This document shows positions 1 through 12,972 of a stretch of 12,972 nt of DNA, one piece after another. Origin of the DNA: Chlorobiota bacterium (lineage in GTDB: Bacteria > Bacteroidota > Ignavibacteria > Kapaibacteriales > UBA2268); the NCBI GenBank assembly GCA_039810525.1, contig JBDHXE010000056.1, positions 1 through 12,972 of the forward strand, written 5' to 3'. The notes under the pieces are model-generated. The model saw only the letters and a list, made by a program, of their open reading frames with translations, made no database searches and was not told the origin of the DNA. How positions within the stretch are numbered: the stretch's first letter is position 1; every line of letters begins with the position of its first letter. The translations under genes and the position numbers were made by a program.

Positions 1-608
1 TCTTTATTGTCTGTTGATATATCACCCCAATTGCCCGATCTTATGATATATTTATTATCATTTGATATTTTTAAGTCGTAAGCACCCTTAATCATATCTA
101 TACGATTTATCAATTCACCTGAAATTGTATTGTAAACACTTATACCAGATGTATATACACTATTACCCCTTGTTGTTGCCAATAAACTTCCATCTTTATT
201 AAAGCATACATTTGTGCTTGGTTCAAATGTATTTATTAAGGATTTATTATCAACATCATAAACAAAAACACCACCATCAACAGGACTTGCTATTGCAATA
301 AAATTATTGATGCAATCTATATCCAAAATCTTATATCCTGTTTGCGGATATTCATAAACTAATTCACCCGTCTCTGCATCCCATAATCTTGGAACTCCGT
401 CATCACCACCAGAGGCAAGATACCTACCATCTGGTGTAAACTTCACTGCATTGATTGCATTGGGATAGGTAAATTTTGTCCATACGGTATCGGGTAGCTC
501 GTTTGTCTGTCCCCTACCCGTTTGCGTATTACAAATAAGCACTACTACAAGTGCGGCAAGAGTGAAGAGCACGCTGACTCTTCTGTTGTTTTGTTGGTTT
601 TTCAACAT
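1..608 (-). CDS. Partial secreted beta-propeller (WD40-like) protein. The N-terminal ~202 aa are in the window and the C-terminus runs off the left edge. It has a signal peptide that may be a lipoprotein signal.
   Basis: Hand translation of the reverse complement from the ATG at 606-608 to position 1 finds no stop. The N-terminus MLKNQQNNRRVSVLFTLAALVVVLICNTQ is positively charged then hydrophobic, with a Cys. Motifs such as LASGGDDGVPRLWDAETGE and GSLLATTRGNSVY resemble WD40 or beta-propeller blades. AGGAG lies 9 nt upstream of the ATG. Confidence 0.6.
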   Translation of the reverse strand, partial: MLKNQQNNRRVSVLFTLAALVVVLICNTQTGRGQTNELPDTVWTKFTYPNAINAVKFTPDGRYLASGGDDGVPRLWDAETGELVYEYPQTGYKILDIDCINNFIAIASPVDGGVFVYDVDNKSLINTFEPSTNVCFNKDGSLLATTRGNSVYTSGISVYNTISGELINRIDMIKGAYDLKISNDNKYIIRSGNWGDISTDNK

Positions 609-637
609 TATATATACTCCTAAATAAATTATAAATT

Positions 638-659
638 TCGGGGCTTTTTTTGCTCCCGA
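638..659 (-). other. Short hairpin (tcgggg...ctcccga) in the 5' leader of the beta-propeller gene, roughly 30 nt upstream of its AGGAG ribosome-binding site.
   Basis: Inverted repeat TCGGG(G)C / G(C)TCCCGA with a loop of seven T. On the minus strand it sits between the putative promoter region and the SD. Function unknown. Confidence 0.25.
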
Positions 660-984
660 CTAAATACCAATTTTTTGCTATTTAGTTGAAAGCAGAAAAC
701 TTTTTTCATTTTTGTACACTTCTTATATATAATGACAATTAAGTCCTGAAAACTTCTCACTCAAAATTGATATTTTACAATAATAGGTTGATATTTAATT
801 ATTGTTATCAATTTTGTTGATTGTTGATAAGGGTTTGCGGATATGATATTTAAGCTATATAATAATCCTGAGATGATATTCAAAAAGAGAAATGAAGTAA
901 AATTTAATAAGAAATTAGAATTTATTTATCAATAGAATTGCTATTTAGATTTTATCAATTCTCATATTTAAAAGTAGAGTAATC

Positions 985-2271
985 TTATATCGATACCCTT
1001 CTCCATAGTTCAGAGCTAAATTTTGGGTCAATATACCCAGAATACTTTTCTAAATTTGGATAAAATTTTGTGAAGTTTTTTGCACTCATACGGGCATCTT
1101 TGGCTGGATAGACTCTACCCCCGGCATCTGCTACTATTTTATCACATATTTCTAATAAATCAAGAAGATTCTTCCCTATCATTTTAAAGTCAATAGCTAA
1201 TGTAATACCTTCCATTGGAAAGGACATTAGTCCGGGCGATGGAATATTACCAAAAGTCTTTAATACTGTCAAAAATGATGAATATCCCGATTTTGCAATT
1301 AATTTAAATATTTGATTCAAATTGTATAGCGAATTTTGCAATGGTATCACGAATTGATATTGTAGGAATCCTCTTTTGCCATATACCCTATTCCAGTTTA
1401 TAATCCCATCTAATGGATAGAAGAATGATTCAAAATGAGTAAATTGTTTTATATTTCTATGAAATTGTTTATTAAAATATAGATAATTGAAGGTTTTAAC
1501 AGTAAAAGGGTTAATAAAATCAAATTCGATAGGAAAATTCATTGCTTTTTTATCATTTGGTATATATTTTATCTGATGTTTTAGATCTGCAAAATTTCCT
1601 CTTGAATATATACCATAACCTAATTTATTGGTACTTACCCAAGAAACAGTGTAATCATAATCAAGTGATTGCTCATTAATTTCAAAGAACTCTTCAAAAG
1701 AAAAGAATTTAATAAATTCGGCATCAATTATTGGTCCCAGTGATTTGATAAGTTGTATTTCAGCATTTAATATTATACCAGTAAGCCCCAAACCTCCTAT
1801 TGTTGCAATAAATAAATCATTATTTTGAGTATTAGAACAGTGATAAATAATACCATCGCTCCTAAGAAGATCGAAAGATTTGATGTATTTACCAAAAGTT
1901 CCGTATTTATGGTGATTTTTACCGTGTACATCATTAGCAATAGCCCCACCTAATGTAATTAACTTAGTACCAGGTGTAACGGGTAAGAAGTAGCCTCGTG
2001 GTAGGAATGTATCAATAATTTCTTTGAGTGTTACTCCTGATTGAGCTTTTAATATACCACTATTATCATCGAATGCAATAAATTTATTTAAATTTGAGCA
2101 ATCTACCAATATATTATTAGAATTTAGGCAAGAATCTCCATAACTTTTTCCCAATCCATAAGGTAATATCTTTTTATGAATACTTGTAAAATCGAAATTA
2201 TAGTTATTTAATATTCTGATTTCTTGGTTATTTGGTATAGGATATTTTCCAAATGAATTATATTTTTTCAT
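985..2271 (-). CDS. FAD-dependent oxidoreductase of the DprE1 family (decaprenylphosphoryl-beta-D-ribose 2'-oxidase-like).
   Basis: 428 aa. Motifs [51 protein letters not shown] and [13 protein letters not shown] line up closely with mycobacterial DprE1 motifs [48 protein letters not shown] and GGRLYTAKDSR, recalled from memory. The start ATG overlaps the stop of the upstream gene (ATGA). Confidence 0.8.
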   Translation of the reverse strand: [428 protein letters not shown]

Positions 2272-3680
2272 ATTATACCTATTAGCATTATTATACCTAT
2301 CAATAATATGCTTAAATAACTATATTTATCCTTAATACTGAATACTATTGGGTCTTCATTCATCATAGATCTATCTGCCAAAACCCAAACTCTCATATTC
2401 CAATGTAAGAGAATTGGAATAATTAAATATAATATTTTAGGGTTAGAGTATAATTGAGAAATTGTATTGCTATTGATATATAGCACCATTACCAAAACAG
2501 ATATCATACTTGAGCATATACCCATTATTTGAACTATATTCATATCATCAGCTATATATGCTCTCCCAGAAAGTTTTTCATTTTTAGAATTTTTAAGTTC
2601 TGTAAATCTTTTCAGAGCGCCCATAGAAAAGAAAAAGAATAAGGCAAATGCCGCCAACCATTCAGAAATAATAAACCCGCTCGTAGCCGATCCAGCAATT
2701 ATTCTCATCGTATATAATAATGCAAGTGTAATTATATCAACTATATAAATTCTTTTAAGATATATTGAATATAAATATGTAGTAATAAGATATATAAGTA
2801 ATACAATTATAAAGGAAATATTGATGAAGACGCCAATCATAATGCCAATTGTCATCAATAGAATAGTATAAACAAAGGCATCGCTTATTCTGAAATTACC
2901 AGCAGCTAAGGGTCTATTCTTTTTAATTTTATGTTTTCTGTCGCTATTCAAATCCATTAAATCATTGAATATATATATAGATGAAGCCACAAAACTAAAA
3001 GATAAGAATGAAAGTAATAATTGAAAATAAATATTAAATTCAAGGCTATGAGCCAAAAGAGCAGGGAGGAATATTAGCAGATTTTTGACCCATTGGTATA
3101 TTCTAAGCTGTTTGAAAATAATTTTATACTTAGGAGTGTTTGTTCTGCCCCACGTCTCAGCTATATTAGTAATTTCTTTAGCTTTATTTATTAATATTGT
3201 GTTGTCGCTTACGATTAAAGCATTTTGTGCAAAGCTCCAAACTACCAAATCTTTATGACTATCTCCTATATAGTCGTAATTTTTGTCGCCAAATCTACCT
3301 TTTAAATATTCTGCTTTATATTTTGCTGAAAGATTGATTCCATCTTTTGAACCTATTGCTTCATCCAAAAAATTGAATTTTTCTTTATATTTGTCCGCAT
3401 AGTATTGCAAAGAAGCGGTTACTAATAGTATTGTTCTTCCTGACTTTTTTTCATTTATTAGAAAGTTTACAATTTCATCATTTAGAGGCATTGTATCAAT
3501 ATCTATTTGCACTCTATTAAACAATTGTTCTTTGAGGTATAATTTCCCTTTTATGAACCAAATTGGTATCATTAGTAAATAAATTGGATTTGATTTTATC
3601 AAAATGGCCATCGACTCGAACATCATATCCGATTTAATTAAAGTTCCGTCTAAATCTACGCATAGTGGTATATTGGTCAT
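2268..3680 (-). CDS. Bifunctional fusion. The N-terminal domain is a HAD-superfamily phosphatase. The C-terminal domain is a UbiA-family polyprenyl-phosphate phosphoribosyltransferase (decaprenyl-phosphate 5-phosphoribosyltransferase, Rv3806c-like).
   Basis: 470 aa. N-terminal HAD motifs are DLDGTL (motif I), LLVTAS (motif II) and K...GDSHKD (motifs III/IV). The C-terminal ~290 aa are multi-TM and carry the Asp-rich UbiA motif NDLMDLNSDRKH (compare Rv3806c NDVADVEADRAH). It is coupled by TAATG with glf upstream and ATGA with the DprE1-like gene downstream. Confidence 0.8.
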   Translation of the reverse strand: MTNIPLCVDLDGTLIKSDMMFESMAILIKSNPIYLLMIPIWFIKGKLYLKEQLFNRVQIDIDTMPLNDEIVNFLINEKKSGRTILLVTASLQYYADKYKEKFNFLDEAIGSKDGINLSAKYKAEYLKGRFGDKNYDYIGDSHKDLVVWSFAQNALIVSDNTILINKAKEITNIAETWGRTNTPKYKIIFKQLRIYQWVKNLLIFLPALLAHSLEFNIYFQLLLSFLSFSFVASSIYIFNDLMDLNSDRKHKIKKNRPLAAGNFRISDAFVYTILLMTIGIMIGVFINISFIIVLLIYLITTYLYSIYLKRIYIVDIITLALLYTMRIIAGSATSGFIISEWLAAFALFFFFSMGALKRFTELKNSKNEKLSGRAYIADDMNIVQIMGICSSMISVLVMVLYINSNTISQLYSNPKILYLIIPILLHWNMRVWVLADRSMMNEDPIVFSIKDKYSYLSILLIGIIMLIGII

Positions 3681-4807
3681 TATCTTATTTTAGCTATTCG
3701 TTTTTCAAATACTTGTAGAGCTATACCTACTATTTGATCCATATTATAATATTTATATTCTGCTAAACGCCCACAGAATATTACAGAATCACCTAATTGT
3801 TCAGCTTCTTGTTTGTATTTATTATACAATTCATTATTTTCTGCTTTTGGTATAGGATAGTAAGGTTCATTAATATTTTTAATGAATTTCTGAGGATATT
3901 CAAATGCTATTGAAGTCTTTCGGTGTTGCTGTTGGCTCAAATATTTAAATTCTGTAATTCTTGTATAGTCATAATTGTTAGGATAATTTAATTGCCCTAC
4001 CTCTTGATAATATTCTGTATCGATTGTTTCGAAAGCAAAACTTAAACTTCTATAAGGTAGCTCTCCATAGATATAATTAAAATATTCATCTATTGGACCT
4101 GTGAATATTAATTTATCAAAGTTTACCCCATCTTTAACATCATTATATTCTGCATTAAGCAATAAATGAATATTCTTATGATTTAAAATATTATTAAACA
4201 TAGCTGTGTAGCCATTTGTAGGTAGTCCTTGATATGTATCTTGAAAATAGCGGTCATCTTTACTAATATATACTGGTACTCTTGAAGATACAGAACTATC
4301 TAATTCTTCTGGTTTTACTCCCCACTGTTTAATATTATATCCATTGAATACATTCTTATAAATATAATTAGCAAGGAAATTGAGATCATCGTCTTTAACT
4401 TCTAACATTTTTAGAATCGGAATTTTTAATCCAAAGCCATAATTTTCAATCAATTTTTTTTCTAACTTATTTGCATATTTTGTAGAGAACAATTGCGGTA
4501 TACTATTAAGATTGAAAGGTATAGGTACATTTTTCCCTTCTATTACGGCTTTAACTTTATGGATATATGTATTCCAATTTGTAAATTGCGATAGATAATC
4601 CCATACTTTTTTTGAATAAGTATGTAGAATATGAGGTCCAAATTTATGGACTAATATGCCATCATCATTATAATAATCATACGCATTGCCAGCTATATGA
4701 TTCCTTCTATCCACTATGAGACATTTTTTGTCCAATTGTGTAGCTATTCTTTCTGCTAAAACAGCACCAGCATAACCTGCGCCAATTATTAAATAATCAT
4801 ATTTCAT
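3680..4807 (-). CDS. glf: UDP-galactopyranose mutase (UDP-Galp to UDP-Galf).
   Basis: 375 aa. The N-terminus MKYDYLIIGAGYAGAVLAERIA...RNHIAGNAY is a Rossmann FAD-binding fold. Matching regions include ...HKFGPHILHT, YFQDTYQGLPTNGYT, TGPIDEYFNYIYGELPYRSL and the C-terminal FCGRLAEYKYYNMDQ. The E. coli and Klebsiella Glf equivalents are GGRLAEYKYYDMHQ and YRSLKFE. Confidence 0.93.
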   Translation of the reverse strand: MKYDYLIIGAGYAGAVLAERIATQLDKKCLIVDRRNHIAGNAYDYYNDDGILVHKFGPHILHTYSKKVWDYLSQFTNWNTYIHKVKAVIEGKNVPIPFNLNSIPQLFSTKYANKLEKKLIENYGFGLKIPILKMLEVKDDDLNFLANYIYKNVFNGYNIKQWGVKPEELDSSVSSRVPVYISKDDRYFQDTYQGLPTNGYTAMFNNILNHKNIHLLLNAEYNDVKDGVNFDKLIFTGPIDEYFNYIYGELPYRSLSFAFETIDTEYYQEVGQLNYPNNYDYTRITEFKYLSQQQHRKTSIAFEYPQKFIKNINEPYYPIPKAENNELYNKYKQEAEQLGDSVIFCGRLAEYKYYNMDQIVGIALQVFEKRIAKIR

Positions 4808-6216
4808 TTTCTTATTATTGTTTTAATTTCATTTATATCTATAATTTTAAAAGCAAGTGATATACCAAAATATATTATAGAACTAAAAATAATACTAAAT
4901 ATTGGGTTGATAGTATCTTTAAGGAAATAAAATGGTATAAATGATATTATAGTAATTGGTATAAATTTTAGTATTTCCAATAAATAGATTCTACTATGAG
5001 TATTTCTAAAAATATACATCATACTAATAAGTACACCAAACTCGCATAATATAGTGGCAAATGCAGAACCATACATTCCATATTTTGGTATCAAAATTAT
5101 ATTAAGTATAGCATTAATAATTAATCCTATAATATTAGCTTTTACTACTTTTTTCTCTTCTTTCCAAGAAATTAATGGAGTAAAATATATTGAAATCATA
5201 TATTGAATTAAAACAGTAAAAGCTAAATATTGTAATATTATATTAGAATTAGTATATTTATCTCCTAATAAATCGACAGCTAAATCTGCTAAGAAAAATA
5301 AATATCCAAAGGCTAAATATCCTACAAGTAATTGAAGTTTAGCAAATTTTGAAATTAATCTATCTCTATCTTCAAACGTTTTGCGTTGTGATATTTGAGG
5401 GAAAAATGCACCTTGTAATATTATTGATGGTAAAATTGCGAAGTAAATTACTTGATGTGCGGCACCATAGATACCTGTTTCAAAATCACCTCTCATTAAT
5501 CCTAATAATGTAATATCAATATTATTATATAGTGTGGATATTAGGAATATTAAGCCAATTGAGAAAGCTTCTTTAGAAATATTAATCCATAGTTTGAAAT
5601 CAAAATTAAATGAGAATTTATTATATCTACGGAAGTAATATATGTACATTACAATTGAATTAATTAGCATAGACAAGCTAATGATAATGACAGCTGTTGT
5701 CAAATCTTCACTACTTTTCACCAATAAGATAATACCAATAAAATTAAGTAGGTATATTCCAATCGTTCTAAAAGCTATTACTTCCATTTTCTCAATTGCT
5801 TGAAAAAACCAATTTAACATAATAGCATTGCTAAATAATGTAATACTATATATATATATAATGTGTTGATTATATGCTAATTCTGGTTTGTTTATAATCA
5901 GTATTTGCACTACAATGAATAGCAAAATAAAGGATATTAATGATATCGTGATTCTTATACTTGTTATCAAATCTACGTATTTTTTAATAAGTGATTTGTC
6001 TTTAGCAATTTCTCTGATACCTACTTGGTCGTAGCCCAATGCCACTAATATTAGGAAATATTGTACTAATGATTTAGCAAAATTCAGAATACCATTGCTT
6101 TCTGGACCAATTGTTCTTATAAGATAAATAGTATACACAAAAGCAAGTCCTTTGCTTGCAATTTCAGCTAAGGATAGAGAGAATATATTCTTAATTATAT
6201 TTTTGGCCACACTCAT
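4804..6216 (-). CDS. Wzx-like polysaccharide or oligosaccharide flippase of the MOP superfamily ('polysaccharide biosynthesis protein').
   Basis: 470 aa. Highly hydrophobic with about 12-14 predicted TM segments rich in I/L/F. The N-terminus ...LSLAEIASKGLAFVYTIYLIRTIGPESNGILNFAKSL is typical of Wzx and RfbX proteins. The start lies 4 nt after the GH57 stop, and the stop overlaps the glf start. Confidence 0.75.
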   Translation of the reverse strand: MSVAKNIIKNIFSLSLAEIASKGLAFVYTIYLIRTIGPESNGILNFAKSLVQYFLILVALGYDQVGIREIAKDKSLIKKYVDLITSIRITISLISFILLFIVVQILIINKPELAYNQHIIYIYSITLFSNAIMLNWFFQAIEKMEVIAFRTIGIYLLNFIGIILLVKSSEDLTTAVIIISLSMLINSIVMYIYYFRRYNKFSFNFDFKLWINISKEAFSIGLIFLISTLYNNIDITLLGLMRGDFETGIYGAAHQVIYFAILPSIILQGAFFPQISQRKTFEDRDRLISKFAKLQLLVGYLAFGYLFFLADLAVDLLGDKYTNSNIILQYLAFTVLIQYMISIYFTPLISWKEEKKVVKANIIGLIINAILNIILIPKYGMYGSAFATILCEFGVLISMMYIFRNTHSRIYLLEILKFIPITIISFIPFYFLKDTINPIFSIIFSSIIYFGISLAFKIIDINEIKTIIRK

Positions 6217-6220
6217 TTGA

Positions 6221-7948
6221 TTAAGAATATACTTCTCGCCAATCTTTTAAATTTAATTCTGGGAAAATTGAATTTCTCTTTTCAGTATCTTCTAAATACT
6301 TTAGTTCAGACTTATTAAAAGTATTATTATTAATATAATTTTCAAAAAAATCACATAATTTATTAAAATCAGAATGATGATAAGAAAATCGCATTTCTGA
6401 GTAGTCTTTTGCTGACTGTGTATATATTAGAAATTGCCAATCTGATGACTGTAATAGCATCAATTCTCTCAATGCTTGTTTCAATATTCTAATAGCCGTA
6501 TTATCTAAATTATCATTAAAGTATTTAGTGTATAAGTTATTAAATCTAAGTTCATCATTATAGATACACTCCCAAGTCCATTTATTCTCTTCGTTGCTCC
6601 ATACAGTATGATTATTATCAACTCCCCAAGAACCTTCTGGTATAGATATTACTTCTTTGGGTTGAATCTGTATATACTGTTCTGATGCTGTTACCATATT
6701 CAAATATGGTGAATGATATAATCCTCTGATTACAGCTCTTAGGAACTCTGGTCCTTCAAACCACCAATGCCCAAACAATTCTGTATCGAATGGGGTAACA
6801 ACAGTACTAAATTTGCCTGTATGATTATTATAATAATTCGAGGTATTTTCTAAATTATGAATAAAATGATTAGCTTGTTTGTCAATTTTGTCGTAAGTCC
6901 AATCGGGATGATACAAAGTTTTGTACATCATATCTGCTTTGCTATCTGTAACTCTCCAATAACGGTGCATAGAAGGAAAATGCTTTTTATGAAAATCTAA
7001 ATAATCTGGCTCGGCAGGATAACCAATTTGTCCACTCCATACCTGCATAGAAAGATCGTGATGACGTGTAAATATAGCCGCAGTACCATATTCTACTTTT
7101 TCAGAAGATGCTACTTCGTACATACAAAGTGGGTTCTTATCAAAATTCCAATTTTCAAATTGGAAATTAGGTGAATTGATGGATATAAAATTTTCCTTAA
7201 TATTATCATTAAATTTACCGAGTGGAATCGAGCGTTTTAATAAATCTTCATCAGTTACAAAATATTGTATGCCGTTAGCAGCAAGAATCTGTTCTACTCC
7301 ACTTCTTAATCTCTTACTATGAAATGGTTCTATTGGTATATAGGTTTGCCATTCATAAGATGGACGATAAGCACATTCAGGCAACCAAATACCTTTTGGA
7401 TATCTATTAAAGTATTTTTTATAATTTTTGACTGCTGTGCTAACTTGCAGATTAATGCTTTGGTCGTATCCTAACAAAGGGAAGTATCCATGAGTAGCTC
7501 CACAAGTCATTACTTCAATAGCACCTTTGTCTTGAAGAGTCTTCAATCCATTGATAATAGATGAATTATACTTTTTTAAAAAATCTTCTTTTTTATTAGT
7601 GTACCATTCTTCCCAGAATTGAGTTAGCCAAATATGATGCGGTTCATAACCCCAATTAGTAAAGTTTCTCCTATCTTCTTGAGCACCTTTAATTTTCTCA
7701 TCACAATACTCTACAAATATTTTTTTAAAATCTTTATGCTCTAATTGTTCGCATAGAATCGGAGATATATCCAATGTAGCTTTGGGTAAAATACCTTCGC
7801 TCAGACAATCGTTAAATATATTAAGTAGCGGAATATAGCACTCAGCAACTGCTTCGCTTAACCAATCTACACCATGAGGCCATTTACCATGGTGAAGCAC
7901 CCAAGGTAGATGTGTATGCAAAATTAAGACATAATTACCGGAATGCAT
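6221..7948 (-). CDS. Glycoside hydrolase family 57 protein, 1,4-alpha-glucan branching enzyme-like (GH57 catalytic domain plus C-terminal DUF1957-type region).
   Basis: The N-terminal motifs YVLILHTHLPWVLHHGKWPHG, IWLPECAYRP (candidate catalytic Glu) and TPFDTELFGHWWFEGPEFL are signatures of GH57 branching enzymes. The ORF track begins at the TTG at 7960. An ATG at 7946-7948, preceded by GGGAG with a 6-nt spacer, is the more likely start (protein MHSGNYVLILHTHLP...). Confidence 0.82.
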   Translation of the reverse strand: MHSGNYVLILHTHLPWVLHHGKWPHGVDWLSEAVAECYIPLLNIFNDCLSEGILPKATLDISPILCEQLEHKDFKKIFVEYCDEKIKGAQEDRRNFTNWGYEPHHIWLTQFWEEWYTNKKEDFLKKYNSSIINGLKTLQDKGAIEVMTCGATHGYFPLLGYDQSINLQVSTAVKNYKKYFNRYPKGIWLPECAYRPSYEWQTYIPIEPFHSKRLRSGVEQILAANGIQYFVTDEDLLKRSIPLGKFNDNIKENFISINSPNFQFENWNFDKNPLCMYEVASSEKVEYGTAAIFTRHHDLSMQVWSGQIGYPAEPDYLDFHKKHFPSMHRYWRVTDSKADMMYKTLYHPDWTYDKIDKQANHFIHNLENTSNYYNNHTGKFSTVVTPFDTELFGHWWFEGPEFLRAVIRGLYHSPYLNMVTASEQYIQIQPKEVISIPEGSWGVDNNHTVWSNEENKWTWECIYNDELRFNNLYTKYFNDNLDNTAIRILKQALRELMLLQSSDWQFLIYTQSAKDYSEMRFSYHHSDFNKLCDFFENYINNNTFNKSELKYLEDTEKRNSIFPELNLKDWREVYS

Positions 7949-7962
7949 AATTACTCCCAAAA

Positions 7963-7989
7963 ATTATAAACAATGAATAAAAAACGCAA
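7963..7989 (-). promoter_or_regulatory. Candidate sigma70-type promoter for the GH57-wzx-glf-HAD/UbiA-dprE1-like operon.
   Basis: On the minus strand, TTGCGT, a 15-nt spacer, then TATAAT, ending about 14 nt before the ATG at 7948. It sits in the 224-bp intergenic region downstream of the flotillin terminator. The spacer is short, so this is tentative. Confidence 0.3.
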
Positions 7990-8106
7990 TTTATTCAAAA
8001 ATACTTCTTTTTCTCGCTTTTACAAATTAAGACTGGTATTAAATGAAAATAATCAATATTAGGTTTACTAAAACATTGTAAATTAACTTTGTAAAATATT
8101 TTGTCC

Positions 8107-8145
8107 TCAAAAAACACCCTCCTTATAAATTTATAATAAGAAGGG
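8107..8145 (-). terminator. Rho-independent terminator of the nfeD-flotillin operon.
   Basis: On the minus strand, CCCTTCTT, a 13-nt loop, then AAGGAGGG. That is an 8-bp GC-rich stem with one mismatch, followed directly by TGTTTTTTG. It lies 28 nt after the flotillin stop. Confidence 0.55.
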
Positions 8146-8172
8146 CAAAAATAATGTATAATCAATTTTTTA

Positions 8173-9708
8173 TTATTTCGAACTGTCATCATTAGTTTTT
8201 TTAAAATTGCTAAGTATATCTACTCCTGTTGCTTTTTCTATAACTTCGTTGAGAGATATTACTGAGTTAGGCAATTGTGATATTACTTTATTCAATGGCG
8301 AACTGTCATTATTATTACCAGAATCTATTACAGTCATTTTATCAATTTTAACATCTTTTACCACATTGGTCAATTGGCTTATTATTTCTGGGAGCATATT
8401 TAGCATAAATACTTTATCGCCATTTCCTTGTGCTGATAGATATGCATCTATTTTTTTTCTTAAAACCTCTATGTGAGCTTCTCCATCAGCAATAATAGAT
8501 GCGGCTTCTCCTTTGGCTTCTAATTCTAATGCCTCTTTTTTGGCTTTTGCTGGTTCTATAACATCAGCCATTAATTTTTGTTTTTGCAATTCTATTCTTT
8601 GTCTTTCTAACTCTTGTTCATATTTTACTTTTGCTAATTGTCCAGCTACTTCAGCTTCTTTTTCTTTAACTATGGCTTGTTTCTCCAAATCAGCTTTTGT
8701 CATTCTGTAATTATTCTTCTCTATTTCAATAGTTTTGTCAGCGTTAGCTCGTGATATTTTTATTGATTTATCAGTATCAATTTGTGCATTCTGAATATTT
8801 TGTAGAGCAATTGCTTTCGCTTTTTCTGCTGTTTCGTGTGCTTGGGCATCTGCTTCTTCGGCTGCTGCTTTTTTGGTAGCTGTTGCAATCAAAATTTGCT
8901 GTTCGGATAGAATTTTTGCTCTTTCTATTTCTTGATTAGCTATAGCTTTTGCTTTCTCAATTTCTTGGTTCGAAATTGCTTTCGCTTTTTCGATTTCTTG
9001 ATTTGCATTAGCTTTTGCTTTTTCTGCTCTTTCCAAGGCAGTGGCCTCCGCTTCTTGTGCATCAGCCATCTTCTCAGCTTCTATTTTTTTGGCTCTTGAG
9101 ATCACTTCGGCAGTTTTGCCTCTACCAATTGAATTTAAATAGTCATTATCATCAGAAATATTCGTTATTTTCAAAGTATCTAATTGTAATCCAAGTTTAT
9201 TCAAATCCAAATCTGCTTCATCCATCAAAGTTTCAGCAAATTTCAATCTATCTTCATTTACTTCTTCTGGTGTAAGCGAAGCTAATACGCCTCGAAGATT
9301 ACCTTCGAGAGTATCTTTTGCAATTGCATGAATATCGCTTGCACTACGTGTTAGGAATCTTTCTACTGCATTACCAAACGAAGGTTCGGTAGATGCAATT
9401 TTAATATTGGCTATTGCTTCTACTTTAAGAGGGATACCACCTTTAGAGTAAGCATTTATTACTTCTAATTCTATTGGTATAGTCTCGAGCGACATACGTG
9501 TAGCTTTTTCTATAAGAGGCATTTTGATAGTTCTACCACCACGTATAGTTCTATAACCAATTTCTTCGCCGTTTGCTAACTTTCTTCTTCTACCAGATAA
9601 AATAATTACTTCATTTGGGTGCGCAATTAACAGCATTTTGCTAATCAAAGTAAATATTACAATCAACGACACAGCTCCTACACCTGCGAAAAACAAAATC
9701 ATTTCCAT
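8173..9708 (-). CDS. Flotillin (SPFH or Band-7 domain membrane-microdomain scaffold protein, FloT/YuaG type).
   Basis: 511 aa. It has an N-terminal TM helix, then an SPFH-like region (HPNEVIILSGRRR..., GGIPLKVEAIANIKI). A long Glu/Ala-rich coiled coil carries EA-type repeats (ANQEIEKAKAI x3). It sits directly downstream of an NfeD-like gene, as in B. subtilis yuaF-yuaG. AGGAGAAATT precedes the ATG. Confidence 0.88.
   Translation of the reverse strand: MEMILFFAGVGAVSLIVIFTLISKMLLIAHPNEVIILSGRRRKLANGEEIGYRTIRGGRTIKMPLIEKATRMSLETIPIELEVINAYSKGGIPLKVEAIANIKIASTEPSFGNAVERFLTRSASDIHAIAKDTLEGNLRGVLASLTPEEVNEDRLKFAETLMDEADLDLNKLGLQLDTLKITNISDDNDYLNSIGRGKTAEVISRAKKIEAEKMADAQEAEATALERAEKAKANANQEIEKAKAISNQEIEKAKAIANQEIERAKILSEQQILIATATKKAAAEEADAQAHETAEKAKAIALQNIQNAQIDTDKSIKISRANADKTIEIEKNNYRMTKADLEKQAIVKEKEAEVAGQLAKVKYEQELERQRIELQKQKLMADVIEPAKAKKEALELEAKGEAASIIADGEAHIEVLRKKIDAYLSAQGNGDKVFMLNMLPEIISQLTNVVKDVKIDKMTVIDSGNNNDSSPLNKVISQLPNSVISLNEVIEKATGVDILSNFKKTNDDSSK
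8905..9040 (-). repeat. In-frame 33-bp imperfect tandem repeat (about 3 copies) inside the flotillin coiled-coil region.
   Basis: Nucleotide units gcttttgctttctcaatttcttggttcgaaatt, gctttcgctttttcgatttcttgatttgcatt and agcttttgctttttctgctctttcc encode (A)NQEIEKAKAI, SNQEIEKAKAI and ANQEIERAKIL. Confidence 0.5.
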
Positions 9709-9726
9709 AATTTCTCCTATATTAAA

Positions 9727-10344
9727 TTATAAATCGTATTTATCAACAATAGCTATATTATCATCAAATTCTATTAAAAGTATTTTGTCGCCTTTTCTTA
9801 GTTCTTCTATTTTGCTAATTGAACTTAGTTTTGCGATAATTTCTATAGTGGAGCCTGATGTTTCTATCAAAATCTTTCCTTTTCTATCTTTGCTTAAAGG
9901 TAATGTTACTATACCTTTTGAACCTATAAGCTCTGTATATTCTTTTGTTTTCCCAGATTCACTTTTTTTTAGGTAATTCATAAACGAATATCCAAAAATT
10001 GATGCAAATAGTCCTATAATTATAGAACTAAACAATTTAGTAGAATCACTAAAACTAAAAAGATCTCCCAGAGTACCACTTAATCCAAAAAACGTTATAA
10101 AATAGAGAATGTTTCTAAAACTAAAAATTTTACCAATTTCATATAACTTAGTTATATCACTGCTACCGATTGATTTTGCTGATATATCTTTATTGATTTC
10201 AATATGATGTGAAGTATCTAAATGATCTAAGTCTATATGATGAACATCTACTGTATCTACATCGTGTGCAGTACCTCCTGTAAATAATGAAAATAATACT
10301 AAAATACCGCCAAATATCAAGCAAGCTAAGTAAATAATTGACAT
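9727..10344 (-). CDS. NfeD-like membrane protein (short YuaF-type form), the partner of flotillin.
   Basis: 205 aa. Hydrophobic N-terminal TM segments are followed by a C-terminal OB-fold-like segment (GKILIETSGSTIEIIAKLSSISKIEELRKGDKILLIEFDDNIAIV). It lies 18 nt upstream of the flotillin start. Between the TM helices there is an unusual His/Asp-rich stretch, AHDVDTVDVHHIDLDHLDTSHH. Confidence 0.72.
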   Translation of the reverse strand: MSIIYLACLIFGGILVLFSLFTGGTAHDVDTVDVHHIDLDHLDTSHHIEINKDISAKSIGSSDITKLYEIGKIFSFRNILYFITFFGLSGTLGDLFSFSDSTKLFSSIIIGLFASIFGYSFMNYLKKSESGKTKEYTELIGSKGIVTLPLSKDRKGKILIETSGSTIEIIAKLSSISKIEELRKGDKILLIEFDDNIAIVDKYDL

Positions 10345-10390
10345 ATTGAACCTAAATTGAAAAAATTCTTCAAATTTAGCAAAAATATTC

Positions 10391-10396
10391 TATAAT
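10391..10396 (+). promoter_or_regulatory. Candidate -10 element (TATAAT) for the DUF2851 gene. No convincing -35 was found.
   Basis: A perfect TATAAT sits 55 nt upstream of the ATG at 10451, in the 106-bp divergent intergenic region. The nearest TTG-type -35 candidates give non-canonical spacing. Confidence 0.2.
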
Positions 10397-10450
10397 TTTA
10401 CAATTTTTTTTCATAATTTAGAATTTTAAAAAAATACTTAGCTAATTAGA

Positions 10451-11449
10451 ATGTATATTGAAAATGAGCTGTTTTATCAGAAAAGGGTATTTCAATTAAT
10501 ATCTGACCCAACTAAAGTATATAACACTAAGTCTGGCAAAAGATTACAATTCTTATCGCCCGGCAAGCTAAGTTCTATAGGACCCGATTTTAAGGATATT
10601 GCATTATTAATAAATGGATATTTAATAATTGGAGATTGTGAATTCCATATCAAAAGTAGTGATTGGATAGATCATAGACATGAATTGGATAGTAAGTATA
10701 GTGATGTAATTCTTCATATTGTATTAGAAGATATTATAGATATTAAAGGAAATTTTGAGACTTTGATTATTAGTGAAGACAAGTTAGAAGCAATTAATAC
10801 TACTCAAACTATTGAGACTAACAATTTCACCGAGATTGAAGAGATACAAAACTTCGCCTTATTAAGGCTATTACGCAAAACTTCTAATGCCAAAAAGTTA
10901 TTAAATAATAATTCGATTATTGATTCACTTCAAATACTTTCGCAAGAATTTATAACGAGATACGAGCATAGGCGGCATAGGCCAAAATATACATCAAGTA
11001 AGCTAAGTGAGATTATAGATGCTATTTCTAATTCTACAATTGTTAATTATTTATATGATATTGCTAACAACGAGAACATATCTGTATCTGATATAATGCA
11101 AAGTTTGATTAAAAATAAGATTTATGATGAAGGACCACATTTACGTAGGGAATTAGTTTTGAATGCAGTGATACCTCTACTATTGGCTTTGGCAAATGAT
11201 AATAATAGGATCAATTTATTTGTATGGTATTGGTCTACTCCAGCACTGAATAATTACGGTATATTAAATAGAAAATTCCCTAACAATCCTCAAAATTTCT
11301 TATGGCAGCAGCAAGGTATGTTAGAATATATCGCAGAGTATGGCAATAGATCTAACCTAATTGCCGAATCTTTCCGTGAATATGGCTTTTTGGAAGTATT
11401 GAGTTTTTATAAAAACGGAAGATTACCTTTAGAATTCTTTGAGAATTAA
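10451..11449 (+). CDS. DUF2851-family protein of unknown function.
   Basis: 332 aa. The N-terminal region ...RLQFLSPGKLSSIGPDFKDIALLINGYLIIGDCEFHIKSSDWIDHRHELDSKYSDVILHIVLED matches the conserved DUF2851 core (G-D-hEIH-hKSSDW-xHgH-x-D-x-YnNVILHVV) as I remember it. The family is mainly in Bacteroidota and the wider FCB group. Confidence 0.75.
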   Translation: MYIENELFYQKRVFQLISDPTKVYNTKSGKRLQFLSPGKLSSIGPDFKDIALLINGYLIIGDCEFHIKSSDWIDHRHELDSKYSDVILHIVLEDIIDIKGNFETLIISEDKLEAINTTQTIETNNFTEIEEIQNFALLRLLRKTSNAKKLLNNNSIIDSLQILSQEFITRYEHRRHRPKYTSSKLSEIIDAISNSTIVNYLYDIANNENISVSDIMQSLIKNKIYDEGPHLRRELVLNAVIPLLLALANDNNRINLFVWYWSTPALNNYGILNRKFPNNPQNFLWQQQGMLEYIAEYGNRSNLIAESFREYGFLEVLSFYKNGRLPLEFFEN

Positions 11450-12426
11450 CTTATTAGTCTTGATATTTCTTCTGCTACCCTTAATGCTTCTGATGCCTCA
11501 TTAGCATTTACTGCTATTGGAGTATTATCATTAATAGCAGACACAAAGGCAAATTGTTCTTCTGCAATAGCATTAATTTTATCAACATTGGGTTTCTCAA
11601 AATATATATTTCGATTTTTGATACCAGTCTCTATAGATCCAAGCATCATAGCAGGCACACCTTCGGTTGAATGCAGCCCTTCGTCGTATATTTTATATAC
11701 TTCTACATTATGCTCTTGAAAATCTAATGATATATATGCATCTTTCTGGAATATCCTCATTTTCCTCATAGGATTAGCAGTGATACGCGATGCTGTGATA
11801 TTAGCTATAAGCCCAGTCTCAAATTTAATTCTAGCATTTGCAATATCAAAGCTATCACTAATTACAGCTACTCCACTCGCGTCTATTTTTTCAATTTTGG
11901 ACTGTGCTAACCAAAGAATAATATCTATATCATGAATCATCAAATCATGAATTACTGATACATCAGTAGCACGTGGTTTGAATTGACTGAGTCTATGTGC
12001 TTCAATAAACATTGGCTTATCAATATAGGGTCTTATTGCTTTGATTACTGGATTGAATCTTTCTACATGCCCTACTTGAATTAACACATTATTTTTTTTG
12101 GCAGATTCTATTAAGTCTAATGATTCGTTATAAGTATTGGTAATAGGCTTTTCTATCAGGCAATGTTTCCCATTCTCTATAAATTTCTTTGCTATTGCCC
12201 AATGATTGATAGTAGGAACTGCAATTGTAGCAGCATCAGAATTTTCAATTGCTTCTTCGATAGAATGATATGATTTGCAGTTATATTCATTAGCTATTTT
12301 GTCTGCTTTTGCAGTATCAATATCGTATATTCCTATTAATTCTACATTAGGATTTGATGACCATAGTTTAGTATGTATGCTACCAAGATGTCCAATTCCA
12401 ACTACTATTACCTTTAATTTTTTCAT
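11446..12426 (-). CDS. Gfo/Idh/MocA-family NAD(P)-dependent oxidoreductase.
   Basis: 326 aa. It has an N-terminal Rossmann motif KVIVVGIGHLGSIHT and the family-diagnostic EKP motif (CLIEKPIT). Its stop codon overlaps the DUF2851 stop (TTAA at 11446-11449, convergent). Confidence 0.85.
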   Translation of the reverse strand: MKKLKVIVVGIGHLGSIHTKLWSSNPNVELIGIYDIDTAKADKIANEYNCKSYHSIEEAIENSDAATIAVPTINHWAIAKKFIENGKHCLIEKPITNTYNESLDLIESAKKNNVLIQVGHVERFNPVIKAIRPYIDKPMFIEAHRLSQFKPRATDVSVIHDLMIHDIDIILWLAQSKIEKIDASGVAVISDSFDIANARIKFETGLIANITASRITANPMRKMRIFQKDAYISLDFQEHNVEVYKIYDEGLHSTEGVPAMMLGSIETGIKNRNIYFEKPNVDKINAIAEEQFAFVSAINDNTPIAVNANEASEALRVAEEISRLIS

Positions 12427-12473
12427 AATTAATTATATATTATTGAATTTAAAAACTATGTCTTGACGAATGA

Positions 12474-12972
12474 TTAAGATTTTGGATGTGCTTTTTTATA
12501 TTGTTCTTTTAATCGCTCTATAGATATATGAGTATAAATTTGTGTAGTATTGAGAGATGAATGTCCTAACATTTCGCCTACACTCCTTATATCGGCTCCA
12601 TTATCTAATAAATGAGTAGCAAAAGTATGCCTAAGAGTATGCGGACTCTTTTTGCTGACTTCAGTTTTGCCAATCATTCTGTGTTTTACAATTTTATAAG
12701 CCATTGCTGGACTAATTCTTTTAATTTTTTTATCTATAAACAAAGGGTATTCTTTTTCACTTTTAAACAGAGACATAATTATTTTTTTATATGCTATATA
12801 CTTTTCTATAAAAGTGTTTGTAATCGGTACTAATCTTTCTTTATTACCTTTACCTAATATCTTGATTAATTTCTCGTTTAAATTGATACTATTAATATTA
12901 AGCTGGAGAGCTTCACTAATTCTCAGCCCTGACCCATATAGCAGCTCTAAAAGTAAAGCATCTCTCCAATCC
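12474..12972 (-). CDS. Partial tyrosine site-specific recombinase of the XerC/XerD family. The C-terminal catalytic domain is present and the N-terminus runs off the right edge.
   Basis: The ORF track lists only the 100 aa from an internal Met. Hand translation upstream of it stays open to 12972 (...DWRDALLLELLYGSGLRISEALQLNINSINLNEKLIKILGKGNKERLVPI...). Catalytic signatures are GLRISE (Arg I), HTLRHTFATHLL (His-x-x-Arg), LGHSSLNTTQIYTH (His, Tyr) and the XerD-like tail ERLKEQYKKAHPK. Confidence 0.8.
   Translation of the reverse strand, partial: DWRDALLLELLYGSGLRISEALQLNINSINLNEKLIKILGKGNKERLVPITNTFIEKYIAYKKIIMSLFKSEKEYPLFIDKKIKRISPAMAYKIVKHRMIGKTEVSKKSPHTLRHTFATHLLDNGADIRSVGEMLGHSSLNTTQIYTHISIERLKEQYKKAHPKS

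Follow-up and report, generated by a model that had tools for sequence, protein, structure and literature searches.

A conserved five-gene unit with a predicted role in furanose sugar activation in a Kapabacteria-like bacterium

The window analysed here (the whole stretch of 12,972 nucleotides) comes from a Kapabacteria-like bacterium (Bacteroidota) and carries five adjacent genes that, judging from their sequence, are most likely co-transcribed and translationally coupled as one unit. The best explanation for the unit as a whole, which we hold with a little more belief than doubt, is that it provides an envelope glycan with activated furanose sugars. The products would most likely be UDP-galactofuranose (UDP-Galf) and a polyprenyl-phospho-pentofuranose for an uncharacterised glycan, the pentofuranose being probably arabinofuranose (Araf) made with the help of an unlinked reductase.

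Results

The unit and its surroundings comprise the following features, all on the minus strand.

1-608, minus: gene for a WD40/beta-propeller protein with a signal peptide, the next gene past the unit, with its own AGGAG
609-984, minus: AT-rich spacer of 376 nt, 3' of the dprE1-like stop at the end of the unit
985-2271, minus: DprE1-like FAD-dependent oxidase (NF053785), last gene of the unit
2268-3680, minus: HAD phosphatase::UbiA fusion (NF006088/PRK08238)
3680-4807, minus: UDP-galactopyranose mutase, Glf (TIGR00031, PF03275)
4804-6216, minus: Wzx-like flippase of the MOP superfamily (PF01943)
6221-7948 (from ATG; the ORF extends to a TTG at 7960), minus: GH57 branching-enzyme-like protein, first gene of the unit
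7949-8172, minus: upstream spacer from the flotillin stop to the GH57 start, the presumed promoter and ribosome-binding region

The initial annotation had placed a five-gene operon at 985-7989. The operon itself was confirmed, as five minus-strand genes at 985-7960 are joined by overlaps apart from one 4-nt gap, but the GH57 gene more likely starts at ATG 7948 than at TTG 7960 and position 7989 therefore falls inside the upstream spacer. ORFs of at least 80 aa are absent from this spacer, and one 65-aa minus-strand ORF (7995-8192) lies mostly within it. At the GH57/Wzx junction the stop TAA is followed by TCAA and then by the Wzx ATG, which makes the 4-nt gap; the Wzx/Glf and HAD::UbiA/DprE1-like junctions are ATGA overlaps and the Glf/HAD::UbiA junction is TAATG. 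GH57 alone among the five genes has a Shine-Dalgarno-like sequence (GGGAG, 7-11 nt 5' of ATG 7948), and its lack at all four internal starts fits translational coupling.

A host other than an actinomycete had been suspected, and this was confirmed by the GC content of 30%, the T9SS Por_Secre_tail in the neighbours and the closest genome, Candidatus Kapaibacterium sp. (phylum Bacteroidota). The reported DUF2851 gene was also located, at 10451-11449 on the plus strand. The unit is set among housekeeping genes, outside any O-antigen or EPS cluster.

Profile searches upheld all five family assignments (GH57, Wzx, Glf, HAD::UbiA and DprE1-like), and the HAD, UbiA, DprE1-like and GH57 parts all retain their catalytic motifs. 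The HAD::UbiA protein has 470 aa, with the HAD domain at about nt 3246-3656 and the UbiA domain (PF01040, 3e-24) at about nt 2382-3071. As had been proposed, the UbiA domain lies nearest to the PRPP:polyprenyl-phosphate phosphoribosyltransferase clade (NF006088/PRK08238, 544 bits against a cutoff of 351; DPPRS models, 1e-39), and its best PDB match is Rv3806c (8j8j, 4.8e-21). All other UbiA models reached at most 8e-14, so that the quinone, haem and chlorophyll clades were rejected. With 3075 cluster representatives at E<=1e-30, this fused family is very large. The HAD motifs D9xD11, T88, K121 and GD140xxxD144 and the UbiA motifs N239-D240-xx-D243-xxx-D247 and K357-R358-xx-E361 are kept across 14 homologues, and they correspond to the residues mutated in Citrobacter youngae ORF15 (PMC11127046).

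The DprE1-like protein (428 aa; FAD_binding_4, 4e-21) is covered over its full length by the DprE1 model NF053785 at 3.5e-98, with 330 bits, below the equivalog cutoff of 500; the next FAD-oxidase family follows at 2.6e-14, in line with the original identification. Mycobacterial DprE1 structures match it at 1e-68, and a lactone or alditol oxidase was ruled out by these profile and structure matches. HGKNHH and the AKD lysine are kept and the benzothiazinone-target Cys is Ala.

Glf (375 aa) scored 426 bits with TIGR00031 (cutoff 303.75) and contains PF03275 (1e-74) and NAD_binding_8; a literature search on Ignavibacteria and UDP-galactopyranose mutase found nothing. The Wzx-like protein (470 aa) has at least 10 hydrophobic segments by hydropathy, a Polysacc_synt domain (PF01943, 6e-38) and a weak match to the teichoic-acid subunit flippase 9xzn. 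GH57, with 575 aa from ATG 7948, contains PF03065 (1e-37) and BE_C (3e-21), matches the Thermococcus TK1436 branching enzyme (3n8t) with 380 bits, and conserves the catalytic Glu (WLPECAY) and Asp (FDTELFGHWW). It occupies the same operon position in loci L002, L085, L089, L092 and L093 and is a variable member: L153 lacks it and L091 has a GT-C in its place. Most simply, GH57 would be an ordinary co-transcribed alpha-glucan branching enzyme with no demonstrated part in the furanose chemistry. A glycogen phosphorylase gene was seen about 3 kb from the unit in L002.

Three other genomes carry the five genes in the same order, with 57-84% amino-acid identity (L002, L085/86 and, partially, L096), and we therefore regard this as a conserved unit and not a chance arrangement. 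In the window's clade (clade A, four genomes), the unit is kept although the upstream and downstream flanks differ. Among sister lineages, the order is GH57-Wzx-Glf-HAD::UbiA-DprE1-SDR in L092 and L093, Wzx-Glf-HAD::UbiA-DprE1-SDR in L153, and GT-C-Wzx-Glf-UbiA-DprE1-SDR in L091, a sister Kapaibacterium. These gene orders indicate that an operon [GT-C or GH57]-Wzx-Glf-HAD::UbiA-DprE1-DprE2 is common to Ignavibacteria and Kapabacteria, and this context is the new part; the window's clade retains its first five genes, with no DprE2-like reductase in the sequence that the searches reached. HAD::UbiA-DprE1-SDR occurs with no adjacent Wzx in L087, L095 and L089/90; it stands alone in the first two and a transposase parts the dprE1/SDR pair in the last.

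Such clustering might be inherited synteny with no shared function, where GH57 would serve glycogen, Glf and Wzx would serve LPS or EPS, and HAD::UbiA and the DprE1-like enzyme an unrelated lipid-linked sugar. The variability of GH57, the glycogen phosphorylase near the L002 unit and the solitary HAD::UbiA-DprE1-SDR of L087 and L095 speak for this. However, the start/stop overlaps persist across these divergent genomes, and the Wzx-Glf-HAD::UbiA-DprE1 block is kept through at least three different flank contexts, so we think it quite improbable.

The unit does not encode the complete donor pathway. A search for a DprE2-like SDR found none in the window and none in the flanks of about 9-20 kb of L002, L082, L085/86 and L096, and tblastn gave no trace of one anywhere in the window, including the spacer 609-984, even at E<=10. 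In nearly all other loci, a DprE2-like gene lies directly 3' of dprE1. The SDR of the sister lineages is DprE2-like (PRK07102, 299 bits; NF053786, 2e-48), and nearly all SDR-anchored metagenome loci with enough upstream sequence have the DprE1-like gene immediately upstream (exceptions L105, L116 and L141).

It is conceivable, though we consider it improbable, that the clade truly has no DprE2 and that the end product is not Araf: it could be a 2-keto-pentofuranose, the product of a non-homologous reductase or aminotransferase, or ribofuranose, with the DprE1-like enzyme acting on another substrate. The blank tblastn search and the rarity of unlinked SDRs favour such a loss, as do the operon's end at dprE1 in four independent clade-A assemblies, each with a different downstream flank, and L094, a second lineage with no adjacent SDR. 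On the other hand, the DprE1-like protein shows high conservation: no more than two fixed, clade-specific substitutions distinguish it from the SDR-linked orthologues, and neither falls in a known catalytic motif. DprE2-like SDRs that stand alone occur in related T9SS-bearing genomes of low GC (L116 and L105) and, together with the L089/90 transposase, make unlinking simpler than loss. The clade genomes were moreover inspected as fragments only. We prefer an unlinked reductase. Against it stands that none of the best 120 DprE2-like proteins lies on a contig matching any clade-A contig in length, but this is weak evidence, as the list was cut short.

A GT-C glycosyltransferase is absent from the window, as noted before, but the expectation of one nearby was not borne out within about 9 kb past the window on one side and about 1 kb on the other in this genome. 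The sister lineage L091 places one at the head of the corresponding operon. Its product (525 aa; predicted fold with pLDDT 89.6) has AftA, STT3, AftB, DPY19, PglB and ArnT as best structural matches; an invariant DDxYIH follows its first transmembrane helix. No gene for a GT-C, a priming phosphoglycosyltransferase, Wzy, a Galf-transferase or a GtrA-type flippase was found in the window or flanks, and the acceptor, the glycan and the final sugar are thus all inferred.

From its family, the Wzx-like protein plausibly belongs to an Und-PP repeat-unit route. A less favoured but real possibility is that it flips the polyprenyl-monophosphate-pentofuranose donor, a task that falls to GtrA or small SMR/EamA transporters in described systems; in that case the operon of these FCB-group bacteria would amount to a three-component system complete in itself (synthase, flippase and GT-C), with Glf in addition. 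The gene order in L091 suits this, and no priming transferase, Wzy or Leloir glycosyltransferase lies beside Wzx in any locus examined. A GtrA-like gene is likewise found in none of the Ignavibacteria or Kapabacteria loci by tblastn with a GtrA query alone, whereas GtrA follows the epimerase genes in gammaproteobacterial loci and a 122-aa EamA transporter directly follows HAD::UbiA in a Vibrio plasmid locus. To our knowledge, however, all PF01943/MOP flippases characterised so far translocate oligosaccharides that are linked to a diphosphate. Wzx also lies directly upstream of glf, always overlapping it, in every locus that has Wzx, and L087, L095 and L089/90 keep HAD::UbiA-DprE1-SDR without it, implying that the donor pathway works without an adjacent Wzx. 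The missing GtrA is weak evidence because Pseudomonas can do without GtrA-type proteins (bioRxiv 10.1101/2020.04.19.049825).

Discussion

We suggest the following pathway, of which the HAD, DprE1-like and Glf steps are sequence-supported. The N-terminal HAD domain of HAD::UbiA would take off the 5-phosphate to give polyprenyl-P-beta-D-ribofuranose, a reaction shown for C. youngae ORF15; the DprE1-like flavoenzyme would oxidise C2 to a 2-keto intermediate; and Glf would provide UDP-galactofuranose. A DprE2-type SDR encoded elsewhere may reduce the keto sugar to polyprenyl-P-D-arabinofuranose. The Wzx-type flippase may export a polyprenyl-diphosphate-linked, Galf-containing glycan, to which an unlinked GT-C of the family at the L091 operon head could add the pentofuranose outside the cytoplasmic membrane.

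Mycobacteria and corynebacteria make decaprenyl-phospho-arabinose and arabinogalactan with Rv3806c (UbiA), Rv3807c, DprE1 (Rv3790), DprE2 (Rv3791), Glf (Rv3809c) and AftA/AftB/Emb, and mycobacterial galactan is exported by an ABC transporter. The window resembles this pathway in its UbiA domain, closest to Rv3806c, in the FAD oxidase, which aligns with DprE1 structures from end to end and has the catalytic His/Lys motifs, and in glf neighbouring ubiA; AftA and AftB are the nearest structural neighbours of the predicted L091 GT-C. It differs in having a fused HAD phosphatase in place of the separate and structurally unrelated Rv3807c, Ala for the benzothiazinone-target Cys, presumably undecaprenyl phosphate as lipid carrier, no linked DprE2, a Wzx-type flippase instead of the ABC transporter, and a Gram-negative FCB-group host.

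The location outside the Actinobacteria had been offered as a novelty, but Azorhizobium noeC/H/O, Pseudomonas PA7 and C. youngae ORF15 are already documented. In Azorhizobium caulinodans, noeC-noeH-noeO serve Nod-factor D-arabinosylation, and their homology to mycobacterial arabinose-precursor enzymes has been recognised since 1996-2005 (PMC2443382). They share with the window such homologues in a non-actinobacterium; unlike it, they lie inside the nod operon with no glf, Wzx or GH57, and their acceptor is a lipo-chitooligosaccharide. Pseudomonas aeruginosa PA7/Pa5196 glycosylates pilin with D-Araf through PsPA7_6245-6251 and TfpW/TfpX (bioRxiv 10.1101/2020.04.19.049825). Like the one proposed for the window, this polyprenyl-P-Araf pathway belongs to a Gram-negative host, and it uses homologues of UbiA, DprE1 and DprE2; unlike the window, its cluster encodes DprE2, a GtrA-like protein and a phosphatase that is a separate protein, and it has no glf or Wzx. 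Its GT-C TfpW sits in a separate, unlinked cluster, a precedent for the GT-C missing here (same preprint).

The fused architecture is shared with C. youngae ORF15, a HAD-phosphatase::UbiA that makes polyprenyl-P-ribofuranose and whose architecture was described as widespread (PMC11127046). Both proteins join an N-terminal HAD phosphoribose-phosphatase to a C-terminal UbiA-type polyprenyl-phosphate phosphoribosyltransferase, and the residues shown to matter in ORF15 are all conserved in the window protein. ORF15 belongs to the three-component extracytoplasmic pentofuranose glycosylation systems, such as ORF15-ORF14-ORF12 of C. youngae O1/O2, with or without the ORF13 epimerase or DprE1/E2, the latter being associated with Araf-containing glycans (Kelly et al. 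2024, PMC11127046). The DprE1 homologue of the window would correspond to the auxiliary epimerase component and the L091 GT-C to the glycosyltransferase. In contrast to those systems, the window and its flanks have no GT-C, DprE1 occurs without DprE2, and a 470-aa Wzx/MOP protein stands where a small 4-TM (EmrE/ArnE-like) or GtrA transporter would be expected. The unit also includes glf and GH57, and it lies in a housekeeping setting in Bacteroidota instead of an O-antigen or EPS cluster.

Organization of the operon

Five long ORFs on the minus strand occupy positions 985-7960 of the window, which is AT-rich (about 30% GC overall and 25-33% throughout).

Genes of the operon, first to last (position, strand, product)
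6221-7948, minus, GH57 protein
4804-6216, minus, Wzx-like protein
3680-4807, minus, Glf
2268-3680, minus, HAD::UbiA (fused phosphatase-synthase)
985-2271, minus, DprE1-like protein

The initial annotation had described these genes as joined by start/stop overlaps or a 4-nt gap, and the junction sequences were exactly so. The GH57 stop codon is followed by TCAA and the ATG of the Wzx-like gene (the 4-nt gap), the Wzx/Glf and HAD::UbiA/DprE1-like junctions are both ATGA overlaps, and Glf and HAD::UbiA share one base in TAATG. Among the five genes, the first alone is preceded by a Shine-Dalgarno-like motif (GGGAG, 7-11 nt 5' of the ATG at 7948). The absence of such a motif before the starts of the four internal genes fits with coupled translation. 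The flotillin and WD40 genes of the window, which are independently transcribed, also carry GGAG or AGGAG. Because of the upstream GGGAG, and because the same start was called on a Logan contig, the ATG at 7948 (575 aa) is a more plausible start for GH57 than the TTG at 7960 taken from a mechanical ORF listing.

A spacer of 376 nt follows the DprE1-like gene and leads to the WD40 gene (1-608, minus strand). A scan of the sequence for the sigma-70 consensus gave 59 matches against 58.6 expected and therefore carried no information on the promoter. A few terminator-like hairpins were found, none of them a convincing operon end, and the Rfam, tRNA and tandem-repeat scans returned nothing bearing on the operon.

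Other genes in the window (position, strand, product)
1-608, minus, N-terminal part of a WD40/beta-propeller protein with a signal peptide, truncated by the window end
8173-10344, minus, 511-aa flotillin (SPFH/Band_7) and NfeD/YqiJ-like membrane protein of 205 aa, between DUF2851 and GH57
10451-11449, plus, DUF2851 protein, with a Pfam match on the first ~100 residues only
11446-12426, minus, GFO/IDH/MocA oxidoreductase resembling archaeal UDP-GlcNAc 3-dehydrogenase (184 bits, below cutoff)
12474-12972, minus, XerC/XerD-like tyrosine recombinase, C-terminal part only, truncated by the window end (its length on contig L001 is 298 aa)

The flotillin gene contains a 33-bp tandem repeat of 3.4 copies (8914-9024), which encodes peptide repeats of the NQEIEKAKAIA type. 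In the closest genome, Candidatus Kapaibacterium sp. (L002), no gene separates DUF2851 from GH57, which makes the flotillin/NfeD pair an insertion/deletion difference. The convergent GFO/IDH/MocA and DUF2851 genes are kept as a pair in L002 and not in the related locus L085.

Identity of the encoded enzymes

Profile searches bore out the identities proposed for all five proteins. HAD::UbiA matched NCBIfam NF006088/PRK08238 over residues 2-469 of 470 (544 bits, cutoff 351; 3e-163). The runner-up models were those of decaprenyl-phosphate phosphoribosyltransferase (DPPRS, 1e-39), and the closest solved structure was Rv3806c (8j8j). A quinone, haem or archaeal-lipid prenyltransferase was ruled out because the NCBIfam models of these and other UbiA subfamilies reached at most 8e-14. 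The UbiA domain is thus placed in the DPPR-synthase clade, as had been suggested, and not among the quinone or chlorophyll enzymes. Its loop II motif NDxxDxxxD is represented by N239, D240, D243 and D247, and its loop IV by R358 and E361; all except D243 are invariant in 14 aligned homologues. Mutagenesis of the counterparts in ORF15, the fused enzyme of Citrobacter youngae (N247/D248/D251/D255 and R366/E369), showed that these residues matter (PMC11127046). The Pfam HAD match was slightly under the gathering score (24.3 bits against 27), and the HAD motifs are present, namely motif I with the equivalent of the ORF15 nucleophile D18 (CVD9LD11GT) and motifs II-IV (VT88AS, K121 and GD140SHKD144). 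The fused family is large, with 3075 representatives of 50%-identity clusters at E<=1e-30, and it occurs on 101 plasmids.

The DprE1-like protein matched the DprE1 model NF053785 almost from end to end (positions 38-447 of 449, 3.5e-98). Since the next flavoenzyme family followed at 2.6e-14, a sugar-lactone, alditol or glycolate oxidase was ruled out, and the assignment to DprE1 rather than to another VAO/PCMH subfamily held. In the PDB, mycobacterial DprE1 entries were matched at 1e-68 and cytokinin oxidase at 6e-08. We call the protein DprE1-like because its score of 329.7 bits is under the NCBI equivalog cutoff of 500. Conservation with M. smegmatis DprE1 (4aut) extends to the His/Lys motif of the active site, HGKNHH, and to the catalytic Lys in the C-terminal AKD; both are invariant among 15 orthologues. 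The Cys targeted covalently by benzothiazinones is replaced by Ala; to our knowledge, this Cys is dispensable for catalysis in DprE1.

Glf scored 426 bits against TIGR00031 (cutoff 303.75) and has both the NAD_binding_8 (FAD-binding N-terminus) and GLF domains. The Wzx-like protein matched Polysacc_synt (PF01943, 6e-38) and has at least 10 hydrophobic segments.

The GH57 protein has the PF03065 and PF09210 (BE_C) domains, gave 380 bits to the Thermococcus branching enzyme TK1436, and aligns with it at the catalytic Glu (WLPECAY) and Asp (FDTELFGHWW). From its sequence, it would seem to be a normal alpha-glucan branching enzyme; the branching specificity should be read as probable, since the score was below the NCBIfam equivalog cutoffs (433 against 1000). 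L002 has a glycogen phosphorylase gene (15508-17991) roughly 3 kb past the operon on its downstream side, which is consistent with a role of GH57 in alpha-glucan metabolism. Because GH57 is present in some of the loci and missing from others, we regard it as co-transcribed and not demonstrably part of the furanose chemistry.

The locus in Ignavibacteria and Kapabacteria

The initial annotation had judged an actinomycete very unlikely, and this was confirmed. A 36.9-kb Logan contig carrying the exact proteins has neighbours with the T9SS Por_Secre_tail domain, and the closest genome, L002, belongs to Bacteroidota. We compared the genomic neighbourhoods of the DprE1-like orthologues and of a putative GT-C glycosyltransferase, together with a metagenome scan. 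The comparison shows that Ignavibacteria and Kapabacteria have a conserved furanose locus.

Gene order in related loci (locus, order)
L092 and L093, TPR-DUF3467-GH57-Wzx-Glf-HAD::UbiA-DprE1-SDR
L153, DUF3467-Wzx-Glf-HAD::UbiA-DprE1-SDR
L089/90, GH57-Glf-HAD::UbiA-DprE1-(Y1 transposase)-SDR
L091, TPR-DUF3467-[525-aa membrane protein]-Wzx-Glf-UbiA-DprE1-SDR
L087/88 and L095, HAD::UbiA-DprE1-SDR only
L094, HAD::UbiA-DprE1 only
L178, TPR-DUF3467-[GT-C homologue]-GH57, furanose genes absent

The SDR of these loci is DprE2-like (PRK07102, 299 bits; NF053786, 2e-48). The gammaproteobacterial order is HAD::UbiA-DprE1-SDR-epimerase-amine oxidase-GtrA. A horizontally acquired island was considered and was unsupported, as synteny of the block extends over the class and the GC content stays at 25-33% across the window.

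The 525-aa protein heading the L091 operon had no Pfam match, and the profile of its family matched none of the PDB sequences. Its fold was recognized through structure prediction (pLDDT 89.6) and Foldseek only, with AftA, STT3, AftB, DPY19, PglB and ArnT as the best matches; by this predicted fold, the protein is a GT-C. The first helix is followed by a DDxYIH motif that is invariant in the family, and some homologues match PF13231. Homologues also lie near UbiA genes in L040 (Acidobacteriota, with a DprE1-like gene as well) and L021 (Ignavibacteria). Members of ~530 aa, both devoid of Pfam matches, follow TPR-DUF3467 in L091 (4203-5780), where the gene replaces GH57 at the operon head, and in L178 (8519-10105), where it directly precedes GH57. 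The GT-C/GH57/DUF3467 neighbourhood recurs across loci.

No linked DprE2 or GT-C in the clade of the window

The window, L002, L085/86 and L096 form a clade in which the DprE1-like proteins share at least 69% mutual identity. Their common order is GH57-Wzx-Glf-HAD::UbiA-DprE1-like (the L096 contig begins inside HAD::UbiA), and all of these operons stop at the DprE1-like gene, with a different downstream flank in each. In tblastn searches at E<=10, neither the window nor the flanks of the clade yielded a DprE2-like SDR, and no dprE2 remnant was seen 3' of the DprE1-like gene. No tblastn trace of GtrA or GT-C was obtained in the loci of the clade; GT-C was absent from the window and from L002, L082, L085 and L096. 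The window has no ORF for a small 4-TM (EmrE/ArnE-like) or GtrA-type flippase. The DprE1-like proteins of the clade carry only two clade-specific fixed substitutions, neither in a catalytic motif.

The unlinked state is unusual, because wherever an SDR-anchored metagenome locus reaches far enough upstream to judge, the DprE1-like gene nearly always stands immediately before the SDR (exceptions L105, L116 and L141). Stand-alone DprE2-like SDR genes were seen on two low-GC contigs of related, T9SS-bearing genomes, L116 (3416-4153) and L105 (3100-3846), with 71% and 67% identity to the SDR of the Ignavibacteria operon and no dprE1 within 3 kb upstream. That of L116 lies between the gene of a T9SS-secreted Ig-repeat protein and gyrB-recF-dnaN. 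Two indirect checks were made: in the DprE2-profile scan of metagenome contigs, 0 of 80 loci came from the metagenome of L096, and none of the best 120 DprE2-like proteins lay on a contig equal in length to one of the clade. A route to unlinking is illustrated by L089/L090, of an Ignavibacteria lineage, in which a Y1-type transposase gene (11345-11935) has come to lie between dprE1-like and dprE2-like.

Proposed pathway

Judging from homology and motif conservation, the UbiA domain would combine PRPP with polyprenyl-P to give polyprenyl-P-ribose-5-P, the HAD domain would dephosphorylate this product, and the DprE1-like protein would oxidize it at C2, while Glf would convert UDP-Galp to UDP-Galf. 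An unlinked DprE2 may then reduce the keto sugar to Araf, and an unlinked GT-C may use the resulting donor. Wzx perhaps exports a Galf-containing acceptor.

The role of Wzx can be read in two ways. Transport of a diphosphate-linked glycan is favoured by the precedent of the family, by the invariable overlap of wzx with glf, and by the lack of Wzx in loci that retain the donor genes. The PF01943 flippase is the only member of a Wzx/Wzy pathway in the window and 20 kb of contig, where a priming phosphoglycosyltransferase, Wzy and Leloir glycosyltransferases are absent. This lack of priming and polymerizing genes favours Wzx as the flippase of the lipid-linked pentofuranose donor, as do the GT-C-Wzx-...-DprE2 arrangement of L091 and the absence of a GtrA-like gene from these loci (in a screen for the GtrA type only).

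A more far-reaching reading joins several of these elements. It holds that Ignavibacteria and Kapabacteria vertically inherited an arabinogalactan-like furanose pathway, with Galf and a pentofuranose derived from PRPP, with a GT-C resembling AftA/AftB, and with Wzx as perhaps the long-sought translocase of the lipid-linked pentofuranose donor, that DprE2 was truly lost in the clade of the window, and that the glycan there contains a 2-keto or otherwise modified pentofuranose instead of arabinose. We consider this combination as a whole unlikely.

Should the proposed pathway prove right, Ignavibacteria and Kapabacteria, an entire Gram-negative lineage, would build an envelope glycan from the two furanose donors by which mycobacterial arabinogalactan is defined, using the fused synthase-phosphatase already validated in Enterobacteria. 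We know of no settled flippase for lipid-linked pentofuranose donors in mycobacteria or Pseudomonas, and the sister operon GT-C-Wzx-Glf-PPPRS-DprE1-DprE2 (PPPRS being the polyprenyl-P phosphoribosyltransferase role of the fused enzyme) is a compact, testable gene set that could show which protein flips them. The clade without DprE2 raises the question of whether DprE1 works with an unlinked or a different reductase. In practical terms, the guide that Kelly et al. (2024) give for bioinformatic searches would come to cover loci with an unclustered flippase, GT-C and epimerase.

Comparison with known systems

The pathway had been presented as new outside the Actinobacteria, and this claim fails because of three precedents. 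The noeC/H/O genes of Azorhizobium are homologues that were used in finding the mycobacterial genes (PMC2443382). In Pseudomonas PA7/Pa5196, the pilin is arabinosylated via PsPA7_6245-6251 and an unlinked GT-C, TfpW (bioRxiv 10.1101/2020.04.19.049825). In C. youngae, ORF15 joins an N-terminal HAD phosphoribose-phosphatase to a UbiA-type synthase and converts PRPP to polyprenyl-P-ribofuranose (Kelly et al., PMC11127046). A literature search pairing Ignavibacteria with UDP-galactopyranose mutase yielded no paper. The possibility, raised earlier, that the gene set is already a well-characterized locus applies only in part.

Three-component systems, which consist of the synthase, a small transporter and a GT-C, plus ORF13 or the DprE1/E2 epimerases, are widespread (PMC11127046). 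A locus on a plasmid of Vibrio alfacsensis (L177, NZ_CP140104.1, 8980-10769) looks like an unreported example; its HAD::UbiA homologue (39% identity) lies within an XrtA/PEP-CTERM exopolysaccharide locus, and the genes directly after it encode an EamA-family transporter of 122 aa and hypothetical membrane proteins.

In the three-component systems, the synthase is accompanied by a small 4-TM/GtrA flippase, whereas the window has a Wzx/MOP protein instead. They also have a GT-C with the synthase, which is lacking at the window but occurs in the sister operon L091. The system is not of a new kind; it represents a further variant, and a further lineage, among the lipid-linked pentofuranose pathways that depend on PRPP, distinguished by the Wzx-Glf linkage, by its setting among Bacteroidota housekeeping genes, and by a clade without linked DprE2 and GT-C.

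What the first reader, a model, noticed from the sequence alone, without database searches (positions are those of the whole stretch)
2268..3680. HAD phosphatase fused to the DPPR-synthase-like UbiA prenyltransferase, so two consecutive pathway steps sit on one polypeptide
In mycobacteria, DPPR made by UbiA (Rv3806c) is dephosphorylated by a separate PAP2-type phosphatase (Rv3807c). Here the soluble N-terminal ~170 aa carry all four HAD motifs (DLDGTL, LVTAS, K, GDSHKD). The C-terminal ~290 aa form an integral-membrane UbiA domain with NDLMDLNSDRKH.

This would be a non-orthologous replacement of the PAP2 phosphatase by a HAD domain, physically tethered to the transferase. It implies substrate channelling from PRPP plus polyprenyl-P, through polyprenyl-P-ribose-5-P, to polyprenyl-P-ribose. 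The Rosetta-stone fusion also independently supports a functional link between the two activities.
Basis: partly seen in the sequence, partly recalled or inferred. Interest (0 to 1): 0.65.

Follow-up and report, generated by a model that had tools for sequence, protein, structure and literature searches.

The report
Two-step lipid-ribose synthase, known fusion
The gene really does encode a phosphatase fused to a membrane enzyme that puts ribose phosphate on a lipid carrier, but this two-in-one enzyme is a widespread, curated family whose prototype was characterised biochemically in 2024, so it is an ordinary new member.

Summary
Window 2268..3680 (minus strand) is one uninterrupted 470-aa ORF. 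It has an N-terminal HAD phosphatase domain (residues 1-178; D9-x-D11-x-T13, T88, K122, G139-D-x-x-x-D144). It has a C-terminal 9-helix UbiA domain (188-470; N239-D-x-x-D-x-x-x-D-R-x-H, K357-R-x-x-E361) whose closest solved relative is M. tuberculosis Rv3806c.

It is not new. The whole protein matches the curated NCBIfam model NF006088/PRK08238 end to end (544 bits, cut-off 351). Thousands of collinear homologues exist, in at least 588 species genomes across many phyla. Kelly et al. (PNAS 2024, PMC11127046) showed biochemically that Citrobacter youngae ORF15, with the same layout and motif spacing, makes polyprenyl-P-ribofuranose; its HAD nucleophile mutant accumulates the 5-phosphate intermediate.

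The gene sits in a translationally coupled operon: Wzx-like flippase, Glf, fusion, DprE1-like oxidase. Unlike 41 of 67 related loci, it has no DprE2 reductase nearby, so the final sugar (probably D-arabinofuranose) is uncertain.

Substrate channelling is untested. Verdict: correct reading, new member of a known kind, low interest.

The parts
2268..3680 (-). Complete ORF, 470 aa plus stop: two-domain polyprenyl-phosphate 5-phosphoribosyltransferase / phosphoribose 5-phosphatase (PRP-PPPRS type)
   Evidence: ORF. (NF006088 full length, 544 bits against cut-off 351). (thousands of collinear homologues). (AF2 pLDDT 92.1, pTM 0.87).
3147..3680 (-). N-terminal HAD phosphatase domain, residues 1-178, with a helical C1-type cap (about residues 19-79)
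3642..3656 (-). HAD motif I, D9-L-D11-G-T13 (nucleophile Asp9, acid/base Asp11)
   Evidence: D9 and D11 are invariant in 31/31 aligned proteins and in 80/80 species genomes. It corresponds to ORF15 D18.
3411..3425 (-). HAD motif II, L-V-T88-A-S
   Evidence: T88 is T or S in 80/80 genomes.
3315..3317 (-). HAD motif III, Lys122
   Evidence: Invariant in 31/31 and 80/80.
3249..3266 (-). HAD motif IV, G139-D140-S-H-K-D144
   Evidence: D144 is invariant. Position 140 is D or N (Asn in 55/80 genomes).
3120..3146 (-). Short basic linker, residues 179-187 (RTNTPKYKI), between the HAD domain and TM1
2271..3119 (-). C-terminal UbiA-fold domain with 9 transmembrane helices, residues 188-470, of the DPPR-synthase (Rv3806c) type
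2910..2966 (-). First catalytic motif, N239-D240-x-x-D243-x-x-x-D247-R-x-H...R256-P257, in cytoplasmic loop 2-3
   Evidence: Invariant. Equivalent to ORF15 N247/D248/D251/D255, which were shown to be needed for activity.
2598..2612 (-). Second conserved motif, K357-R358-x-x-E361, at the cytoplasmic end of TM6
   Evidence: Invariant or nearly so. Equivalent to ORF15 R366/E369.
985..2271 (-). DprE1-like FAD-dependent polyprenyl-P-ribose 2'-oxidase. Its start overlaps the fusion's stop (ATGA).
   Evidence: NF053785, E 3.5e-98, 329.7 bits, below cut-off 500. (M. smegmatis DprE1 4aut, E 1.4e-68). (overlap).
3680..4807 (-). UDP-galactopyranose mutase (Glf). Its stop overlaps the fusion's start by 1 nt.
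   Evidence: TIGR00031, 426 bits against cut-off 304..
4804..6216 (-). Wzx-like MOP-family flippase (Polysacc_synt), first gene of the conserved Wzx-Glf-fusion-DprE1 block
   Evidence: The block is conserved in L002, L006 and L041.

Best explanation
The ORF encodes a bifunctional inner-membrane enzyme of the PRP-PPPRS type.

Proposed mechanism:
1. The C-terminal UbiA-fold domain takes PRPP from the cytoplasm and transfers ribose-5-phosphate to a polyprenyl phosphate (most likely undecaprenyl-P). Catalysis is Mg2+-dependent and uses the N239/D240/D243/D247 loop.
2. The N-terminal HAD domain is tethered by a 9-residue linker to TM1, on the same (cytoplasmic) face. It removes the 5-phosphate through an aspartyl-phosphate intermediate on Asp9, giving polyprenyl-P-beta-D-ribofuranose.
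3. The translationally coupled DprE1-like oxidase then oxidises C2'.
4. A reductase not encoded in the window would complete epimerisation to polyprenyl-P-D-arabinofuranose. This would be a periplasmic donor for a GT-C glycosyltransferase encoded elsewhere.

What is shown here: ORF integrity, domain identities, conservation of catalytic residues, cytoplasmic topology of both active sites, and operon context.
What is shown in the literature for a collinear homologue: both enzyme activities.
What is inferred: the lipid acceptor, the final sugar, and any channelling between the two sites.
For: -: intact 470-aa ORF.
- end-to-end match to NF006088/PRK08238 (query 2-469 to model 10-480 of 482; 544 bits against cut-off 351). 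The next-best models are decaprenyl-phosphate phosphoribosyltransferase.
- D9, D11, K122, D144, N239, D240, D243, D247, K357 and R358 are invariant in 31 diverse proteins and in 80 species genomes. Mean pairwise identity is 0.43 for the HAD domain and 0.49 for the UbiA domain, so both are under similar constraint.
- 14 Lys/Arg in the even-numbered loops and 0 in the odd-numbered loops. This gives an N-in topology with the HAD domain and both catalytic loops in the cytoplasm.
- 41 of 67 assessable related loci are arranged fusion, then DprE1, then DprE2.
- (PMC11127046): ORF15 has the same order of domains and the same motif spacing (ORF15 N247/D248/D251/D255/R366/E369 against N239/D240/D243/D247/R358/E361 here, a constant offset of 8). 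It makes farnesyl-P-Ribf, and its D18A mutant accumulates farnesyl-P-Ribf-5-P.
- split and free-standing forms of the HAD domain exist. One (L086) lies next to a separate UbiA gene.
Against: - No assay exists for this protein.
- The ORF15 sequence itself could not be retrieved, so homology to the characterised prototype rests on the shared family model, motif spacing and enterobacterial intermediates, not on a direct alignment.
- Pfam HAD and TIGR01488 scores for this sequence are below their curated cut-offs. The HAD profile finds no solved structure by sequence better than E 0.005.
- No DprE2, no GT-C and no small four-helix flippase lie in the 13-kb window, so the downstream pathway is incomplete here.
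- ORF15 D18A retained some product, so the HAD step may be partly redundant with cellular phosphatases.
Confidence: 0.85

Rival explanations
1. The UbiA domain is a polyprenyl-P phosphoribosyltransferase, but the HAD domain does a different job. It might recycle polyprenyl diphosphate to the monophosphate acceptor, hydrolyse PRPP or ribose-5-P, or act only as a structural or regulatory module.
For: The HAD domain is very divergent from all solved HADs by sequence. Close free-standing relatives occur with no UbiA gene nearby (L085, L087). The first Asp of motif IV is Asn in 55/80 genomes. ORF15 D18A still gave some dephosphorylated product.
Against: All catalytic residues are invariant across phyla. 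The ORF15 nucleophile mutant accumulates exactly the lipid-ribose-5-P intermediate. No other candidate phosphatase (PAP2 or otherwise) is present in the operon here or in the compact five-gene operons of L006 and L041.
Confidence: 0.08
2. It is an aromatic prenyltransferase (4-hydroxybenzoate polyprenyltransferase) fused to a phosphoserine phosphatase, as JGI's automatic annotation names many relatives.
For: Source names. Generic Pfam UbiA and SerB-like fold hits.
Against: The ubiA and heme-O-synthase NCBIfam models score 23-35 bits against cut-offs of 180-285. The best sequence and structure matches are to the phosphoribosyltransferase Rv3806c. The second motif is KRxxE, as in Rv3806c and ORF15, rather than a second Asp-rich DxxxD. 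The usual neighbours are DprE1 and DprE2.
Confidence: 0.02
3. The fusion is an artefact: two adjacent genes joined by a sequencing or assembly error.
For: Split forms do exist in nature (L086).
Against: The identical protein is recorded from two contigs. In 80 species genomes a single HSP without stops covers both domains. A curated 482-position family model covers both domains. AF2 packs the two domains with pTM 0.87.
Confidence: 0.01

Closest known systems
Citrobacter youngae O1 ORF15 (AWU66546.1), the two-domain PRP-PPPRS polyprenyl phosphoribose synthase (Kelly et al., PNAS 2024, PMC11127046)
   Different: ORF15 sits with a small four-helix EmrE/ArnE-like flippase and a GT136 GT-C, and delivers Ribf (or Xylf through an SDR epimerase). 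The window gene sits with a 470-aa Wzx-like flippase, Glf and a DprE1-like oxidase, with no GT-C nearby.
Mycobacterium tuberculosis Rv3806c (DPPR synthase) plus Rv3807c (PAP2-type phosphatase), followed by DprE1/DprE2
   Same: Same chemistry: PRPP plus polyprenyl-P gives polyprenyl-P-ribose-5-P, then polyprenyl-P-ribose. Same fold and motifs in the transferase. A DprE1 homologue follows.
   Different: In mycobacteria the phosphatase is a separate PAP2 protein; here it is a fused HAD domain. DprE2 is absent from the window. The lipid is probably undecaprenyl rather than decaprenyl (inference). The DprE1-like protein has Ala in place of the benzothiazinone-binding Cys.
Pseudomonas aeruginosa PA7/Pa5196 D-Araf pilin glycosylation cluster (PsPA7_6245-6249), and the P. 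syringae B728a PPPRS with a C-terminal PRP domain
   Same: A Gram-negative polyprenyl-P-Araf pathway with an Rv3806c homologue and DprE1/DprE2. The P. syringae protein is also a transferase-phosphatase fusion.
   Different: P. aeruginosa keeps a separate phosphatase. The P. syringae fusion is described as having the opposite domain order.
gPRT-PRP ribofuranosyltransferases (soluble, PRPP-dependent; Thermobacillus composti structure, cited in PMC11194591)
   Same: A phosphoribosyl transfer step coupled on one polypeptide to a HAD phosphoribose phosphatase.
   Different: Their transferase domain is a soluble gPRT acting directly on a glycan, not a membrane UbiA enzyme acting on a lipid carrier. 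Relatedness of the two HAD domains was not demonstrable here.

Membership tests
PRP-PPPRS two-domain polyprenyl phosphoribose synthases (NCBIfam NF006088 / PRK08238; prototype C. youngae ORF15) | Full-length match to the curated two-domain family model, above its cut-off | tested here: met
   query 2-469 to model 10-480 of 482, 544 bits against cut-off 351, E 2.9e-163.
PRP-PPPRS two-domain polyprenyl phosphoribose synthases (NCBIfam NF006088 / PRK08238; prototype C. youngae ORF15) | N-terminal HAD domain with the nucleophile Asp in loop I and motifs II-IV | tested here: met
PRP-PPPRS two-domain polyprenyl phosphoribose synthases (NCBIfam NF006088 / PRK08238; prototype C. youngae ORF15) | C-terminal 9-TM UbiA fold closest to DPPRS, with N-D-x-x-D-x-x-x-D and R-x-x-E motifs in cytoplasmic loops | tested here: met
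   (8j8j is the top hit). (motifs lie in K/R-rich loops).
PRP-PPPRS two-domain polyprenyl phosphoribose synthases (NCBIfam NF006088 / PRK08238; prototype C. youngae ORF15) | Direct sequence similarity to ORF15 (AWU66546.1) over both domains | not testable with these tools
   The ORF15 sequence was not returned by any search. Only indirect support is available: identical motif spacing taken from the paper's residue numbers, and an enterobacterial member (Erwinia, L076) with the ORF15-like three-gene layout.
PRP-PPPRS two-domain polyprenyl phosphoribose synthases (NCBIfam NF006088 / PRK08238; prototype C. youngae ORF15) | Phosphoribosyl transfer to polyprenyl-P, and 5-dephosphorylation of the product | not testable with these tools
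   This needs a membrane assay with PRPP and farnesyl-P or undecaprenyl-P.
Three-component pentofuranose side-chain system (PPPRS, small flippase, GT-C/GT136) | An adjacent small four-helix EmrE/ArnE-like flippase and a GT-C glycosyltransferase | tested here: not met
   the window has no such genes. A 470-aa Polysacc_synt/Wzx-like protein is present instead. The Erwinia locus L076 does have the canonical layout.
Mycobacterial-type decaprenyl-P-arabinose pathway (Rv3806c, Rv3807c, DprE1, DprE2) | A PAP2-type phosphatase (Rv3807c homologue) | tested here: not met
   No PAP2 domain is found in any window ORF. The HAD domain takes its place.
Mycobacterial-type decaprenyl-P-arabinose pathway (Rv3806c, Rv3807c, DprE1, DprE2) | A DprE1 oxidase homologue | tested here: met
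   (E 3.5e-98, below the equivalog cut-off). (E 1.4e-68 to solved DprE1, residues 35-426).
Mycobacterial-type decaprenyl-P-arabinose pathway (Rv3806c, Rv3807c, DprE1, DprE2) | A DprE2 reductase (SDR) homologue next to DprE1 | tested here: not met
   tblastn with a related DprE2 finds nothing in the window (best E 3.7). It may be encoded elsewhere in the genome; this was not testable.
HAD superfamily, subfamily IB (SerB-like, C1 cap) | Curated profile scores | tested here: inconclusive
   PF12710 scores 24.3 against 27. TIGR01488 scores 22.7 against 45. Most homologues pass PF12710. Fold similarity is clear.
Aromatic UbiA prenyltransferases (4-hydroxybenzoate polyprenyltransferase, heme O synthase) | Equivalog model scores | tested here: not met
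   TIGR01474 scores 30.5 against 275, TIGR01473 scores 31.4 against 210, TIGR01475 scores 35.1 against 181.

The most novel reading that the evidence does not exclude
In this Kapabacteria-like lineage the PRP-PPPRS works in a variant pathway. It is coupled to Glf and a large Wzx-type flippase, and to a DprE1-like oxidase with no DprE2. Either the lipid-linked 2'-keto-pentofuranose is itself used, or it is reduced by a non-orthologous enzyme. The result would feed an arabinogalactan-like (Galf plus Araf) or otherwise unknown pentofuranose surface glycan in the Bacteroidota-Chlorobiota group.
Probability: 0.1. Interest if true: 0.45.

Novelty: new member of a known kind. Interest (0 to 1): 0.15.

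Why it matters
This adds no new principle. The fused phosphatase-transferase has been published and is widespread.

Its practical value is in annotation. Relatives are labelled only 'UbiA family prenyltransferase', or wrongly '4-hydroxybenzoate polyprenyltransferase/phosphoserine phosphatase'. They can be read as polyprenyl-phosphoribose synthases that mark pentofuranose (Ribf/Araf/Xylf) glycan decoration.

The window extends this marker to an uncultured Kapabacteria-like bacterium. There it is linked to Glf, which suggests a furanose-rich surface glycan. The missing DprE2 is a small open point about how the epimerisation is completed.

Tried and rejected
- ORF15 sequence. I tried to obtain C. 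youngae ORF15 for a direct alignment through three routes: a protein search with the window protein, a genome scan, and a protein search seeded with the enterobacterial relative from Erwinia typographi. Yersinia, Pantoea and Sodalis members came up, but Citrobacter was not in the rows listed. The paper's supplement holds no sequences.
- Promoter and terminator scan of the operon: counts were not above the shuffled expectation, so uninformative.
- Rfam scan of the window: no hits.
- DprE2 remnant in the window or in the 375-nt spacer after the DprE1-like gene: none.
- Gfo/Idh/MocA oxidoreductase (11446-12426) as a substitute reductase. It is syntenic in L002, but it is separated from the operon by genes on the other strand and is absent from other relatives' loci. 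I left this as speculation.
- Literature search for noeC/Rv3806c: no paper found.
Full report
**1. The observation**

The window carries a single open reading frame at 2268..3680 on the minus strand. It is 470 codons long, starts with ATG and has no internal stop.

Its start overlaps the stop of the upstream gene by one base (TAATG). Its stop overlaps the start of the downstream gene by four bases (ATGA).

- DLDGT, residues 9-13
- LVTAS, residues 86-90
- K122
- GDSHKD, residues 139-144
- NDLMDLNSDRKH, from residue 239
- a second conserved element, KRFTE, residues 357-361

**2. Domain identities**

Pfam gives UbiA for residues 204-433 (E 2.7e-24). It gives the HAD model PF12710 for residues 9-145 at 24.3 bits, just under its 27-bit cut-off.

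NCBIfam is decisive. The curated equivalog NF006088 (PRK08238.1, 482 positions) matches residues 2-469 to model positions 10-480. The score is 544 bits against a cut-off of 351. The two-domain architecture is therefore itself a curated family.

The next-best models are the three decaprenyl-phosphate phosphoribosyltransferase models (E 1e-39 to 5e-29, C-terminal part only). Aromatic prenyltransferase and heme-O-synthase models score about ten times below their cut-offs.

By sequence, the only solved relatives are Rv3806c (8j8j, E 4.8e-21, aligned from residue 188) and more distant UbiA proteins.

**3. Structure**

An AlphaFold2 model built on a 31-sequence alignment is confident (mean pLDDT 92.1, pTM 0.87). 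It shows a Rossmann-like core with a helical cap, followed by nine long helices.

| Search | C-terminal domain | N-terminal domain |
|---|---|---|
| Foldseek vs PDB | Rv3806c top hit; TM-score 0.84 normalised to target; E 2.8e-9 | phosphoserine-phosphatase-type HADs; E 3e-4 |

By sequence alone the HAD domain is far from every solved HAD (best E 0.005). It belongs to a divergent subfamily.

**4. Conservation and topology**

In 31 diverse homologues the following residues are invariant: D9, D11, T13, K122, D144, N239, D240, D243, D247, R248, K357, R358 and E361. T88 is T or S.

In 80 species-level genomes from many phyla, one tblastn HSP without any stop spans both domains. The same residues are conserved. 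The one exception is position 140, which is Asn in 55 genomes and Asp in 25.

Mean pairwise identity is 0.43 in the HAD domain and 0.49 in the UbiA domain. The phosphatase module is therefore under comparable constraint.

I counted Lys and Arg in the loops between the modelled helices. The loops on the N-terminal side hold 14 (7, 2, 3 and 2). The loops on the other side hold 0. This gives a clear N-in topology. The HAD domain, the NDxxDxxxD loop and the KRxxE region all lie in the cytoplasm, where PRPP is available.

**5. How common it is**

The protein search returned 2704 proteins at E <= 1e-5. The best 120 are all about 470-490 aa, and most carry both PF01040 and PF12710. A second search seeded from an enterobacterial member returned 7030 proteins at E <= 1e-20.

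The lineages include:
- Kapabacteria, Ignavibacteria, Chlorobiota and Bacteroidota
- Acidobacteriota, Verrucomicrobiota, Planctomycetota and Nitrospirota
- Desulfobacterota, Myxococcota, KSB1 and Peribacteria
- Alpha-, Beta-, Gamma- and Zetaproteobacteria

JGI's automatic annotation already names many of these '4-hydroxybenzoate polyprenyltransferase/phosphoserine phosphatase'. That name recognises the two-domain build but gets the chemistry wrong.

A profile of the HAD domain alone also finds many free-standing proteins of about 190 aa. One lies next to a separate UbiA gene in a polysaccharide cluster (L086). Others have no UbiA neighbour (L085 and L087). Both split and fused forms therefore exist.

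**6. What is already published**

Kelly, Duong, Nothof, Lowary and Whitfield (PNAS 2024, PMC11127046) characterised Citrobacter youngae O1 ORF15. It has an N-terminal HAD 'phosphoribose phosphatase' (PRP) domain and a C-terminal UbiA-type 'polyprenyl phosphoribose synthase' (PPPRS).

Their results:
- Membranes with ORF15, PRPP and farnesyl-P made farnesyl-P-ribofuranose, confirmed by MS and NMR.
- N247A, D248A, D251A and D255A abolished or nearly abolished activity.
- The HAD nucleophile mutant D18A accumulated farnesyl-P-ribose-5-phosphate.

The authors state that Rv3807c is unrelated to the HAD-family PRPs. They note that Araf-containing glycans have DprE1/DprE2 homologues beside the PPPRS. 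They also report that ORF15-like systems are widespread. A PNAS commentary repeats this (PMC11194591).

The window protein's residues sit at a constant offset of 8 from ORF15's numbering:

| Window | ORF15 |
|---|---|
| N239 | N247 |
| D240 | D248 |
| D243 | D251 |
| D247 | D255 |
| R358 | R366 |
| E361 | E369 |

D9 corresponds to D18. I could not retrieve the ORF15 sequence, so this correspondence is indirect.

An enterobacterial member, Erwinia typographi L076, supports it. That locus has the fusion followed by a 112-aa EamA/SMR-like protein and a 535-aa protein without Pfam hits. This matches the published three-component layout.

**7. Context in the window**

On the minus strand the order is:
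- GH57 branching-type enzyme, 6221-7960
- Wzx-like Polysacc_synt flippase, 4804-6216
- UDP-galactopyranose mutase (Glf), 3680-4807
- the fusion, 2268-3680
- DprE1-like FAD oxidase, 985-2271
- a 375-nt spacer
- an unrelated signal-peptide beta-propeller-like gene that runs off the window

The DprE1-like protein aligns with solved DprE1 over residues 35-426 (E 1.4e-68). It keeps the AKD lysine and has Ala at the benzothiazinone cysteine position.

Among 67 related genome loci with enough downstream sequence:

| Arrangement next to the fusion | Loci |
|---|---|
| DprE1 and DprE2 (usually fusion, DprE1, DprE2 in order) | 41 |
| Neither gene | 22 |
| DprE1 only | 3 |
| DprE2 only | 1 |

The nearest lineages with the same upstream genes are L006 (Ignavibacteria) and L041 (Chlorobiota). 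They carry Wzx-Glf-fusion-DprE1-DprE2 as a compact five-gene unit among housekeeping genes.

The window and its 57%-identical relative L002 lack DprE2. No remnant is detectable. No GT-C glycosyltransferase and no small four-helix flippase lie within the 13 kb.

**8. Most likely mechanism**

The UbiA domain transfers ribose-5-P from PRPP to a polyprenyl phosphate at the cytoplasmic face. The tethered HAD domain hydrolyses the 5-phosphate through Asp9. The product, polyprenyl-P-ribofuranose, is oxidised at C2' by the DprE1-like enzyme. An unlinked reductase probably completes epimerisation to polyprenyl-P-D-Araf. That donor would be flipped and used by a GT-C enzyme encoded elsewhere.

The two enzyme activities rest on homology to an assayed protein (confidence about 0.85). 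The identity of the lipid, the final sugar (Araf, roughly even odds or a little better) and the flippase assignment are inferences. Substrate channelling is plausible from the tethering and the shared cytoplasmic face, but it is untested.

**9. Rival readings**

I considered three: a HAD domain with another substrate or a non-catalytic role (about 0.08), an aromatic prenyltransferase (about 0.02), and an assembly artefact (about 0.01).

**10. Verdict**

The feature is a new member of a known, curated and biochemically characterised family, so the interest is low.

The only mildly unusual aspect is the operon variant: Glf and a Wzx-like flippase upstream, and a DprE1-like oxidase without DprE2.

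Noticed in passing
window 985-2271 (-), compared with L002, L006, L013, L041, L043, L064: The DprE1-like oxidase ends the operon with no DprE2 reductase anywhere in the window. By contrast, 41 of 67 related loci have fusion, DprE1 and DprE2 together, and the nearest lineages carry Wzx-Glf-fusion-DprE1-DprE2. A small minority of loci (L002, L013, L043, L064) share the DprE2-less layout.
   Followed up: partly
window 2268-2271, 3680, 4804-4807: Four consecutive genes (Wzx-like, Glf, fusion, DprE1-like) have overlapping stop and start codons (4 nt, 1 nt, 4 nt). This indicates translational coupling. The linkage of the Galf donor enzyme with a pentofuranose-lipid pathway recalls the two furanose donors of mycobacterial arabinogalactan.
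   Followed up: partly
window 3264-3266 (residue 140); loci L005-L084: The first acidic residue of HAD motif IV (GDxxxD) is Asn in 55 of 80 species genomes and Asp in the window. The second Asp (D144) is invariant.
   Followed up: no
L085 6001-6564, L086 4519-6573, L087 6001-6591: Free-standing proteins of about 190 aa are closely related to the fused HAD domain. One lies downstream of a separate 333-aa UbiA gene in a polysaccharide cluster (a split form). Two in Verrucomicrobiota have no UbiA neighbour.
   Followed up: partly
L076 9992-13346 (Erwinia typographi): The fusion is followed by a 112-aa EamA/SMR-like protein and a 535-aa protein with no Pfam hit. This looks like the published three-component (synthase, flippase, GT-C) layout. 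Close homologues occur in many Yersinia, Pantoea and Sodalis genomes.
   Followed up: partly
window 2088-2093 region of the DprE1-like gene (alignment): The DprE1-like protein has Ala where M. tuberculosis DprE1 has the Cys that is covalently modified by benzothiazinones. The conserved AKD lysine is retained.
   Followed up: no
window 8173-9708 (-) and 9727-10344 (-): A flotillin/Band_7 gene carries an internal short peptide repeat (AKAI[A/S]NQEIEK, several copies) and shows strong AT skew in this stretch. It is preceded by a 205-aa membrane protein with no Pfam hit, possibly NfeD-like.
   Followed up: no
window 1-608 (-) and 12474-12972 (-): Both window ends cut genes. At the left is a signal-peptide beta-propeller/WD40-like protein. 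At the right is a tyrosine recombinase (XerC/D-like; 298 aa in the longer contig L001). L001 also shows a 1520-aa T9SS Por_Secre_tail protein beyond the recombinase, consistent with a Bacteroidota-Chlorobiota-group host.
   Followed up: no

What the first reader, a model, noticed from the sequence alone, without database searches (positions are those of the whole stretch)
985..2271. DprE1-like oxidase with no DprE2 reductase partner in the operon
Epimerising polyprenyl-P-ribose to polyprenyl-P-arabinose needs DprE1 for FAD-dependent 2'-oxidation and then the NADH-dependent SDR DprE2 for reduction. The operon ends with the DprE1 homologue and is followed by a terminator-like hairpin and a 376-bp intergenic region. 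No SDR gene is present.

The only other oxidoreductase in the window is the Gfo/Idh/MocA gene at 11446..12426, which is in a separate transcription unit. Either the reductase is encoded elsewhere, a non-homologous reductase is used, or the pathway stops at a 2'-keto or ribosyl donor. The last option would be a novel glycan building block.

Position 387 of mycobacterial DprE1 is Cys, the residue that benzothiazinones modify. Whether this protein aligns Cys or Ser/Ala there would be informative.
Basis: inference. Interest (0 to 1): 0.55.

Follow-up and report, generated by a model that had tools for sequence, protein, structure and literature searches.

The report
DprE1-type oxidase lacking neighbouring DprE2 reductase
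A Kapabacteria sugar-donor operon encodes the oxidase half of the ribose-to-arabinose lipid-sugar epimerase but not the reductase half that sits right next to it in about 95% of other bacteria surveyed, and the reductase is most likely encoded elsewhere in the genome.

Summary
ORF 985-2271 (-) is a full-length DprE1 homologue (36% identical to M. tuberculosis DprE1, PDB E=1e-67). Catalytic Lys418 is kept as Lys391, and the benzothiazinone-target Cys387 is Ala359. It closes a tightly overlapping operon: GH57, Wzx-type flippase, Glf, HAD-UbiA (polyprenyl-P 5-phosphoribosyltransferase/phosphatase fusion), DprE1-like. A 376-bp spacer and a WD40 gene follow.

No DprE2-like SDR or remnant lies in the window. 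None lies in the flanks of six other independently assembled lineages with the same operon. These form one clade of low-GC Kapabacteria.

Of 78 assessable DprE1-like loci from many phyla, 73 have a ~245-aa DprE2-like SDR immediately downstream and one has it 5.5 kb upstream. The sister Kapabacteria lineage also has it downstream. So this clade lost the linkage once, and it also carries Wzx and Glf.

The oxidase keeps the family's conserved core. Another Kapabacteria lineage has a stand-alone DprE2-like gene beside secA, and M. tuberculosis has an unlinked redundant reductase (Rv2073c). An unlinked reductase is therefore the most likely answer, but no whole genome of the clade could be searched. 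A real reductase-free pathway remains possible but unlikely. Interest is modest.

The parts
985..2271 (-). DprE1-like FAD-dependent polyprenyl-phospho-ribose 2'-oxidase (428 aa). Lys391 corresponds to Mtb Lys418 and Ala359 to Mtb Cys387.
   Evidence: PF01565 at 75 bits. NF053785 DprE1 at 329.7 bits, below the cutoff of 500. PDB DprE1 at E=1e-67 to 1e-68 with residue mapping. Ala359 and Lys391 are invariant in 33 relatives.
2268..3680 (-). Bifunctional HAD phosphatase (residues ~1-150, motif D9-L-D11-G-T) fused to a UbiA-type polyprenyl-phosphate 5-phosphoribosyltransferase (N239-DLMDLNSD). It is predicted to make polyprenyl-P-ribofuranose from PRPP.
   Evidence: NF006088 PRK08238 at 544 bits, above the cutoff of 351. 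The DPPR synthase models score 102-137 bits, below cutoff. PF01040 UbiA and a weak PF12710 HAD hit. Motifs. A characterised analogue, ORF15 of Citrobacter youngae, is described in PMC11127046.
3680..4807 (-). UDP-galactopyranose mutase (Glf), which supplies UDP-Galf.
   Evidence: TIGR00031 at 426 bits, above the cutoff of 304. PF03275 at E=1e-74.
4804..6216 (-). Wzx/MOP-superfamily flippase (470 aa). It is a candidate exporter of the lipid-linked pentofuranose donor or of a lipid-linked repeat unit.
   Evidence: PF01943 Polysacc_synt at 131 bits. It is present in every SDR-less locus that reaches that far upstream and absent from the SDR-linked sister loci L103 and L013.
6221..7960 (-). GH57 alpha-glucan branching enzyme. 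It ends 4 nt before the flippase gene and is a conserved upstream neighbour, probably co-transcribed. It is probably not part of the pentofuranose pathway.
   Evidence: PF03065 and PF09210. It lies next to the HAD-UbiA/DprE1 genes in the SDR-linked loci L013 and L062 as well.
609..984 (.). 376-bp spacer downstream of the DprE1-like gene, in the position where relatives carry dprE2. It holds no coding remnant of an SDR.
   Evidence: tblastn gave no hit in the spacer. The HMM search found nothing. No Rfam family matched. The fold z-score is -3.5, with hairpins including 639-660.
1..608 (-). Start of a secreted WD40-repeat protein. It is the next gene downstream and is not a reductase.
   Evidence: PF00400 WD40 at E=2e-11 and a signal-peptide-like N-terminus.
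11446..12426 (-). Gfo/Idh/MocA oxidoreductase, considered as a surrogate reductase. It lies about 9 kb upstream of the DprE1-like gene, separated from the operon by an opposite-strand gene and a flotillin/NfeD pair, and is not consistently linked to the operon.
   Evidence: PF01408. Nearest NCBIfam model is UDP-GlcNAc 3-dehydrogenase at 183 bits, below the cutoff of 450. It is present near the operon in L004 but not in L100 or L086.

Best explanation
The gene encodes the oxidase half of a polyprenyl-phospho-ribose 2'-epimerase in a Kapabacteria envelope-glycan operon.

Proposed pathway:
1. The HAD-UbiA fusion transfers ribose-5-P from PRPP to a polyprenyl phosphate and removes the 5-phosphate (inferred from family membership and from the characterised Citrobacter ORF15).
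2. The DprE1-like flavoenzyme oxidises the 2'-OH to the 2'-keto intermediate (inferred from 36% identity to Mtb DprE1 and conserved catalytic residues).
3. A reductase encoded outside this locus reduces the keto group to give polyprenyl-P-arabinofuranose. It is most likely a PRK07102/DprE2-type SDR (inferred, not shown).
4. The co-operonic Wzx-type flippase exports a lipid-linked intermediate, and Glf supplies UDP-Galf for the same glycan (inferred from co-operonic position).

What is shown is that this clade lost the otherwise near-universal dprE1-dprE2 adjacency once, and that the same clade carries Wzx and Glf between GH57 and HAD-UbiA. Ala at the Cys387 position predicts insensitivity to covalent benzothiazinones.
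For: Identity of the enzymes.

Adjacency norm: 73 of 78 assessable DprE1-like loci from many phyla carry a ~245-aa SDR (280-400 bits to the SDR HMM) immediately downstream on the same strand. One more has it 5.5 kb upstream. These SDRs pass NF005489 PRK07102 (291 > 267 bits), with the DprE2 model NF053786 as second-best hit at 175-180 bits.

Clade-wide absence in the locus: the window, L004, L099, L100-102, L107 and L086/L091 come from seven assemblies. All have (GH57-Wzx-)Glf-HADUbiA-DprE1 and no SDR in up to 10 kb. The clade is monophyletic, and its sister L103/L116 has HADUbiA-DprE1-SDR.

The oxidase is still constrained: it is intact in all seven lineages at 53-72% identity. All six clade members compared keep 88 of the 110 columns that are >=90% conserved in 79 SDR-linked homologues. 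Only 7 positions show clade-specific changes, mostly conservative.

Unlinked reductases occur: a stand-alone DprE2-like SDR next to secA is conserved in another Kapabacteria lineage. Rv2073c is redundant with DprE2 in M. tuberculosis (PMC13530172).

DprE1 and DprE2 are both required for D-Araf synthesis in P. aeruginosa (bioRxiv 10.1101/2020.04.19.049825). DprE1/E2 homologues accompany PPPRS systems that add Araf (PMC11127046).
Against: No reductase gene has actually been found for any member of this clade.
- Two homologue searches with Kapabacteria DprE2-like queries (top 120 hits each) returned nothing attributable to the annotated relative GCA_035445085.1 or to contigs of the clade. This is only a weak negative, because thousands of hits lay below the listing cut-off.
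- The secA-linked SDR lineage has higher GC (34-35% against 29-31%) and shares no samples with the clade. It is a precedent, not a demonstration.
- No GT-C arabinosyltransferase was seen in any flank, so the end use of the donor is unknown.
Confidence: 0.62

Rival explanations
1. A reductase-free pathway. The clade really lacks any DprE2 function, and the 2'-keto-pentofuranosyl lipid made by the DprE1-like oxidase is itself the product. It would be flipped by the co-operonic Wzx-type protein and used directly, or converted by different chemistry, giving a new glycan building block.
For: The loss of the SDR from the locus is ancient and stable across seven lineages, while the oxidase stays intact. 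The same clade carries a flippase and Glf. No DprE2-like protein attributable to the clade appeared in two searches. One unrelated locus (L015) has an aminotransferase where the SDR normally sits, so alternative fates of the keto intermediate are conceivable.
Against: No whole genome of the clade was searched. The oxidase shows no active-site remodelling. Unlinked reductases are documented. Glycans containing 2-keto-pentofuranose are not known to me (own knowledge), and the keto intermediate is chemically labile (own knowledge).
Confidence: 0.1
2. A non-homologous reductase replaces DprE2. One candidate is the Gfo/Idh/MocA oxidoreductase at 11446-12426. Another is an unrecognised enzyme.
For: Members of the Gfo/Idh/MocA family act on sugar keto/hydroxyl groups. 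The nearest model is UDP-GlcNAc 3-dehydrogenase. The gene is kept near the operon in the window and in L004.
Against: The gene lies about 9 kb upstream of the DprE1-like gene. A plus-strand DUF2851 gene and a flotillin/NfeD pair separate it from the operon. It is absent from the flanks of L100 and L086. The genes just downstream of dprE1 differ between lineages (WD40, PorE-like, PBP-like/M28, an unknown secreted protein, PIN), and none has a nucleotide-binding signature.
Confidence: 0.1
3. The DprE1-like enzyme has shifted to another substrate or role, and no arabinose donor is made. For example, it might oxidise a different lipid-linked furanose connected with Galf metabolism.
For: The score is below the NCBIfam DprE1 equivalog cutoff (329.7 against 500). 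The clade carries Glf. There are seven clade-specific substitutions.
Against: The gene remains translationally coupled to the PRPP-dependent HAD-UbiA synthase, as in SDR-linked relatives. The below-cutoff score is shared with every non-actinobacterial homologue that does have a DprE2 neighbour. The catalytic residues are unchanged.
Confidence: 0.06
4. Assembly or binning artefact: the SDR gene is missing because the contig is broken or chimeric just after the DprE1-like gene.
For: Two Logan contigs end about 190 bp after the gene.
Against: The window itself continues 984 bp further into a WD40 gene. Six other independent assemblies, including contigs of 362 kb and 21 kb, read through the junction without an SDR.
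Confidence: 0.01

Closest known systems
Mycobacterial DprE1/DprE2 (Rv3790/Rv3791) decaprenyl-phospho-ribose 2'-epimerase with DPPR synthase Rv3806c
   Same: The oxidase has the VAO-type FAD fold and full-length homology (36% identity). The catalytic Lys418, His132, Lys134, Gln334/336 and Tyr60 equivalents are kept. It is genomically coupled to a UbiA-type PRPP:polyprenyl-P phosphoribosyltransferase.
   Different: No adjacent DprE2. Ala replaces Cys387. The phosphatase is a fused HAD domain rather than a separate PAP2 enzyme (Rv3807c). The host is a low-GC Kapabacteria lineage and the lipid carrier is unknown. Scores are below the NCBIfam equivalog cutoffs.
Three-component periplasmic pentofuranose glycosylation systems (Kelly et al., PNAS 2024, PMC11127046): PRP-PPPRS fusion, MATE-type flippase and a GT-C, with auxiliary epimerases (ORF13 for Xylf, DprE1/E2 for Araf)
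   Same: It has a HAD(PRP)-UbiA(PPPRS) fusion with intact DxD and NDxxDxxxD motifs, a MOP-superfamily flippase in the same operon, and a DprE1 homologue as the auxiliary epimerase component.
   Different: No GT-C glycosyltransferase and no DprE2 lie in the locus. The flippase matches Pfam Polysacc_synt (Wzx type), and its relation to the Citrobacter MATE protein was not tested. Glf is embedded in the operon.
HADUbiA-DprE1-SDR (PRK08238 / DprE1-like / PRK07102) cassette of diverse Gram-negative and Chloroflexota genomes, including sister Kapabacteria (L103, L116, L013)
   Same: The first two genes are orthologous at 44-59% identity and in the same order, with the same overlapping gene junctions. 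In L013 and L062 the same GH57 gene lies upstream.
   Different: The third gene (the SDR) is missing, and Wzx plus Glf lie between GH57 and HAD-UbiA.
Pseudomonas aeruginosa Pa5196/PA7 D-Araf pilin glycosylation cluster (PsPA7_6245-6249)
   Same: It is a non-actinobacterial use of DPPR synthase, DprE1 and DprE2 homologues to make a lipid-linked D-Araf donor. Experiments show that both DprE1 and DprE2 are required.
   Different: In that cluster dprE2 is adjacent to dprE1 and a GtrA-like protein is the putative flippase. Here there is no dprE2 and a Wzx-type protein instead.
Rv2073c of M. tuberculosis (unlinked SDR redundant with DprE2)
   Same: It is a precedent for the reductase step being supplied by a gene far from dprE1 (PMC13530172).
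   Different: In M. tuberculosis it is a back-up beside a linked dprE2. Here an unlinked enzyme would be the only reductase, and none has been identified.

Membership tests
DprE1 (decaprenylphosphoryl-beta-D-ribose 2'-oxidase, NF053785) | VAO-type FAD-binding domain and full-length similarity to characterised DprE1 | tested here: met
   PF01565 at 75.5 bits. Residues 33-426 align to profile positions 38-447 of 449 at E=3.5e-98. PDB DprE1 chains match at E=1e-67 to 1e-68.
DprE1 (decaprenylphosphoryl-beta-D-ribose 2'-oxidase, NF053785) | Score at or above the curated equivalog cutoff (500 bits) | tested here: not met
   329.7 bits. The model is tuned to Actinobacteria. In my judgement the protein belongs to the wider non-actinobacterial DprE1-like family.
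DprE1 (decaprenylphosphoryl-beta-D-ribose 2'-oxidase, NF053785) | Catalytic Lys418 and active-site His132, Lys134, Gln334, Gln336, Tyr60 | tested here: met
   The equivalents are Lys391, His116, Lys118, Gln304, Gln306 and Tyr44. All are invariant in 33 relatives.
DprE1 (decaprenylphosphoryl-beta-D-ribose 2'-oxidase, NF053785) | Cys387, the site of covalent benzothiazinone attack (a drug-sensitivity marker, not needed for catalysis) | tested here: not met
   Ala359, invariant in the 33-sequence alignment. Natural Ala/Ser variants in some mycobacteria are active (own knowledge).
DprE1 (decaprenylphosphoryl-beta-D-ribose 2'-oxidase, NF053785) | Partner DprE2 reductase encoded adjacent | tested here: not met
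   No SDR in the window or in up to 10 kb of flank in seven lineages. It is present in 74 of 78 assessable loci elsewhere, immediately downstream in 73 of them.
DprE1 (decaprenylphosphoryl-beta-D-ribose 2'-oxidase, NF053785) | Oxidation of polyprenyl-P-ribose to the 2'-keto product | not testable with these tools
   Needs an enzyme assay with farnesyl- or undecaprenyl-P-ribose.
PRP-PPPRS fusion (HAD phosphatase + UbiA polyprenyl-P 5-phosphoribosyltransferase; NF006088 PRK08238) | Score above the curated cutoff over the full length | tested here: met
   544 bits against a cutoff of 351, covering residues 2-469.
PRP-PPPRS fusion (HAD phosphatase + UbiA polyprenyl-P 5-phosphoribosyltransferase; NF006088 PRK08238) | HAD motif I (DxDxT) and the UbiA Asp-rich motif NDxxDxxxD | tested here: met
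   D9-L-D-G-T and N239-DLMDLNSD.
Three-component pentofuranose glycosylation system (PMC11127046) | Dedicated flippase encoded with the synthase | tested here: inconclusive
   A MOP-superfamily Polysacc_synt/Wzx protein is co-operonic. The prototype flippase is described as MATE-family, and no direct comparison was made.
Three-component pentofuranose glycosylation system (PMC11127046) | GT-C glycosyltransferase that uses the lipid-linked pentofuranose | tested here: not met
   No multi-spanning GT-C-like ORF was found in the window or in the examined flanks of relatives. It may be encoded elsewhere.
UDP-galactopyranose mutase (TIGR00031) | Score above the equivalog cutoff | tested here: met
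   426.1 bits against a cutoff of 303.75.

The most novel reading that the evidence does not exclude
A whole clade of low-GC Kapabacteria has dispensed with the DprE2 reductase. Its polyprenyl-P-ribose 2'-oxidase would then feed a 2'-keto-pentofuranosyl lipid, or a derivative made by non-SDR chemistry, to the co-operonic flippase. The result would be an undescribed keto-pentofuranose-containing or otherwise modified Galf-associated envelope glycan. Alternatively, the DprE1-like enzyme completes the epimerisation with an unrelated partner.
Probability: 0.1. Interest if true: 0.7.

Novelty: new member of a known kind. Interest (0 to 1): 0.3.

Why it matters
If the reductase is simply unlinked, this is an ordinary gene-order variant of the widespread PPPRS/DprE1/DprE2 route to lipid-linked D-arabinofuranose. 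Its value is that it extends the route, combined with Galf supply, to Kapabacteria, hinting at an arabinofuranose- and galactofuranose-containing envelope glycan outside the Actinobacteria. If the clade truly has no DprE2-type reductase, it would be a natural experiment on what a DprE1 product can be used for without DprE2. That would bear on the enzymology of a major tuberculosis drug target pair and on the diversity of bacterial pentofuranose glycans.

Tried and rejected
1. I looked for a decayed dprE2 in the 376-bp spacer and in all clade loci. tblastn gave nothing better than E=2.4, and no hit lay next to the DprE1-like gene. The HMM search found nothing.
2. I tried to extend the window through exact-protein contig look-ups. 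The 36.9-kb Logan contig ends just after the DprE1-like gene, so it adds nothing downstream.
3. I tried to find an unlinked DprE2 of the clade through two homologue searches with Kapabacteria SDR queries, followed by contig and accession look-ups. These revealed a secA-linked stand-alone SDR lineage. Its GC content, samples and accession ranges do not tie it to the SDR-less clade.
4. I followed a near-match in contig length (P0038 at 3722 bp, P0128 at 3724 bp) as a possible clade member with an SDR. It turned out to be an L103-type locus.
5. The metagenome scan for close relatives returned only 13 loci. Two of them (L086/L091) extended the SDR-less clade.
6. I scanned the genes flanking the operon in relatives for hidden reductases. 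They are WD40, PorE-like, PBP-like, M28 peptidase, PIN and secreted unknowns.
7. I checked for fused extra domains. All four operon proteins have normal lengths.
8. The Rfam scan of the window found no match.
9. I rejected the assembly-artefact idea and Gfo/Idh/MocA as a consistent partner. The reasons are given under the rival explanations.
10. The XerC ORF at 12474-12776 looked truncated in the ORF list but simply runs off the window end.
Full report
**What is in the window**

The window is 29.6% G+C, and 1-kb windows run 25-36%. It carries a run of minus-strand genes whose ends overlap or nearly abut:
- GH57 glucan branching enzyme, 6221-7960
- Wzx-type flippase, 4804-6216
- UDP-galactopyranose mutase (Glf), 3680-4807
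- HAD-UbiA fusion, 2268-3680
- the flagged ORF, 985-2271

Downstream lie a 376-bp spacer (609-984) and a gene for a signal-peptide WD40 protein that runs off the left end. Upstream of the run lie a flotillin/NfeD pair, a plus-strand DUF2851 gene, a Gfo/Idh/MocA oxidoreductase and a XerC gene that runs off the right end. The best named relatives are Candidatus Kapabacteria MAGs.

**Checking the observation**

The ORF is a real, full-length DprE1 homologue.
- It has the PF01565 FAD-binding domain.
- The NCBIfam DprE1 equivalog is by far the best model, at 329.7 bits and E=3.5e-98 across 38-447 of 449 positions. It is below the curated 500-bit cutoff.
- M. smegmatis and M. tuberculosis DprE1 structures match at E=1e-68 and 1e-67.

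I mapped the HMMER alignment onto M. tuberculosis numbering. Identity is 36% over 386 aligned residues.

| M. tuberculosis DprE1 | Window protein |
|---|---|
| Lys418 (catalytic) | Lys391 |
| Cys387 (benzothiazinone site) | Ala359 |
| His132 | His116 |
| Lys134 | Lys118 |
| Tyr60 | Tyr44 |
| Gln334 / Gln336 | Gln304 / Gln306 |
| Lys367 | Lys338 |
| Tyr415 | Tyr388 |
| Asn385 | Thr357 |
| Tyr314 | Phe284 |

Ala359 and Lys391 are invariant in a 33-sequence alignment of relatives.

No SDR gene is in the window.
- An HMM built from 24 SDRs found next to DprE1-like genes gives no hit at E<=1e-3.
- tblastn with two Kapabacteria DprE2-like proteins gives nothing better than E=5 in the window. The spacer is therefore not a decayed dprE2.

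The 'terminator-like hairpin' is the weakest part of the observation.
- The consensus scan finds no minus-strand terminator in the spacer.
- The fold shows only an AT-rich hairpin after the stop codon and a GC-rich hairpin at 639-660, close to the next gene's ribosome-binding site.
- No Rfam family matches.

**The partner genes**

The HAD-UbiA protein passes the NCBIfam PRK08238 cutoff (544 against 351 bits). The decaprenyl-phosphate phosphoribosyltransferase models are its next-best hits. It has an intact HAD motif I (D9-L-D-G-T) and the UbiA NDxxDxxxD motif.

Kelly et al. (PMC11127046) characterised a protein of this domain composition, Citrobacter ORF15. They showed it to be a polyprenyl-phosphate 5-phosphoribosyltransferase with a fused phosphoribose phosphatase that makes lipid-P-ribofuranose. 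They describe three-component systems made of the synthase, a MATE-type flippase and a GT-C. Auxiliary epimerases in these systems set the pentose: an SDR for Xylf, and DprE1/DprE2 homologues for Araf.

The window's operon fits that picture for the synthase, a MOP-superfamily flippase and the oxidase half of the epimerase. Glf, scoring above the TIGR00031 cutoff, adds a UDP-Galf supply. No GT-C is present in the window or in relatives' flanks.

**How unusual is the missing reductase?**

I scanned one genome per species for relatives, using an alignment of 33 homologues. This returned 80 loci at 44-54% identity from Proteobacteria, Chloroflexota, Acidobacteriota, Bdellovibrionota, Myxococcota and others.
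- 73 loci have a ~245-aa SDR directly downstream on the same strand, scoring 280-400 bits to the SDR HMM.
- One locus (L019) has the SDR 5.5 kb upstream.
- Two loci end at the contig edge and cannot be assessed.
- Four assessable loci (L007, L010, L015, L071) have none.

So 74 of 78 assessable loci carry the SDR, about 95%. These SDRs pass the NCBIfam PRK07102 cutoff, and the DprE2 model is their second-best hit. JGI annotates many of them as the DprE2 reductase. Adjacency is therefore the strong norm.

**The absence is a clade trait**

Exact-protein look-ups and the metagenome scan recovered six further lineages with the same operon and no SDR in up to 10 kb of flank:
- L004 (GCA_035445085.1, a 362-kb contig)
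- L099
- L100-102
- L107 (GCA_975759235.1)
- the more distant pair L086/L091

Their DprE1-like proteins are 68-72% identical to the window's, or 53% for L086. Their G+C is 25-31%.

What follows the oxidase gene differs between lineages: WD40, PorE-like, PBP-like plus M28 peptidase, a secreted unknown, or PIN. None looks like a nucleotide-dependent reductase.

In a neighbour-joining tree the six form one clade. Its sister (L103/L104 and L116, Kapabacteria, 57-58% identical) has HADUbiA-DprE1-SDR. L013 (Kapaibacterium) and L062 (Bacteroidota) have GH57-HADUbiA-DprE1-SDR. The simplest history is a single event at the base of the clade that removed dprE2 from the locus. The same clade carries Wzx and Glf between GH57 and HAD-UbiA. 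This rules out an assembly artefact.

**Is the oxidase still doing the same job?**

All seven lineages keep intact HAD-UbiA and DprE1-like genes. I compared them with 79 SDR-linked homologues, in which 110 alignment columns are at least 90% conserved.
- 88 of these columns are retained by all six clade members compared.
- Only seven show a clade-specific change: W7F, R42K, W94Y, D213S/N, P251D, Y280F and L376C. Most are conservative, and none matches an M. tuberculosis active-site residue mapped.

No extra domain is fused to any operon protein. This argues for unchanged 2'-oxidase chemistry, and therefore for a continuing need to deal with the 2'-keto product.

**Where is the reductase?**

Indirect evidence favours an unlinked gene.
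- Another Kapabacteria lineage (GCA_026418625.1 and relatives, L106 and L108-L115) conserves a stand-alone DprE2-like SDR beside secA, with no DprE1-like gene nearby. It scores 337-349 bits to the SDR HMM and is 62-67% identical to DprE1-adjacent Ignavibacteria SDRs.
- In M. tuberculosis the unlinked SDR Rv2073c is redundant with DprE2 (PMC13530172).

Some evidence points the other way.
- Two homologue searches with Kapabacteria SDR queries listed no protein attributable to the annotated clade genome GCA_035445085.1 or to the clade's contigs.
- This is weak, because only the top 120 of more than 8000 hits were listed.
- The secA-linked lineage differs in G+C (34-35%) and shares no samples with the clade.

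It is missing from the L100 and L086 flanks, so it is a poor candidate.

**Verdict**

| Explanation | Confidence |
|---|---|
| Ordinary pathway to lipid-linked D-Araf, with the reductase step supplied from elsewhere in the genome | about 0.6 |
| Non-homologous reductase | about 0.1 |
| Truly reductase-free pathway with a keto or otherwise modified product | about 0.1 |
| Changed substrate | about 0.06 |

The system is a new member of a known kind (PPPRS/DprE1-type pentofuranose donor synthesis) in an unusual host. It has an unusual gene order and an embedded Glf. A single HMM search of two or three genomes of the clade would settle the question.

Noticed in passing
L015:9938-13254 (Gammaproteobacteria MAG CAVOGN010000001.1): Here the DprE1-like gene is followed by a class-III aminotransferase (PF00202, 279 bits) instead of the usual SDR, and the HAD-UbiA gene lies 8 kb away on the other strand. 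A keto-to-amino conversion of the lipid-linked pentose is conceivable.
   Followed up: no
L106:6001-6738; also L108-L115: A stand-alone DprE2-like SDR (the P0135 group, 81-87% identical to one another) is conserved beside secA and a UDP-glucose dehydrogenase gene in a Kapabacteria lineage of 34-35% G+C. No DprE1-like gene lies within 6 kb. No DprE1-like protein from that assembly appears among the top 120 DprE1 hits.
   Followed up: partly
window 609-984: The spacer after the DprE1-like gene folds better than shuffled controls (z = -3.5). It contains a long AT-rich inverted repeat (~770-830) and a GC-rich hairpin at 639-660, immediately upstream of the WD40 gene's ribosome-binding site. No Rfam family matches.
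   Followed up: partly
window 8173-10344: A flotillin (SPFH/Band 7) and NfeD-like gene pair sits between DUF2851 and GH57 in this lineage. It is absent from the same position in the relative L004, so it is a lineage-specific insertion or deletion next to the operon.
   Followed up: no
L010:281-1742: The HAD-UbiA gene is split into two adjacent ORFs (184 and 301 aa) in a MAG that also lacks the SDR. This may be a frameshift or a decaying locus.
   Followed up: no
L086:4316-11299 compared with window 985-7960: Between the window and the distant clade member L086, GH57 and Glf are 72-75% identical, but HAD-UbiA and the DprE1-like protein are only 48% and 53% identical. The two pentose-pathway genes therefore evolve faster than their operon neighbours, or L086 is a long branch for those genes.
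   Followed up: partly
L099:3194-3604 and L100:11411-12403: A secreted protein of unknown function, with no Pfam or NCBIfam match, lies downstream of the DprE1-like gene in two lineages of the clade. It is 330 aa in L100, and L099 has a 136-aa homologous ORF. It has no nucleotide-binding motif.
   Followed up: partly
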